64,000 bases of DNA from Halorutilales archaeon Cl-col2-1. GTDB taxonomy: Archaea; Halobacteriota; Halobacteria; Halobacteriales; Afararchaeaceae. The notes below the pieces were generated by a model. It ran no database searches. It worked only from the letters and a program-made list of their open reading frames with translations, and was not told the DNA's origin. Where the stretch lies: positions 576,001 to 640,000 of the forward strand of contig CP169074.1 in NCBI GenBank assembly GCA_041891055.1, read 5' to 3'. Position 1 is the first letter of the stretch. Every line of letters starts with the position of its first letter. A program made the position numbers and the translations under genes. Below are positions 1-64,000 of the stretch, in pieces.

Positions 1-2
1 AC

Positions 3-1109
3 TGGGAGCCCGAGGCTGCCGAGAAAGGCGGATACGACCATTACATGCTCAAGGAGATACACGAACAGCCACAGTCGCTCCGCCAGACCCTCTCGGGACG
101 TATAGACGAGATAGAGGGAGAGGCGAACCTCGACGTGTCGCTTCCCGACGAGTACCTCAACTCAGTTGAGGAGATACAGGTAGTCGGCGCAGGAACGTCG
201 TACCACGCCTGTCTCGTTGCCGAGGAGCTCATGGAGGAGTACGCAGACGTACGTGTGACTGCGGAGTACTCCCACGAGTACGACTTCGACGGGGGACGTG
301 ACCCGTGGCGGACACTCGTGGTCGCGGTGACACAGAGCGGTGAGACAGCCGACACCCTCTCGGCTCTCAAGAGGGCGAAGAGGAGCGGGGCTAAGACACT
401 TGCTGTCACAAACACCGTAGGAAGCACAGTGACGCGTGAGGCTAACGAAACCCTCTACATACGTGCAGGACCCGAGATAGGCGTCGCGGCGACCAAGACA
501 TTCGTCTCACAGGTTGCCACACTCGGTCTCCTCACCGTCTACGTCGGACGAAAACGGGGCGCGTTGGGATCCGAGACAGCCTCGGAGATACTCGAAGACA
601 TACGGAGTCTCCCGGGTGGTGTACAGCAGGTTCTCGACAACGAGGAGAAGGTCAGACAAGTCGCCGAGGAGTACGCCGACTCGGACGCCTTCTTCTACAT
701 CGGTAGAAAGCTGGGGCATCCCGTCTCACTCGAAGGCGCTCTCAAGCTCAAGGAAATATCGTACGACCACGCCGAGGGATTCCCTGCCGGGGAGCTAAAG
801 CACGGTCCTCTCGCTCTCGTGACTTCGGAGACAGCCGTAGTCGCAGTCCTGACCCAAGCCACGAGACCCGGAGAGACACTCAACAACGTCAAGGAGGTCA
901 AGTCGAGGGAAGCACCCGTTATAGGTGTCTCGTCAGTCGACAGAGCCGGGAGGTACGCCGACGACGTCCTCGAAGTCCCCGATGCGGGTGCAATGGAGCC
1001 GGTCTTAGCCAACGTCTATCTCCAGCTTCTCGCCTACCACGTCGCCGATCTCAAAGGCAGGAATATAGACAAGCCGAGAAACCTCGCTAAGAGTGTGACA
1101 GTTGAGTGA
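3..1109 (+). CDS. glmS: Glutamine--fructose-6-phosphate aminotransferase, C-terminal part (5' end outside window)
   Basis: Frame is open from the window start (WEPEAAEKGGYDHYMLKEIHEQP); two SIS domains, TQSGETADT motif, ends PRNLAKSVTVE. Confidence 0.97.
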   Translation, partial: WEPEAAEKGGYDHYMLKEIHEQPQSLRQTLSGRIDEIEGEANLDVSLPDEYLNSVEEIQVVGAGTSYHACLVAEELMEEYADVRVTAEYSHEYDFDGGRDPWRTLVVAVTQSGETADTLSALKRAKRSGAKTLAVTNTVGSTVTREANETLYIRAGPEIGVAATKTFVSQVATLGLLTVYVGRKRGALGSETASEILEDIRSLPGGVQQVLDNEEKVRQVAEEYADSDAFFYIGRKLGHPVSLEGALKLKEISYDHAEGFPAGELKHGPLALVTSETAVVAVLTQATRPGETLNNVKEVKSREAPVIGVSSVDRAGRYADDVLEVPDAGAMEPVLANVYLQLLAYHVADLKGRNIDKPRNLAKSVTVE

Positions 1110-1165
1110 TTTCTCTTTCTTGAGAGAAGGCGGGGAATCGGCGACAGACTTATTCACTCTGTATT

Positions 1166-1177
1166 TGTACATGTACA
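1166..1177. promoter_or_regulatory. Palindromic candidate operator of vapBC
   Basis: Perfect palindrome TGTACATGTACA just before the antitoxin ATG. Confidence 0.5.
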
Positions 1178-1181
1178 CGTA

Positions 1182-1409
1182 ATGGCATCGAAGACAATAT
1201 CGATAAGGGAGAAGGCATACGAGAGACTCAAGAAACGAAAAGAGGACGACGAGAGCTTCAGCGACGTGATTCTCAAGCTCACGGAAGACGACCCCAATGA
1301 CTTCTCCGATCTCATAGGTACTGGGATAGATGCCACGTGGGATAGTCTCAAAGAAGAAAGAGAGAGATCTGACGAGGACGAGAGGAGAGAGGAGAAGCTT
1401 GGTTTATGA
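1182..1409 (+). CDS. vapB: VapB-type antitoxin (DUF217-like)
   Basis: KTISIREKAYERLK..ESFSDVI signature; ATGA overlap with the PIN gene. Confidence 0.88.
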   Translation: MASKTISIREKAYERLKKRKEDDESFSDVILKLTEDDPNDFSDLIGTGIDATWDSLKEERERSDEDERREEKLGL

Positions 1410-1789
1410 CTTCGGAGTCTAACGACGAGTATCTTCTCGACACGAGCTTTCTCATAGATCTCCTCAACGGTCATCCCGACGCTGTAGAACTCCACGAGAC
1501 GATACGAGGCTCCGAGTCGACATCCACAGTCTGTGTCTACGAACTCACAAAGTTCGAGGGATTCAGCTCAGACTGTCTCGACGGCAAGTCAGTCCTTCGT
1601 CTTACGTTGGGTGACGTTAGATCCTCAGGTAGTATATACAGAAGCCTCAAGGAAGACGGTGAGAAGATAGGGGAGACTGATACTCTGATAGGCGGTGTAG
1701 CCAGAAGCCGCGGTATGTGTCTCGTTACTAGAGACAGAGACTTCGAGAAGATAGATAGCCTCGAAACGGAGTACTATTCATCTGGCTGA
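1406..1789 (+). CDS. vapC: VapC PIN-domain toxin
   Basis: LLDTSFLID, YEL, DTLI and LVTRDRDF PIN motifs. Confidence 0.9.
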   Translation: MTSESNDEYLLDTSFLIDLLNGHPDAVELHETIRGSESTSTVCVYELTKFEGFSSDCLDGKSVLRLTLGDVRSSGSIYRSLKEDGEKIGETDTLIGGVARSRGMCLVTRDRDFEKIDSLETEYYSSG

Positions 1790-1843
1790 GATGCAAAAAT
1801 AGTAAGGTAACCTTTTTGCTCCCACCGGTTACTACACATAACC

Positions 1844-2272
1844 ATGTCAGAAGACTGCATATTCTGTAAGATAATAGACGGAGAGCTACCGTCACGTAAG
1901 GTATACGAGGACGACAAAGTGCTCTCGTTCCTCGATGTCAATCCCCTGTCACGCGGACACACACTCGTGATACCTAAGAACCACTCCGAGACTCTCGAAG
2001 ACCTCGACGATGAGTACTCGGAGGCGGTCTTCAGTGCGGTGAGAGACCTCGTCGAGCCCGTCACAGAAGCTGTCGACGCCGACGCCGCGAACGTCGGAAT
2101 AAACAACGGAGAGGCAGCGGGACAGGAGGTTCCGCATCTTCACGCTCATATAGTCCCACGTTTCGAGGGTGACGGAGGTGGTCCGATACACAACATACTA
2201 CCCTCTACGGTCGAACTCGAGGACGACGAGATGGACGAGATTGCTGAGTCTATCTCGGGGAACGTAGAGTAG
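1844..2272 (+). CDS. HIT family hydrolase
   Basis: CIFCKI and HLHAHIVPR histidine triad. Confidence 0.95.
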   Translation: MSEDCIFCKIIDGELPSRKVYEDDKVLSFLDVNPLSRGHTLVIPKNHSETLEDLDDEYSEAVFSAVRDLVEPVTEAVDADAANVGINNGEAAGQEVPHLHAHIVPRFEGDGGGPIHNILPSTVELEDDEMDEIAESISGNVE

Positions 2273-2277
2273 ATCAG

Positions 2278-2889
2278 ATGGGAGCCATACGAAAAGGAGT
2301 AGTAACTGTTGTCGTCCTCGCTGCCGTCGTAGTCGGAGGAGCAGTAGGATCAGGATACGTCCTAGTCGGTGATCCAGCAGGTGCCGTCTCACAGTTAGCC
2401 ACGGGCGACGTTGAGGCTCCCGATATCGGCGTGGTCACCGAGTCGGTGGGTCCCGTGGACGTCCCTCGGATGAGAATTACCGAGATATCCACATCCGCTG
2501 TGACACTCGACATTCCGTTCTACGTCAACAACTCGGCGAACGAGATAGGCGGCTCCGTGAAGTCAGTCGACTACGATGTCTACTGGGCGGACGACGAGGA
2601 CGGCGAGTACAGCCGTCTCGGAGACGGAAGCTTCGAGGACGTGAGAGTCCCGCCTTCGGATACGGTGACACAGAGGACGGAGTTCGAGGCTCAGAACGAC
2701 GAGAGCGCGAAGCTCGCAGGGACTTTAGCCGTCGACGGCGACGTCTTCGTGAGGATCGAGGGCACCGCGGAGATAGAGTTGGGACCCTTCACAGCCTCGA
2801 AGGATATTCCGAAGCAGACGACGAGAATCAAGAGGAGCGACGTCGTAGGCGGTATGCCCGACCTGCCTGTGTCAGATATGGGGATCTGA
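2278..2889 (+). CDS. Membrane-anchored LEA14/WHy-like protein
   Basis: N-terminal hydrophobic anchor, beta-rich body, VNN..SVDYDVY pattern. Confidence 0.6.
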   Translation: MGAIRKGVVTVVVLAAVVVGGAVGSGYVLVGDPAGAVSQLATGDVEAPDIGVVTESVGPVDVPRMRITEISTSAVTLDIPFYVNNSANEIGGSVKSVDYDVYWADDEDGEYSRLGDGSFEDVRVPPSDTVTQRTEFEAQNDESAKLAGTLAVDGDVFVRIEGTAEIELGPFTASKDIPKQTTRIKRSDVVGGMPDLPVSDMGI

Positions 2890-2984
2890 GCCCGTACTTT
2901 TCCCGTCGGTCGGCATCTCCATTAAAAACAGCGACTACAAGGGGACAGACAGCCTCTCGAGTCCAATCCACATTCCAGCAGAGC

Positions 2985-4421
2985 ATGAAAGACATCGGTG
3001 ACACCGAGTTCGGCGTACAGGTAGGAATAGGATTCCTCGGCAAGTTAGTCACAGCAGTCCTCGGACTCGTGGGTTCGATAGTCGTAGCACGTGTCGTAGG
3101 ACCGTCGGGCTACGGAGTCTTCTACATATCGATGTCGATCAGCCAGTTCCTCGAAAACCCCGTGACAGGATGGGCGACGGCGTGTAAGAAACGGATGACT
3201 GAGCCCGACTTCGACGGCTCGGAGGCTCTCGGCTCGGTTCTGATAGCCGTCGGGGTCTTAGCAGTAGTCGGAGCGCCGGCGTCTTATGTTCTCCTAAGTC
3301 TGATGACTCAGAACCCGGTTATTCCGGTCGCTGTGCCTCTTCTCTTCACCGCGACCTCGTCGTACTGGGCGCTCAACACGTTTCTCTCGGGGAGAAAGAA
3401 CTTCTCGCTGTCAGTCTGGAGCGGGTCTTTGAGCACTCTGATACAGATCGTAGGAAAGATACTCCTCGTTCTCCTCGGACTCGGGGTCTGGGGAATGGTC
3501 GGAGGAACCGTAATCGGTCCCGTCCTCGTCCTTCCGGTTCTCGTACGCTGGGTCGGTGTGCGTCCCTCGGTACCGTCGTGGAACTCGATCCGGTCGATCG
3601 CCGAGTACGCCAGATGGTCGATACCGAGCGGATTCGTCGGAACTGCACTCTCTCGGATGGACACAGTCCTCCTCGGCTGGCTCGCCACGGCGTCTGTGGC
3701 GGGAAAGTACCAGGTCGGACTCAAGATCACTATGCCCGCAGTCTTCATCTCTAGCGTGATCGGCACGGGACTTATGGGACGTGTCTCGAACCTCGAATCG
3801 CGCGACGAAGACTGGAAGGACGACCTCTGGAACTCGCTGTCGTACGGCAGTCTCCTCAGCGTACCCATCTTCTTCGGAAGCCTCGTGATAGGTGAGGAGC
3901 TCGCAGTCACAGTCTTCAGCGGCGAGTACTCCGGCGCGGGTGTCTTCGTCGTCGGGCTCGCACTCCACCGTCTCATCAAGACCCAGACCTCGTCGTTCAG
4001 GTCGATTATAACGGGATTAGACCGACCCGACATAGGCTTCAGAATATCCGTAGTCTCGTTCGTTCTCAACGTCGTACTCGGCGTGGGTCTCTGGTTCGTG
4101 GTCGGAGCTTCGGGTATAGTCATAGCTACTGCGGTCACGTCAGGCGTCACCTACCTTCTGACGGTCAGACAAGTACGTCAGATTACAGACACCGACTTCG
4201 TCGTGACAGCTCCCTTCCTCAAGCAACTGGTCTCAGGAGCCGTGATGGCTGTCATAGTCTACGGCACGAAGGAAGTATTCGGAGTATCGAGCTGGATCGA
4301 TGTCGTCGGTTACCTCGTCGTCGGCGGAGTCGTCTATGGCGGCTTGGAGCTCGTCGTGAGTCACCATCTCCGGTCTACGGCTCGCGGGATCTGGGAAGAC
4401 TTCCGGTCTGAGTATGTGTAA
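2985..4421 (+). CDS. Polysaccharide flippase (Wzx/MOP superfamily)
   Basis: Many TM segments; ARVVGPSGYG and RMDTVLLG..GKY motifs. Confidence 0.88.
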   Translation: MKDIGDTEFGVQVGIGFLGKLVTAVLGLVGSIVVARVVGPSGYGVFYISMSISQFLENPVTGWATACKKRMTEPDFDGSEALGSVLIAVGVLAVVGAPASYVLLSLMTQNPVIPVAVPLLFTATSSYWALNTFLSGRKNFSLSVWSGSLSTLIQIVGKILLVLLGLGVWGMVGGTVIGPVLVLPVLVRWVGVRPSVPSWNSIRSIAEYARWSIPSGFVGTALSRMDTVLLGWLATASVAGKYQVGLKITMPAVFISSVIGTGLMGRVSNLESRDEDWKDDLWNSLSYGSLLSVPIFFGSLVIGEELAVTVFSGEYSGAGVFVVGLALHRLIKTQTSSFRSIITGLDRPDIGFRISVVSFVLNVVLGVGLWFVVGASGIVIATAVTSGVTYLLTVRQVRQITDTDFVVTAPFLKQLVSGAVMAVIVYGTKEVFGVSSWIDVVGYLVVGGVVYGGLELVVSHHLRSTARGIWEDFRSEYV

Positions 4422-4495
4422 AGATGTCACAACCGAAACTCAGTTCAAGTACTCTACCCCGAGAAGTGTTTTGTGTCTGTGTATACAAACACATC

Positions 4496-4548
4496 ATGAT
4501 GCCGACTAAGACGATAGGTGTCAGAGAAGAGGTCTACGAGCGTCTCGT
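4496..4548 (+). pseudogene. 5' fragment of a second DUF217-type antitoxin
   Basis: MMPTKTIGVREEVYERL resembles the N-terminus of the antitoxin at 1182; similarity ends where it meets the convergent gene. Confidence 0.65.
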
Positions 4549-5007
4549 CTCTGAGAAACTTCCTCCAGAGACCGAGGCGTGGGCTTCACGTACGGTTTCG
4601 AGGAACTCCTCTGTCTTCTCCTCGGAGTAGACGAGATGTGAGTCACATTCGGAGTCAGACGCTCCGAAGGAACCGATCCTCTCGCCTTCGATACGTCGGC
4701 TTATCTCACACTCCTCTTCGACTCCCGGGGACTTGACGACCTCGACGATACTCGTCCTCGCGTCGCCGTTGAGGTAGTCTATGTGCCATCTCCTCGTGTC
4801 GTTTTCGCCCTCAGAGACGTCCCTGTGTCTCTCCACACGGCTGAAACCACCTCTTCCTAGCGCGCTGCCTGTGTAGGCGTAGAGTCCCGACTCGAACTCT
4901 ATCTCGCCGAGTGCTCCTACCTCTATAGCCGTGTCGTCTTCGAGACGGAGAACGAGAGTATAGATGCCGCCTTGTGTGTCGTCCTTCGGACTCATATACT
5001 CAGACAA
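4534..5007 (-). CDS. GIY-YIG nuclease family protein (DUF123)
   Basis: GIYTLV, YAYTGSA, RRWHIDYL and FGASD..C.SHL motifs. Confidence 0.85.
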   Translation of the reverse strand: MSEYMSPKDDTQGGIYTLVLRLEDDTAIEVGALGEIEFESGLYAYTGSALGRGGFSRVERHRDVSEGENDTRRWHIDYLNGDARTSIVEVVKSPGVEEECEISRRIEGERIGSFGASDSECDSHLVYSEEKTEEFLETVREAHASVSGGSFSETRRS

Positions 5008-5569
5008 GACTCGCGGCGACGTGTATCTTGCCTTCGACGTCTGTGTGACTCGGGTCGGAGTGTCCGGGATATAGATATTCGACTTCGAGAGTCTTGAGAC
5101 GTTCGAGCGATCTTCTAAGCTGTTCGGAGTCGCCCCCCGGCATGTCGGTACGTCCCGGACTTCCGTTTCCGAAGACGACGTCGCCCGCGAAGAGAGTCTT
5201 TTCGTCCTCAGAGTAGTACGAGACGCTTCCGGGTGAGTGTCCGGGTGTGTGGAGAACTTCGAAGGCGTACTCGCCGAAGTAGACTGTGTCGCCGTCGTTG
5301 ACGAAGCAGGGATTGAGACGCGCGTACTCGTCGTCTTCAGCGAGAGTGTCCCACGCCTTCGGATGTATGTAGAACTCCGCGTCGGTCTCGTCGACGTACT
5401 CGGGAAGACAGCCTACGTGGTCGGCGTGGGCGTGTGTTATGTAGACCTCGTCAGAGTCGGGAAGAGCCGATAAGTCGGTTCCGACGTCAACTAAGACACC
5501 GTCGACTGAGTAGACGTTAGAAGACGTCGAGGGCGTGGGTATCCTCTCGACCCCGTCCTCTATCCTCAT
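5000..5569 (-). CDS. Metallo-beta-lactamase fold hydrolase
   Basis: THAHADH, HTPGHS, AGD and PGH motifs. Confidence 0.9.
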   Translation of the reverse strand: MRIEDGVERIPTPSTSSNVYSVDGVLVDVGTDLSALPDSDEVYITHAHADHVGCLPEYVDETDAEFYIHPKAWDTLAEDDEYARLNPCFVNDGDTVYFGEYAFEVLHTPGHSPGSVSYYSEDEKTLFAGDVVFGNGSPGRTDMPGGDSEQLRRSLERLKTLEVEYLYPGHSDPSHTDVEGKIHVAASLV

Positions 5570-7035
5570 ACCGACAGAAGCTGGCTAGCGGCGTCTGTCG
5601 CGGTCTGTAGAACCGGCTCGAAGCCGAACATCAGGGCGAATGTAGCCGCGGCGGCGAATATTATGGCGGCGTAGATGCCGAGAGGCTTCTTAGTTATGTC
5701 GGGCGACTCACTCGACGAGTCCTCGACCCACATATACCTGAGAACTCTCGTGTAGTAGTAGAGGCTGAGTGCCGAATTTACCGAGCCCACAAGTGCGAGC
5801 CACCAGTATCCCGACTCGACAGCACTCGCGAAGACCGCGAGCTTAGAGACGAATCCGGCTCCCGTCGGAAGACCCGCGAGCGAGAACATGAATATCGCCA
5901 TCGCGACTCCTATAACGGGAACCTGTCTTCCGACTCCCGCGTAGTCCTCGAACTCATATCCGAATCCCCAGTAGTCGTCGACGAGTCCTACGACTAGGAA
6001 GGCTCCCGTGTTCATAAGACCGTAGACGAAGAGATGACTCATCGCGGCTCCGAGTGCGAACGCCTGGTCACCTGACGACGAGAAGACGGCGAGTGCTATC
6101 AGAGCGTAGCCGGCGTGTCCTATCGACGAGTAGGCGAGCATCCTCTTGACGCTCGACTGTGCCGCGGCGGCGAAGTTACCGAATGTCATCGTCACGACTG
6201 CGAGTATCTGGACAGCGAGCACCCAGTCGACGCGTGTCGGGAACGCGACTGTGAAGACACGGAAGAGGACGACGAAGCCCGCTATCTTAGACGCACTCGA
6301 TATGAAGCCCGCTATCGGAGTCGGTGCTCCAGTGTAGGCGTCGGGTGCCCAGACCTGGAAAGGTACTGCGGCTACCTTGAACGCGAATCCTGCGAGTATG
6401 AAGAGGGCTCCGACGCCGACAAGTGCGACGGGAGACTCCATCGTACCGAGTTCAAAGAGGTCGAAGGTTCCTGTGACTCCGTAGACGAGCGAGATTCCGT
6501 AGAGGAGTATAGAGCTCGAAAGACCTCCGAGTATGAGGTACTTCATAGCACCCTCGATACTCGCCTTCTTCTTCTTCGTGAATCCCACGAGTGCGTACGA
6601 CGCGAGCGATGTCATCTCAAGCGATATGAAGGCAGTCACGAGAGAACGTGAGCTACCCATCAGCATCATTCCGAGTGTCGCGAGTAGTACGAGGACGACG
6701 TACTCTGTCGTGTTGTTCTTCGTCTCGGGGGCGAACTCGCTCAGGTACTCGAAGCTCGCTACGATCACAAGAGCCGAGACTATCAGGACGGCTAAGTTGA
6801 AGAAGAGCGAGAACTCGTCGACTATCAGCATACCCGCGACGGCGTCGGCTCTCACTCCGCTCCCGTAGACGTAGAGACTGAGTCCGAAGCCTCCCGTGAC
6901 TCCTAAGAATCCGAGGACTCCCGCGATACGTCCGTGTTTCGACTGTGTGAAAGTGTCGACGAGGAGTATGAGAAGCGCAACACCTCCCACAGAGAGTTCG
7001 GGCGACACGGCTTCGAGGCTTACCACGTCGACCAC
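5566..7035 (-). CDS. nuoN: Complex I-like subunit N
   Basis: FKVAAVPFQVWAPDAY and KRMLAYSSIGH motifs; operon position. Confidence 0.93.
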   Translation of the reverse strand: MVDVVSLEAVSPELSVGGVALLILLVDTFTQSKHGRIAGVLGFLGVTGGFGLSLYVYGSGVRADAVAGMLIVDEFSLFFNLAVLIVSALVIVASFEYLSEFAPETKNNTTEYVVLVLLATLGMMLMGSSRSLVTAFISLEMTSLASYALVGFTKKKKASIEGAMKYLILGGLSSSILLYGISLVYGVTGTFDLFELGTMESPVALVGVGALFILAGFAFKVAAVPFQVWAPDAYTGAPTPIAGFISSASKIAGFVVLFRVFTVAFPTRVDWVLAVQILAVVTMTFGNFAAAAQSSVKRMLAYSSIGHAGYALIALAVFSSSGDQAFALGAAMSHLFVYGLMNTGAFLVVGLVDDYWGFGYEFEDYAGVGRQVPVIGVAMAIFMFSLAGLPTGAGFVSKLAVFASAVESGYWWLALVGSVNSALSLYYYTRVLRYMWVEDSSSESPDITKKPLGIYAAIIFAAAATFALMFGFEPVLQTATDAASQLLSV

Positions 7036-7116
7036 CTCGTCTGGCTTTCGTCTGACTTCATGGTTTGAACTCGACCTCGACCTTGGTTTCTGTCTTGGTA
7101 TCTGCTATGTCTCATT

Positions 7117-8658
7117 CTACACACCTCCTGCGGTGAGCTCGACAACACCCGCGGTCGAGCTCTGTATCATTTCGAAAGCGATGTCGGGCTGTACCCCGAG
7201 CGCGATTATCACGAGTACGAGAAGGACGAGAGGAACTGTCTCGGTGATCGAGGCGTCGGTGAGTCCGTCCTTGTACTCTTCGGGAGCGTCGTACTCGCCG
7301 AAGAGGGTTCTCTGCATCGCGAAGAGTAGGTATCCCGCGACTATAACGACTCCGAACATCGCTACCGGGACTATAATCCTCGATCCCTCGAACGATCCCA
7401 TCGATCCAAGGAAGACGAAGATCTCGGCGGCGAATCCCGACATACCGGGGAGCCCCATGTATCCGAAAGCCGCCGCAACGAAGACTGTCGTCACGACGGG
7501 CATCCTGTGGGCTAAGCCGGAGATCTCGTGTACGTCACGCGTGTGGAGCTTGTGGTATACGACTCCGACTACCATGAAGAGGAGACCGCTTATGAGACCG
7601 TGTGAGATCATCTGGAAGGTCGCGCCTCCGACGGAGTACTCGGTGTACGCCGCTAAGCCGACTATGACATATCCCATACTCGATATGGACGAGTAAGCGA
7701 CTATCCTCTTGAGGTCGGTCTGTGCCATCGCTAAGAGCGCGCCGTAGATGACACTGACCGCGCCGACGACCGCGATCTCAGCGGTGAGTCCCGCGGCGAC
7801 GTCGGAGAGCATAGTGAAGTTGAACCTCAGTAGGGCGTAAGTACCCATCTTGAGGAGTACGCCCGCGAGTAGGACACTAACGGGCGTCGGTGCCTGAACG
7901 TGGGCGTCGGGTAGCCATGTGTGAAAAGGAACTAGGGGAACCTTTACGGCGAATCCTATGAAGAGGGCGACGAACGCCATCAGTACGAGGATGTCAGCGG
8001 GTATTCCCCACGCGCCTGTGAGACCGCCCGACTGTAGAGCCTGTGTCAGAGCGACCAGGCTGAGGCTGTCGATTCCCGAGTTGAAGATCAGCGCGAAGAC
8101 ACCTATGAACATCACGAGAGACGCGATGTTGGTGTAGACGAAGAACTTCATCGCGGCGTACTTCCTGTCTTCGCCTCCCCAGACTGCTATGAGGAAGTAC
8201 ATCGGGACGAGTACGGCTTCCCAGAAGACGTAGAAGACTAGGAAGTCGAGTGCAGTGAAGACGCCTATGAGACCACCTTCGAGTAGGAGGACGAGGGCGT
8301 AGAACTCGTTCTGTCTCTCGTCTATCGACTGCCACGCCGAGAGTATCGCGAGGCTCGCGAGGAACGTCGTGAGTACGACTAAGGGCATGCTGACCCCGTC
8401 GAGACCCACGAGGTACTGGACGTCGTAGCCTCCGAGAGTGATCCAGTGTACCGCCTCCTCGAACTGGACGGCTCCCGAGTCGAGGAGAGCGTTTCCTCCC
8501 GACGGGTCGAAGAGCGACCAGACGTAGAGACTGATGCCGAGAGGCGCGAGAGACGCCACGAAGGCGAAGTACTTCGACTTGTCACCCTTAATGAAGAGGG
8601 TGACGAGCGCTGCTACCATCGGTACGGCTATGAGTGCTGTTATCTTCATTAGAACCAC
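7117..8658 (-). CDS. nuoM: Complex I-like subunit M
   Basis: PFHTWLPDAHVQAP and LLKMGTY motifs. Confidence 0.95.
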   Translation of the reverse strand: MVLMKITALIAVPMVAALVTLFIKGDKSKYFAFVASLAPLGISLYVWSLFDPSGGNALLDSGAVQFEEAVHWITLGGYDVQYLVGLDGVSMPLVVLTTFLASLAILSAWQSIDERQNEFYALVLLLEGGLIGVFTALDFLVFYVFWEAVLVPMYFLIAVWGGEDRKYAAMKFFVYTNIASLVMFIGVFALIFNSGIDSLSLVALTQALQSGGLTGAWGIPADILVLMAFVALFIGFAVKVPLVPFHTWLPDAHVQAPTPVSVLLAGVLLKMGTYALLRFNFTMLSDVAAGLTAEIAVVGAVSVIYGALLAMAQTDLKRIVAYSSISSMGYVIVGLAAYTEYSVGGATFQMISHGLISGLLFMVVGVVYHKLHTRDVHEISGLAHRMPVVTTVFVAAAFGYMGLPGMSGFAAEIFVFLGSMGSFEGSRIIVPVAMFGVVIVAGYLLFAMQRTLFGEYDAPEEYKDGLTDASITETVPLVLLVLVIIALGVQPDIAFEMIQSSTAGVVELTAGGV

Positions 8659-10643
8659 CCTCCGTAGAGTCCGATTATGAGAAGTAACGTCGCAAGTCCG
8701 AAGCTGATTATTGCGGCGTAGTTACTCACGACCCCAGTCTGTATACGTCTCATCGCGTCACCACTTCCCTTCGATGTCGACGAGACTGCGTTGACGACGC
8801 CGTCGACTACGCCGAGGTCGAACGAGTTGAGGTACTTCGTGAGAGGAAGCGTGAATCCCTCAGCGATCCAGAGCTGGAAGGCATTTACGTAGTAGCCCTT
8901 TTCGAGGACAGGGGTGAATCCCCAGCTTTCCTTCCTCCTCGTCGGCGACTCGGCGTATCCCGAGAAGCCGAGGTACGCTCCTATGAGAGCGAGACTGAGT
9001 GAGAGTCCCGTGACGGCGTAGCTGACCTCGAACTCCTCGACGTAGCCGACATTCTCCGCCGCGATCGTCCTGAGACTTCCCGAGTGGAGGAAATGTTCGA
9101 GCTGATGAATCCCTATCGGCGCTGCGTTGACGAATCCCACGACTGTCGCAAGAAGTCCAAGGACTATCAAGGGTATCTTGACCGCGGCGGAGTTGCCCGA
9201 GGCGTGTTCGGAGTGTTCCGACCTCGGCGATCCGTGGAAGGTGAGTGCGACCATCCGGAAGGTGTAGTACCCCGTGAAGAGTACAGCGACCATTCCCATT
9301 CCGAAGGGTATCCAGAGGAGAGGTTCGTGTGATGCGTTCTCGAAGGCGACCGCGAGTACCTCGTCCTTACTCCAGAATCCCGAGAACGGCACGATTCCCG
9401 CGAGAGCGAACGCGCCGGCTAAGAAGCTGTAGTAGGTCACGGGCATCTTCTTCCTCAGACCGCCGTACTCCCACATGTCCATTATGTGGTGGTTGGCGAT
9501 TATGACACTTCCCGCACCGAGGAAGAGGAGCGCCTTGAAGAAGGCATGGTTCATGAGATGGAAGACTCCCGCGGTGTATCCTCCCGCGCCGAGAGCGATC
9601 ATCATGTAGCCGTACTGGGATATCGTCGAGTAGGCGAGTACGCGTTTTATGTCGTCTGCGACGACTGCGATAGTCGCCGAGTAGAGAGCAGTGATTCCTC
9701 CGACAATCGCTATCACGAGAAGCGCAGTCGACGAGAGGGCGTAGAGAGGAAAGAGACGCGCGACGAGGTAGACACCCGCGGCGACCATCGTCGCAGCGTG
9801 TATGAGTGCCGAGACCGTCGTGGGACCCTCCATCGCGTCGGGTAGCCACGTGTGTAGAGGGAACTGGGCGCTCTTGCCTATCACACCGCCTAAGACGAGG
9901 AGTCCGAGTACCGTGACCCCCGTCTCGGGTGCGAGTCCGAGTATCGCTTCTCCCTCGTCTATCATCGTCGCTGCGGTCGACGGGAACGAGTTCTCACCCG
10001 TGAAGGCGAAGTTGCCGAATGCGGCGAAGACCCCGACGACTCCGACAAGGAAGAAGTAGTCACCGAACCTCGTGACGAGGAAAGCCTTCTTCGCCGCGCT
10101 TGCCGCACTCGGGCGGTCGAACCAGAATCCTATGAGGAGGTACGAACACAGTCCGACGAGTTCGAAGAAGACGAACGCCATCAGGAGTCCGTCTGCGAGA
10201 GCGAACCCAAGCATGCTTGCCGTGAAGAGCGAGAGCTCGGCGTAGTACCTCGGGAGTCCGGTCTCGCCCTCGTCGTTCATGTAACCCTTCGAGAAGACGT
10301 GGACGAGGAAGCTCACCGTCGTGACTATCACGATCATGAGCGCGCTCAGAGGGTCGACGAGTATACCGAAGCTGAGACTTACCGACGAAGCCGCCGTCCA
10401 CGTAACCTGTTTGACTATGTGTGGTTCCCCGTGCCCCCCGAACGTCTCGGCGAATATAGCGAGGCTGAGAGCAAGTGTCGCACCCACCGAGAGAGTGCCT
10501 ATGACAGTACTCAGACCGCCGCCTATCCCTCTCTTACCGTCGCTGTACTTTCCTACGTATCCTGGAACCATCCCGAGGAAGATCAACACGAACGACACGA
10601 AGGGTATGACCGGCACGAGCCAAGCGTAGTCTATCATCGCCAT
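8649..10643 (-). CDS. nuoL: Complex I-like subunit L
   Basis: KSAQFPLHTWLPDAMEGPT and HAFFKALLFL motifs. Confidence 0.95.
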   Translation of the reverse strand: MAMIDYAWLVPVIPFVSFVLIFLGMVPGYVGKYSDGKRGIGGGLSTVIGTLSVGATLALSLAIFAETFGGHGEPHIVKQVTWTAASSVSLSFGILVDPLSALMIVIVTTVSFLVHVFSKGYMNDEGETGLPRYYAELSLFTASMLGFALADGLLMAFVFFELVGLCSYLLIGFWFDRPSAASAAKKAFLVTRFGDYFFLVGVVGVFAAFGNFAFTGENSFPSTAATMIDEGEAILGLAPETGVTVLGLLVLGGVIGKSAQFPLHTWLPDAMEGPTTVSALIHAATMVAAGVYLVARLFPLYALSSTALLVIAIVGGITALYSATIAVVADDIKRVLAYSTISQYGYMMIALGAGGYTAGVFHLMNHAFFKALLFLGAGSVIIANHHIMDMWEYGGLRKKMPVTYYSFLAGAFALAGIVPFSGFWSKDEVLAVAFENASHEPLLWIPFGMGMVAVLFTGYYTFRMVALTFHGSPRSEHSEHASGNSAAVKIPLIVLGLLATVVGFVNAAPIGIHQLEHFLHSGSLRTIAAENVGYVEEFEVSYAVTGLSLSLALIGAYLGFSGYAESPTRRKESWGFTPVLEKGYYVNAFQLWIAEGFTLPLTKYLNSFDLGVVDGVVNAVSSTSKGSGDAMRRIQTGVVSNYAAIISFGLATLLLIIGLYGGWF

Positions 10644-10646
10644 CTC

Positions 10647-10949
10647 TTACCACCTCATGAAGCTGGGTTTAGTTACTTCGACTGTTCCGAACTCACGGTA
10701 CATAGTTATGAATATTCCGAGTCCTACGGCGACTTCCGCCGCGGCGAGAGCCATCACGAACAGCGAAAATACCTGTCCCTGAAGGTTGCCGACCTGTGCC
10801 GAGAAAGCCACGAGGTTGAGGTTGCCCGCGTTGAGCATGAGCTCTACCGACATAAGTATGACCACCGCGTTCGTACGTGTCAGGACTCCGTAGACTCCAA
10901 TGCTGAAGACTGCGGCGCTCAGGACGACGTAGTAGCTACTCGGCACCAT
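10647..10949 (-). CDS. nuoK: Complex I-like subunit K
   Basis: MSVELMLNA and AAAEVAVG motifs. Confidence 0.95.
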   Translation of the reverse strand: MVPSSYYVVLSAAVFSIGVYGVLTRTNAVVILMSVELMLNAGNLNLVAFSAQVGNLQGQVFSLFVMALAAAEVAVGLGIFITMYREFGTVEVTKPSFMRW

Positions 10950-11292
10950 CCGGCTTCACCTCCTTGGCTGTGGCTGTGGTCTCCATGTTCTCACGTGCTT
11001 CGTCTGCTTCTGTCATCGGCTTCTTCTCGACGGCTCCACCGACGTCCCTCTCCTCGCCCTTGTCCCTCTTGGCGAGGTAGAGACCGCCTATAAGGGCGGC
11101 GACGAGAAGCATATCTATTATCTCGAACGCCGCGAGAAACTCGTCGAACAGGACTGTTCCTATCATATACGTTACGTCTCCGGTAACGGGACGCGGAGCG
11201 GGGAACGGGGTTCCGACAGCTACGGTCGAAATCATGACGAAGAGTGCCGTCACTATCGCCCCTGGTATGAGTCTTAGTCTCTTTCTTTCCAT
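10936..11292 (-). CDS. nuoJ2: Complex I-like subunit J, C-terminal half (J2)
   Basis: FLAAFEII..LLVAALIG motif; lies between J1 and K. Confidence 0.85.
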   Translation of the reverse strand: MERKRLRLIPGAIVTALFVMISTVAVGTPFPAPRPVTGDVTYMIGTVLFDEFLAAFEIIDMLLVAALIGGLYLAKRDKGEERDVGGAVEKKPMTEADEARENMETTATAKEVKPDGAE

Positions 11293-11293
11293 C

Positions 11294-11578
11294 TTATCTT
11301 GCCTCCTTCTCTTCGGTTTCGGGTTCGGGTTCGAGTTCTCCCCTCATGAACATGATCGCGAATATGATGAGTATGAGGACACCTCCGACGTAGACGAGTA
11401 CCTGCATTGCCGCCACGAACTCCGCCTGAAGGAGTATGTAATGTGCCGCCACGCTCATGAGAGCGAGACCGAGGAGAAGCGCCTCGTGGAAGACGTTCTC
11501 GACGAGAACGACCCCGAGGCTCGCTCCCACGGTCACGACCGCGAACAGAACGAAGACGGCTGTCTCTAATCCTGTCAT
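11294..11578 (-). CDS. nuoJ1: Complex I-like subunit J, N-terminal half (J1)
   Basis: AEFVAAMQVLVYVGG motif; start re-placed to ATG 11578. Confidence 0.88.
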   Translation of the reverse strand: MTGLETAVFVLFAVVTVGASLGVVLVENVFHEALLLGLALMSVAAHYILLQAEFVAAMQVLVYVGGVLILIIFAIMFMRGELEPEPETEEKEAR

Positions 11579-11580
11579 TT

Positions 11581-12060
11581 TTAATCTCCGTAAAGCTCCT
11601 CTGTCTCCTGCTGTTCTTCCTCGCTCGTTCCTATCCAGCCACCCCTGTCGGACTCTCTGGCTTCGAGCGGATCGGTGTCCTTGTACCACGGCACGTCCAT
11701 GAGATCTTCCTTCGTGTACTCGAGCTCCGCCTTCATTCCGGCGTTTAGCTCGAAGTGCTGTGTCAGGATTATGGCGTCTGTGGGACAGACCTCCTCACAC
11801 AGACGGCAGTAGATACACTGACCGAGGTTGAGGTTGTACTCCTCTATGTTCCTCTTCCTGTCGGTCTTTATCTCTATCGTGTTGTTGGGACAGACCTCCT
11901 CACACATCCTACACGAGATACACCGCGAGAGGCTGAACTTATGTGTGCCCCTGAACCGCGGCGATACCTCGGGCGACTCCTCGGGGTACTCGACCGTGAA
12001 TGTCTCGCCTCTTATGGCGTGCTTTGCTGTGACTCCTAACGATTTGAGTACTCCCATCAT
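11581..12060 (-). CDS. nuoI: Complex I-like subunit I
   Basis: Two CxxCxxCxxxCP 4Fe-4S motifs; YPEE..RFRG. Confidence 0.95.
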   Translation of the reverse strand: MMGVLKSLGVTAKHAIRGETFTVEYPEESPEVSPRFRGTHKFSLSRCISCRMCEEVCPNNTIEIKTDRKRNIEEYNLNLGQCIYCRLCEEVCPTDAIILTQHFELNAGMKAELEYTKEDLMDVPWYKDTDPLEARESDRGGWIGTSEEEQQETEELYGD

Positions 12061-13130
12061 AGTATCACCCACATAATACCTGTCGTGAACAGAAGGTTGA
12101 GGAAGCTGAGTTCAAGTAGACGCTTCCATCCTATCTGTAGAAGCTGGTCTATACGTACACGCGGTATCGTCGCACGTAGCCACTGTATGACTGCGTAGAC
12201 AGCAAACATCTTGATTACGAACCAGAGTACCGCGGGAAGCACGGGTCCGGCTCCACCACCGAGGAAGAGCGTCGTGAATATCGCCCCGCCGAGGAACATA
12301 TGCGCGAACTCGGTGAGGAACATCAGGGTGAAGTTGACTCCCCCGTACTCGGTGAGATATCCTGCGACGAGCTCCGAGGCTGCCTCGGGAAGGTCGAACG
12401 GGTTACGTGCAACCTCGGCTAGCATTGCCACGAAGAAGATCACCGCCGCGAGAGGCTGAGCGAATATGAACCAGTTCGGAAGTGGCATACCCTCGACACC
12501 GAAGAGTGAACCCTGCTGTGCGGCAACTATCTGTGACATCTGGAGCGGGGCTCCGTCGCCGAAGAACGCGACGAGGGGGACGAGAGCGGCGGCAGAGATC
12601 ACGAAGGGTATCTCGTAGGCGATAGCCTGTGCGACTTCCCTCTCGAAGCCGAGGAAGGCGTACTTGTTGTTCGATCCGTACCCTGCCATCACGACTCCGA
12701 GGGTGGGTATGCTCGCGAGAGCGAAGGTGAGTACGAGACCCGCCTGAGGGTCAGAGATCTGGAGACCGCTTCCCCACGGAATGAAGACGAACGAGATGAG
12801 TATCGACGACGTCGAGAGTATAGGCGCTCCCCAGTAGGCGAGCTTGTCAACATCGTTGGGTACGACAACCTCCTTCGATAAGAGCTTGAGCGAGTCGGCA
12901 ACTATTATCAGGAGACCAAAGGGTCCTACCCTGTTTACAGCGACCCTGTCACCGAAGGCGGCGTTCCATTTCCTCTTGAACCAGACCCCTCCGAATCCGA
13001 GGAGTGTGAGTATCACAGATGTCCAGATGAACGCGACCACGAGACCCACGCCGAACTGAGCGAGAGGACCCGACTCGCCGAATCCGACTGTCTCGGTGAA
13101 GGTCGCCATCGGAGTAGACGCGAGCATCAC
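12057..13130 (-). CDS. nuoH: Complex I-like subunit H
   Basis: ADSLKLLSKE and RNPFDLPEAASELVAG motifs. Confidence 0.95.
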   Translation of the reverse strand: MMLASTPMATFTETVGFGESGPLAQFGVGLVVAFIWTSVILTLLGFGGVWFKRKWNAAFGDRVAVNRVGPFGLLIIVADSLKLLSKEVVVPNDVDKLAYWGAPILSTSSILISFVFIPWGSGLQISDPQAGLVLTFALASIPTLGVVMAGYGSNNKYAFLGFEREVAQAIAYEIPFVISAAALVPLVAFFGDGAPLQMSQIVAAQQGSLFGVEGMPLPNWFIFAQPLAAVIFFVAMLAEVARNPFDLPEAASELVAGYLTEYGGVNFTLMFLTEFAHMFLGGAIFTTLFLGGGAGPVLPAVLWFVIKMFAVYAVIQWLRATIPRVRIDQLLQIGWKRLLELSFLNLLFTTGIMWVIL

Positions 13131-14791
13131 CTGTCCACCTCCCCGAAGACCAAGTCGAGGCTTCCCAGGCTAGCAACCATGTCGGCGAGGTACTCGCCCT
13201 CGACCATCTCGTGGAATGCGGCGAGGTTTGAGAATCCGGGGGCACGTATCTTGAACCGGTGGGGCGACTCACTCCCGTCGCTGACTATGTAGATTCCGAG
13301 CTCACCCTTCGCTCCCTCGACGGCTCTGTACATCTCGGCGTCCTCGGGCGGCTCGACAGAGCGCGGAACCTCAGTCCTAATCTTTCTTTCGCCGTCCCAG
13401 TCTTCGAGTATGTCGACGCACTGTTCTATGATACGCGCACTCTGTTCGACCTCTCCGAGACGCGTGAGGATGCGCGACATATTGTCACAGCCGTCATACG
13501 TCACGACATCCCAGTCGAGCTCGTCGTAGTAGGCGTACGAGTCGACCTCCCTCACGTCGTATCCGACACCGCTGCCTCTCAGGACTGGACCTGTGACGCC
13601 GTACTCCTTAGCGACCTCGGGTTCAAGTATCCCAGTGTCGACAGTCCTCTTCTGAAAGAGCTCGTTGTCGTCGAGGAGTGTGTGGAACTCGTCGAGCTTC
13701 TCGGGAAGGTCACGCAGGTAGTCACGTATCTGACCGAACCACTCCTCACGAGGCTCGGGTATGTCGTAGGCGACGCCCCCGAGCCTGAAGTAGTTGAACA
13801 TCAGGCGCTGTCCCGTGAGGTCTTCGAGTATGTCCTGTATTATCTCACGATCCTTGAAGGCGTACATGAAGAGAACGTTTAGCTCGCCGTAGACATCGAG
13901 TGCGTATGTACCGACAGCGAGGAGATGTGCGGCTATACGTGAGAGCTCCATTCCGAGCGTCCTCACGACCTGAGCGTACTCGGGAACCTCTATGTCTGCC
14001 ATGTCCTCTATCGTGCGAGCGTACGCCATCTCGTTGAGGAGACCCGCCGAGACGTAGTCCCATCTGTCGGGATAAGGCATTATCTGGTACTTATAGTTGA
14101 GCCTCTCACACAGGTACTCCTCACATCTGTGGAGGTAGCCTATGTCGGGGTCGACGTCGACGACGACCTCTCCGTCTAAGACTGTCTTGAGATGGAGGAC
14201 GCCGTGAGTCGCGGGATGGTGAGGACCTATGTTTATGAACATAGTGTCGAGGCTCTCGTCCTCGAGTTCGACCTCGTACCTCTCCTCTATGGGGTTCTGC
14301 CACTCCTCAAGTGAGGTGTACTGAACCTGGTCGACGTCGTACTCGTCTCTCAGAGGATGTCCCTTCCAGGTCTCGGGAAGGAGTATACGTCTGGGGTCGG
14401 GGTGATCCTCGTACTCGATCCCCATGAGATCGTATGCCTCGCGCTCGTGCCAGTTCGCGCCCTTGAAGACGTGAGAGACCGTCTTGACCGTCGGGTCTTC
14501 GGGGTCTGCCATCGCGACGACGTTTATCTCGTCGAAGTCCTCGGGGTCGTCTGTGATACGTCTGAGGTGGTAGACGCTCTCGTACCTGTTGTCGTACTCG
14601 ACCGCAGAGACCGACGAGAGATGGTTGTAGCCGTTCTGTTTGAGAGCAGCGACGACCTCATCGACACGTGACGGATTCGCGATTATCGCGGGAGCGTTTC
14701 CGTGTTCCTCGACACCCGCGACTGCGTCGGGAAGTTCGTCCTCTATCGACTCGTGTATCTCCTGGTACCGTCTGTCGATCTTCTGACTCAT
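13127..14791 (-). CDS. nuoCD: Fused complex I-like subunit CD
   Basis: WHEREAYDLMG (C) and GPHHPATHGVL...GEVDR (D). Confidence 0.95.
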   Translation of the reverse strand: MSQKIDRRYQEIHESIEDELPDAVAGVEEHGNAPAIIANPSRVDEVVAALKQNGYNHLSSVSAVEYDNRYESVYHLRRITDDPEDFDEINVVAMADPEDPTVKTVSHVFKGANWHEREAYDLMGIEYEDHPDPRRILLPETWKGHPLRDEYDVDQVQYTSLEEWQNPIEERYEVELEDESLDTMFINIGPHHPATHGVLHLKTVLDGEVVVDVDPDIGYLHRCEEYLCERLNYKYQIMPYPDRWDYVSAGLLNEMAYARTIEDMADIEVPEYAQVVRTLGMELSRIAAHLLAVGTYALDVYGELNVLFMYAFKDREIIQDILEDLTGQRLMFNYFRLGGVAYDIPEPREEWFGQIRDYLRDLPEKLDEFHTLLDDNELFQKRTVDTGILEPEVAKEYGVTGPVLRGSGVGYDVREVDSYAYYDELDWDVVTYDGCDNMSRILTRLGEVEQSARIIEQCVDILEDWDGERKIRTEVPRSVEPPEDAEMYRAVEGAKGELGIYIVSDGSESPHRFKIRAPGFSNLAAFHEMVEGEYLADMVASLGSLDLVFGEVDR

Positions 14792-15504
14792 CTTCGATCC
14801 TCCTCTGTGTCTATGCTCGCCTCAGCCTCGTCGTTCACTTCGGGCGAATGTGTGTACTTCATCACGAGGTCGTCCTTGTTTATCTCCCTCTCGAAGAAGT
14901 CGGCGAGTTCGTCCCTGTCCCAGTCCTGAAGCTCCTTGACCTCGTAGGGCTTGACCGTGACGGGCGACGACTCGCCTCTCGCTATCTTCTCCTGCATCTT
15001 CATCACGCCGTAGAGGAGAGCCTCAGGACGCGGCGGACAGCCCGGTACGTGTATGTCGGCGGGCGCGAAGAGTTCGAGTCCCTTGACTACGTTGTAGCCC
15101 TCCTGGAAAGGACCGCCCGCTATCGTACACGACCCCATTGAGACGACGAACTTCGGCTCTGGTATCTGTTCGTAGAGTCTCTTCACACGCGGCGCGAGCT
15201 TCGCGTTTATGGTTCCCGGCACGATCATAAGATCAGCGGCGCGCGGCGAGTTTCTGAAGACGCCCGCACCGAACCTGTCCATGTCGTGCTTTATGGCGAC
15301 TGTCTGCATCATCTCTATCGAACAACACGCTATCCCGAACTGGAACGGGAACATGCTCGAAGCACGCGCCCAGTTCATTATGTCGTCAAGCTTTGCCGTG
15401 ACTACGGGGAGTGACCCGAACATCTCCCGAAGCTTCGAGTTCATCCTCGGGTCGACGTCTCCCTCGCGTGTCTCGCTTATCTGTGTCTTACTGTTGTCTA
15501 ACAT
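14788..15504 (-). CDS. nuoB: Complex I-like subunit B
   Basis: ACCSIEM, MGSC and PGCPPRPE motifs. Confidence 0.95.
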   Translation of the reverse strand: MLDNSKTQISETREGDVDPRMNSKLREMFGSLPVVTAKLDDIMNWARASSMFPFQFGIACCSIEMMQTVAIKHDMDRFGAGVFRNSPRAADLMIVPGTINAKLAPRVKRLYEQIPEPKFVVSMGSCTIAGGPFQEGYNVVKGLELFAPADIHVPGCPPRPEALLYGVMKMQEKIARGESSPVTVKPYEVKELQDWDRDELADFFEREINKDDLVMKYTHSPEVNDEAEASIDTEEDRR

Positions 15505-15871
15505 CTGGTTTCACCCATTCCATTGCTCCGTTCTTCCAAGCCCATCCGAGTCCTACGAAGAGGACGACGATAAAGATGAACGCTGGCACGAAAGTCCCGG
15601 GGTTGTCGGCGAAGACGGTGACCCACGGGTAGAGTAGAACCGTCTCTATGTCGAAGACAACGAACAGGAGCGCCAGCATGTAGTACTGTATGCTGAAGCC
15701 TATACGTGTATCCCCCGTAGGACTCTCACCGCTCTCGTACGTGATCGATTTCTGTTTCTCTGGAACGGTCGGACGTAGGAAGTAGCTGACCCCCTGCATC
15801 ACTAAGGGGATAGCTAAGACCACCACGCCCATAGCCGCCACTGCTATCCAGTCGTTCATGTAATTAATCAT
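15488..15871 (-). CDS. nuoA: Complex I-like subunit A
   Basis: YESGE and FVVFDIETVLLYPW motifs. Confidence 0.95.
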   Translation of the reverse strand: MINYMNDWIAVAAMGVVVLAIPLVMQGVSYFLRPTVPEKQKSITYESGESPTGDTRIGFSIQYYMLALLFVVFDIETVLLYPWVTVFADNPGTFVPAFIFIVVLFVGLGWAWKNGAMEWVKPDVRQQ

Positions 15872-16015
15872 AGTATTCTAATTTGGACACAACTTAAATA
15901 TTGATAAACAATCTCGTGCATGGTTCGTGTCGTGCCTATGTTGGTGATTAATCATCACACTAGATGGTTCGACTACGCAAGCCTTAATATCTTTTATTTG
16001 GATTATATTTGGTGT

Positions 16016-17626
16016 ATGAAGAAAGAGCTTCTAGTAACCGACTTCCTCGACAGAGCGCGCCGGCACTACGGCGACGCCGAGGCGGTCGTAGCGACAACAG
16101 GAGAGAGGTACACCTACGACGAGCTAGGAGAGAGAGTCGACAGGTTCTCCGCCGCTCTCCAAGACAAGGGACTCGGGAAAGGCGACAGGATAGGAGTTCT
16201 CGATCCCAACACGCATTACCACTTAGAGTCGGCGTACGGTATCATGCAGATAGGCGGTGTACACACTCCCCTCAACTACCGCTTAACGCCCGACGACTAC
16301 GAGTACATACTCAACGACGCGGAGGTAAAAGCGATCTACGCCGACTACGAGTACGCCGACAAAATAAATGAAATACGTGACGACGTCCCAACAGAGGTCT
16401 TCATCACTAACGATCCTTCGGAAGTCGAAGGCGACTGGGAGGACTTCGACGACGTACTCGACGACGCTGATCCCGACTCCTACGAGCGTCCCGAGATGTC
16501 CGAGGACGAAGTCATCACTATAAACTACACCTCCGGTACCACCGGCGACCCCAAGGGTGTCATGCGTACTCACCGCACTGAGACGTTACACTCGTATATC
16601 CTCTCGGTTCACCACGAGATATACGACGACGACGTATACCTCTGGACTCTCCCGATGTTCCACGCCAACGGCTGGGGACACATATACGCCGTAACCGGCA
16701 TGGGCGCGAAACACGTCTGTACGCGCGGAATCGACGCCGAGTGGATATTCGACACAGTGCGTGACGAAGACGTCTCGTTCCTCTGCGCCGCTCCTACCGT
16801 ACTCAACCTCCTCATCGAGTACTACCACGAAAACGAACCCGAGACTGCGGGCGACAACGACGTCCGCGTAACCACCGCCGGTAGCGCGCCCCCCGAGGCT
16901 ACTATACGTACTGTCGAGGACGACTTCGGCTGGTACATCAAGCATCTCTACGGACTCACCGAGACAGGTCCTCTCATAACCCAGTCCGACGCTCGACGGT
17001 ACATCGACGATGAGACGAGGTTCGACATCAAGAAGAAACAGGGCATGGGCGTCTTAGGAACCGAGGTCGACGTGGTCGATGAGGACGGTAACTCCGTACC
17101 CCGTGACGGCTCGACTCTCGGAGAGGTCGTCGTCAAAGGTAACCAGGTCATGGACAGATACTGGAACAAGCCCGAGGAGACCGAGAAGGCGTTCAACGAC
17201 AGACGTGAAGGCTGGTTCCACACAGGCGACTTAGCCGTCATAGACGAAAACGGCATGGTCTCGATACAGGACAGGAAGAAGGACATCATCATATCGGGCG
17301 GTGAGAACATATCGTCGATAGAGCTCGAAGACGCTCTCTTCGACCACCACAAGGTCGGCGATGTCGCCGTAATACCTGCGCCGAACGAGGAGTGGGGCGA
17401 AGTCCCCAAGGCTTTCGTTGTCCCCGAGAACAACGACCCCGAAAACCCCGGCATGACCCAGGACGAACTCATAGATTTCTGCCGCGAAAACCTCGCCTCC
17501 TACAAAATAATCAAGGACGCCGAGTTCGTCGACTCCCTTCCCACCACCGCAACCGGAAAGGTTCAGAAGTACGAGCTACGTGAGAGGGAGTGGGAAGACG
17601 AAGACCGCATGGTCGGTCAGGGATAG
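16016..17626 (+). CDS. Acyl-CoA synthetase (AMP-forming)
   Basis: YTSGTTGDPKG, YGLTE, FHTGD and TATGK motifs; start re-placed to ATG 16016. Confidence 0.93.
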   Translation: MKKELLVTDFLDRARRHYGDAEAVVATTGERYTYDELGERVDRFSAALQDKGLGKGDRIGVLDPNTHYHLESAYGIMQIGGVHTPLNYRLTPDDYEYILNDAEVKAIYADYEYADKINEIRDDVPTEVFITNDPSEVEGDWEDFDDVLDDADPDSYERPEMSEDEVITINYTSGTTGDPKGVMRTHRTETLHSYILSVHHEIYDDDVYLWTLPMFHANGWGHIYAVTGMGAKHVCTRGIDAEWIFDTVRDEDVSFLCAAPTVLNLLIEYYHENEPETAGDNDVRVTTAGSAPPEATIRTVEDDFGWYIKHLYGLTETGPLITQSDARRYIDDETRFDIKKKQGMGVLGTEVDVVDEDGNSVPRDGSTLGEVVVKGNQVMDRYWNKPEETEKAFNDRREGWFHTGDLAVIDENGMVSIQDRKKDIIISGGENISSIELEDALFDHHKVGDVAVIPAPNEEWGEVPKAFVVPENNDPENPGMTQDELIDFCRENLASYKIIKDAEFVDSLPTTATGKVQKYELREREWEDEDRMVGQG

Positions 17627-17637
17627 CTACTGTACTG

Positions 17638-18186
17638 TTATCTTTCGAGGAGTAGGACGACGAACTCGTCTTCGCATCCCTCAGGTGGGCTCCAGTATCT
17701 CTCTACGGTATCGGGCTGAACTCCAATGTTTTCGAAGCCGTTCTTCTCATAGAACTCGACAGCCCACGTAGCGTCCTTCCACGTTACTGTATAGACATCG
17801 CTGTGGGGGTGTCTCCGGAGACAGTCTTCGAGGAGAAAAGTTCCTATCCCCCGTCGCTGGTGATTGGGCTCGACGTAGAGGCGTCTCACGGCGACGACGC
17901 TTTCCCCGTCCAGATACCCGTCGTCGTGTGTCGGAGGCTCCGACATATCCATCTCCTGAACCCCTATGACACCGACGAGCTCTGAGTCGAGGAAGTAACC
18001 CCGGTATACGACTCCTTCCTCAATGTCACGTCTTACGTCTTCGGGTGTGGTGTAAGGACGGCTGTAACATCTCTCGGGAAGGACTCCGTAGTACATCTCG
18101 GCGGCGGCGTTGGTTATCTCAGTAATACTGCTGACGTCGGTCTCGTAGAGACTTCCTGTCTTACCCGCGTCACCGTCGTGTCTCAT
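17638..18186 (-). CDS. GNAT acetyltransferase
   Basis: LYVEPNHQRRGIG and AVEFYEKNGF motifs. Confidence 0.88.
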   Translation of the reverse strand: MRHDGDAGKTGSLYETDVSSITEITNAAAEMYYGVLPERCYSRPYTTPEDVRRDIEEGVVYRGYFLDSELVGVIGVQEMDMSEPPTHDDGYLDGESVVAVRRLYVEPNHQRRGIGTFLLEDCLRRHPHSDVYTVTWKDATWAVEFYEKNGFENIGVQPDTVERYWSPPEGCEDEFVVLLLER

Positions 18187-18220
18187 CCCGGGGAAGTAAA
18201 GGAGTCGTCTCTACTTGAAG

Positions 18221-18373
18221 CTACTCACACCGCGGGTCAAAGTCTTCCTCAGAGACGTCCTCCCCACAGACGGGACAGCCCTCACGGAGAAGAGTCTGTT
18301 TCATCTCGGCGTTGACCGCGACCGACTCGCCACACCCCGAGCAGTCGAAGACGTACTCCGTGAGTACTCTCAT
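18221..18373 (-). CDS. 50-aa zinc-finger micro-protein
   Basis: Hand-translated MRVLTEYVFDCSGCG...GCPVCGEDVSEEDFDPRCE; GAGGTG just upstream of the ATG. Confidence 0.8.
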   Translation of the reverse strand: MRVLTEYVFDCSGCGESVAVNAEMKQTLLREGCPVCGEDVSEEDFDPRCE

Positions 18374-18517
18374 GCACCTCAGTAGGGAGTGACAGACACA
18401 ATAAGACAGTCCCCCAGTTTAGAGGAGTATAAAGAACGGGGGAGGCTGGTTCGCGCCGACCACAGCACGAGCATGTATACCGATACCATAATACGTAATC
18501 CGTTTCTAACACCGTGT

Positions 18518-19000
18518 ATGCGTGTTGCTGTAGGCGGGACTTTCGACCCTGTGCACGACGGACATTATGCTCTGCTGAAGAAGGCTTTCGAACTCGGCGA
18601 CGAGGGAGTAGTAGTCGGACTCACGAGCGACGACCTCGCCCCGAAGACACGTGACGAGGAACGCAGGATAAGACCTTTCGAGGAGAGGAAGGAGGATCTC
18701 GTAGAGGCGATAGAAGAGGTCAACGAGTGGAACCGCGACTACGAGGTCGACAAGCTAGAAGACCCGTTCGGGATAGCGAGCGAAGACCCCTCGTTTGACT
18801 GCATAGTCGTCTCACCTGAGACCAAGAAAGGAGCCGAGAAGATCAACGGGATAAGACAGGAGAACGGGATGGAGACTCTCGACATAGTCGTAGTTCCCTA
18901 CATAGCCGCCGAGGACGGCGATCCGATATCGTCGACTAGGGTTGTCAAGGGAGAGATAGACAAACACGGCAACGTGAAGGGGGAAGAGACCCAAGGATGA
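18518..19000 (+). CDS. coaD: Phosphopantetheine adenylyltransferase (archaeal type)
   Basis: GGTFDPVHDGH, IVVSPET and ISSTR motifs; start re-placed to ATG 18518. Confidence 0.92.
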   Translation: MRVAVGGTFDPVHDGHYALLKKAFELGDEGVVVGLTSDDLAPKTRDEERRIRPFEERKEDLVEAIEEVNEWNRDYEVDKLEDPFGIASEDPSFDCIVVSPETKKGAEKINGIRQENGMETLDIVVVPYIAAEDGDPISSTRVVKGEIDKHGNVKGEETQG

Positions 19001-20211
19001 AAGATTCAGGGCTATACGACAGGGTTGTCGACGGTGACGTCCCTCTATACGCAGTCGAGGACGAGTCTGAGTCGGCGGACGAGGCGGTCGAAGTCAGGAG
19101 AAAGGTCATAGAGGAAGAGACAGGGACTTCGCTCGCGAACGTCGGAGAGTACGTCTTCGACGCCGAGACAGCCACCGACAAGAACGTCGAGAACATGGTC
19201 GGCGGAATACAGATACCTCTCGGCGTCGCGGGTCCACTCAGGGTAGACGGCGAGTACGCAACAGGAGAGTACTACGTACCTATGGCAACGACCGAGGGTG
19301 CTCTTGTCGCGTCGACAAATAGGGGCGCGTCGGCTGCGTCCGAGTCGGGAGGGGTAAGTTCACGTCTCTTCAAGGACGCGATGACGCGCGCTCCTGTCTT
19401 CCGTGTAGAGGGGGTCGAACACGCCAAGGAGGTCGTCGACTGGCTCTCCGAGAGCTTCGAGACGGTCAAGACAGCCGCGGAGGAGACCACGAGCCACGGC
19501 GAGTTAGTCGCCGCAGACCCCTACGTCGCTGGTGACAGCCTCTATCTGCGTCTGAGCTACGACACCAAGGACGCTATGGGAATGAACATGGCTACCGTCG
19601 CGAGCCGTGCCGTCTCGGAGGTCGTCGAGGAAGAGACAGGCGCGAGCCTTATCGCCCTGTCGGGCAACATGTGTACCGACAAGAAGCCCGCCGCGATAAA
19701 CCAGATAGAGGGGCGCGGAAGAACAGTAAGTGCCGACGTCGAGATGGAGAGGTCGACCGTCGAGAACGTCCTCAACACTACACCTGAGAACGTAGCCGAG
19801 GTCAACTCGAGAAAGACACTCGTCGGAAGCGCGAGGGCGGGATCGTTCGGATTCAACGCCCACGTCTCGAACGTCCTCTCAGCCGTCTATATCGCCACGG
19901 GACAGGATCCCGCACAGGTCGTCGAGGGATCGATGGCTACGACGACTGCTTCTGTCAAGGACGGCGACCTCTACTTCAGCGTGACCCTCCCCGCCGTAGA
20001 GGTCGGTACTGTCGGCGGTGGTACGTCGCTTGAGACACAGAACGAGGCTCTGTCTATCCTGGGCGTAGAAGGCGGCGGCGAAACGCCCGGGGAGAACGCA
20101 AAGGCGTTCGCCGAGATAATAGGAGCCGCCGCAGTCGCAGGCGAGCTAAGCCTACACGCCGCACTCGCGTCACGCCATCTCTCGGAGTCGCACGAGAAAC
20201 TGGGGCGTTAA
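18997..20211 (+). CDS. hmgA: HMG-CoA reductase (class I)
   Basis: ENMVG, PMATTEGAL, DAMGMNM and GTVGGGT motifs. Confidence 0.96.
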   Translation: MKDSGLYDRVVDGDVPLYAVEDESESADEAVEVRRKVIEEETGTSLANVGEYVFDAETATDKNVENMVGGIQIPLGVAGPLRVDGEYATGEYYVPMATTEGALVASTNRGASAASESGGVSSRLFKDAMTRAPVFRVEGVEHAKEVVDWLSESFETVKTAAEETTSHGELVAADPYVAGDSLYLRLSYDTKDAMGMNMATVASRAVSEVVEEETGASLIALSGNMCTDKKPAAINQIEGRGRTVSADVEMERSTVENVLNTTPENVAEVNSRKTLVGSARAGSFGFNAHVSNVLSAVYIATGQDPAQVVEGSMATTTASVKDGDLYFSVTLPAVEVGTVGGGTSLETQNEALSILGVEGGGETPGENAKAFAEIIGAAAVAGELSLHAALASRHLSESHEKLGR

Positions 20212-20334
20212 CTAACTAGCTACGTGAGGAGTGAAGTCCTCGATTATCCACTCGTTGAGTGTCTTCTTGAGATCCCTGCGCTCCTCGGGAGACAGGTCTT
20301 CTCCCGGATCAGGTAGGTATTCGTAATCTCCCAT
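20212..20334 (-). CDS. Putative 40-aa protein coupled to hsp20
   Basis: TAATG stop/start overlap; acidic sequence MGDYEYLPDPGEDLSPEERRDLKKTLNEWIIEDFTPHVAS fills the gap exactly. Confidence 0.6.
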   Translation of the reverse strand: MGDYEYLPDPGEDLSPEERRDLKKTLNEWIIEDFTPHVAS

Positions 20335-20783
20335 TACTCTATGTCTATCTCCTTTCCTCTTATTTCTTCTTCCTTCTCGAACGTGGTCTCGAGAACCCCG
20401 TTTCGGTAGGTCGCCTCCGCGGTGTCGGGATCAACCCTCTCAGGAAGCTGTACCGTGGTGTCGTACCTCCTTTCGTCGCTCGAAGCACGTATCCTGAGGC
20501 TATCGTCGGTCGCGTTGAGACTGATATCCTCCTTTCTGACTCCCGGGAGATCCGCTACGACCCTCACGGAGTCGTCGTCGTCGAACACCTCGACACGTGG
20601 TGACGTCTCAGCCTCGGAGCCGTGATTAGAGGCGTCGGTCGTGGCTCTCTCGCGCAGGTCGTCGGGCGTGAGACCGAAACTGTACGCCCTCATCTCCGAG
20701 TTCTCGTCGGCGAGCTGTTTCATCATCCTCTCTACCTCCTCGAATATCTCGTCGAACGGGTTTCTCCTTGTCATCTCGACCAC
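20334..20783 (-). CDS. hsp20: Small heat-shock protein Hsp20
   Basis: ADLPGV, ATYRNGVLE and terminal IDIE motifs. Confidence 0.93.
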   Translation of the reverse strand: MVEMTRRNPFDEIFEEVERMMKQLADENSEMRAYSFGLTPDDLRERATTDASNHGSEAETSPRVEVFDDDDSVRVVADLPGVRKEDISLNATDDSLRIRASSDERRYDTTVQLPERVDPDTAEATYRNGVLETTFEKEEEIRGKEIDIE

Positions 20784-20834
20784 TCCTTAACTTGGAGTTA
20801 GTGTTTAAGACACAAAAATGTTTTGTGCTAAGTC

Positions 20835-21281
20835 CTAAGCCATCTCGTCGACAGCCTTCTCGACCAACTGGTAGTACATCAGCGCGGGACCGCCTCCCAT
20901 TAGAACCGCCATCCAGCCAGCCTCTCTTATCTCGTCGGGGGTCGCGCCCTCGTCAACGGCGTTCTTGACGTGGTAGGCTATACACCATTTACAGTGGGTA
21001 ACGACCGAGAGCGAGACGGCTGTAAGCTCCTTCTGTTTCGTACTGAGCGCGCCCTCTGTCTCGACTTCACCAAGGAACTCTCCGAAAGCCGCCATCTCGT
21101 CGGGTGAGGTCTCGTCGAACTTGGCGAGTGACTCGGAGACTTGGGAGTGGAGGTCTTCCATGCTGGGAAGTTCGCGTCCCTGTCTTTCGAGTCTTTCAAC
21201 CGTCTCGATGAGATCTTCGATAGTCGTCTCACCACTGTCTCGGTCTCTGTTCCCGCCGTCGGAAGGACTGTCTGACGCCAT
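20835..21281 (-). CDS. Carboxymuconolactone decarboxylase/AhpD family protein
   Basis: KQKEL..HCKWCIAYH motif. Confidence 0.88.
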   Translation of the reverse strand: MASDSPSDGGNRDRDSGETTIEDLIETVERLERQGRELPSMEDLHSQVSESLAKFDETSPDEMAAFGEFLGEVETEGALSTKQKELTAVSLSVVTHCKWCIAYHVKNAVDEGATPDEIREAGWMAVLMGGGPALMYYQLVEKAVDEMA

Positions 21282-21323
21282 AGGAACCAGCTTCGGATTC
21301 AGACGTCTTGTTTCTTTCGCGGT

Positions 21324-21788
21324 TTACGACGGGACGAGTTCGTCGAGGGCGTCGTCTATTAGGTCGTCTACGTCGATGTCTTTCGTCTCAGCAACATAGA
21401 GCGCGGCTGCGTGTATGTTGACCGCCCCGAGTCGGCGTTTCGACCTGTTTATCTCGGCAACTGTCTCACGTTTGTCGAAGCCTTCGGCTACGAGTCTGTC
21501 GAGGACTGCGTCGAAGACGTCGACTTCTCCCACCAAGCTTCCGACGTCAGGCGGCGAGAAGTCAGTGAGATCGACCTCGCCGAAGTCGAACTCGGATTCT
21601 ACCTCGTCCCCGTCGTCAATAGTTACGAGACCTCTCTCATCGGCGGCTTCGAGTATCTCCTCCGCCTCGTCGGGACTGTACCAGCCCTTGTCGCGCGAGA
21701 GCGAGAAGACGAATTCAACGTGTGACACAGTGTCGGTGTCCCTCATACGGAATGGAGCCGAGACGACTTCACGGAGACTCATACCCAT
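21324..21788 (-). CDS. Conserved archaeal protein (DUF2240-like)
   Basis: EFVFSLSRDKGWYSPDEA pattern. Confidence 0.75.
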   Translation of the reverse strand: MGMSLREVVSAPFRMRDTDTVSHVEFVFSLSRDKGWYSPDEAEEILEAADERGLVTIDDGDEVESEFDFGEVDLTDFSPPDVGSLVGEVDVFDAVLDRLVAEGFDKRETVAEINRSKRRLGAVNIHAAALYVAETKDIDVDDLIDDALDELVPS

Positions 21789-21824
21789 AAGTCGAGGTGA
21801 TGAGACAAGTCGTTAACGGTGTGG

Positions 21825-22292
21825 TCAGTAGCCGCCCGGGAGAGCGAGGACGACTGCGACTAAGAAGAGCGGGAGACTCATCACTATACCGTACCAGAGA
21901 CCGCCCGCGCCGAGTAGGAGCCACGTCGTGACGCGTCGGTCGTCCACCTGGTCGTAGCCTAAACGCGGAAGGACGAGTAGTGCTAGAGACGGAAAGCCGA
22001 CGGTATAGAGTAAGGTCACGACCACCGATAGACTGATTATCGCGTTCGAGTACGTCGCTGTGCCCGTAGGATCGAGAACGAAGACAGCACCGAGTCCGAG
22101 TAAGTAAGGAACTGCCGCAGCTACACAGAAGACGGGATACGCGACGTAGAGAGGGACGGGAGCCTCGTCGAAGACCGAACGGACACGTTCGGAGACCAGA
22201 AAAGGAGACCAGAGGACTCCCGCGACTAAGCCAGGTAGGAAGAGATAGACGACGACGAAGACACCTCCGGTTATCCACTCGACAGCTGACAT
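21825..22292 (-). CDS. Hypothetical membrane protein
   Basis: About 4 hydrophobic segments; host-like codon use. Confidence 0.75.
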   Translation of the reverse strand: MSAVEWITGGVFVVVYLFLPGLVAGVLWSPFLVSERVRSVFDEAPVPLYVAYPVFCVAAAVPYLLGLGAVFVLDPTGTATYSNAIISLSVVVTLLYTVGFPSLALLVLPRLGYDQVDDRRVTTWLLLGAGGLWYGIVMSLPLFLVAVVLALPGGY

Positions 22293-22334
22293 CGTTCGTA
22301 TCTCGCCGTCGACGCATAACGTACTTTTGGTGGG

Positions 22335-22751
22335 TTACTCGAGGCTCCAGCCCGCAGTCTCGGCGGCTTCGTCTACGTCGACGTACTCCCATCCCGCCTT
22401 CTCAGCTACTACCTCGTCCCTCTTCGACGCGCCGACGAAGACGTACCTCTCGGCGTCGTACATCTCGCTGTCCATCGCGCGTTCGAGGGCATCGAGCTTT
22501 CCGTCGTCGGGCGCGGGGAAGAAGTCGGGATCTATCCGGTTCTTCGTACAGTAGCCGTTTATGACGTGCTGTGAGGTCGATCCCACGACGCCGACGTACT
22601 CAGCCCAGCCGTTTATCGACTCAAATGTCTCACGCGGGTTCTCGAAGCTCTTCAGGACGGAGTCGAAGTCGAGGGCGACGGCTATTTCGCCTCGGGCATC
22701 TATGCCGTCGACGTCTGTCGCGTCGTCGGTCTCGGGATCTGGCATGGTCAT
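22335..22751 (-). CDS. Conserved haloarchaeal HAD-like protein (DUF7124-like)
   Basis: WAEYVGVV and ERYVFVG..AEKAGWEY pattern. Confidence 0.7.
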   Translation of the reverse strand: MTMPDPETDDATDVDGIDARGEIAVALDFDSVLKSFENPRETFESINGWAEYVGVVGSTSQHVINGYCTKNRIDPDFFPAPDDGKLDALERAMDSEMYDAERYVFVGASKRDEVVAEKAGWEYVDVDEAAETAGWSLE

Positions 22752-22793
22752 AGGTTATAGAGGGTGGTGGGTACTAAGAGGGTTTTCTCTCGT

Positions 22794-24851
22794 CTATCCT
22801 CCATCCGTCTTACCGAGCACCTTCTCCTCGAACCCGCCCTCGTCGAGTGTCTCAACGCCGTGTTCGTCGGCGTCCTGAGTCTTTCTCGCTCCGGGATCCT
22901 CTCCGACGACGAGGTAGTCGGTCTCTCCGCTCACAGAAGAAGTCACGTCTCCGCCGTGGGACTCGACGAGATCCGTAGCCTCGTCTCGCGTATAGGAGTC
23001 GAGACTTCCCGTGAAGACTATCTTGAGACCCTCTAACTCGTCACTCCTCTCACGTCTCTGAGGCGTTACTCCGGCGTCAAGTAGGTCGTCGACTAAGTCG
23101 CCGCCCCTTCCCTCGAAGAACGAATGTATGCTCTCTGCTGTCTCCTCACCCACGTCGTCGATACGTCTCAGCTCTTCTACCGTGGCGTCTCTTATCTCTT
23201 CGAGACTCATCTCGTCCGAGAGACGGCGTGCGGTCTCTGAGCCGACGTGTCTTATCCCGAGCGAGGTCAGGAAGCTACTCAGATCTGTCGTCTTACTGTC
23301 GTCTATCTCGCACACGAGCTTCTGAGCCGACTTCTCTCCGAAGCCATCCAACTCGACTAAGTCGTCCTTTTCGAGTCGGTAGAGATCGGCGACCTCCTCG
23401 ACTATTCCCTCGTCGACGAGAACTGAAGCGATCTTCTCGCCGAGACCTTGTATATCCATCGCGTCCTTCGACCCGAAATGTTCGAGACCACGTCTGAGCT
23501 GTGCGGGACACGAGACCCCACCAGTGCAGTAATGGTACTCGCCCTCACGCACGACGTCGCTCCCACAGACGGGACATTCGTCGGGCATCTCGAAGACTTC
23601 TCTGTCTTCGGTCTCGGACGTGACCTCTACGACCTCAGGTATGACGTCGCCCGCCCTCTTTATCCTGACCCTCGCGCCCTCCGAGACTCCGAGTTGGCGA
23701 GCCTGTGACTCGTTGTGAAGGGTCGCACGGCTGATAGTCACGCCCTTGACGTCTACGGGTTCGAGGAGAGCAACGGGGGTGAGCTTGCCCGTCCTTCCGA
23801 CCTGTACGACTATCCTCTCGACGGTTGTCTCTCCCGTCTTCGCGGGGAACTTGTAGGCGAACGCCCATCTTGGATGGCTCGAAGTCACGCCGAGTTCGCC
23901 CCTCTTCGAGTAGTCGTTGACCTTCGCGACGACGCCGTCGACATCGTAGTTGAGTTCGTCTCGTCTTTCGAGAATCTCGTCCCTGTACTCGATGAATCCG
24001 TCTATGTCGTCGACTATCCGTCTGTTGGGACTAGTCTCGAATCCGAGGTCACTCAGGAACTCCATCGCCTCGTCGTGTGATTCGACCCCGAGGTCAGAGT
24101 CGAGTATAGAGTAAAAGAAGATATCGAGGGGTCTGTCGGCGACTACGTTCGGATCTAGCTGTCTCAGACTTCCCGCGGCGGCGTTCCTCGGGTTGGCGAA
24201 GGGCTCATTCCCCTCCTGAATCCTCTTCTCGTTGAGACTCTGGAAGCCATCCTTCGGAATGTAGATCTCGCCCCTCACAGCGAGGAAGTCGGGGGCGTCG
24301 GACGGAAGGGACAGAGGCACCGATCTTATAGTACGGACGTTACGTGTCACGTCGTCTCCCTCTACGCCGTCTCCGCGTGTAACCGCTCTCGAATACTCGG
24401 CACTTTCGTAGACGACCTCGACCGAGAGACCGTCAAACTTGGGCTCACAGTTGTACTCGACGTCACCGACCTCACGTCTCACCCTCTCGTCGAACTTCCT
24501 GACGTCGTCCTCGTCATCAGACGAAGACAGGCTAAGCATCTCGGTGACGTGTTCGACCGTCTCAAACTCGTCGACGGGCTCGCCCCCCACTCTCTGAGTC
24601 GGTGAGTTCTCGGTAGCTAAGCCGAACTCGTCCTCCAGATCTTCGAGTCTCGCGTAAAGCTCGTCGTACGCCCTATCGGAGATGACGGGGTCGTTCTCGA
24701 CGTAGTAACGGTAGTCGTGGTAACGCACCGCCTCACGCAGGAGACGAACCTGTTTCTCCGCTTCCTCTTGTGTCAGATCCTCGACCGGATCGAAGTCGAG
24801 TTCGGGATTCTCGATGTATGGATTCTCGTCGGTGTCGGGTTTCTCAGTCAT
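22794..24851 (-). CDS. ligA: NAD-dependent DNA ligase
   Basis: EPKFDG, NPRNAAAGS, C4 zinc finger, C-terminal BRCT; start re-placed to ATG 24851. Confidence 0.97.
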   Translation of the reverse strand: MTEKPDTDENPYIENPELDFDPVEDLTQEEAEKQVRLLREAVRYHDYRYYVENDPVISDRAYDELYARLEDLEDEFGLATENSPTQRVGGEPVDEFETVEHVTEMLSLSSSDDEDDVRKFDERVRREVGDVEYNCEPKFDGLSVEVVYESAEYSRAVTRGDGVEGDDVTRNVRTIRSVPLSLPSDAPDFLAVRGEIYIPKDGFQSLNEKRIQEGNEPFANPRNAAAGSLRQLDPNVVADRPLDIFFYSILDSDLGVESHDEAMEFLSDLGFETSPNRRIVDDIDGFIEYRDEILERRDELNYDVDGVVAKVNDYSKRGELGVTSSHPRWAFAYKFPAKTGETTVERIVVQVGRTGKLTPVALLEPVDVKGVTISRATLHNESQARQLGVSEGARVRIKRAGDVIPEVVEVTSETEDREVFEMPDECPVCGSDVVREGEYHYCTGGVSCPAQLRRGLEHFGSKDAMDIQGLGEKIASVLVDEGIVEEVADLYRLEKDDLVELDGFGEKSAQKLVCEIDDSKTTDLSSFLTSLGIRHVGSETARRLSDEMSLEEIRDATVEELRRIDDVGEETAESIHSFFEGRGGDLVDDLLDAGVTPQRRERSDELEGLKIVFTGSLDSYTRDEATDLVESHGGDVTSSVSGETDYLVVGEDPGARKTQDADEHGVETLDEGGFEEKVLGKTDGG

Positions 24852-26568
24852 CGCTCTCGAAGTAAGACAGGAGTCCATCTAAGTCCCTCGTGTTGAGGAC
24901 GTCGTCGGGCTCACACCATCCTCTCCGTGCCTGTGAGACCCCGAGATGCATATGGTCAAGCTCAGAAGTCGAGTGGGCGTCTGTCGAGATGACGTACTTG
25001 ACATCGCCGCGGTACTCCTTGACGTGGTTCCACGGCATGTCGAGCCTCGCAGGCTGCGAGTTGATTTCGAGTGCGACGTTCTCATCGGCGGCTTTAGCTA
25101 CGACAGCGTCGAGATCTATGTCGAGGGACTCACGCTCGTTTATCTTCCTGTTGAGAGGATGTGCGAGGACGTCGACGGGGTACTCTTCGAGTGCCGAGAC
25201 GATCCTGTCGGTCGGTTCGTCGGGACTTGAATGTAACGCCGCGACGAGGACGTCGAATATCTCGGACGTCTCCTCCGAGATGTCGAGACCGTCGTCAGTA
25301 ATGTTAGCCTCGGCTCCGAAGAGAACCTCGACGCCGATCTCGTCGTCAGCGTTGACCTCGTCTATCTCGTCTTTCTGTTCCTCGAAGTCGTCTCTCGAAG
25401 ACGGTCCGCCCGCGACCCTGAGAGCGGGACCGTGGTCTGTCACGAGTAGGTAGTCGTGTCCTATCTCGTCGGCTTTCTGTGCCATCTCCCTCACAGTGTT
25501 AGATCCGTCGGAGTAGTCTGTGTGGGTCTGGAGATCGCCGCTTATGTCGTCGACTTCGACGAGGTCAGGTAGATCTCCGTTACGCGCCGCGTCGACCTCT
25601 CCGGTGTCCTCTCTGAGTTCGGGGGGTATGTAGTCGAGTCCGAGAGCCTCGTAGATCTCCTCCTCGGTCTCTCCGGCTATCCTGTCGCCCTCCTCGGGCT
25701 CGGCATCGTCCTCAACGTCGAATAGACCGTACTCATTGAGCTTCCAGTCCTTCTCGATAGCGATGTTTCTGACCCTTATATTGTGATCCTTCGATCCCGT
25801 GAAGTACTGGAGGGCGGAGCCGTAAGCGTCTTCTGCGACTATACGCAGATCGACACGCAGGTCGCCCGAGACGAGAACCGAAGTCTTCGTCTCCCCCTTC
25901 GTGAGTACCTCCTTGACGTCTCTCATGTCACAGAAGGAGTCGGACGCCTCCTCGGGGACGCCGGAGGTCGCGAGAATGTCGACATCTCCAACAGTAGGAC
26001 GCCGTCTCCTGAACGAGCCGACTACGGTCGCCGTGTCTATGCTCTCGAACCCCTCGACAGTCTCACGTATGTCCTGTGTGATCGGGAAAGCCTCGCCGAG
26101 GAGCATCCTCTCCTGACTTTTTCTGGCTAACCCTATGCCTTCGAGAATCTTCTCCTGTGTCTTCTCGCCGTAGCCCTCCAAGCCAGCGATCTCACCCGAC
26201 TCTGCGGCTTCTTCGAGGTCGTCGAGGTCGGTCACGCCGAGTTCGATGTAGAGATCCTTCGCGGTCTTCGGACCCACCCCCTCTACCGACTTGAGGGCGT
26301 CTATGTCGACGGGTAGCTCGTCCTTGAGTTCGTCGTAGTAGCCGAGTTCGCCGGTTTCGAGATACTCAGAGACCTTCTCGGCTATTGACTCCCCGACTCC
26401 GTCTATCTCCTGAAGCTCACCCCTGTCGTGTATCTCGTCTATCTCCTCCGAGAGCGACTCGATGTTACGTGCGGCGCGCCGGTAGGCTCTCGGTTTCCAC
26501 TCGACCTCCTTCATCTCAAGCAGATCAGCTATTTCATAGAGGAGGTCGGCGACTTCCTTGTTCCTCAT
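24844..26568 (-). CDS. polX: Family X DNA polymerase with PHP domain
   Basis: HhH repeats, GSFRR, GDVDIL, RVDLR, YFTGS; PHP motifs TDH and STDAH. Confidence 0.96.
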   Translation of the reverse strand: MRNKEVADLLYEIADLLEMKEVEWKPRAYRRAARNIESLSEEIDEIHDRGELQEIDGVGESIAEKVSEYLETGELGYYDELKDELPVDIDALKSVEGVGPKTAKDLYIELGVTDLDDLEEAAESGEIAGLEGYGEKTQEKILEGIGLARKSQERMLLGEAFPITQDIRETVEGFESIDTATVVGSFRRRRPTVGDVDILATSGVPEEASDSFCDMRDVKEVLTKGETKTSVLVSGDLRVDLRIVAEDAYGSALQYFTGSKDHNIRVRNIAIEKDWKLNEYGLFDVEDDAEPEEGDRIAGETEEEIYEALGLDYIPPELREDTGEVDAARNGDLPDLVEVDDISGDLQTHTDYSDGSNTVREMAQKADEIGHDYLLVTDHGPALRVAGGPSSRDDFEEQKDEIDEVNADDEIGVEVLFGAEANITDDGLDISEETSEIFDVLVAALHSSPDEPTDRIVSALEEYPVDVLAHPLNRKINERESLDIDLDAVVAKAADENVALEINSQPARLDMPWNHVKEYRGDVKYVISTDAHSTSELDHMHLGVSQARRGWCEPDDVLNTRDLDGLLSYFESDD

Positions 26569-26598
26569 AATTCGGTGTCACACCGCGGGGTCTAAAAC

Positions 26599-27348
26599 TT
26601 AATGCCGAGTAGGTGTCCCGGTCGGACACGACTCCGACGCCAACTCGGTCTCGGTCTCGGTCTGTGACACGAGACGGATTATCTCGCCCGCGTTCGAGAT
26701 TAGACTGTTCTCCGCCTTACGCAGATGCTCCTCGTAGGTCGATCTCGCGACGTCTGTCCTCTCCGAGAGATCGGCGACAGACGCGTTACGCGGCTCGTCG
26801 TAATAACCGTTGTCGAGAGCGATCCGGAGGGCTTCGATCTGTCTGGGTGTTATGTCGTCGACGAGCGTCTCAGCTGTCACGGTGGTGTAGGGCATCCGTC
26901 TCTCACGTAGGGACGTCTTAGAGATTACCTCTATCTCCCTGTCCTCATCAAGATCTCTGAGTAGACTCTCGACGTCGCCCTCGTCGAACGCCGTGACGGT
27001 GTAATGCTCCCATCCCTGTCGGTAGACCGTTGGAGGCATATAGAGACAGCTGTGATCCTCAAGCTCCTGTATAACCGAGTCCTCAAGAGGGCAGCTACAC
27101 GATCTCGCTACAACCCGGATACCGGAGCCGTCATCCGACTCCGACGTGTGAAGTATCTCGCCCATGGAGCCGACCTCGTCGACGACGTCATCGGACGAGA
27201 CGGACTCCGAAGACATCGGAGAGGTGACTTCGAGAACCTGACAGTCGTTGAGATGCCACTCACGAACTGTGAGGTCGGGATATTGCTCTGATAGCTCACG
27301 ATAGGGACAGTCGTGTCTTAGCTTGAACGAAGCCTCGTAGATCGGCAT
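26599..27348 (-). CDS. Bat-type HTH (HTH_10) regulator
   Basis: C-terminal GYYDEPR..EHLRKAE motif. Confidence 0.9.
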   Translation of the reverse strand: MPIYEASFKLRHDCPYRELSEQYPDLTVREWHLNDCQVLEVTSPMSSESVSSDDVVDEVGSMGEILHTSESDDGSGIRVVARSCSCPLEDSVIQELEDHSCLYMPPTVYRQGWEHYTVTAFDEGDVESLLRDLDEDREIEVISKTSLRERRMPYTTVTAETLVDDITPRQIEALRIALDNGYYDEPRNASVADLSERTDVARSTYEEHLRKAENSLISNAGEIIRLVSQTETETELASESCPTGTPTRH

Positions 27349-27434
27349 ATACGGCTTAAGTAGCGGGGAATGTTAAAGCCGGCTATAACCGGCAGCACCT
27401 ATATGGATAAGTGAGTGGTAGGATACGTCGACGT

Positions 27435-28661
27435 ATGACAGAGTACAGACAGGGAATACGCGAGAACTGGTGGCAGTTTAGTTTACAGCTTCTTACCGTC
27501 TTCGCGGTGGGTCTCACGATAGGCTCCGAGAGGAACGTGGTTCCTATCATAGGACGTGACATCCTCTCAGTCGAGTCTTTCCTCGTGATAGGATCGTTCG
27601 TCGTCTCGTTCGGATTCGTGAAGGCGATACTCAACCTCTACGGTGGGAAATGGGCAGAGGAGTACGGGCGCAAGCCTATACTCATAGCGGGCTGGATCGT
27701 GGCTCTTCCGATTCCGATCATAATAATAGTCGCTCCAAACTGGTGGTGGATAACCGTCGGAAACGTCCTCCTCGGGATAAACCAGGGACTCTCGTGGAGT
27801 ATGTCGGTCAACGCCAAGATAGACTTAGCGGGGAGTGAGAGACGTGGCTTGGCGGTCGGACTCGACGAGGCACTCGGATACGGAGGGGTCGCAGTCGGAA
27901 GCTGGATCACGGGTGTCATAGCTTCGAGATACAGTCTCCGACCAGAGCCCTTCTACTTCCTCTTGGGAGTCATAGTCGTCGGACTCGTGATAGCCGTCCT
28001 TTTCGTGGAGGAGACATTACCGTACGCCGAGTCGGAAGCCGCCGACTCCGACGACGAAGGCTCCGATCTCCCCTTCGTAGAGATACTCAAGAGAGCGACC
28101 TACGGAGACGCCACACTTTTCGCGGCGTCACAGGCAGGGAGTGTCGAGAAGTTCGTCGACGCACTCGTCTGGATAGCCTACCCGCTCTACCTCACATCGG
28201 AGGGACTCGACCCTGCACAGGTAGGAGTCGTCGTCGGTGTCTACGGCGGCATCTGGGGCGTCTTACAGATCTACACAGGGAAGCTCGCCGACGACATAGG
28301 CAGGAAGCCCCCCATCGTCTCGGGGATGTTCGTAGCGGGAGCCGGCGTTCTTCTAACTATACTCGTCTCGGGATACTACGAGTGGACAGCCGCCGCCGGG
28401 GTTACCGGAGTAGGAATGGCTCTCCTATACCCCAACCTCATCACGGTCGTGAGCGACGACGCACATCCAAGCTGGCGCGCTACGGGTCTCGGAGTCTACC
28501 GAATGTGGCGCGACGCGGGATACGGATTCGGAGCTATACTCATAGGCGTCGCAGTCGACGTCTTCAGCATCGACGCGGCGTTCTACTTCGTCGCAGTCTC
28601 GATGTTCGTCTCTGGTGGGATCACCTTAATCTGGATGCGCGAGACGCATCCCGAGATGTAA
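27435..28661 (+). CDS. MFS transporter
   Basis: About 12 TM segments; GKLADDIGRK motif A. Confidence 0.92.
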   Translation: MTEYRQGIRENWWQFSLQLLTVFAVGLTIGSERNVVPIIGRDILSVESFLVIGSFVVSFGFVKAILNLYGGKWAEEYGRKPILIAGWIVALPIPIIIIVAPNWWWITVGNVLLGINQGLSWSMSVNAKIDLAGSERRGLAVGLDEALGYGGVAVGSWITGVIASRYSLRPEPFYFLLGVIVVGLVIAVLFVEETLPYAESEAADSDDEGSDLPFVEILKRATYGDATLFAASQAGSVEKFVDALVWIAYPLYLTSEGLDPAQVGVVVGVYGGIWGVLQIYTGKLADDIGRKPPIVSGMFVAGAGVLLTILVSGYYEWTAAAGVTGVGMALLYPNLITVVSDDAHPSWRATGLGVYRMWRDAGYGFGAILIGVAVDVFSIDAAFYFVAVSMFVSGGITLIWMRETHPEM

Positions 28662-28700
28662 CGCCCCACTCTTTATGTTGTCCGAGTCTTAACTCGGTCT

Positions 28701-28859
28701 ATGAGCGTATCGAGCATCTGTTACATATGCGAAGACCCCGCGACACAGACGTGCAACTCGTGCGGGCAGCCTGTCTGTGACGAACATTTCGTAGCATCGG
28801 AGAACCTGTGTGTCGAATGCGCCGAAGACCTCGACCCGACAGAGCACAGGACGTATTAA
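28701..28859 (+). CDS. 52-aa zinc-finger micro-protein (zf-HIT-like)
   Basis: Hand-translated: CYIC, CNSCG, VCDEH and LCVEC pairs. Confidence 0.8.
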
Positions 28860-28897
28860 CCAAAAGAGGTTTTAGACTCCAAGTTGGATCTAAGAAC

Positions 28898-29056
28898 ATG
28901 TCATCGTCAGACTCCGGACTCATGTCCTCGGCGGGACTCGTACGTTACTTCGAGTCCGAGGATCAGAGAGCCATAAACATAGATCCCAAGACAGTAGTCG
29001 CAGGCGGCATAGCTATAGGAGTTCTAGTTCAGGTTCTCAATATCGCTTACCTTTAA
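28898..29056 (+). CDS. secG: Preprotein translocase subunit Sec61beta/SecG
   Basis: [18 protein letters not shown]; start re-placed to ATG 28898. Confidence 0.92.
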
Positions 29057-29134
29057 GAAAAGTAGTTTTTACGCGTCTGGTTTCTTTTTTAGCTGCGCTT
29101 TTTATTAGACAGAACTAAAAAAGAGATACTCTGT
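29057..29134. terminator. Probable bidirectional oligo-T terminator region
   Basis: T runs on the + strand and an A6 run between convergent genes. Confidence 0.5.
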
Positions 29135-29773
29135 CTATCCTAGCTTCGCTTTCGTCTTACCTGTGAGAGACGACGGGATTACTGCTGTCTGTGTTGATCC
29201 GGATCCCCTCGGCGGGTTGATCTCTATTGTCGCTTCGGATCCCTCGGGTAGACCATCGTCACCACGTATCGCGCTCGCATTTATGTGAATCTCTGCCATA
29301 TCTGCCGGGTCGTTGAGGACTCCACTTACAGTTATGGAGTCATCGTCCTCGTTCTGGAAGGCATCCTGTACGGCAGTTACGTTGTACTCCGACGAGTCAG
29401 TCATATTACTGATAGTGTCATTAGTGTACGTGAGCGGCTGGACGTTATCGGAGTCGGTGTAGGTTATCGTTGTGTTAGTGAGGTCTATGTTATTACTACC
29501 CGGCTGGAGGCTTATTGTCATATTTATCCAGTCGATCGTATTATTGCCAGTCACATTACCTGTCACACCATCGACGTTGACTCCCGTCGCAACCTGTTCT
29601 GTACTCTGCTGTCCTGTGCTCTGTGCCTGCTCCTGTAGGAACCCACTCGTGTTGATCAGCACCGCCGCCGCGATGGCTGCAACCAGCACCATCGCTATGA
29701 ATATGATCAGGGTTCCAATACCTACCTGACCTCTGTCTTCTGCTGTCGTCTTTTGCATTCTCATTGTTTCCAC
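29135..29773 (-). CDS. Archaellin
   Basis: Class III signal [23 protein letters not shown]. Confidence 0.93.
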
Positions 29774-29836
29774 CGAGGCTAACGCCTCTTACTGGCTTAA
29801 ACAAAAGCGGGGTTCTATTTAAAGGTAAGCACTCGT

Positions 29837-29852
29837 TTTTCAGTTCTGATAA
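29837..29852 (-). promoter_or_regulatory. TTATCA-N4-TGAAAA semi-palindrome upstream of the archaellin TATA box
   Basis: One mismatch from TTATCA-N4-TGATAA; TTTAAA at about 29818-29823. Confidence 0.5.
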
Positions 29853-29875
29853 CGGCGAAAAGAGTGATTGATCGG

Positions 29876-30250
29876 TTACTTCGAGCTTTCGGGTCTCTCG
29901 GAGCCCTCGTGTGCCCTCACGGAGAGCTTCTGAGCCTCGACTCTGCCGTCCTTATAGACCCCCTTGGCGACGACTATACGTCCTTTACCCATCGTCTCCG
30001 GGGTAGTGCCGTCGTGAACAACCGGTACGGAGGCGTTCTCGTCGAAGACCTCGAAACGGAGTGTCTCGCCCGAGTCGTTCATAGCGGTGACACGTCCCTC
30101 TAAGTTGATACGTTCGCCGTCGAGGTTCTCCTGGGAGACGTCGGTCGGTGAGACGAACCTCGTCGTGGTTCCCATCGTGGTCGCTGTCAGAACTAGGAGA
30201 AGAACCGCCATCCCCGTGCCGCCGAATATGAGTTTCTTTCTGCGACGCAT
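29876..30250 (-). CDS. CcmE-like OB-fold protein
   Basis: N-terminal TM; FVSPT..INLEGRV..VVAKG..LSVRAHEG pattern. Confidence 0.7.
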   Translation of the reverse strand: MRRRKKLIFGGTGMAVLLLVLTATTMGTTTRFVSPTDVSQENLDGERINLEGRVTAMNDSGETLRFEVFDENASVPVVHDGTTPETMGKGRIVVAKGVYKDGRVEAQKLSVRAHEGSERPESSK

Positions 30251-30346
30251 CTGTCTTAGAGTCGTAGCCCGGGATGTTTAAGCTTTCGGCTGTTCCCCAG
30301 TTCTTTTAGTCTCCGACACATAGAATCCAGGGGAGGAATACACGAA

Positions 30347-31768
30347 TTGACGGCTTCCGCAACATACCAGACGAGAGTCGTAGTGGTGGACACCGACGAC
30401 GCGAGGCTCGAAGAGACAGCCTCGGCTCTGAGGGGGGACTCCGACTACGCCGTACAAGAAGCTGGAGCCTACGGAGACGCTCTCGAATACGTGAACGGGG
30501 AGACGGGCTGTATAGTCTCCTCGTACGACCTCGGAGAACTGGACGCGTTCGACCTCTACGACGCGGTCAGAGACGCGACAAGTAAGCCCCATCCTCCGAT
30601 GGTTCTCTTCGTCGAGGACGGATCGGAGGAGGTAGCCTCACGTGCGGTCAACTCCGACGTGATGGGGTATGTCAAGAAGTCCTCGGACGGCTTCTACGAG
30701 AAGCTGGTGGAGAGGGTCGAAGACGCCGTCTCAGAACACGCCGACAAGGTGAGGGCTGACAGATACGGAGCCGTCATAGAGGCACTCGGATACCCCGTCT
30801 ACGTCGTCGACGAAGAAGGCGAGTTCTCGTTCGTCAACGACTGTTTCGTCGACCTCACAGGATACAGTCGTGACGAGATAATCGGGAGTCCAACGTCCCT
30901 GATGAAGGACAAGGAGACAGTCGAGGCGGCGGAGAACCATCTCGGAAGCATACTTTCGAGCGACGGTCCCGACACAGTGCGTTTCGAGGTCGAGATAGAG
31001 TCGGCGGACGGCGACACCATTCCGTGTATCGACCACATGGGATACCTGCCTTACGAGGGTGATACCTTCCGCGGGTCGGTCGGAATACTCCGTGACATAT
31101 CCCACGAGAAGGAACAGGAACAGCAGATCAAGGTACTCGACCGTGTCCTGCGCCACAACCTTCGGAACAAGATGAACATAGTCATGGGTTACGCACAGGA
31201 CATACAGACAGGACTATCGGGAGAAAACAGAGAGAAAGCCGAGCGCATAGTCGACACGGTGAAGACACTCCTGGGACACGCCGAGAAAGCGCGTAAGATC
31301 GACGAGGTTCTCATCGAGAAGGAGACGAGTCTGAGGAGAACAGACATTGCCGAGGTTCTCGAAGCTGAGGTCGAGAGTCTGAGAGACGAGAGCTCCGAGG
31401 TGGAGATAAAGTCCGAGATACCCGACTCGGTCACTGTCTACGCCATCGAATCCGTCGACGCCGCCTTCAGGGAGATACTCGAAAACGCGGTCGAACACAA
31501 CGACTCGTCGGAGCCGCGGGTCGAGGTCGGTGTCGAGAAACACGACGACAGAGCCGTAGTTACTGTGTCGGACAACGGATCGGGTATTCCACAGGACGAG
31601 ATCGACGTCGTGACGGGAGAGAAGGAGATCGATCCCGTCTCACACGCGAGCGGTCTCGGTCTCTGGATAGCCAACTGGGTTGTCGAGAGATCCGATGGAC
31701 GTGTCGAGTTCGACGTCACCGACGAGGGAACCACGGTCGAGGTCTGGCTCCGGAAGCCGACTGAGTAA
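30347..31768 (+). CDS. Receiver-like/PAS sensor histidine kinase
   Basis: LRHNLRN H-box, ENAVEH and DNGSG..GLGL motifs; PAS domain. Confidence 0.9.
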   Translation: MTASATYQTRVVVVDTDDARLEETASALRGDSDYAVQEAGAYGDALEYVNGETGCIVSSYDLGELDAFDLYDAVRDATSKPHPPMVLFVEDGSEEVASRAVNSDVMGYVKKSSDGFYEKLVERVEDAVSEHADKVRADRYGAVIEALGYPVYVVDEEGEFSFVNDCFVDLTGYSRDEIIGSPTSLMKDKETVEAAENHLGSILSSDGPDTVRFEVEIESADGDTIPCIDHMGYLPYEGDTFRGSVGILRDISHEKEQEQQIKVLDRVLRHNLRNKMNIVMGYAQDIQTGLSGENREKAERIVDTVKTLLGHAEKARKIDEVLIEKETSLRRTDIAEVLEAEVESLRDESSEVEIKSEIPDSVTVYAIESVDAAFREILENAVEHNDSSEPRVEVGVEKHDDRAVVTVSDNGSGIPQDEIDVVTGEKEIDPVSHASGLGLWIANWVVERSDGRVEFDVTDEGTTVEVWLRKPTE

Positions 31769-31793
31769 AGTAACCCGGCAAAGTAAAACACGT

Positions 31794-32561
31794 ATGAACG
31801 AGTACATACAGACCGCCGTAGAAGCCGCTGAGTCGGCGGCTGAGATACAGAGTAAGAAAGGAGAAAGACGGACTACCGACCACGGCTACAAAGGGAGACG
31901 CGACCTCGTAACTCAGATAGACTACGAGTCCGAGGAGGCGATACGTGAGACTCTACTCGGCGAGTACCCCGACCACTCCGTGCTCGCAGAGGAGGAAGGT
32001 GAGGAGGGCGACTCCGAGTACAGATGGATAATCGATCCCCTCGACGGAACCACTAACTTCGTACACGGAGTACCCCATTACGCAGTCTCGATAGCCCTCG
32101 AAGTCGACGGAGAGGTACAACACGGCGTTGTCTACCACACGCCGACCGACGACGTATACACCGCCTCGGAGGGCGAGGGTGCGTATTTAAACGGCGAAGA
32201 GATTTCGGTCTCGTCGAACCCCGACCTGGAGGAGTCGGTGATAGCCACGGGATTTTCGCGCGAGTCGGTTGAAGACGAGGCTCTGATGTCGGCTCTCAGG
32301 ACGGTTATAGCTGAGAGCCACGGTGTGAGACGGATGGGATCGGCGGCTACCGACCTCGTCCTAGTCGCATCGGGCGTCCTCGACGGATTCTACGAGAGGT
32401 TCCTCAGTCCATGGGATATCGCCGCGGGGTCTCTTATAGTCGAGGAGGCGGGAGGTACGGTCACCGACCTCGAAGGTGGTGAGAGTTACTTCGAGACGGG
32501 CGACATAGTAGCGACTAACACCGAGATACACAGACAGGTACTCGACCTCTACGAAGAATAA
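31794..32561 (+). CDS. suhB: Inositol monophosphatase family protein
   Basis: WIIDPLDGTTNF and PWDIAAG motifs; start re-placed to ATG 31794. Confidence 0.92.
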   Translation: MNEYIQTAVEAAESAAEIQSKKGERRTTDHGYKGRRDLVTQIDYESEEAIRETLLGEYPDHSVLAEEEGEEGDSEYRWIIDPLDGTTNFVHGVPHYAVSIALEVDGEVQHGVVYHTPTDDVYTASEGEGAYLNGEEISVSSNPDLEESVIATGFSRESVEDEALMSALRTVIAESHGVRRMGSAATDLVLVASGVLDGFYERFLSPWDIAAGSLIVEEAGGTVTDLEGGESYFETGDIVATNTEIHRQVLDLYEE

Positions 32562-32586
32562 GGAAGAACTTCTTCTCTACTCCTAC

Positions 32587-33786
32587 TTAGTCGGCGTCTG
32601 CTGTCATGTCGTCCTGGCTCGCCGCGCAGTTGTTGGGACCGAGTTCGAGGTTTATCGCCTCTTCCTCGTCCTCTATCTCGTTCTGTCCGAGGTTGGTCTC
32701 GATTATGTCGGTGTAGTTCGAGGGACGTGACGGCATGTCACTTAGGAGCGACTCGACGAAGTCTTCCTCGTCCATCTGTAGAACCGGGTTGACCTCCTTG
32801 AGCTCTCCGACTGATGTCGTCATCGGCTCGGCGAACTCGACTCCGATCGCCTCTCCGTCGGCTCCCACAGAGAAATGTCCCGGGAGTATGTCGGTGTCGT
32901 CGTCGAGCGAGAGTATCCTCTCATGTATCGTCTCGTACTGTCTGTGGGCGAAGTCTTCGGCACCCTCGTCTCCACCTTCGAGGTCGGGACGTCCTATCGA
33001 CTCAACGAAGATAGTGTCTCCCGTAGCGAGAGCCTCTCCGTTGATGAGGTAGTTCATTATATCGGTCGTGTGTCCCGGAGCGTGGACTCCCTCGATCTCT
33101 AGGTTCTCGCCGACCTCTAAGACCTCGCCGTCTCCTAGGGTATCGAAGTCACCCTCGGCGCCTCTCTCGGGGGCTCCCTCGGGGAGGTAGTAAGTAGCGC
33201 CGACCTCATGTGCGAGGTCTTCTCCTCCCGAGAGATGGTCAGCGTGGATATGTGTGTCGAGAACGTGTGTTATCTCGTAGCCGTTTTCGTCTGCGATGTC
33301 AGTGAACTCGTCTGTGTGCTGTGTCGCGTCTATGACGACGGCATTACCCGACTTCTTGTCTCCCACGACGTAGCTCAGACAGCCCTTCGCGCGTCTCTGT
33401 ACCTGCTTGACATCGAGGTCGTCGTCACCTATGTCGATGTCGACAACATCGTAGACCGCGCTCCACGCCTCCATGCCGCCCTCGACGTTGTAGACGTTGT
33501 CGTGTCCTCTCTCGTCCATCATGTCGGCGGCGTATCCCGAAGATCCGCCCTTGGCACAGACCATGTAGACGGGCTTGTCCTCGGAAATCTCGTCGGCGTA
33601 CTCGTCGGGCTCTTCCTCTATGTCCATGAAAGGAATGTTCTCCGAACCCGGAATCCTCCAGTCCTCAAACTCGTCCTCGAAACGTACATCGACTATACTG
33701 ATGTCTTCCCCCGCGTCGATCTTGTCTCTGAGCTCCTCGGCAGTTATGCTTCTGTCGGCTTCTCTCTTATCAACGTTGGATGTCAA
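32587..33786 (-). CDS. Rhodanese-MBL fusion (persulfide dioxygenase-like)
   Basis: CAKGGSS rhodanese loop and THIHADH MBL motif. Confidence 0.9.
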   Translation of the reverse strand: MTSNVDKREADRSITAEELRDKIDAGEDISIVDVRFEDEFEDWRIPGSENIPFMDIEEEPDEYADEISEDKPVYMVCAKGGSSGYAADMMDERGHDNVYNVEGGMEAWSAVYDVVDIDIGDDDLDVKQVQRRAKGCLSYVVGDKKSGNAVVIDATQHTDEFTDIADENGYEITHVLDTHIHADHLSGGEDLAHEVGATYYLPEGAPERGAEGDFDTLGDGEVLEVGENLEIEGVHAPGHTTDIMNYLINGEALATGDTIFVESIGRPDLEGGDEGAEDFAHRQYETIHERILSLDDDTDILPGHFSVGADGEAIGVEFAEPMTTSVGELKEVNPVLQMDEEDFVESLLSDMPSRPSNYTDIIETNLGQNEIEDEEEAINLELGPNNCAASQDDMTADAD

Positions 33787-33879
33787 TGTTTAACAACCCC
33801 ACCTGGCAAGAACTAACACGGTATGATTTATAAACCTTCCTCATATCTGAGGGAGACTACGTGGGTAGTAGCTGTCTCG

Positions 33880-34329
33880 TCACAAGTGCGACGCCACGAG
33901 ACCGACTCCGACTGCGACGAGGACGACTCCGTTTAGCTTGACGGATAGACTGTGATACCTCTCGAAAGCGTCGGTGTCGGGGTCTTCGCGTGACTTGTCG
34001 TTCCCCTTTATCTTGGGAATCAGAACCTGGCGCGCATAGAGGTTAAGTACCCCGCCGACGCCACCCGCTCCGACGACTAAGATGAGGGGAGTCGAGAAAC
34101 CATCGACTACGCCGAGAGCGACCGACGAGACGACCGTGACTGAGCCGAGGACTACACCTATGAAGTAGTAGGCTGGGAATATCGAGTTAACTACGTCACC
34201 GGCTCTATCGCGTTCAAGCTCCCCGAATATACGTGGTGCGGCGACGAAGGAGAAGAAGACTATCTCGCCGAGCCAGACCCCTAGCGACGTGTCGATCACA
34301 AGACTCAGGAGGCTTTCTATGTATGTCAT
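33880..34329 (-). CDS. DUF4149-like membrane protein
   Basis: FVAAPRIF..AG....IFP.Y and FERYHSLS pattern. Confidence 0.8.
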   Translation of the reverse strand: MTYIESLLSLVIDTSLGVWLGEIVFFSFVAAPRIFGELERDRAGDVVNSIFPAYYFIGVVLGSVTVVSSVALGVVDGFSTPLILVVGAGGVGGVLNLYARQVLIPKIKGNDKSREDPDTDAFERYHSLSVKLNGVVLVAVGVGLVASHL

Positions 34330-34423
34330 CGCTTACTCATACTAACCTAGAGTATGTTCGGTCTTAGTCTTTGGTATGGGTTACAAGCCAAGGTCTTATG
34401 CTTTACTACGCCGAAACTTCCAT

Positions 34424-35374
34424 ATGTTTGTCGGACACGCGGCTCTGGCGTTTGCGGTTGCGGCTGGGGTCACTGTCGCCGCGGGATGGGATCGTGACAA
34501 AGCCCTCAGGCTCGGCGTCGTAGCCGCGGCTTTTGGCGCTGTTCCCGACGTCGACATGGCCTACGCTGTCTTGGGATTCCTGGGTTCCGGAAGCATCTGG
34601 GGTGGCGTCGAGTCGTTCTGGGAGCACTCGACAGTGACACACAGAGGTATAACTCACTCCCTAATCGTGGGTACCGTCGCTGCGTTCGGGTTCGGAGCCG
34701 CCGCGAGAAGTCTCCTCGTCTCCACGGTCGTGCTCGGGTCACTCGTCGTCGGAGGCGTGGCTCTGGGCGGTTCGTTAACAGGAGGCGTCGCTCTCCTGTT
34801 CGGTTTAGTAGGCGGGGGAATCGGTGTCGTAGCCTCGCGCGAGTTCACGGCGCGAACCGTTACGGGAGCGGCAGTATTGGGCTTAATCACGCACCCCTTC
34901 GGAGACATCTTCACGGGTGAGACTCCGGATTTCGTCTATCCGCTCGGTTTCGAGTTGTTCGAAGACCGTGTCGTCCTCGTCTCCGACGCGACACTGAACC
35001 TACTGGGAGTCTTCCTCTTAGAGCTGTCTGTAATCTGGCTCGGCGTCTACGTGTACAGCCGTCTCAGACGAAGATCCGTGAGGTCCGACATCGACTTACG
35101 AGCACTCGCGGGTGTCTTCTACGTCTTAGCAGTCCCGGTAATTTCTCCACCGACACTCGACAGATCGTACCACTTCGTCTTCACAGCCGTCTCGGTCGGA
35201 GTCGTCGGCAGTCTCCCGCTGAGTACGAGTACACTTCCCTCATCGGTGTCGGATAACGAACTCAAGAACCCCATTGGGATCGACGCCGACTCTGTCTACT
35301 CCGCGACAGTCACCGGACTCACCGGAGTGACAGTAGCTGTCCTCGCGTACGCAGTCGGTTACATAGCTGTCTGA
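34424..35374 (+). CDS. Membrane metal-dependent hydrolase (YdjM-like)
   Basis: MFVGH, PDVD, HRGITHS and HPFGD motifs. Confidence 0.88.
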   Translation: MFVGHAALAFAVAAGVTVAAGWDRDKALRLGVVAAAFGAVPDVDMAYAVLGFLGSGSIWGGVESFWEHSTVTHRGITHSLIVGTVAAFGFGAAARSLLVSTVVLGSLVVGGVALGGSLTGGVALLFGLVGGGIGVVASREFTARTVTGAAVLGLITHPFGDIFTGETPDFVYPLGFELFEDRVVLVSDATLNLLGVFLLELSVIWLGVYVYSRLRRRSVRSDIDLRALAGVFYVLAVPVISPPTLDRSYHFVFTAVSVGVVGSLPLSTSTLPSSVSDNELKNPIGIDADSVYSATVTGLTGVTVAVLAYAVGYIAV

Positions 35375-35468
35375 AACACCCGGTCGCTGAAGGGTGCAAG
35401 TAGAATAGTGTTGAGATCGATCAAAGAATTCATACACGGTTGGCAAGATACCCCAGAATTGTGTCTCA

Positions 35469-35630
35469 ATGACCTCCATCAACGATCCGAAAGTCCAAAG
35501 AGACGTGTACATCGTCGTCGCCTTCTTTACCACACTTTCAGTGATTGGTCTCCCGGTAGGCGCGTTCTTAGCCTATCGAGCATTCCAGATTCATCGGTCA
35601 CTCCCCGACGATGATGACGATAGCCAGTAA
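35469..35630 (+). CDS. Putative 53-aa membrane peptide
   Basis: Hand-translated: hydrophobic core VYIVVAFFTTLSVIGLPVGAFLAY and acidic tail PDDDDDSQ. Confidence 0.55.
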   Translation: MTSINDPKVQRDVYIVVAFFTTLSVIGLPVGAFLAYRAFQIHRSLPDDDDDSQ

Positions 35631-35766
35631 GGAGTAACTCACTCATTCGTACAGACCGATCACACCTTCCCGCAGATCAAACTCGGTTCGTACCACATTT
35701 GCTCACTGTACTGAACGATGCGTGCGTTCCCTATATTGAACGAACCAATCCAGAATATATCATTTT

Positions 35767-35785
35767 CTGAGGATTTCAACAGAGC
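35767..35785. mobile_element. Possible solitary IS5-family terminal repeat
   Basis: CTGAGGATTTCAACAGAGC; its reverse complement GCTCTGTTGAAATCC resembles IS903/IS5-type ends; no partner end seen. Confidence 0.4.
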
Positions 35786-35787
35786 TA

Positions 35788-36147
35788 CTATGTACTAATC
35801 GTCACCTGACCATCGTTATCGATGCCAATCGTTGTTGCAGAATCATCGCTTGGGAATGTGTATGTCTTCACGGTAGTGTTCCCATCAACGGACACTGCGA
35901 CCTCATACTCACCGTTTTCGCTAAAGGAGTCCAGTTGGGTATCTGACTCAGCGTCGAGTGTTCGACCTGCTGAATAGACTAATCCTCCGCCCTTCGTGAT
36001 TTCAACGACAACTGCGTGGCTGATGTCATCCTGATTAACAAGATAGACGGTGTCGGTTGGACTACTGCTGTTCTGGAGTGCAGTACAACCTGCGGAGATG
36101 ACCAGTAAACCTAGCAAAAGGCTGAGTGCGGTCTTTCTAAGAATCAC
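35788..36147 (-). CDS. Putative lipoprotein
   Basis: Signal peptide with lipobox ISAGC; beta-rich body. Confidence 0.7.
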   Translation of the reverse strand: MILRKTALSLLLGLLVISAGCTALQNSSSPTDTVYLVNQDDISHAVVVEITKGGGLVYSAGRTLDAESDTQLDSFSENGEYEVAVSVDGNTTVKTYTFPSDDSATTIGIDNDGQVTIST

Positions 36148-36251
36148 ACGATCATGTTACCTATAAGTCAGAAAAGCGTTCCCATTTCTATCGGTCGCTA
36201 CCAATTCTGTCTGAACCCAAGACCGATTAAGGCTCGGTTCGAATCTACGAC

Positions 36252-36866
36252 ATGGAGATTGGCGACGTAGGTATCTTACGAGGTTCGGGAAGACTCAACA
36301 CAACGGTCTCGTGGCTTCTCATACTCTTCGTCTTGGGAGTCGCGAGTGTGAGTCTTCTTAGGGGCGAACTCCTGTGGTCGGGACTCGTCTTAGCCGTCGC
36401 CGTTGTGAGCGTCTATCCCTCCGTGAGGTACAGGAACGTGTCTGCAGTCATACACTGGAAGATACTCCTACTCGCTCTTCTTCCGGTAGTCGGTCAGACC
36501 GTCGGGGCACCTTTCCTCACGACACGTCTCGGAACTTACATCTCGGTTGCGGCTGTCGCCCTAATCGTCGTGGCTGAGATACGTGTCTTTACCTCGACAA
36601 AAATTCCCGACTATCTCACGGCTGTACTCGTAGCCGTCGCCACGGTCGCCTCAGCAGGCATCTGGGGCGTCGTCAGCTGGCTCTCCGACGTCTACCTCGG
36701 GACATCGATGGTGCCGACGGAAGAGGATCTGATGTGGGGTTTCGTCACGGCGACAGCCGCGGGACTAGTCGCCGGAGTAAGCCTAACCTTCTACTTCCGG
36801 CGTGGAGGCTCCAATCCACACTCCTCGAAAAAGGAAGAGAAGGAGGTAGGACATGGAGAGACGTGA
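36252..36866 (+). CDS. Hypothetical membrane protein
   Basis: About 6 TM segments; overlaps the next gene. Confidence 0.8.
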   Translation: MEIGDVGILRGSGRLNTTVSWLLILFVLGVASVSLLRGELLWSGLVLAVAVVSVYPSVRYRNVSAVIHWKILLLALLPVVGQTVGAPFLTTRLGTYISVAAVALIVVAEIRVFTSTKIPDYLTAVLVAVATVASAGIWGVVSWLSDVYLGTSMVPTEEDLMWGFVTATAAGLVAGVSLTFYFRRGGSNPHSSKKEEKEVGHGET

Positions 36867-37494
36867 CAGATTAATGTCGGAGAGTTCACAGGCACGTATA
36901 AGCAGAGGAATGCAGATTCTACTCGTCATCGTAGCTGTCTACGGACTCCACCGGAGGAGCGTAGGAACCGTGATCAACAGTCTCGTGGGTCTGGTTATAA
37001 CTTTCTTGCCCTCTGCTCTCGAACGCGACTACGAGATACCCATGGACGCGAGGCTAACGCTCTGGATAACTAGCGCGATCTTCCTCCACGCAGTCGGAAC
37101 ACTCGGCCCCTACTCCTCGGTATGGTGGTGGGATCACGTCACTCACACCCTCTCAGCCGCAGTAGTCGCAGGGGCGGGATACTCGACGGTTCGCGCTCTC
37201 GACATACACTCAGACGAAGTCGAGATACCGCCGCGGCTGACGTTCGTGTTCGTCCTGGTCTTCGTGGTCGCCTTCGGTGTCACATGGGAGGTTCTGGAGT
37301 TCGGTGTCGAGAAAGTCGGAGAGGCGACATGTCAGACCCTTCTGACCCAGTACAGCCTCGAAGACACCATGAAAGACCTGATATTCGACATAGTGGGGGG
37401 TGTGATCGTCGGAATCTGGGGCACGGCTTACCTCACCGACGTCATAGGAGGTATAACGAGTCTCCTCGAAGACAGGGAAGAGAAGAGAGAATAG
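36853..37494 (+). CDS. Membrane protein with putative metal site (DUF2238/VanZ-like)
   Basis: WWDHVTH, WEVLEF and DTMKD motifs. Confidence 0.8.
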   Translation: MERRDRLMSESSQARISRGMQILLVIVAVYGLHRRSVGTVINSLVGLVITFLPSALERDYEIPMDARLTLWITSAIFLHAVGTLGPYSSVWWWDHVTHTLSAAVVAGAGYSTVRALDIHSDEVEIPPRLTFVFVLVFVVAFGVTWEVLEFGVEKVGEATCQTLLTQYSLEDTMKDLIFDIVGGVIVGIWGTAYLTDVIGGITSLLEDREEKRE

Positions 37495-37499
37495 AGGGA

Positions 37500-37607
37500 T
37501 CAGTACTTCTTGCCGCACCGGTCACATCTCCTTTTCCGACATCCCACCCTCATCTCGGGCATCGGTTCATTCTCCTCGTTCTTCGTGCATCTCGGACACA
37601 GTGCCAT
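37500..37607 (-). CDS. Putative 35-aa zinc-finger micro-protein
   Basis: Hand-translated MALCPRCTKNEENEPMPEMRVGCRKRRCDRCGKKY. Confidence 0.6.
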   Translation of the reverse strand: MALCPRCTKNEENEPMPEMRVGCRKRRCDRCGKKY

Positions 37608-37655
37608 GTCTGATAATCCCACAAATGCCTAAAATATCCCAAGTATATGACCTGT

Positions 37656-37760
37656 ATGGATTCCGCCCCGGAACCAGACACCGAACGTGGCTGTCCGAAA
37701 TGTGGTCACACAGAGACTGAAAGCCGAAAAAGCATATCGCGACACCGACAACAGCCGTGA
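37656..37760 (+). pseudogene. Truncated zinc-ribbon protein
   Basis: MDSAPEPDTERGCPKCGHTETE followed by an early stop; second CxxC missing. Confidence 0.55.
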
Positions 37761-37822
37761 GAGATAACAAGTGTGGATGTTCGACAGGGATATCAGACTG
37801 AGACTCCTTAGGAAAACACACG

Positions 37823-38872
37823 ATGACACCTCTTGAGATAAGTCTCCGTATCGCCGCGGGTCTTCTCCTTATCCTCGCCAACGGCTTCTTCGTAGCCATC
37901 GAGTTCGCTCTGACACGTGCGCGGCAGTTCAGTGAGAAGGAGTTCATCGACGGGGACTCCGCCCTCGAAAGAGCGTGGGAGATGACACAGAACCTAGAGA
38001 TATACCTAACGACGTGTCAGGTCGGCATTACGGCGTCGAGTATCGCTGTTGGTATCGTCGCAGAGCCCGCTCTCGCGGCTCTCTTCGAGCCCTACTTCGT
38101 CGGCACGCCTCTGGCTTCGATAGGAGCAGGTGCGATCATCGCATTCGGTATTATCAATCTCCTACATCTCACTCACGGAGAACAGACGCCGACCTACCTC
38201 GGTGTCGAACGGTCAAGAATGGTCTGTCGGTACGGCGCAGGACCTCTCTACTGGTTCAACCGTCTGATCTCGCCTCTCATAACCTTCGGCGACTGGATCG
38301 CTAAGGCGACACTCAAGGTCTTCGGGATCGAGATGACGGGTGCGTGGCTTGAAACAGAGGAGGAGGTTCTCGAATCACGTGCACAGCTACGTAACCGGCT
38401 CTACTCGCTCCTAGAGGAGGGTGAGATTCCCGAGGAAAGACGTGAGGAAGTCCTCGGAGCCTTAGACGCCGACGAAATTACGATCAACGAGATAATGGTT
38501 CCGAAAGACGAGATCGTATTCCTGTCGACGGCTGATTCTCCCGAGGAGAACCTCGATCGGATACGCAAAACACCCCACACTCGGTTTCCGGTCGTGGGTG
38601 AGGAGGCGACTGACTTCCACGGAATCGTGTATCTCCCCTCAGTCATGGAGCATCTCGACGAACTCAGATCGGGAAGTCTCTCGTTCACCGAGATCGCGGC
38701 ACCCCCGATGACTCTTTCGGCGGATACTAACGTGAGTGACGCGTTCGACCAGTTCCAGGCGGAGGATCAGGAGCTAGCCCTCGTAATCGAAGACGGTGTA
38801 GTCGTGGGACTTCTGACCGCGACCGACGCACTCGAAGCCGTGATGGGTGAGCTCGAAGATCCTCTAGATTAA
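37823..38872 (+). CDS. CNNM/CorC (hemolysin-like) CBS membrane protein
   Basis: NGFFVAIEFAL, GEQTP and HTRFPV motifs; CBS pair. Confidence 0.92.
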   Translation: MTPLEISLRIAAGLLLILANGFFVAIEFALTRARQFSEKEFIDGDSALERAWEMTQNLEIYLTTCQVGITASSIAVGIVAEPALAALFEPYFVGTPLASIGAGAIIAFGIINLLHLTHGEQTPTYLGVERSRMVCRYGAGPLYWFNRLISPLITFGDWIAKATLKVFGIEMTGAWLETEEEVLESRAQLRNRLYSLLEEGEIPEERREEVLGALDADEITINEIMVPKDEIVFLSTADSPEENLDRIRKTPHTRFPVVGEEATDFHGIVYLPSVMEHLDELRSGSLSFTEIAAPPMTLSADTNVSDAFDQFQAEDQELALVIEDGVVVGLLTATDALEAVMGELEDPLD

Positions 38873-38883
38873 AAGCTGCATCT

Positions 38884-38993
38884 GTTTAGCGAAGCCTCGG
38901 GCGGGATTTGAACGCCGGTCAGTTCCTTCCCTAGTTCAGACCGCTTGAGGCACGCTAAACTCGGTTTAGCGAAGCCTCGGGCGGGATTTGAAC
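38884..38993 (-). repeat. 30-bp direct repeat of the tRNA-Thr 3' end and trailer
   Basis: GTTTAGCGAAGCCTCGGGCGGGATTTGAAC at 38884-38913 and 38964-38993. Confidence 0.9.
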
Positions 38994-39045
38994 CCGCGAA
39001 CCTCGTCATTACCAATGACGCGCTCTACCTCTGAGCTACCGAGGC
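38973..39045 (-). tRNA. tRNA-Thr(GGT)
   Basis: Acceptor GCCTCGG/CCGAGGC; anticodon arm CGTCA-TTGGTAA-TGACG; TTCAAAT T-loop. Confidence 0.96.
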
Positions 39046-39155
39046 GCAGCTTCGAGTAGGGGGTTCGGCGTAAAGAAGATTTTTATTTGGATCAGGGTGC
39101 CAAAAAGTCATGAAAAATCAGATAGATATAAATAAGATTAGCCACAGGAACAATA

Positions 39156-39476
39156 ATGAAGAAAGCAAAAACAGGGGATAGCATGCCGAGGATAATAAAG
39201 AAAGGTCTCGAAGAACGTGAGGACGCATGGCTCGTGAAGCTAGACGAACCCGCCGAGGTAGAGCATCCGGTGTGTTCAGCGGTAGACAACGTAATGACAG
39301 TAGAGACCGAGTACTTCGTGGTCGACGAGAAGGAGTCATACGGTGACGACGTCGAGGTATGTGCGTTCCCCTCGGACGAGGAGGGTTCGATATCTACCTT
39401 CCTTGAGGTCGCGGGAGGACTCAACAAGACACACGAGGACGTCGTCGGCGAGCTTCGGAACCTGAGTGGCTCGTAG
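39156..39476 (+). CDS. Hypothetical acidic protein
   Basis: Acidic ORF with host-like codons after an AT-rich promoter-like region; start may be ATG 39183. Confidence 0.7.
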   Translation: MKKAKTGDSMPRIIKKGLEEREDAWLVKLDEPAEVEHPVCSAVDNVMTVETEYFVVDEKESYGDDVEVCAFPSDEEGSISTFLEVAGGLNKTHEDVVGELRNLSGS

Positions 39477-39533
39477 GAGTCCTGTATCCGGGAGTATAGC
39501 AAGCTTTTTGTCTCCTAGCTTTCCGTCTTCTGT

Positions 39534-40022
39534 ATGACCAAGAGAAGAGACCTGATAGAGGCATTATCTAAGAACGCGCGTCTGTCTTCTGAGGATCTAG
39601 CGCGTCTCACGGGTCTCGACGAGGACAGGGTCGAGAGCCTCATAGAGGAGATGGAGGACGAGGGTATCATACGTGGCTACCAGGCTATAGTCGACTGGGA
39701 GGAGATAGAGGGCGAGTACGTCAGGGCTATGATAGAGCTCAACGTCACACTCGACCGTGAGACGAGCTACGACGACGTCGCTCGGCGTATAAGCAAGTTC
39801 TCGAAGGTACATTCGCTCAAGCTCGTGAGCGGCAACTACGACTTCGCCTTAGAAGTCGAGGCGGAGTCAATGGCTGAGATCTCGAACTTCGTGAGCGAGA
39901 AGATCGCTCCGGTTCCCGAGGTCACACAGACCGTCACCCATCTCATAATGAGGACTTACAAGGAGGGAGGAACCGAACTGACCGACTCACACGACGACGA
40001 CCGGCTTTCGGTCTCACCCTAA
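39534..40022 (+). CDS. Lrp/AsnC regulator (LrpA1-like)
   Basis: N-terminal HTH and LVSGNYD motif; upstream of the aminotransferase. Confidence 0.92.
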   Translation: MTKRRDLIEALSKNARLSSEDLARLTGLDEDRVESLIEEMEDEGIIRGYQAIVDWEEIEGEYVRAMIELNVTLDRETSYDDVARRISKFSKVHSLKLVSGNYDFALEVEAESMAEISNFVSEKIAPVPEVTQTVTHLIMRTYKEGGTELTDSHDDDRLSVSP

Positions 40023-40042
40023 CTAATTACGGAGGACAGAAG

Positions 40043-41185
40043 ATGGACATATCCGAAAGGGCGAGACAGGTTCCTCCGTCGGGAATCCGTCGTTTCTTCG
40101 AACTCGCAGAGGAGATGGACGACGTCATATCCCTCGGAGTCGGGGAGCCCGACTTCTCAGCGCCGTGGTCGGCGAGGGAGGCGGCGATAGAGTCGCTAGA
40201 ACGCGGACAGACCTCGTACACTACGAACAGAGGAAAACGTGAGCTACGTGAGGCGGTATCCCGGAAGGTCTCGGAGTACGGTCTCGAATACGCAGCCGAC
40301 GACGAGATACTCGTGACTACGGGAGTGAGTGAGGCTGCCGATCTCGCTCTGAGAGCCCTCGTCGACCCGGGCGACACAGTCGCAGTCGCCGAGCCGTCGT
40401 ACGTCTCTTACGTCCCGGGAGTGATATTCTCAGGGGGTGAGCCTCTCAGGATTCCGACGCGTCTTGAGAACGACTTCAAGCTACGTTACGAAGACCTCGA
40501 AGAAGCGGGTGCCGAAGACGCCGAGGTTCTCATAATCTGTTACCCCAACAACCCCACAGGGGCCGTGATGACTGAGGAAGAACTGAGGGAAGTAGCCGAC
40601 TTCGCGCGCGAGAACGACATAACTGTCGTCTCCGACGAGGTCTACGCCGACCTGACGTACGGGGGAAAAGACGGGGGAGACCACGCCTCGATAGCGACTC
40701 TCGACGGCATGAGAGAACGCACCGTAGTATTCAACGGCTTCTCGAAGGCTTATGCGATGACAGGTCTACGTCTCGGCTACGCACTCGGTCCCTCAGAGGT
40801 CATCGACGCGATGAACCGGATACACCAGTACACGATGCTCTCGGCTCCGACGACGGCGCAGTACGCAGCGATCGATGCCCTCGAATCGTGTGATGACGAC
40901 GTCGCTGAGATGAGACGTGAGTACAACAGGAGACGGCGTTATGTCCTCTCGCGTTTCGAGGAGATGGGCATCGACTGTTTCACCGCCGAGGGTGCCTTCT
41001 ATCTCTTCCCCGAGTCGCCCTACGACGACGAGGAGTTCGCCGAGGATCTTCTCAAGGAGAAGAAGGTCGCTGTCGTTCCGGGTAGGGTATTCGGTGAGAG
41101 TGGCGAGGGTCATCTACGTGTCTCATACGCCACGGGTCTCGACGAGCTCAAAGAGGCTCTCGACAGGATAGAGGAGTTCATATAA
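40043..41185 (+). CDS. Class I/II PLP aminotransferase
   Basis: PNNPTG, SDEVY and FSKAYAMTGLRLG motifs. Confidence 0.95.
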   Translation: MDISERARQVPPSGIRRFFELAEEMDDVISLGVGEPDFSAPWSAREAAIESLERGQTSYTTNRGKRELREAVSRKVSEYGLEYAADDEILVTTGVSEAADLALRALVDPGDTVAVAEPSYVSYVPGVIFSGGEPLRIPTRLENDFKLRYEDLEEAGAEDAEVLIICYPNNPTGAVMTEEELREVADFARENDITVVSDEVYADLTYGGKDGGDHASIATLDGMRERTVVFNGFSKAYAMTGLRLGYALGPSEVIDAMNRIHQYTMLSAPTTAQYAAIDALESCDDDVAEMRREYNRRRRYVLSRFEEMGIDCFTAEGAFYLFPESPYDDEEFAEDLLKEKKVAVVPGRVFGESGEGHLRVSYATGLDELKEALDRIEEFI

Positions 41186-41229
41186 GTACATAACACAAGC
41201 CTTAATCTCCGATCCGACGATGTAGAACC

Positions 41230-41799
41230 ATGAAGATATACACGGGAAGAGGTGACAAGGGACAGACTGATCTCAGAAACGGCGGACGCGTCTCTAAGTC
41301 GTCTGCAAGGATAGAGGCATACGGAACAGTCGACGAACTCAACGCACACGTCGGCTTCGCTGCCTCGAACCTCGACGCGGGTCAGCACGGCGATGTCGTC
41401 GACGTTCTCAAGGAGGTACAGAACCGTCTCTTCAAGGCACAGGCTCATCTCTCGAACCCCGACAAGGGAGAAGACGACCCACGTGTCACTGACGACGACA
41501 CCGACTGGCTGGAGGAGAAGTGTGATGACTTCGACGAGGAGATCCCGCCTCTCGAATCCTTCATACTTCCGAGCGGGTCGTCAGCGGGTTCATCTCTCCA
41601 TCTCGCACGTACTGTATGTAGGAGATCTGAGAGACGCTCGGTGGGCCTCCTCGCCGAGGTAGAAGAGACAGAAGGTACCGACGTCGACGACACACAGAAG
41701 GTCGTCCAGTTCCTCAACAGGCTGTCCGACCTCCTGTTCATACTCGGACGTGTGGTCAACCACAGGGAAGGCACCAAGGAAGAACGTCCGACGTACTAG
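41230..41799 (+). CDS. pduO: Cob(I)alamin adenosyltransferase (PduO type)
   Basis: KIYTGRGDKG, GTVDELN and NRLSD motifs. Confidence 0.93.
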   Translation: MKIYTGRGDKGQTDLRNGGRVSKSSARIEAYGTVDELNAHVGFAASNLDAGQHGDVVDVLKEVQNRLFKAQAHLSNPDKGEDDPRVTDDDTDWLEEKCDDFDEEIPPLESFILPSGSSAGSSLHLARTVCRRSERRSVGLLAEVEETEGTDVDDTQKVVQFLNRLSDLLFILGRVVNHREGTKEERPTY

Positions 41800-43155
41800 C
41801 TAAGCCAGTTCTTTTCTCTCAGCCGTCTCCGATCCACGTCCCAGTGTCTCCTCAACCTGTGTGTAGACCAAGACCGCCCCGACCGCGGCGAGGAAAGAGC
41901 CGAAGACGAAGGGGTAGACGTAGCCGTAGTCGACGAGGAACCCCGACGACAGCGGACCTATTGCTATTCCGAGACCAAAACTCATAGTGAGGACTGAGAG
42001 CTGAGTTCCCGACTCGCCAGTCCTTGCTATGTCACCCGCGAGTGCGAGAGCGGGAGCGAAGACCATAGCACCCGCGACACCCTGTACGAAACGCGCGACT
42101 ATCATCTGTGCGGGGACTGTGACGAGACCCTGTGCGAGTGTCGAGGGTACGAGTAAGACGAGTCCCGCGACGATGAATGGCTTACGTCCTATACGGTCAC
42201 TCACGCTACCTATGGGTGCCTGTAGGAGAACCTGTGCGCCCACGAAGGCGGCGAACTCGACACCGAAGAGAAAGCTTCCCTGTCCGAGACGTGCGTTGAC
42301 GTGTGTCTCTATAGCGGCAAGGAGGGCTATCCCGACCGCCATGAAGAGCGAGGCTACGCCGAGAGTGAAGACGGGATCGAGTGTCCTTCGGTCGCCGTCG
42401 TAGAAGACCGAGACAGAGAGATTGCCTCCAGCCTCCTCTTCGAGCTCCTCGGGGTCGGTGACGAGTATGTGAACTAAGAAGATACTCAACATCGCCGAGA
42501 CCGACGCGATGTAGAAAGCAGCGTTGAAGCCGTTTACCGTGAGACCCGCGACCATGTAGGGACCTGCCTCGACTATGCCACCCGCGACTAGAGGTCCCGC
42601 GCCGAAGCCGAGGAGACGGAAGGTGTTGTAGACACCCATGTTGCTACCACGTGTCGTGTCGGTCGCAAGCTCGTTGACGAGTGCTATCGAGGTGGGTATT
42701 GTGAAGGCGACCCCGATACCCTGTACAGCACGGACGACGAACATGACCTCGTAGCTCCCGACTACTGAGTAGAGGAAGTTGGTGACCGCGAGTATTCCGA
42801 GACCCGTTATAACGAATATCTTCCTCCTCCGGAGTGAGTCGGAGAGCCTACCCGTGAAAGGCTGTCCGAAGCTGTTGAGGAAGCCGAACGACGAGAGTAT
42901 TATTCCGGTTATGAGACCTATGCTTATAGCACCCGCCTCACCGACTGAGAAGCCGACGAAGTCGCCGGTTATACGTCCGCTGTGTATGTAGAGAGGGAGT
43001 ACGATTATGAGAAACGAGTTCCCGAGCGAGTCCGCCATCCTCGCGAAAGCGAGAGCGAGTACACGTCTGTCGGTGTCGATTCCGAGGTAAGTTCTTGACT
43101 CCGAGTCTGACTCTGACTCTGATTCTGACTCCGATCTCGACCCGGAACCAGACAT
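41800..43155 (-). CDS. MFS transporter
   Basis: GRLSDSLRRRK and GSVSDRIGRK motifs; about 12 TM segments. Confidence 0.92.
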   Translation of the reverse strand: MSGSGSRSESESESESDSESRTYLGIDTDRRVLALAFARMADSLGNSFLIIVLPLYIHSGRITGDFVGFSVGEAGAISIGLITGIILSSFGFLNSFGQPFTGRLSDSLRRRKIFVITGLGILAVTNFLYSVVGSYEVMFVVRAVQGIGVAFTIPTSIALVNELATDTTRGSNMGVYNTFRLLGFGAGPLVAGGIVEAGPYMVAGLTVNGFNAAFYIASVSAMLSIFLVHILVTDPEELEEEAGGNLSVSVFYDGDRRTLDPVFTLGVASLFMAVGIALLAAIETHVNARLGQGSFLFGVEFAAFVGAQVLLQAPIGSVSDRIGRKPFIVAGLVLLVPSTLAQGLVTVPAQMIVARFVQGVAGAMVFAPALALAGDIARTGESGTQLSVLTMSFGLGIAIGPLSSGFLVDYGYVYPFVFGSFLAAVGAVLVYTQVEETLGRGSETAERKELA

Positions 43156-43964
43156 CAGTCGGTACCTCCTTGCCTCTCTCTTTCACCCCTCTCCCACAGA
43201 GACTCGAATGTCGTGTGTAGCTCGTCGACTACACGTCCGTCCCTGAAGTTTATGACCGAGAGTATCTCCGACTCGTCGGAGGGATGGAGAACCTCTATAC
43301 ACGCCTCCGACGAGTCTATGACGTTGAAACGCTGTCTCGGGACGTCGTCTATACGTCTCAGTTCGAGCCCCTCCTCTATAAGAAGACTCAGGTCGACGAG
43401 TTCGTCGTCCTCTCCGGTTATGAGTCTGACGTCGACGCCGTCATTGAGTATACCGTATATCTTCTCGACGAACCTCTTCTGTATCTCCCTCGGAGTGTCG
43501 CCCGAGCTAGCACAGATTAGTATCTCGTCTTCTGCGGTCGAGAACCTCTCAAAGAGAAGCTCCTTCGCGTTCTCCTCGTGGACTGCTGTGGTCCAGAATC
43601 CCGACCCCGACTCGACGGAGTCGTCGGAGCCGAGACGTGAGAGTAGATCCTTAGCCTCGTCGGCAGCTTCCTCGTACTCCTTCTCCTTCCTCGAAAGCTC
43701 TTCCTCGCGTGAACTCAGAAGTCGACCGACAGCGGTCTCAGGATCGACGGCGGAGTACCTCTTGGGACGTGACTCGTCACATCTCACCAGCGACTTCTCC
43801 GAGAGCGAGTTGAGTACATCGTAGATACGTCCCTTAGGCACCTCCGACCTCCCAGAGATTTCCTCCGCCGAGATCACAGACACCTTAGCGAGAACTAGAT
43901 ACGCCCGAGCCTCGTACTCCGAGAGACCGAGATCCTTCAGACGTTCGAGTAGATCCGTGTCCAT
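43155..43964 (-). CDS. TrmB family regulator
   Basis: LGLSEYEARAY..VPKGRIYDVL motif. Confidence 0.92.
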   Translation of the reverse strand: MDTDLLERLKDLGLSEYEARAYLVLAKVSVISAEEISGRSEVPKGRIYDVLNSLSEKSLVRCDESRPKRYSAVDPETAVGRLLSSREEELSRKEKEYEEAADEAKDLLSRLGSDDSVESGSGFWTTAVHEENAKELLFERFSTAEDEILICASSGDTPREIQKRFVEKIYGILNDGVDVRLITGEDDELVDLSLLIEEGLELRRIDDVPRQRFNVIDSSEACIEVLHPSDESEILSVINFRDGRVVDELHTTFESLWERGERERQGGTD

Positions 43965-44085
43965 CTAAGCCATCTTCGGAGACTGTAAACAACACTCTTA
44001 TGGTTTCTTTCTGAGCTTGAAACAACAGTTTGAGTGTTTAGGATAGACAGGATTATATATCGCCGAGACTCGGTTTAACACACGT

Positions 44086-45720
44086 ATGAAACGTGTATCT
44101 GTGTCTGGTGTAGCCACGTTACTACTCGTGATTATGGTATCTGTACAGCCCGTCGCCGGGGCTGACTCGGTGATAGGAAGTCCCGAGATAGATCTGTCTG
44201 TACGTGACAACCATTTCTCGTCTAACACAGACGCCGACGTCGAAGTCTGGATAACTAACAACGGTGACCTCGAACAGGGAGGTCCCGCACAGCACGAACA
44301 GCGCGTCAAGACGGCACGTAACCTCCAGATGAGCATAGACGAGAGCCGACTCGACGCTCCGATAGACGTCCAGTCGGGAACAGTCTCCGTCGGATCAGTC
44401 CCCGAGGGTGGCGCAGGACCCTACTCGTTCGATATCGAGATAGGAGACGCCGAACCGGGCACCTACCGAATTCCGGTCGAGGTGAGCTACGACTACACAC
44501 GTTCGGTTGAGTACAGCGACGTCACAGCGCCCGACTACAACGATTTCTCGCGCGAGGAGACTAAGTACATAGAGATAGTCATCGAGAGGAGACCCGAGTT
44601 CGAGATAGCCACCTCCGAGTCAGAGAATGTCTTCGCTGGAGACACGGGACGTCTTAAGTTTAGCCTCCGAAACACGGGTGTCGAGACTGCTTACGACCCA
44701 CGTATAAGGCTGGAGTCTGGATCGGAAGGTGTCTTCTTCGGAGGCATGAGCCAGAGACAGAGGTCGAGAACCGTATCGTCAAGTCCTATAGAGCCGGGAT
44801 CGGTAAAGGAGTACACCATCAAGGTGGGAGCCGACTCCGACGTAGTACCGGGTAAGTATCCCGTGAACGCAGTAGTCGAGTACGAGAACTCGAACGGGGT
44901 CACAGAGACCTCGGAGACTCTCCGCACTAACGTCGATGTGATGCCTGAGAGGACGTTCACGCTCGAAGACGTATCCTCGGAGGCACTCAGGGTCGACGAG
45001 GACGACGCGACTGTCTCGGGAAGTCTGACTAACATGGGTAGCTCGCCAGTCAGAAACGTCGTCGTGACTGTCTCCTCGGGAGATACGTCGGGTATACGTG
45101 TCACCGGTGGGGAGTCGGCGGTCGGCGACCTCGGAGCGGGAGAGTCGTCGGAGGTCGGGTTCGATCTTTCGGTGAACGAAAACGCCGAGCCGGGCAGCCG
45201 TGAACTCGTCTTCGACGTCAAGTACGAGAACTCATACGGAGAGACGAGACGGTACTCCGAGCCCATAAGGAAGAGCTTCGAAGTCGGTGAGGAAATCGAT
45301 CCCTTCGAGGTCACCTCAGTCAACACGAGCCTCACGTCGGGAGGCACAGCCGAGATGCGTGTCGATGTCACCAACAACGCCGACTACGCGGCTGACAACA
45401 TCAACGCCAAGGTATTCGTGAGCGATCCCATATCGAGCGGCGACGACGAGGCTTTCCTGGGTGAGATGGGGCCGGGTGAGACCAAGACTGCCGTCTTCAC
45501 AGTCAGCGCGACTTCGTCGGCGATCCCGAAGGAGTACACGGGATCGATGGAGATCAGGTACGACGACAGAGGAGGTGACACTCAGTTCACCGACAGCCTC
45601 TCGGTCGGCATACCCATCGAGGAGTCGGAGGGAGGCGGACCCCCGGTTCCGTACGTCGTCGCTGGCTTAGTCGTCGTGGTAGTCGCAGTAGGAGCCTTCG
45701 TCTGGAGACGTAGAACGTAA
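44086..45720 (+). CDS. COG1361 S-layer-like surface protein
   Basis: Signal peptide, repeated Ig-like units, C-terminal TM followed by RRR. Confidence 0.85.
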   Translation: MKRVSVSGVATLLLVIMVSVQPVAGADSVIGSPEIDLSVRDNHFSSNTDADVEVWITNNGDLEQGGPAQHEQRVKTARNLQMSIDESRLDAPIDVQSGTVSVGSVPEGGAGPYSFDIEIGDAEPGTYRIPVEVSYDYTRSVEYSDVTAPDYNDFSREETKYIEIVIERRPEFEIATSESENVFAGDTGRLKFSLRNTGVETAYDPRIRLESGSEGVFFGGMSQRQRSRTVSSSPIEPGSVKEYTIKVGADSDVVPGKYPVNAVVEYENSNGVTETSETLRTNVDVMPERTFTLEDVSSEALRVDEDDATVSGSLTNMGSSPVRNVVVTVSSGDTSGIRVTGGESAVGDLGAGESSEVGFDLSVNENAEPGSRELVFDVKYENSYGETRRYSEPIRKSFEVGEEIDPFEVTSVNTSLTSGGTAEMRVDVTNNADYAADNINAKVFVSDPISSGDDEAFLGEMGPGETKTAVFTVSATSSAIPKEYTGSMEIRYDDRGGDTQFTDSLSVGIPIEESEGGGPPVPYVVAGLVVVVVAVGAFVWRRRT

Positions 45721-45732
45721 AACAAGAACAAG

Positions 45733-47967
45733 ATGGAGTTACTAAGAAAGCCGTTTGAGTACCTCGGCGAGAGGATAGAGAGACATCCCCTCGTCTTCGT
45801 GGCTCTCGCAGTCGTCCTTTTATTCGTCGCGGTGGGAGGAGCCTCACAGATAACCAGCGTGACGGGTGACAGGGCGTTCATAAGCGAGAACCCGACCTAC
45901 GACCAGTACACTGAGAACTTCGACAGAGGCGCGATAGCCGTACTCGTGAGGGGAGAGGTCGACGACCCCAAGACGATGGAGGCGATAGACAGGTTCGACT
46001 CACGTATGTCGGAGGTCGAGAACGTCGAGACGGTCGTGAGTCCCGCCGACAGGGTGAGGGCGGAGTACGGCGGCATACCCGAGTCCTCGGAGGAGATCAA
46101 CTCCGTCGTGGGGAATCCGAGGTACACAGTCGTCCAGGTCGTTCTCAAGCCCGACCTGACACAGCAGGACGAGAAGCCCGTCTACGAGAAGTCGGTCGAG
46201 GCGAAGGACTGGGCGGAGTTCCCCGCGGGAGTATCGGTCACCATCACCGGAAATCCCGCTTTCTCGGCACAGCTCTCCGACACGATACAGAGTAGCACAC
46301 AGAGCCAGCTTCGTCTCGCAGTCGGTCTGATGATCGTCGCTCTCTTCTTCTTCTTCAGAGGAGTACGTCTGCGTCTCCTTCCGATAGTCGCGGTCTTCGT
46401 AGGGGTCATCTATACCTTCGGTGCGATGGGTTACCTCGGAATACCCAACTCGACCCTCACGAGTGCTGTCTTCCCGATACTCATAGGACTCGGCATAGAC
46501 TACTCAGTACAGTTCCACCAGAGATACGAGGAAGAACTCGACAGAAACCCGCCGAGTGTCGCGCTTCCACGTGCTCTCAAGGGTATTGGTCCTGCGGTCT
46601 TGGTAGCTATGCTCGCGGCGGGACTCGGCTTCGCGGCGACGTGGATAACCTCGGTCGGCACGCCCGCACTCGTCTGGTTCTCACAGACGTCGATCATCGG
46701 CATAATCCTCTCGTACATATCCGGGATCATACTTCTCCTCTCAGTCCTGACTATCTACGCCCACTGGAAGGAGAGAGGGTCGAATGTCGACGAGAACGAC
46801 AGGGAGGGAACCTACACGAAGGAGAAGCCGAGACAGGAGGTCATGACGGCAACCCTCTTCGGCAGGATAATAGGAAAGGGTTCGAGGAAGCTGGCTCAGC
46901 GTCCTGGAGCCGTCATACTCGTCGCGGGACTCCTCATGGTGGGGGGTCTCTACGTCAGCGAGGATCTAGACACTCTCACAGACAGCGAGGAGTTCATACC
47001 ACAGGATCTCCCCGCGTACGTCAATCTCCAGAACTTCCGGAGCGTGACAGGAGGCGGAAGTAGCGTTCAGTACTCAGTTCTCGTAAGTGGCTCGGATCTC
47101 AGAAACCCCGAGACACTCGACTGGATGGAGGAGTTCGAGACCGTAGCGACGGGTAAGCCCCTGATTACGGGAGTCGACTCGCCTACCGACCTCGTCAAAC
47201 AGAACAACGCCGGCGAGATACCTGAGACACGTGCGGGCGTCGAAGAAGTCATCTCTCGCCTCACAGAGAGCCAGACTGCTGTCTACTACTCCGACGGATA
47301 CGCACATATCACGGTCAACGCCGAGCGGGGAATGGACACCGACGAAGTACTGTCGTTCGTCGACAACGTCGAGAGAGCGATAGAGACGAGTCAGCCTCCT
47401 CCCGGTGTCGAAGCCGATCTGACGGGGTCGTCGGTTCTCTCGCCACAGAACACAGTCAGCGGAATAGAGTCGAGGAACACGACGACAGCCCTCGGTGCCT
47501 TCCTCGTCTTCATGCTCCTTCTCGTCTACTACAGGAGCCCCGTGAAGTCAGTCGCGCCGGTAGTCCCTATGCTGTTCGTCGTGGGATGGCAGGGTCTATA
47601 CATGTACCTACTCGGAATCAAGGTCTCCCCCCTGAGCGCGTCCCTCGGAGCTCTCACGATAGGAATAGGCGCGGAGTACACAGTGATAGTGATGGAGAGG
47701 TACTTCGAGGAGAAGAGATCGGGAGCCTCGAAGCTCGACGCGATCGAGACTGCGACTTCACGTGTCGGAGAGGCGATAACCGTCTCGGGTCTCACGACTA
47801 TATTCGGCTTCTCGGCTCTGGTCGCCTCGCCGTTCCCGATACTCAGCGACTTCGGTACAGTGACGGTCGGAATACTCGGTATGACACTCGTCGCCGCGCT
47901 CGTGACACTCCCGCCGACACTCGTCCTCCTCGATGGGATAGGGGAGAAGGTTAACGAGAATCTCTGA
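45733..47967 (+). CDS. RND/MMPL (HAE3-like) transporter
   Basis: GLGIDY and GIGAEY motifs in duplicated halves. Confidence 0.9.
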   Translation: MELLRKPFEYLGERIERHPLVFVALAVVLLFVAVGGASQITSVTGDRAFISENPTYDQYTENFDRGAIAVLVRGEVDDPKTMEAIDRFDSRMSEVENVETVVSPADRVRAEYGGIPESSEEINSVVGNPRYTVVQVVLKPDLTQQDEKPVYEKSVEAKDWAEFPAGVSVTITGNPAFSAQLSDTIQSSTQSQLRLAVGLMIVALFFFFRGVRLRLLPIVAVFVGVIYTFGAMGYLGIPNSTLTSAVFPILIGLGIDYSVQFHQRYEEELDRNPPSVALPRALKGIGPAVLVAMLAAGLGFAATWITSVGTPALVWFSQTSIIGIILSYISGIILLLSVLTIYAHWKERGSNVDENDREGTYTKEKPRQEVMTATLFGRIIGKGSRKLAQRPGAVILVAGLLMVGGLYVSEDLDTLTDSEEFIPQDLPAYVNLQNFRSVTGGGSSVQYSVLVSGSDLRNPETLDWMEEFETVATGKPLITGVDSPTDLVKQNNAGEIPETRAGVEEVISRLTESQTAVYYSDGYAHITVNAERGMDTDEVLSFVDNVERAIETSQPPPGVEADLTGSSVLSPQNTVSGIESRNTTTALGAFLVFMLLLVYYRSPVKSVAPVVPMLFVVGWQGLYMYLLGIKVSPLSASLGALTIGIGAEYTVIVMERYFEEKRSGASKLDAIETATSRVGEAITVSGLTTIFGFSALVASPFPILSDFGTVTVGILGMTLVAALVTLPPTLVLLDGIGEKVNENL

Positions 47968-48043
47968 AAAGACACCTGAACCGAAGAAAAACAGAACAGA
48001 AAAGTAAGAACGGAGAAACCGAATCTGACGTCTTTTTCTTTAT

Positions 48044-49378
48044 CTATGCGAGGAAGACGTGGCGGGGTCTGTCGGCGAGTATCTCCCTGCCTGCGTCGAC
48101 TGTGTCCTTGAAGTCGTCCGAACGGAAGAATCCCATCGCTGCGTCCTTCGAGTCCCATCTCGAAGTTATGAACATGTCGTTCTCGTCCTCGACGTTTTCG
48201 AGGAGATGTGTCTCCCTGTGTCCGTCCATGTCTTCGAGTAGCTCTCCGGCGTCTGCGAACATGCCCTCGAACTCTTCCTTGTACTCGGGCTCGACCTTGT
48301 AGAACATACCCATCGTCGAGAAGCCGCTGCCCTCTCCGGCTTTGCGAGCTCCCTCTATCTCGCCGAGCTCCTCGTAGACCTCCTCCGCCCCCTGTCTCGA
48401 CTCCCAGAGGGATACGACGGCGTTCTCGGCTTCTGTGGTGTAGACGTCTGTCGATATATGTCCGTCGGCGTCTATGCCCGATCTGATCTCCTCGACCTCA
48501 TCGTGGAGGTCGTCGGCGTCTGCGTCGGAGTAGACGACCATCGCGAAGACGTCCTCTCCATGGGGCTCTCCCGAGTAGATTCCTCTCTCCTCAAGCTCCG
48601 CTCTTATGTCGGTTGTCGGGACTTCGTCACCCGACATGAACGCGTCGAGGTCGGAGGCGGGGAAACGGATTCCGGTATAGAAAGGTCCGAAGTCGGCGTA
48701 TTTCGCACTCGCCTCGTCGAAACGCATCTCATAGACTAGGTGCTTGATAGGAATCATGTCGTCTCCGAAGAGATCGACACCCCACTCCCAGTCGTCAATT
48801 CCGACCGATCCCGAGATCGTCTGTGTGACCTCACCGGCGTACTGTCGTCCTATCATCCCGTGGCTCTTCATCATCTCCTCGCGCTCCTCCTTCGGGAGGC
48901 TGTACCAGTTCTGCCCCTTCTCGCGCTTCTTGTTCATCGGGTAGAACGAGACGAAGTTGGTGTCGGGTATACTCGGGTAGAGACGTGACTCGACGAACTT
49001 CCTCGTCGACTCCTCAAGCTCGTCGGAGGCGATCTCCTCGTTTGTGTAGCCTCCGAGCTCTGTGACCGAGACGTGTGAGTCAGTGCGTGTCGTGAACTCC
49101 GCGAGGGCTGTCGACTCGAACTGTCTCTCTATCGCGTTTAGCTCTTCGAGAGTCTCACGCAGATAGATGAACATCAGGTCAGCCTTGTCGCCGACTACGG
49201 AGTAGACTGCCTGGTCGCCCTCGTCTCCGTCTCCTTCGAGATCTTCTAAGAACTCCTCGCCGTCGGAGACTGCGGACTTCTTCTTTCCTCTCCCCGCTGA
49301 CTCCCAGTCGTCCCAGTCGACGGTTCTCATGTCGTGGAGTATGTACCAGCCTTCTGCTGTGTCGGGTGCTTCTACCAT
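48044..49378 (-). CDS. pitA: PitA: chlorite dismutase/ChdC-like heme domain fused to an ABM domain
   Basis: FYPMNK, MKSHG..GR, DDWEWGV and MRFDEAS motifs; C-terminal ABM domain. Confidence 0.9.
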   Translation of the reverse strand: MVEAPDTAEGWYILHDMRTVDWDDWESAGRGKKKSAVSDGEEFLEDLEGDGDEGDQAVYSVVGDKADLMFIYLRETLEELNAIERQFESTALAEFTTRTDSHVSVTELGGYTNEEIASDELEESTRKFVESRLYPSIPDTNFVSFYPMNKKREKGQNWYSLPKEEREEMMKSHGMIGRQYAGEVTQTISGSVGIDDWEWGVDLFGDDMIPIKHLVYEMRFDEASAKYADFGPFYTGIRFPASDLDAFMSGDEVPTTDIRAELEERGIYSGEPHGEDVFAMVVYSDADADDLHDEVEEIRSGIDADGHISTDVYTTEAENAVVSLWESRQGAEEVYEELGEIEGARKAGEGSGFSTMGMFYKVEPEYKEEFEGMFADAGELLEDMDGHRETHLLENVEDENDMFITSRWDSKDAAMGFFRSDDFKDTVDAGREILADRPRHVFLA

Positions 49379-49475
49379 ACACGAAGATGTCCCGCGACGA
49401 CCTTATATCCCCCGGATACCCGCGTCTCTCCGATAGGTTTTTGTCTCAAGCCGACCAACCTGAGTGCGTGAACGC

Positions 49476-49551
49476 GCCAAGGTGGCAGAGTCCGGCCTAA
49501 TGCAGCGGCCTGCAGAGCCGCCTATCGCCGGTTCAAATCCGGCCCTTGGCT
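49476..49551 (+). tRNA. tRNA-Cys(GCA)
   Basis: Acceptor GCCAAGG/CCTTGGC; anticodon arm GCGGC-CTGCAGA-GCCGC. Confidence 0.96.
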
Positions 49552-49639
49552 TATACTGGAGGACAAAAAACGTGGAACACGAACTCTTTCTATGAGTGAT
49601 CCGTGAATCGAAGGTTCACGATGAGTACTCGGGTCTACA

Positions 49640-50641
49640 CTACAGAATCCCCTCCACAGACTTCCATAGCCTGATCTTGAACGCCGATCCCTCTCCGTCT
49701 AAGCCGTCGTCCTCTATCCATATGCTCCCCCCGTACTCGTCGACGAGGGAGTCGACTACAAAGAGAGAGATTCCCTCTCCGTGGTGAAGCTGGCTCCTCT
49801 CATCACGTCCCAGTATCTTTTCCCTATCTTCCTCCGCGATCCCGGGACCGTTGTCCCTAACCGACAGCACCACGTTGAAACGGTTCTCCTCAATGTCTAC
49901 CTCAACCCTCGGCGTCTCCTTGTCGTTGTGTACGACGCCGTTCTCTATCACGGCTCTCAGAGCCTCTCCGAGATTATCGTCGGCTCTGACCTTAGTATGA
50001 GCCTTATTTCTCAGATATATTTCGGCGTCGTCGAAACGTCGGCGTGCGTCCTCGACTTCAGCCGAGACCACCTCCCTGAGATTTACACCGCGTGGCGTAG
50101 TCCTCTCTTCGAGAACGTCTTCGAGTCTCCGAGCCTTGTCGGCTGTCTGACTCAGGTTCTCTATCTCGTCGACGGGCTTGTCGAGGTATTCAGCTATCTC
50201 GTTCTCCTCTGAGGCGCGAGCCTCCTCCTCGGCTAACTGTATGTACCCCTTTATCACGGTCAGTCTGTTACGCAGGTCGTGGCGCATCACTCGGCTCAGA
50301 ACGGCTGTACTCTCCTTCGCGCGTCTCTCGTCGCCCACTATTCCGAGGACGAAGTAGGCGGAGAGGCTCGCGGCTACGTTGGCTACTGTCTCGGTCGTCT
50401 CCAGTACTGCGTCGGTCTCAGTACCGTCGAGACCCATCGGAGTCGAAATGAAGAAATACGTCTCGCTCGTCTGATGAGCTGCCATTATCGAGAGAAGAGC
50501 GACCAGAAATACGGGCTTCCAGGATCTGAGTCTGTACGTCTTGAGGACTGAGTAGCCTAAGGAGACCGACAGAAAAGCGAGTGGAACTACCGCATATACG
50601 TACACATCGAAAAGCCGAGATCCTATCATACGATTAACCAC
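49640..50641 (-). CDS. Membrane sensor histidine kinase
   Basis: N-terminal TM segments; MRHDLRN, ENGVVH and DNGPG motifs. Confidence 0.9.
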   Translation of the reverse strand: MVNRMIGSRLFDVYVYAVVPLAFLSVSLGYSVLKTYRLRSWKPVFLVALLSIMAAHQTSETYFFISTPMGLDGTETDAVLETTETVANVAASLSAYFVLGIVGDERRAKESTAVLSRVMRHDLRNRLTVIKGYIQLAEEEARASEENEIAEYLDKPVDEIENLSQTADKARRLEDVLEERTTPRGVNLREVVSAEVEDARRRFDDAEIYLRNKAHTKVRADDNLGEALRAVIENGVVHNDKETPRVEVDIEENRFNVVLSVRDNGPGIAEEDREKILGRDERSQLHHGEGISLFVVDSLVDEYGGSIWIEDDGLDGEGSAFKIRLWKSVEGIL

Positions 50642-50675
50642 AGTGTTGTGAGTTAAATCCTAAATTTGTTTGGGA

Positions 50676-51376
50676 GGCGGTGTTCAGATAAGGAATGAAT
50701 GAAGGATGAGGCGGGGCGTTTTGAGAGTGTCCATGTCCAAAAACGCCTGCCTCAGTAGAGGTATAGACGCAATCGAATTAGGTTTTATGGAACGAGAAGC
50801 GACACCCCAATTTGCGATGAAGGTAGGTATTCAGATGCATTTGGCTGGATTATCGCTATCGAATACCGCCTCTGTACTGGAGTCCTTGGGTGTCGAGCGA
50901 GTGCGTTCAACAATTCACAACTGGGTGCATAAAGCCGATCTACAGCCAGACAGCGGCGGCAGTCCGAATCAGGTAGCAGTTGACGAAACCATGATTCGGT
51001 TCAACGGGAGGTGGTACTGGCTGTACATGGCTGTAGATCCTGACACTAACGACATCCTCCACACAAAGCTTCAACCAACGAGAAACCACTATACGGCAAA
51101 AGATTTCATGAGTGAACTAATCGAGAAACACGACTTGGACGAGAGTCTGTTTCTCGTTGACGGTAACCTGTCGCTTCATGATGCTTGTCGGTACCACTCA
51201 CTCCGATTTCGGGTCACTAAACATGGAAATCGGAACTCCGTAGAACGCGTCTTTAGAGAATTAAAACGCCGTACGCAAGCCTTCTCAAACAGCTTCAGCA
51301 ACGCTCACCTTCAGACAGCCGACGACTAGCTAAAGTCGTTCGCCTTCGCTTGGAATCATCTTATCTGAACACTACC
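50676..51376 (+). mobile_element. IS6-family insertion sequence
   Basis: Terminal inverted repeats GGCGGTGTTCAGATAAG and GGTAGTGTTCAGATAAG (15/17 match); no target duplication evident. Confidence 0.9.
50733..51368 (+). pseudogene. IS6 DDE transposase with premature TAG
   Basis: VDET, VDG and NSVERVF motifs; frame continues ADD*LKSFAFAWNHLI into the right TIR. Confidence 0.8.
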
Positions 51377-51379
51377 GGC

Positions 51380-51841
51380 TTATCCCCAGAAGTTGTCGCG
51401 GCTTCCAAGCGCAGGGTCGTCTGTCTCGGATTCTGTCTCGGTCTCTGTCTCGGAGGCGTCCTCGTCGTCCGACTCGACAATCTTCTCGTCGGCGTCGTCA
51501 GGGAGTCTCTCTATGAGCTTCGATCTAGCGTAGGAGTTTTTGACCTCGGAGACACGTGCACGTACCTTGACACCCGGGACTACTCCATCTACGAGTATTA
51601 TGAAGCCGTCGTCTGTTCTTCCGAGCCCTTCACCGCTCTGATGTATGTCGGTTATCTCGACTACGACCTCATCTCCGACACTCACGGGCTGTTTACGTGG
51701 AAGCTCTACGCCACATTTCCAGCAGTGAGGCTCGAAGTCGTCAGAGTCAGGAGGAGCGTTCCTCGCGGTACATCTGCTTCTGGGACACGCGAGGTACTCT
51801 TCGTGTCTGTCTGGGTCGTAACGGTTAGAGGCTCGGGGCAT
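51380..51841 (-). CDS. Zinc-ribbon plus TRAM domain protein
   Basis: CPRSRC and CWKC pairs; TRAM pattern GEGLGRTDDGFIILVDG; acidic tail ending GSRDNFWG. Confidence 0.85.
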   Translation of the reverse strand: MPRASNRYDPDRHEEYLACPRSRCTARNAPPDSDDFEPHCWKCGVELPRKQPVSVGDEVVVEITDIHQSGEGLGRTDDGFIILVDGVVPGVKVRARVSEVKNSYARSKLIERLPDDADEKIVESDDEDASETETETESETDDPALGSRDNFWG

Positions 51842-51894
51842 TGCTCCTAAGTAGTACGTCTACTCGGAAAGGTCTTTCCTGTCTGAGTCGGGTC

Positions 51895-51960
51895 TCAGTA
51901 GACGAGCTCCTCCTCGTTCTGTGCGATATACAGGACACGTGAGGCGATGTTGACCGAGTG
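51895..51960 (-). pseudogene. phoU: C-terminal remnant of phoU
   Basis: HSVNIASRVLYIAQNEEELVY* directly after pstB with no start codon. Confidence 0.75.
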
Positions 51961-51995
51961 GAGTCGTAGTCTCTCGTTTCCGACTTCTTTCTGTC

Positions 51996-52874
51996 TTATC
52001 CGAACTTGCCAGTGATGTAATCCTCTACGCGCTGACTCTCGGGGTTCTCGAATATCTTGTTCGTCTCGTCGTACTCGACGAGTTCACCGCCGGTGAGGAA
52101 GACGGCTGTACGGTCGGAGATACGTGCCGCCTGCTGCATGTTATGTGTCACAATTACGACTGTGTAGTCCTCGGATAGCTCCTCTACGAGGTCTTCTATC
52201 TTCGAGGTGGCGATCGGGTCGAGAGCACTTGCGGGCTCGTCCATCAGGAGAACGTTAGGGTCGACCGCTATCGCTCGTGCGATACAGAGACGCTGCTGCT
52301 GTCCTCCCGAGAGGTCGAGAGCACTCTTGTCGAGCTGATCCTTGACTTCGTCCCAGAGTGCGGCGCGTTTGAGAGCGCGTTCTACACGTTCGTCCATGTT
52401 GTCGGTTATCCCCTGTATACGCAGACCGTAGGCGATATTGTCGTAGATGCTCTTCGGGAACGGATTAGGGTGCTGGAAGACCATACCTATACGACGTCGG
52501 AGCGCGACGGGGTCTATGTCGTTGCCGTAGATGTCAGTTCCGTTGAGGAGTAGCTCACCCTCAATCCTCGCCGACTCTACGAGGTCATTCATCCGGTTGA
52601 TACATCTGAGGAAGGTCGACTTACCACAGCCTGACGGACCAATTATCGCAGTGACTTGGTTCCCGGGAATACGCAGACTCGCATCCTGTATGGCTTCTTC
52701 CTCGCCATAGTAGACAGTTAGGTTGCGCGACTCTATGACGGCGTCGTCTGGATCGACGCTCCCGGGAGATCCCTCTCCTTCCGACTCGACGCCGGTGTCT
52801 ATCAACGGTGTGTCAGTCTGTTCGTCTTCGGTCTCAGTCATCTTCGACTCCTTCTGTGTTTCGTCTTGACTCAT
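51996..52874 (-). CDS. pstB: Phosphate ABC transporter ATPase
   Basis: [16 protein letters not shown] and YITGKFG motifs. Confidence 0.97.
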
Positions 52875-52880
52875 TTCGTA

Positions 52881-54500
52881 TCACTCACGTTCGTACCTGT
52901 TTCGTATGACCACAGCCGTCGCGTTCATCACGAGCATCAGAACCAGCAAGACAACAGCTGTCGCCGGGACGATTCCGTGTCTGAAAGCGGCGTCGACGTT
53001 GCTCCTCGCGGCGAATATCTGGAGAGGCAGTGCAGTAGCCGACGAGAAGAGGCCTTCAGGCGGGGAATAGGTCGTCGTAGCTACGGATATTATCACGAGC
53101 GGGGCTGTCTCACCGATGGCGCGTGCGAGAGCGAGTATAGTCCCTGTGAGTATCCCCGGAATAGCCTCAGGAAGGACGACGTTCCGGAGTGTCTGCCATC
53201 TGCTCGCACCTATTCCGTAAGATGCCTGGCGAACAGAGTCGGGGACAGAACGGATAGCCTCCTGTGACGAGACGACAACTATTGGGAGTATGAGAAGTGC
53301 GAGCGTGCCCGATGCCGAGACTACGACTCCTGTTCCGAAGCTGAGCGTGTTTCTGAAGAGCGCGAGACCCAGGAGTCCGTAGACTACGGACGGGACTCCC
53401 GCGAGGTTCGAGATATTGACCTCAAGTACGGTCGCCAGACGCCCTCTCCATCCCGAGTTAGGAGCGTACTCCTCAAGGTAGACAGCCGCTCCAACTCCGA
53501 TTGGAAACGCGAGCACGGACATGAATCCGACTATGACTATCGAGCCGACTATCTGGGGATAGACTCCGGCTTCGCTCGCTGAGAGCCCGTTCCACGAGCT
53601 GAGAAGAAGGGTAGGCGTGAGGTAGCCTTCGAGTCCCTGTATGCCGAGGAGACGTTCGAGATACGCACCTACCAGTACGCCGCCTACGACTATGAAGGGT
53701 CCAAGGACTCCGGTTTTACCCTCGTCTCTGACAGCCGTCAAGACGAAGTAAGCTACGGGAGCCACGAAAGACGAGAAGATGACGACCCAGAACGACGGAT
53801 TAGTTCCCGTGACGAGGAGACCACCTGCGACGGTCAACGCACCAATGGCTACCGAGGCGGATGTTCTCAGACCGTGGCGTCGTGACTTACGGCGCGACCC
53901 TATTCCGCCTAAGAGTAACGCGGCAGGAACCGTCACTATCCCGAAGTAGGCTATCCATTCAGCCGCTATTCCCACGACTGGACGGACGAAGTCGTAGAGC
54001 CCAGCTGCGACACCGACTCCGACAATCACCGAGACGGGAACAGCGGGACCTGTGTACCTCCTGTCTCCTCTCGTGCGTCCGTAGAGTATAACCAGAGCCG
54101 GCGGAACACCTCCGAATACCAGGTAGACGAGGATGTCGTACGGACTGACTGCGTCGGCGACTACGTATGTCACGAGAGCCACCGTTAGGCTACCGAAGAA
54201 GACGCCGAACGACATCGCGTTAGTCGACCGGACTTTGGGATGTCTCCGGGCGTAGACGGTGAAGGCAGCGGTCGGAGCCACGAGAACACCGAAGTAGAGA
54301 AGATACCACCGGGCGGAAGCCGTCAGAGGTCTGAAGGCGTCGAATCCTATGTATCCGAAGAGTACTACGAGAGAGAGTATGCCTATCAGGGTCGCAAACA
54401 GGAGAACCGCCTCGAAGACGCCGTCTCTGATACGTCTGAGACGTGACTCCTTGGCGTTTCTTATACCCTCGACGCCCGTGTCGGTGTCTTGAGCTGCCAT
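52881..54500 (-). CDS. pstA: Phosphate ABC permease PstA
   Basis: NLAGVPSVVYG and ARAIGETAPL motifs. Confidence 0.95.
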   Translation of the reverse strand: MAAQDTDTGVEGIRNAKESRLRRIRDGVFEAVLLFATLIGILSLVVLFGYIGFDAFRPLTASARWYLLYFGVLVAPTAAFTVYARRHPKVRSTNAMSFGVFFGSLTVALVTYVVADAVSPYDILVYLVFGGVPPALVILYGRTRGDRRYTGPAVPVSVIVGVGVAAGLYDFVRPVVGIAAEWIAYFGIVTVPAALLLGGIGSRRKSRRHGLRTSASVAIGALTVAGGLLVTGTNPSFWVVIFSSFVAPVAYFVLTAVRDEGKTGVLGPFIVVGGVLVGAYLERLLGIQGLEGYLTPTLLLSSWNGLSASEAGVYPQIVGSIVIVGFMSVLAFPIGVGAAVYLEEYAPNSGWRGRLATVLEVNISNLAGVPSVVYGLLGLALFRNTLSFGTGVVVSASGTLALLILPIVVVSSQEAIRSVPDSVRQASYGIGASRWQTLRNVVLPEAIPGILTGTILALARAIGETAPLVIISVATTTYSPPEGLFSSATALPLQIFAARSNVDAAFRHGIVPATAVVLLVLMLVMNATAVVIRNRYERE

Positions 54501-55501
54501 TATTCGTACTCCTCCCTGAACCGTCTTCGGACGAGTTCAGCTAAGACGTTCATTCCAAGTGTGATCACGAAGAGTGTCATTCCGAGCGCGAACATCGCCT
54601 CGTAGGTAACCCCGCCGAGTGAGTCAGCACCCGCTATCTGTACCATAGCCGCAGTGATAGTCTGGCTCGACTCGGCGAGATTCCGGAGGACGTCTGGGAA
54701 GTAGGGCATCTGTGGACTCATCCCCATCGCCATAGTCACCGCCATCGTCTCACCTATTGCGCGCGAGATTGCGAGGACGTAAGAAGCGACTATACCCGAC
54801 GTCGCCGCGGGGACGACTACCTTCGTTGAGACGTCGAACTTAGTCGATCCCAGACCGTATGCGGCTTCACGGAGACTGTCGGGAACCGCGCTCAGGGCGT
54901 CCTCGCTGATCGATGATACCATGGGTATTATCATTATTCCCACGACGATACTCGCCGACAGAACATTGAAGGTACCGAGAGATGGGAAGACGAGTGTGAA
55001 CTCGGGGAGTAGGGGGACTCCGGGCGGTATAAGACGCACCGAGACGGGGAGAAATCCGTCGATCAAGGGGGTGACGTAGACGAGAGCCATGTATCCGTAG
55101 ATAACTGTCGGGACTCCCGCGAGTATCTCAAGAGCTGGCTTCAGGATCGATCTCACTCGGTCGCTCGCGTACTCGCTTAGATAGATAGCAGCGGCGAGTC
55201 CGATAGGGAGTGCTATGAGCGCCGACATGACTGTCACGAGGAGGGTTCCGCTAACGAGAGGCAGAACCCCGTACTCGTTGTTGATTATGGGACTCCAGGA
55301 AGTTCCCGTGAAGAAGTCGAGGGGAGATACATGTGTCCAAAACGTGATAGCCCTCCCCGACAGCGACAGTACGATGCCGACAGTCACGAGTATAGTCAGA
55401 ACCGCACTCGCTGCTATGAGACGTCCATAGAGACGTTCCTTCTTTACTACCATCGAGTTTCTCTGGAGCGAATCAGATACTGAGTCCGGTTCGTTACTCA
55501 T
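54500..55501 (-). CDS. pstC: Phosphate ABC permease PstC
   Basis: LEILAGVPTVIYG and SRAIGETMAV motifs. Confidence 0.95.
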   Translation of the reverse strand: MSNEPDSVSDSLQRNSMVVKKERLYGRLIAASAVLTILVTVGIVLSLSGRAITFWTHVSPLDFFTGTSWSPIINNEYGVLPLVSGTLLVTVMSALIALPIGLAAAIYLSEYASDRVRSILKPALEILAGVPTVIYGYMALVYVTPLIDGFLPVSVRLIPPGVPLLPEFTLVFPSLGTFNVLSASIVVGIMIIPMVSSISEDALSAVPDSLREAAYGLGSTKFDVSTKVVVPAATSGIVASYVLAISRAIGETMAVTMAMGMSPQMPYFPDVLRNLAESSQTITAAMVQIAGADSLGGVTYEAMFALGMTLFVITLGMNVLAELVRRRFREEYE

Positions 55502-55566
55502 GTGAGTTCTTTACTGTCCTACTAAGAACAGACGTGTTAAATAATATGTGAATCTACCTTACGAGC

Positions 55567-56601
55567 CTAAGCCGAGTACTCGTACTCTCCGGCTACCGCG
55601 TCTTCGAGGTTTGAGAGATTTTCCTCGATCATCTCTTCGCTACTCGGAACGTATCCTATATCCTCGGAGATGAAGTCCTTGCCAGCCTGGTTGGCGTAGA
55701 ACCGTATGAACTCCTGGAGATGGTTCTTCTCCTGTATCTTGTTCATGTTAGCATAGAAGAAGAGAGGACGTGCGAGAGGGTAGTTGCCGCTCTGTGCGCC
55801 CTCCAGGCTCGGCTCAACGGGGTCGCCGCCGTCCTGACTCAGGCTGAGAGCCTTAGTACTGTCAGGGTTATTTGTGTAGTAAGCGAAAGGCAGGTATCCC
55901 ATCGCGTACTCGTCACCCTCGACTCCCTGGGCTATGAGGTCGTCCTCCTCGGTGCCCTCGAAGTCGCTACGTATCTTGCCCTCTTCTCCGATTACGTTCT
56001 CAGTGAAGTAGTCGAAGGTTCCCGAGGTCGTCGCGGGTCCGTAGAGAGCGATCGGCTCGTCGGGCCAGTCGGAGTTGACGTCCGCCCACGTTTCAGGCTT
56101 GGTGTCTGGAGACCAGATCTCACGTAACGTCTCAATGGATATAGAGTCAATCCAGTCGTTTTCGTTGTTGACGATGACTGTAAGTGCGTCCTGAGCGATG
56201 AAGAACTCGACGGGCTCAAAGCCGTTATCACGACACTGCTGAACCTCTTCCTGTGCGATGGGACGGCTCGCGTTGTTGATGTCGGAGTCGCCGGGTATGA
56301 AGACGTTCCTGAATCCACCAGAGCTCCCGTCACGTGTCAGGTTGAAGCTGACCTCAGGATGGGCAGGTGCAGGCTCGGGTTGATTGAATCTACGGCTCAC
56401 CGCCTGTGCTACCGGATAGACAGTACTACTACCCGAGATACGTATGTCTCCCGAGAGCGTTTCAGAGCCGCCGTCATCTCCTCCTTCGCCGTCATCGCCA
56501 CCTCCGCCTCCATTACTCGTACAGCCCGCGAGTCCAGCGACACCCGCCGCACCTGCCGCCTTGATCAAGTCACGTCTCGAAACTCCGTCTTGGTCTGGCA
56601 T
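55567..56601 (-). CDS. pstS: Phosphate-binding Tat lipoprotein
   Basis: SRRDLI..LAGC signal; GSSTVYP and SGTFDYF motifs; start re-placed to ATG 56601. Confidence 0.95.
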   Translation of the reverse strand: MPDQDGVSRRDLIKAAGAAGVAGLAGCTSNGGGGGDDGEGGDDGGSETLSGDIRISGSSTVYPVAQAVSRRFNQPEPAPAHPEVSFNLTRDGSSGGFRNVFIPGDSDINNASRPIAQEEVQQCRDNGFEPVEFFIAQDALTVIVNNENDWIDSISIETLREIWSPDTKPETWADVNSDWPDEPIALYGPATTSGTFDYFTENVIGEEGKIRSDFEGTEEDDLIAQGVEGDEYAMGYLPFAYYTNNPDSTKALSLSQDGGDPVEPSLEGAQSGNYPLARPLFFYANMNKIQEKNHLQEFIRFYANQAGKDFISEDIGYVPSSEEMIEENLSNLEDAVAGEYEYSA

Positions 56602-56639
56602 CGGTTTTGAGAAGTGCTGAAGCCAAAATAAACCTAACG

Positions 56640-56706
56640 GTATAAATATATATTCAGCTACATATATAGAGTTTTGTGCCATTTAGGTATATACTGCTAT
56701 ATAGAC
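56640..56706 (-). promoter_or_regulatory. AT-rich pst promoter with repeated ATATA boxes
   Basis: Several TATATA/ATATA units in a GC-rich genome. Confidence 0.55.
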
Positions 56707-56838
56707 GCATTTAGTTAACTGTTGAACTGTGAGTTCTTCCATAGGAATCTCGAGACAACCCCCAAAGACTCATAAGTATTAATTGTGATCATTCTAGGGT
56801 ATCGCCCGACAGATGCCACAGACATCCAGAGAAGGAAA

Positions 56839-56916
56839 ATGACAGTAAAAGATATCGCCAGAGAAGACGTCGTGACCGCAGATGGGAAAGAGAGCATAGC
56901 AAACGTATGTGAGATA
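56839..56916 (+). pseudogene. CBS-domain gene, 5' part (interrupted)
   Basis: MTVKDIAREDVVTADGKESIANVCEI joins in frame to the part at 58533. Confidence 0.88.
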
Positions 56917-57140
56917 GTGACATCCTCCGCGCCGTGAACGGCGCGGCTTCCCCTACGAGGGGAATCCGGGCTGGCAGGTTTCAGTCCGAGTACGCCGCGA
57001 GCGTCATCTGCGAGGGTTTCTCGCTCGGCTCACGGTGGACTGTGGCGTTCGCAAGACGTTAGGAGTCTTGCGTGCATACTGGAACACGACGTGTTCCAGA
57101 GGCGGTGTCACAACCGCTCCCGTCCCCGCGGCGAGTCATT
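56917..57140 (-). ncRNA. Predicted TnpB omega/reRNA scaffold (5' limit uncertain)
   Basis: Stem-loops at 57079-57099, 57051-57071, 56948-56964 and 56927-56946 between the tnpB 3' end and the right end. Confidence 0.7.
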
Positions 57141-58274
57141 GCGTCCGGGTTCCCAACGGACGCTCTCTCCCCACGGGTCTACGCGACTGGCGATATTTGC
57201 CGCCGCGTTAATATCTGCTTGGAACTCCGATACGTGGCAGTCGTCGTGCGGACACACAAACTCCGCTTGCTGACTCCGCCGACCGAGACGACCGCAAGCG
57301 TGGCACGTCTGCGAAGTGTACGCGGCGTTCACGTATTCAACGCGAATACCTGCCTCGGTCGCTTTATCCCCAATACGCCCCTGTAGCCGGGCGAATGCCC
57401 AGTTGTGGAGGCGGCGGTTCATCCACTTGCCGTAGTCGAGCTGCTCGCGGATATACGACAAGTCTTCGAGTACGATTACCGGATCATCAAACTGCTTGGT
57501 GTACTCGACAGCCTGCCGAGACGCTTTCTCCACGATATCCGTAAGCGCGTTCTGGTAGTAGTTGAATCGCTCGTCGATCCGCCACTCGGCGGCGTCACGC
57601 TCCTGTAGTCGTTTCAAAGTCGTGTGCATTTCTTTGCGGAGGTGTCGTGCCCGACTGCCACTGACGATCATCGGCTTCCGTGGTACGTCGCGTTTCAGGG
57701 CACAGCCCGTAATCAACGCGCTCTCACCTACGTCGAAGCCGATGTACGTTGGGTTGTCCGGTTCGGTCGGTTCTTCGACCGGGTATTCGACGGTGACGTG
57801 TAACTCCCACGATGTGCGGTGTCGTTGTAGCCGCAACTCGCCTGCCTTCGCGTCTTCGGAGAGTAGGTCGAACCACAGAGATTCCTGTTCTGGATTGATC
57901 CGAAGCGGAATCCAGAAGTTCGTTCCGCGACCGGGCTGTGGAACCTGCCACACGAAGCCGTAGTCACGCTCGTCGGAATAGTCGAAGGTCGCCGCCCGAT
58001 TGACGAACCGTAGCGGATGCTCGTTGTCTAACTCCTCGGCGTTGTACGTCGAATGGAGTTTCGGGACGTAGGATTTGAGCGCGTCTTTGGCTTGGTACGG
58101 CAGGTCGTAGGGCGTCACAACGTCGTTGACGGCAGACATTGTGGTCGCTTCGGCATCGAAAGCGTCGTGGAGAGCGTCGCGGTAGGTGTCCAAGAGCCGC
58201 TGTAGGCGTTGCTCTTTGCCCGTGGTGGGCGTTGCGAGCGTGGCTTGTAGCGTCTTCGTCACCGTTTCGGACAC
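57108..58274 (-). CDS. tnpB: RNA-guided nuclease TnpB
   Basis: RuvC motifs GFDVGE, VLEDL and ADINAA; zinc finger CHAC..CPHDDC. Confidence 0.95.
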   Translation of the reverse strand: MSETVTKTLQATLATPTTGKEQRLQRLLDTYRDALHDAFDAEATTMSAVNDVVTPYDLPYQAKDALKSYVPKLHSTYNAEELDNEHPLRFVNRAATFDYSDERDYGFVWQVPQPGRGTNFWIPLRINPEQESLWFDLLSEDAKAGELRLQRHRTSWELHVTVEYPVEEPTEPDNPTYIGFDVGESALITGCALKRDVPRKPMIVSGSRARHLRKEMHTTLKRLQERDAAEWRIDERFNYYQNALTDIVEKASRQAVEYTKQFDDPVIVLEDLSYIREQLDYGKWMNRRLHNWAFARLQGRIGDKATEAGIRVEYVNAAYTSQTCHACGRLGRRSQQAEFVCPHDDCHVSEFQADINAAANIASRVDPWGESVRWEPGRNDSPRGRERL

Positions 58275-58328
58275 GAACTTAGTTATGTGTTAAACAAAAT
58301 TAAGTGTATTGGTGAAATAGACTGTTGT

Positions 58329-58466
58329 ATGCCGAACATCAATTTCGAGGTAGAGGATGACCAGTATGAGCGGTTGAAAGAGACGAAGAAGCGGCACGGG
58401 CTGACGTGGAAAGGAATGATGCTGCACGCCCAACGGGAGTTGGATTCCGACGAGAGCGACGAATAG
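58329..58466 (+). CDS. 45-aa putative ribbon-helix-helix protein inside the element
   Basis: Hand-translated MPNINFEVEDDQYERLKETKKRHGLTWKGMMLHAQRELDSDESDE; divergent from tnpB. Confidence 0.75.
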   Translation: MPNINFEVEDDQYERLKETKKRHGLTWKGMMLHAQRELDSDESDE

Positions 58467-58532
58467 CGGCTGTATAGTACCATGTCGGATTCCTTCCCGA
58501 CGTAAACGACGGGATTCCCTCCTTGTAGAAAG

Positions 58533-58868
58533 ATGGAAGACGAGACCGTCGGGAGTGTCGTGATAGAGGAGAACGGCTCTCCTGAGGGGCTCGTGACAGA
58601 CAGGAAGATAGCTATGGAGATGGGGCACGGAGTCGACGGCGGAGCGCCCGTAAGCGAGATAATGACGACCGACCTCGTGACTGCCGACGCAGACGATGGT
58701 GTCTTCGAGGTTCTGAGGACGATGTCGGGCGAGAGTATAAGGAGATGTCCCGTAGTCGAGAACGGCGAACTCGCGGGTATCGTCACACTCGATGACATGG
58801 TAGTACTCCTCAGCGACGAGCTCGCCAACGTCTCGGAGGTCATCACAGGTCAGTCGCCGCCGTATTAG
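58533..58868 (+). pseudogene. CBS-domain gene, 3' part
   Basis: VGSVVI..GLVTDR and IRRCPVV..GIVTLDD motifs. Confidence 0.88.
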
Positions 58869-58927
58869 GAGTCGAACAGTAACCAAAGTACCTTAACCTT
58901 TTGTTTGGTTGGATTATATAGGGTAAC

Positions 58928-59995
58928 ATGGAAGAGTCCAGCCTCGACCTCGGAGACAGGAACTCTAAGGATGAAGACCTGGAGTGGTGTTACGACACGG
59001 TCCAGGACGTCTCGCGCACGTTTGCTATCACTGTGGATCTACTCGACGAGCCGATGTCATCGTATATCTGTGTAGGTTATCTCCTCTGCCGTATCGCCGA
59101 TACCGTCGAAGACGCCGGACATATACCCCCCGAGGAACAGGCTGAGATACTCGACAGATACAACGACGTACTTGAAGGAGCCGACCCCGAGGAGTTCGAG
59201 GAAGAGGTCGAGGACTGGATTCCCGACGGGAACGACGACGACTGGAAGCTCGTGGGCAACGCCTCGCGAGTCGTAGGTGTATTCAGGTCGTTCTCGCCCG
59301 AGAGCCGGAAGGCGATACTCCCGCCCGTACAGGAACTCGTAGGTGGGATGTCTGAGTTCGTAGAGAGATACTCGTCGAAGGGCGGTCTACGTATACACTC
59401 AGTCGAGGAGTTAGAGGAGTACTGCTGGTACGTCGCCGGAACCGTAGGCGACCTCATAACTAACCTCGTCGTGAGAGGTGCATCGAAGTCGAAGACAAAG
59501 GTCGATGTTCTGAGACAGAACTCACGTTCGTTCGGTCTCCTCCTCCAGTTGGTCAACGTCGCCAAGGACGTCAGGAAGGACTACGAGGAGGAGAACAACG
59601 TCTATCTCCCCGCTGAGTGGCTCGAAGAGGAGGGCGTAGGACAGGAGGAGGTCGCGGATGAGGAGAACGCCGACGCCGTCGCGAGAGTCGTGAGACGTGT
59701 CGTAGACCGCGCCGAGGGCTATCTCGACGACTCACAGAGATATCTCGAGGAGGTTCCCGAGAAAGACGGCAACAACTTAGAGGCGTGGGCAGTACCTTTC
59801 CTCCTCGCGGTCGCTACACTCCGTGAACTCAGGTCACGTCCGAGTGACGTCGTCTTAGAGGGCGACGTAAAGATATCACGCAGAGAAGTGATGGCAATAA
59901 TAGATGCCTTCACGTCGCCCGACTCCGACGTCGGAAAGGAGTCGATAGGCGACCTCAGAAAAACCGTGTCAAGGAAGCCTTTCCACAGATCCTAG
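58928..59995 (+). CDS. Squalene/phytoene synthase family protein
   Basis: VSRTF, DTVED, YCWYVAGTVG and NVAKDV..D motifs. Confidence 0.92.
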   Translation: MEESSLDLGDRNSKDEDLEWCYDTVQDVSRTFAITVDLLDEPMSSYICVGYLLCRIADTVEDAGHIPPEEQAEILDRYNDVLEGADPEEFEEEVEDWIPDGNDDDWKLVGNASRVVGVFRSFSPESRKAILPPVQELVGGMSEFVERYSSKGGLRIHSVEELEEYCWYVAGTVGDLITNLVVRGASKSKTKVDVLRQNSRSFGLLLQLVNVAKDVRKDYEEENNVYLPAEWLEEEGVGQEEVADEENADAVARVVRRVVDRAEGYLDDSQRYLEEVPEKDGNNLEAWAVPFLLAVATLRELRSRPSDVVLEGDVKISRREVMAIIDAFTSPDSDVGKESIGDLRKTVSRKPFHRS

Positions 59996-60258
59996 CGTGG
60001 GTCTACCTTCCAAGTCGTCGCATTGCTCTGGCTCCATCTCTCTATCGAGACGGGGAGATCCGACTCCTCCGACAGCCTTCCGAGGTTGGCTCCGACCTTC
60101 TTCGCCGAGATTCCGAGGTCGCGGGCAATCTTTTTGCTCTTGAAGAAGACCTTCCCCTCTTCGGATCTCTTTCTGAGATACTCGACGATTGCTCTCCGTT
60201 CGTCATTGTAGTCGTCACGTCGGTGCTTGGAAGCCCGGGCTGTCTGTGTCTGCGACAT
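59992..60258 (-). CDS. Small winged-helix protein (DUF7123-like)
   Basis: FFKSKKIARDLG..K.VG..IERWS..ATTW pattern. Confidence 0.75.
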   Translation of the reverse strand: MSQTQTARASKHRRDDYNDERRAIVEYLRKRSEEGKVFFKSKKIARDLGISAKKVGANLGRLSEESDLPVSIERWSQSNATTWKVDPR

Positions 60259-60316
60259 CGTAATTCTACATCTGCCCGAAAAACAGTTATAACTGACTTA
60301 GGCTAAAAAGACGGTT

Positions 60317-61465
60317 TTAGTCTTCGTCGTCGTTCTCGTACGGAGCGTCCTGGTAGAAGTAGTTGGGTGTCTTCACGGTGTCATCGTAGGGCTTGTGGAA
60401 GATATGTGTCGTCGCGGGCGAGACGGGAGGTATGAGCCAGCTCCATTTCCCCGTGACCTCGCGTCCCTCGTCTTCTTCCTCCTCCTCGAACTGTTCGAAC
60501 TGTTCGGCTGCAGTGTGGTGGTCGACTATCTGTACGCCGTCTTCCTCGTAGGAGTGTAGAACCGCCCTGTTTAGCTCGACTACTGCCTCGTCCTTCCAGA
60601 GTGAGCGCGGGTTCGATGTGTCGTATCCGAGTCCCTCGGCGACCTCGGGAAGCATGTCGTACCTGTCTTCGTCGGCGAAGTTACGCGCGCCTATCTCTGT
60701 CTCCATGTACCAGCCGTTGAAGGGCGCGGCGGTATACTGGAGTCCTCCTATTTCGAGACGCATGTCCGAGACTATCGGAACGGCGTACCATCTCAGACCC
60801 AGATCCTCGAACCAGTCGTACTCAGGATGGCGTATACCGACTTCGAGAGCTATCTCGTCGGGGGCGTCGAAGATCTGAGGCTCGTTGTCCCGGATCTGTA
60901 TCACGAGAGGAAGTAGATCGAACTCTGTCCTCTCTCCGTCGGGCTCCCATCCCCTCGACTCGCAGTACTCGGTGAACTCGACCTCGTCGGGGTCACCAAT
61001 TATGCCGTCTTCTGTCTCGTAACCCGCGTAACGCACGAGTTCGTAGTTCCAGATACGTACCTGCTGTTCGCCCCGCACCATCGGCTTGAATATCGATATG
61101 GCGGGCTTTATGTCGCCATCATTAGTGGCGTACTCGATATGGTCACACAGAGCTTCATATACCCCTTTGGCAGTCTCACGTCCGCGCTCGTCTATGACAT
61201 TGAGCCTGTCCCAGAAGAGACGCCCTATACATCTGTTACTGTTACGCCACGCCATCCGCGCCCCGTGTTCGAGCTCCTCGTAGGTGTGTTCGTAATGCCC
61301 AGTCTCGTCTATCGAGGATCTTATCTCTTCGAGACGTTCGTCGATCTCGTCTTCCTTTCCGAGTTCGGAGTAAGCCTGTCGCACGAACTCCTCAGCCTCT
61401 TTATATACTTGATCGGGGTCGTAGTCGGGAACAGAAGACTCCATGAACTGTTGTATAGTAGTCAC
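60317..61465 (-). CDS. nos: Nitric oxide synthase oxygenase (bacterial-type, stand-alone)
   Basis: AWRNSNRCIGR heme Cys; APFNGWYMETEIGARN, VDHHTA and WSWLIPP motifs. Confidence 0.96.
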   Translation of the reverse strand: MTTIQQFMESSVPDYDPDQVYKEAEEFVRQAYSELGKEDEIDERLEEIRSSIDETGHYEHTYEELEHGARMAWRNSNRCIGRLFWDRLNVIDERGRETAKGVYEALCDHIEYATNDGDIKPAISIFKPMVRGEQQVRIWNYELVRYAGYETEDGIIGDPDEVEFTEYCESRGWEPDGERTEFDLLPLVIQIRDNEPQIFDAPDEIALEVGIRHPEYDWFEDLGLRWYAVPIVSDMRLEIGGLQYTAAPFNGWYMETEIGARNFADEDRYDMLPEVAEGLGYDTSNPRSLWKDEAVVELNRAVLHSYEEDGVQIVDHHTAAEQFEQFEEEEEDEGREVTGKWSWLIPPVSPATTHIFHKPYDDTVKTPNYFYQDAPYENDDED

Positions 61466-61500
61466 GTAGTGCTTTAGAGTCTGCGTTTCGTACCCGGGAT

Positions 61501-62166
61501 ATGACGAGACTCATCGGACATAGAGGCTGTGGGCTCGCACCCGAGAACACGGTAGAGGCGGTCGAGAAGGCAGCCGATTACGTCGATGTGGTCGAGGTCG
61601 ATGTCCGAGCGACAAAGGACGGGGTTCCGGTTCTCCTCCACGACGAGACAGTCGACAGGACGACTTCGAAGACGGGAAGACTCGACTCATACAGGTACGA
61701 GGAGATAGAGGACTTCGTCCCACGTCTCGACGAGGCTCTCGAAGCCGCCGAGGAGTACGGCTTAGACCTCAACATAGAGGTGAAGGAGAGACGTGTCACC
61801 GACGCAGTACTCGACCTCCTCGAAGGCTACCCGGGAGACGTCCTCGTCTCGTCCTTCGACTACGCGGCTCTGAGGGAGTTAGCCGAGAAGTCGAACCACG
61901 GTCTCGCGCCTCTCTTCGAGGAGGGGGACGGATTCGGTGTTGCCGAGGAGGTCGACGCGTCGGCGGTACATCCCCACCACGACCTCGTCGACGCGGAATA
62001 CGTAGACGAAGCCATCCAAAGAGGTCTCGAAGTCAACGCGTGGACTGTCAACGATGTCGGAAGGGCTCTCGAACTCGTCAGTATGGGAGCCGGAGTAATC
62101 ACGGACGTTCCTCACGAGATAGACCCGGAGATGAGAGACCGAGCCGAGGATAACGAAAGCTACTAA
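61501..62166 (+). CDS. Glycerophosphodiester phosphodiesterase
   Basis: GHRG..PENT, EVDV..TKDG..HD and WTVN motifs. Confidence 0.93.
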   Translation: MTRLIGHRGCGLAPENTVEAVEKAADYVDVVEVDVRATKDGVPVLLHDETVDRTTSKTGRLDSYRYEEIEDFVPRLDEALEAAEEYGLDLNIEVKERRVTDAVLDLLEGYPGDVLVSSFDYAALRELAEKSNHGLAPLFEEGDGFGVAEEVDASAVHPHHDLVDAEYVDEAIQRGLEVNAWTVNDVGRALELVSMGAGVITDVPHEIDPEMRDRAEDNESY

Positions 62167-62208
62167 AACGCGCGCGAGGAAGATCAAGAGGGTAATAGAG
62201 GTAGAAGA

Positions 62209-63510
62209 ATGGGAGCAGGAGTAACTATAGTCGGTTCTCAGTTAGGAGACGAAGGCAAAGGGAAGATAACCGATCTCTACGGGGAGTCGGCGGATGTCAT
62301 AGTCCGTTTTCAGGGAGGAGACAACGCCGGACACACCGTCGTCGCAGACGGGGAGGAGTTCAAGCTCCATCTCGTCCCTAGCGGCGTCATAAGAGGTAAG
62401 ACAGCAGTCGTCGGCAACGGCTGTGTCGTCAACCCAAGTGTCCTCCTCGAAGAGATAGAAGAGCTCAGGTCAAAGGGCGTCGATCCCGATCTGTATCTCG
62501 CGGAGCGCGCACATATCATAATGCCGTACCACCGCGTCCTCGACGGAATGGAGGAGGACGCCAAGGGAGACATGGCAGCCGGAACGACGGGACGTGGAAT
62601 AGGACCGTGTTACGAGGACAAGGTCGGTAGACGTGGAGTGCGCGCGCTCGACCTTCTCAACCCCGACAGACTCAGAGAGAAGCTAGAGTACGTCGTGCCG
62701 CGCAAGAGAGCTGTCGTAGAGGACGTCTACGGACTCGAAGCGGGTGACGAGTTCGACGTCGACAAGATATACGAGGAGTACGTCGAGTACGGCGAGGAGC
62801 TCGAAGACCGGATAATAAACGCGAGCGAAGTCATAAACCGGAGTCTCGACGACGGCGACGACGTCCTCTTCGAGGGCGCACAGGGAACATCGCTCGACAT
62901 AGACCACGGAATATACCCGTACCTCACGAGCTCTAACACCACAGTCGGAGGAGCGTGTACGGGAAGCGGAGTCGGAGCGACACGTCTCGACGAGACCGTC
63001 GGTGTCATGAAGGCGTACCTCTCGCGCGTCGGAACAGGACCCCTGCCGACAGAGCTCGAAAACGACGTCGGAGACCATCTCGTCGAGGTCGGAAACGAGT
63101 ACGGCACGACGACGGGCAGACGGAGACGTGTCGGCTGGTTCGACCTGCCGATGGTGAGACACGCCTCACGTATAAACGACTTCACTGGAGGTGTGATCAC
63201 GAGCATAGACGTCCTCGACGGTCTCGATGAGGTCAAGGTCTGTGAGGCGTACGACCTCGACGGCGAACGTGTCGAGACCATCCCCGCCGACATGGACGAC
63301 TGGGCGAGATGTGAGCCCGTCTACGAGAGATTCGACGGCTGGGAAGGCGTCGACTGGGACTCGATAGAGACCTACGACGAGATACCCGAGAACGCGCGCA
63401 CCTACGTAGAGTACCTTGAGGACGAACTCGACACCGAGTTCTACGCCGTGAGCGTGGGTCCCGGAAGAGAGCAAACTATAATCCGTACCAACCCGTTTGA
63501 CAAGCCATGA
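62209..63510 (+). CDS. purA: Adenylosuccinate synthase
   Basis: GDEGKGK, NAGHT and EGAQG motifs. Confidence 0.97.
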   Translation: MGAGVTIVGSQLGDEGKGKITDLYGESADVIVRFQGGDNAGHTVVADGEEFKLHLVPSGVIRGKTAVVGNGCVVNPSVLLEEIEELRSKGVDPDLYLAERAHIIMPYHRVLDGMEEDAKGDMAAGTTGRGIGPCYEDKVGRRGVRALDLLNPDRLREKLEYVVPRKRAVVEDVYGLEAGDEFDVDKIYEEYVEYGEELEDRIINASEVINRSLDDGDDVLFEGAQGTSLDIDHGIYPYLTSSNTTVGGACTGSGVGATRLDETVGVMKAYLSRVGTGPLPTELENDVGDHLVEVGNEYGTTTGRRRRVGWFDLPMVRHASRINDFTGGVITSIDVLDGLDEVKVCEAYDLDGERVETIPADMDDWARCEPVYERFDGWEGVDWDSIETYDEIPENARTYVEYLEDELDTEFYAVSVGPGREQTIIRTNPFDKP

Positions 63511-63701
63511 AGCCAGACCTAATGGATATAATCTGCTGTCCGGTGTGTAAGTCCGACCTCGAACTCACTGTCAACGAGGAGGACGACGACGGCGAGATAA
63601 TCGAGGGTAGTCTCTACTGTGAGAACTGTGACGAGACATACCCCATAGAAGACGGAATCCCGAACCTCCTCCCTCCTGACATGAGGGAAGACGACGAGTA
63701 A
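63507..63701 (+). CDS. Trm112-like methyltransferase activator
   Basis: LMDIICCPVCK..YPIEDGIPNLL; ATGA overlap with purA. Confidence 0.9.
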   Translation: MKPDLMDIICCPVCKSDLELTVNEEDDDGEIIEGSLYCENCDETYPIEDGIPNLLPPDMREDDE

Positions 63702-63723
63702 TATAATCTACTCAGTAGTAGTA

Positions 63724-63999
63724 TCAGTATACCTCGTCGGGGTCGAAGACCTTCTCGCCGACGACCTCGCCATCTACTCTTCTGTGGAAACACGACCTGT
63801 AGCCGGTGTGGCACGCGCCTCCCTCCTGTTCGACCTTGAGTAGAACGGCGTCGGCGTCACAGTCGACGAGTATCTCGTCGACGTCCTGGGTGTGTCCGCT
63901 CGTGGCTCCCTTGTGCCATATCTCGTCGCGCGACCTCGAATAGTAATGTGCCTCACGTGTCTCCCGCGTCTTTTCGAGAGCCTCCTCATTCATGTAGGC
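63724..63999 (-). CDS. hisI: Phosphoribosyl-AMP cyclohydrolase, 3' part
   Basis: YYSRSR..KGATSG, DCDADA and ACHTG..SCF motifs; open at the window end. Confidence 0.95.
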
Positions 64000-64000
64000 G

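Follow-up and report, generated by a model that had tools for sequence, protein, structure and literature searches.

A probable tnpA-less TnpB element of the IS200/IS605 family, with a CCAT target, interrupts a CBS-domain gene in a halophilic archaeon

What has split a CBS-domain gene of Halorutilales archaeon Cl-col2-1 in two, and how far can the boundaries, target and guide of the intervening DNA be recovered? The gene lies in the window analysed here, a stretch of 64,000 nt (contig CP169074.1, positions 576,001-640,000, assembly GCA_041891055.1), and its two parts flank what is probably a non-autonomous member of the IS200/IS605 family, of the IS1341 type:

56839-56916, plus strand: 5' portion of the split CBS-domain gene, 26 codons, MTVKDIAREDVVTADGKESIANVCEI
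56917-58532, minus strand: whole element, 1616 bp, tnpA-less IS200/IS605 (IS1341-type)
58533-58868, plus strand: 3' portion of the split CBS-domain gene, 111 codons, starting MEDETVGS; Pfam CBS 1.8e-18

In the congeneric genome G001 (locus L035) the CBS gene is uninterrupted, with ...TTCCAT joined directly to TATCTCAC... and no target duplication, and this junction, GTCTTCCAT/TATCTCACAC, falls exactly on the predicted element boundaries. The 3' part of the interrupted gene has 96% identity with its intact counterpart in G001, and removal of 56917-58532 in silico leaves a single open CBS frame, as had been proposed in an earlier note on this DNA; the empty site that the note had named as a check likewise has the predicted sequence, joined exactly at CCAT. 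No sliding of the boundaries is possible, given that flank and right end close with different bases (T and C), and that left end and flank open with different bases (C and T). The element went in as single-stranded DNA, without target duplication, on the 3' side of CCAT, and separates codon 26 of the CBS gene from codon 27; the empty site in G001 reads CCAT followed by TATC. The element is present once in its own genome and is absent from the congeneric genome.

Both ends contain subterminal imperfect palindromes (58514-58495 and 56946-56927), as in IS200/IS605 elements, and terminal inverted repeats are absent. All of the sequence features that the earlier note had named in support of ends at 56917 and 58532 were found on the minus strand where it had placed them:

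58536-58533, minus strand: CCAT, target and left cleavage tetranucleotide, in the flank outside the element; predicted TAM, present in the G001 empty site
58495-58532, minus strand: left end, comprising spacer, guide and subterminal imperfect palindrome
58532-58519, minus strand: left-end 14-nt spacer CTTTCTACAAGGAG
58518-58515, minus strand: left-end DNA guide GGAA
58514-58495, minus strand: left-end hairpin TCCCGTCG-TTTA-CGTCGGGA, with a T.T mismatch
56917-56950, minus strand: right end, comprising guide, palindrome, AGGATG and TCAC
56950-56947, minus strand: right-end DNA guide GAAG
56946-56927, minus strand: right-end hairpin CCGCGCCG-TTCA-CGGCGCGG
56926-56921, minus strand: AGGATG
56920-56917, minus strand: right cleavage site TCAC, the last four bases of the element
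56916-56901, minus strand: flank directly past the right end, the would-be 16-nt omega-RNA guide TATCTCACATACGTTT

The guide/cleavage pairs given for IS608, together with its pairing scheme, are AAAG/TTAC and GAAT/TCAA (PMC5934647, PMC3201880), and by the same rule GGAA had been predicted to specify CCAT, and GAAG to specify TCAC. Both pairs fit in the window copy, unmutated, and the fit extends to its relatives, compared at 56 related loci from many genera and at differing genomic sites. At the left end the predicted cleavage tetranucleotide was found at 35 of 39 related loci (GGAA/CCAT 17, GGGA/CCAT 1, AGAA/CTAT 2, GAAA/TCAT 12, GATA/TCAT 3), and at the right end 45 of 48 fit (GAAG/TCAC 41, GATT/TCAA 4). 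The tetranucleotides predicted for the other classes, taken as a control, occur at the same position in only 2 of 117 cases, so the fit of guides to cleavage sites exceeds chance, and the covariation bears out the predicted pairs. The hairpins of both ends are also kept among relatives, with compensatory changes. As sequence complementarity, the recognition of cleavage sites by 4-nt DNA guides of the IS608 type would thus apply here. The misfits are L059 (GGAA with CGGT), L054 and L062 (AGAA with CCAT) at the left end and L075, L090 and L100 at the right end, and among autonomous elements with a left-end AGAA, L109 and L113 lack CTAT, with L113 having CTGT when read by eye. A looser hairpin threshold yields further left-end fits at L056, L066, L073 and L081 and, within the genome of the element itself, at L003 and L006, and GAAA/TCAT is found at two right ends in that genome; genome-wide regular-expression scans with loose hairpin rules gave mostly noise, and use was confined to rows that had both a TTYA loop and a TCAN end.

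Alignment of the flanks, which the earlier note had suggested as a check, places CCAT directly 5' of 18 of the 19 related left ends with a GGAA or GGGA guide. The leading T of the proposed motif, (T)CCAT, does not survive this comparison, since the preceding base in the 18 copies is C in six, G in six, T in four and A in two. The proposed source of the guide does stand: the flank past the right end equals the sequence that follows CCAT in the empty CBS allele, and the only perfect genomic match to the 16-nt guide is the guide itself. The T that follows TCAC was also considered as part of the element, as three copies in the same genome share it, but was rejected, the flanks of 48 relatives diverging directly past TCAC.

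No tnpA lies between the ends of the element; without a Y1 (HUH) TnpA of its own, as found in IS200/IS605 elements, it is non-autonomous (IS1341-type). The whole genome has one PF01797 match, its sole Y1 tnpA, which lies elsewhere and adjoins a TnpB just 35% identical to the one described here; in that resident element the loop of the left-end hairpin is broken by a hairpin array, and the right end is unlike that of the studied element. A cognate tnpA is absent from the genome. Y1 TnpA is present in all five of five host genomes of relatives, and in other haloarchaea there are sister elements that share this right end and encode tnpA, including four tnpA-tnpB elements (L108, L110, L112 and L113) with TnpB proteins 67-75% identical to this one and the right end in common (GAAG, hairpin, AGGATG, TCAC).

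The element encodes TnpB, and the 3' end of tnpB overlaps the predicted scaffold of an omega-RNA:

58274-57108, minus strand: tnpB, 388 aa, D181/E270/D354, zinc cysteines C324, C327, C341 and C346; tail shortened by a frameshift
57122-57133 (approximate), minus strand: private 1-nt insertion, CGCCGCGGGGAC here and CGCCAC-AGGAC in relatives; shifts the tnpB frame
56917-57180, minus strand: omega-RNA scaffold, overlapping the tnpB 3' end and the right end
57100-57044, minus strand: private 57-nt insertion of two hairpins, CTGGAACAC-GTC-GTGTTCCAG and CGCAAGAC-TCCTAAC-GTCTTGCG

The protein matches Pfam PF07282 at 61.3 bits (cut-off 26.3), with PF22126 at 23.4 bits falling under its cut-off of 27, and has the RuvC-like fold with D-E-D triad and the zinc-ribbon TNB domain of TnpB proteins. 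The claim of an intact triad holds, in that D181, E270 and D354 align with solved Cas12f and TnpB chains and are kept among relatives; among solved chains the nearest in sequence, 9nzq_A (9.7e-19), belongs to a Cas12f and not to a TnpB. The gene has dN/dS values of 0.107-0.189 (nine pairs), and the protein is acidic (pI 5.57; 61 D+E versus 50 K+R), TnpB proteins of this family being acidic and presumably salt-tolerant; no biochemically tested haloarchaeal TnpB was found in the literature searched. The length of 388 aa is correct for this copy but is not that of the family, as 23 of 27 relatives read through to 411 aa; the Haloferax copies L050 and L052 are examples of 411-aa relatives in which the 57-nt insertion is also lacking. 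The 1-nt insertion, opposite a gap in each of the 39 other rows of alignment A1, changes the frame past about residue 382.

A structured RNA that covers the 3' end of tnpB and the right end and continues into the flank as guide is predicted from covariation and from the divergence of relatives just past TCAC. The scaffold has 51 consensus pairs, with 98.2% of cells paired as against 33-44% with slid partners, and compensatory change at 22 pairs, the observed values being reached by none of 500 shuffles; its minimum free energy z-score is -4.74. The Rfam family HgcC (RF00062) matches at 31.3 bits in the window and at 27.8-34.5 bits in four of six relatives, below the gathering score of 50, a resemblance only and not membership. 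The full-length alignment spans a GAUGA box, two hairpins and CCCCGCCC-UUUA-GGGCGGGG-AGGAGGUCA, the same right-end architecture. The sotRNA families named in PMC12558985 gave no match to the window at E<=1. Elsewhere in the genome, a near-cognate site (C1:270123) has CCAT and agrees with the guide at all but one of the first 12 positions, where about 0.035 such sites are expected by our own arithmetic; its likeness, in a conserved coding stretch (...QEVREIMADLGF...), is best explained by shared E-I-M codons.

The 57-nt insertion has no counterpart in the 39 relatives of A1. It is also lacking in relatives' contigs from three RNA-library runs, which have a joint 57047->57130 instead; these contigs represent relatives at 85-95% likeness, possibly derive from DNA, and do not allow RNA ends to be read. 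The fraction of sampled words shared was at most 0.30 in any run and 0.06-0.09 in the RNA runs, and the contigs left the region of the small divergent gene described below nearly uncovered. Assignment of the insertion to a repeat family was abandoned, as a second copy was not found in the genome. Similar hairpin insertions break the left-end and right-end palindromes of a paralog, L002, on which Tandem Repeats Finder reported nothing despite its hairpin arrays.

Divergent from tnpB, in the slot that tnpA would take, lies a small gene that is missing from the earlier note:

58275-58328, strand not assigned: divergent intergenic region, 54 bp, A+T-rich; presumed promoters and ribbon-helix-helix (RHH) operator
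58329-58466, plus strand: 45-aa ribbon-helix-helix-like gene, starting MPNINFEV...

The gene was found by tblastn at the same place in 44 of the 56 related loci, and homologs of its product form 32 database clusters of 44-73 aa, one source naming a homolog 'CopG family'; no Pfam family matches the protein at E<=0.01. The AF2 monomer consists of a coil (residues 1-9) and two helices (10-23 and 27-40) at a pLDDT of 67. The homodimer model, in which residues 3-8 of both copies touch, scores 0.52 versus 0.00 for the best control, although RHH dimers are solved folds and the score may reflect likeness to them. The runs show at least 96% contact agreement and a partner pLDDT of at least 79. Of the solved pairs 20 out of 30, and of the single chains 1 out of 23, come up to the mark that this score passes; the counts apply roughly, as our own alignment served for the model. 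Within the intergenic region a CACTTAAnTTTGTyTAA block is kept in the closest relatives, and a promoter and operator role of the region is presumed by analogy with Arc, a small RHH gene of bacterial IS605-family elements that is often divergent from tnpB, with a presumed bidirectional promoter, and whose product is reported to bind the tnpB promoter and to repress it (Moon et al., bioRxiv 10.64898/2026.09.24.754181). The likeness lies in a small RHH-like gene within the element and divergent from tnpB; no Pfam match links the 45-aa protein to Arc, and its host is archaeal. In the main text of the Arc preprint the word 'archaea' appears solely in a reference title (bioRxiv 10.64898/2026.09.24.754181).

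The damage seen in this copy raises the possibility, which we regard as real although not as the leading one, that the element is an immobile, decaying relic whose ends and gene are still recognisable and whose transposition and RNA-guided cleavage are both lost. The two private insertions, the shortened TnpB, the single copy in the genome, a sole tnpA in a distant element with a disrupted left end of its own, and the broken palindromes of L002 would all fit such a loss, and the earlier description of the nuclease as active was overstated in view of the scaffold insertion, the lack of a tnpA in the element and the placing of the only Y1 tnpA in a distant element. Against decay, the RuvC/TNB core is intact throughout, catalytic triad and zinc cysteines included, and neither DNA guide/cleavage pair has mutated. 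ISDra2 TnpB still cleaves without its disordered C-terminal domain, and the part of its omega-RNA 5' of about position -117 is dispensable (PMC10097598); the insertion described here lies 128-184 nt away from the scaffold's 3' end, and the consensus helices downstream of it all form in the predicted fold. The frameshifted tail and the 57-nt insertion may therefore be tolerated, by analogy with ISDra2, and the copy may equally be starting to decay.

A functional TnpB might also read a TAM that is not simply CCAT, being either degenerate (YYAT, NNAT) or longer than four bases, a reading that seems to us rather unlikely. It draws on the relatives, among which TnpB is 67-90% identical and the RNA 3' end hardly varies, and which have inserted at CCAT, at CTAT like L069 and L108, or at TCAT like L075, motifs that have A at -2 and T at -1 in common, and on the flexible TAM requirement reported for a TnpB (PMC11043419). 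The studied systems speak for CCAT itself, as their TAM is the target motif of TnpA (TTGAT in ISDra2; PMC10097598), and a longer TAM has left no sign in the sequence, the base at -5 being unconserved. A domesticated TnpB, serving the host as regulator or RNA-guided repressor in place of a transposon nuclease, is highly improbable: the lack of tnpA and the tight association with a small DNA-binding protein could be so understood, but the triad is intact and conserved, the gene sits within intact transposon ends, the 56 loci occupy differing sites in many genera, and the insertion breaks a host gene that is intact in the sister genome.

For the preferred reading, a non-autonomous IS1341-type element, the following course can be proposed. 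A Y1 TnpA acting in trans could excise and integrate the element. TnpB, which would act as a nuclease, would bind an omega-RNA of ~200-260 nt, transcribed from its gene's 3' end plus the right end and having the adjacent flank for a guide. The complex would cleave the allele without the element (CCAT and then TATCTCAC...), whereupon repair from an occupied copy would restore the element. The TAM would be CCAT, if TAM and TnpA target site are identical as in the systems studied. The divergent 45-aa RHH-like protein, as a dimer, would most likely repress the shared promoter region.

In comparison with IS608 (ISHp608) of Helicobacter pylori, the element agrees in its imperfect palindromes near the ends, in the 4-nt DNA guides that lie 5' of the hairpin feet and pair with the cleavage sites, and in its insertion 3' of a tetranucleotide without duplication; counted from the hairpin foot, the right cleavage site ends at 10 nt on the 3' side, the foot being followed by AG, both as in IS608, and the distance from the left cleavage site to the hairpin foot is 18 nt here and 19 nt in IS608 (PMC3201880). 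It differs in having no tnpA, in CCAT rather than TTAC and TCAC rather than TCAA, in its halophilic archaeal host and in the extra divergent RHH-like gene. With ISDra2 TnpB it shares the RuvC D-E-D triad and zinc-ribbon TNB domain, an RNA from the tnpB 3' end and right end, a guide from the flank and a TAM expected to equal the transposon target motif (PMC10097598), whereas the predicted CCAT, the acidic TnpB and the frameshifted tail set it apart. The IS605-/IS1341-type transposons and PATEs of Haloquadratum, Natronomonas and Halobacterium likewise comprise many diverse tnpB and few tnpA genes, near-terminal palindromes, targeting sequences of 4-5 bp, small repeats that insert in palindromes and derivatives reduced to the termini, of which L006 in the present genome is one, and haloarchaeal sotRNAs/omega-RNAs also lie at the tnpB 3' end (PMC3119063, PMC12558985, PMC4615843). 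Neither guide/cleavage covariation nor a CCAT target figures in the descriptions of haloarchaeal elements consulted in these papers, and no paper that brings together TnpB, CCAT and TAM was found in the literature searched.

The kind of system is well known, and this copy of it is slightly damaged. What the family adds is that the DNA-guide rule of IS608, worked out in a bacterium, carries over to archaeal elements without TnpA: their two ends and their target follow from it, well enough for boundaries, likely TAM and guide to be readable directly in the sequence. Tentatively, the clade may represent a natural retargeting series together with a TnpB-only homing branch that lacks TnpA, is regulated by an Arc-like RHH protein and relies on the TnpA of autonomous sister elements. 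Insertion would have moved between CCAT, CTAT and TCAT as the left guide changed by single bases (GGAA, AGAA, GAAA), and in the TnpA-less branch an Arc-like RHH repressor in the tnpA slot would have made the element self-regulated. Within the series TnpB is 67-90% identical and omega-RNA 3' ends are nearly invariant, and such shifts of site with a near-constant TnpB and RNA imply that TAM reading either switched in step within a few substitutions or is relaxed to YYAT. The family thus offers an acidic, presumably salt-tolerant TnpB with a predicted 4-nt TAM, and its CCAT, CTAT and TCAT members could reveal how TAM reading tracks transposon retargeting.

The element is an IS1341-type member of the IS200/IS605 family, arranged as follows.

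Features of the element and its flanks, in minus-strand reading unless stated otherwise
Left flank, minus strand, outside the element: ends ...TCTTCCAT
Left end (LE), minus strand: CTTTCTACAAGGAG, guide GGAA, hairpin TCCCGTCG-TTTA-CGTCGGGA, then AGGAATCC...
Small ORF, in reverse complement: about 130 nt, 3' of the LE
A+T-rich spacer: 54 nt, between the small ORF and tnpB
58274-57108, minus strand: tnpB
Stem-loop stretch, minus strand: about 190 nt, after tnpB
Right end (RE), minus strand: guide GAAG, hairpin CCGCGCCG-TTCA-CGGCGCGG, AGGATG, TCAC
Right flank, minus strand, outside the element: TATCTCACATACGTTT
56839-56916 and 58533-58868, plus strand: two parts of a CBS-domain gene flanking the element (Pfam CBS, 1.8e-18)

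Nearly all of the earlier note's description of this element is correct, including its claim that removing 56917-58532 restores the CBS frame, which becomes a single open frame on excision in silico. Among 41 genomes, including the window's own, searched with the 3' CBS part, a same-genus genome (G001) holds a 96% identical match inside a longer open frame (L035), which reads ...GTCTTCCAT|TATCTCACACAC..., where the left and right flanks known from the window meet precisely at 58533|56916. Judged against this empty site, the element has no target duplication, and sliding its boundary is impossible: the bases that would have to agree are T and C on one side and C and T on the other. G001 lacks a close copy at any other place (best match 71% identity over part of tnpB), so the insertion is lineage-specific. 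The first codon of the 3' CBS part, directly at the LE, is a natural internal ATG (Met27); with this start retained, a truncated 111-aa CBS protein could still be made, given read-out transcription from the element.

In IS608, guide base 4 pairs with C-1, in agreement with both of its guide/cleavage pairs. These are AAAG/TTAC on the left and GAAT/TCAA on the right (PMC5934647), where guide bases 1 and 2 pair with C-3 and C-4, both pairs sitting in base triples with two bases 3' of the hairpin, and A-2 is otherwise unpaired (PMC3201880, PMC5934647). Applied to the window copy, the rule predicts CCAT from GGAA and TCAC from GAAG, as the earlier note had anticipated, and both tetranucleotides are seen. 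The spacing agrees as well. As at the IS608 RE, where the cleavage site lies 10 nt 3' of the hairpin foot, TCAC ends 10 nt past the foot and AG follows the foot directly; on the left, 18 nt separate the end of CCAT from the hairpin foot, compared with 19 nt in IS608 (PMC3201880, PMC5934647).

The same rule was applied to 56 loci from many haloarchaeal genera, obtained by scanning one genome per species (TnpB identity 86-91% in about 30 loci and about 70% in most others). An LE hairpin was recognised upstream of tnpB at 39 of the 56, and at 35 of these the tetranucleotide predicted by the locus's own guide stands 12-15 nt 5' of that guide (GGAA/CCAT 17, GGGA/CCAT 1, AGAA/CTAT 2, GAAA/TCAT 12, GATA/TCAT 3), compared with 2/117 when the predictions of other classes were tried at each locus. 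Four loci do not fit: L059 (GGAA, flank CGGT), L054 and L062 (AGAA, flank CCAT; the RE of L054 is degenerate as well) and L088, rejected as a false match on a 1176-bp contig; a less strict hairpin criterion brings L056, L066, L073 and L081 into agreement as well. The RE, found at 48/56 loci, fits at 45 (GAAG/TCAC 41, GATT/TCAA 4; misfits L075, L090 and L100), and the relatives' sequences part ways immediately 3' of the right cleavage site. In the window's own genome, AGAA/CTAT occurs at L003 and L006 and, read by eye, at L002, where the hairpin is interrupted, with right ends of GAAA/TCAT at two loci and GATT/TCAA at four. The base preceding CCAT varies in related copies (C6 G6 T4 A2), which makes CCAT the target and removes the leading T from the (T)CCAT proposed earlier.

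The encoded TnpB is acidic (pI 5.57), the general expectation for a salt-in halophile. It contains a Pfam Cas12f1-like TNB domain (61.3 bits), and its closest matches among solved structures are Cas12f and TnpB chains, in alignments with which GFDVGE, VLEDLS and QADINAAANI coincide with the catalytic motifs, giving D181, E270 and D354, the intact D-E-D of the earlier note; C324, C327, C341 and C346 were located in the same alignments. Relatives whose sequences extend to the catalytic and cysteine columns conserve them, and comparison with nine relatives gives a dN/dS of 0.107-0.189. The 388 aa noted earlier are not the family's form, since 23/27 relatives, read from the start codon, have 411 aa (others 410, 408, 343 and 155). 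A single extra base in CGCCGCGGGGAC (57133-57122), private to the window copy and a gap in all 39 other rows of an alignment of 3' ends from 40 elements, replaces the last ~29 residues with RGRERL and a stop. The corresponding C-terminal domain of ISDra2 TnpB is disordered and its deletion mutant still cleaves (PMC10097598), so that, by analogy, the frameshifted tail need not be fatal to the enzyme.

Structure in the predicted omega-RNA was assessed by aligning the final 260 nt from 40 elements, which share 52-73% identity with the window copy; the consensus has 51 pairs after removal of four unsupported long-range pairs. Cells are paired in 98.2% of cases, versus 33-44% with slid partners, compensatory changes affect 22 pairs versus 4-9, and 0/500 shuffles attain the observed values. 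One covarying helix sits within the coding region, which places the scaffold start at or before ~57180; the window fold (z = -4.74) retains the consensus helices. The Rfam HgcC model, whose consensus has the same hairpin-AGGAGGUCA end as the RE, aligns at full length across the RE in the window and 4/6 relatives, at 27.8-34.5 bits, under the cut-off of 50. An insertion of 57 bases (57100-57044) that folds into two hairpins and lies 128-184 nt from the scaffold 3' end is confined to the window copy; relatives' contigs in three RNA-library runs lack it too. These two private lesions, frameshift and insertion, qualify the claim that the nuclease is active, which is unproven. A different 51-nt two-hairpin insertion lies elsewhere in the omega-RNA region of a Natronococcus relative (L095:2566-2825), so insertions of this kind recur independently.

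Within the small ORF (58287-58466), M15 (58329) is the conserved start, which leaves 45 aa; tblastn places this gene at the same position and orientation in 44/56 loci (43-95% identity), where stops occur only upstream of the conserved Met. Clusters in the protein database number 32, with lengths of 44-73 aa; one is called CopG family and the others hypothetical, and a Pfam search of the 45-aa protein gave no match. The monomer model (pLDDT 67, modest) shows an extended N-terminus followed by two helices. At 0.52 the homodimer model scores above all three controls (highest 0.00); at least 96% of contacts agree between runs, pLDDT is at least 79, and residues 3-8 of both copies pair as in ribbon-helix-helix (RHH) proteins. 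The dimer mark was reached by 20/30 solved pairs and 1/23 single chains, counts that are rough because our own alignment was used, and the pass may reflect likeness to solved structures, among which this fold is common. In bacterial IS605 elements the RHH protein Arc, whose gene is often divergent from tnpB, represses the tnpB promoter (bioRxiv 10.64898/2026.09.24.754181), and we infer by analogy that the 45-aa protein is a putative repressor in the same role.

The architecture of haloarchaeal IS605-type elements has been published for Haloquadratum and Natronomonas, together with short targeting sequences, terminal-only derivatives (PATEs) and small repeats inserting into palindromes (PMC3119063), and the 3' RNAs as sotRNA/omega-RNA for Halobacterium (PMC12558985). 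A literature search, with ISfinder and supplementary tables outside its scope, found no paper combining TnpB, CCAT and TAM. The own genome contains 182 perfect NNNNATC-nnn-GATNNNN hairpins, versus 2 after block shuffling, in 44 clusters with ~24-25 nt spacing (for example C1:914885-915280, in the L002 LE loop, C1:979448-979545, C1:533470-533567 and C2:51552-51649); 13/44 clusters are no more than 1.2 kb away from a TnpB match, such windows being 3.8% of the genome. Arrays occur within loops of IS200/IS605 subterminal hairpins and resemble the SMR-A repeats described for Haloquadratum (PMC3119063), yet here they consist of short variable hairpins. In L002 (C1:914851-916941), a paralogous element with a 69% identical TnpB and target CTAT, the LE and RE palindromes are broken up by ~400 nt and 43 nt, respectively, in their loops, and a 47-aa RHH-like ORF overlaps the tnpB start on the tnpB strand rather than divergently. 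L006 (C3 ~7069-7340, minus strand) is a ~270-nt PATE-like terminal-only derivative without tnpB, with flank CTAT, LE guide AGAA, RE guide GAAA and end TCAT. At C1:270123 (minus strand), CCAT precedes TATCTCACGTACCTCC, with one mismatch within the first 12 guide positions, in a conserved coding region (...QEVREIMADLGF...); this near-match is probably a codon coincidence.

No tnpA lies within the element. The own genome (2.06 Mb) has 26 TnpB-like matches and one Y1 TnpA, which adjoins a tnpB only 35% identical, in an element with a hairpin array filling the loop of its LE hairpin and with an RE unlike the window element's. The relatives' host genomes have TnpA matches in 5/5 (1-5 each), and L108, L110, L112 and L113 are tnpA-tnpB elements with TnpB 67-75% identical to the window's. 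The RE (GAAG, hairpin, AGGATG, TCAC) is common to these and L109, the L113 hairpin being identical to the window's; the LE guide is AGAA, with CTAT, by eye, at L108 and L110 and not at L109 or L113. Trans-mobilisation by such sister tnpA-tnpB elements is likely, and the element may be stranded in its present host.
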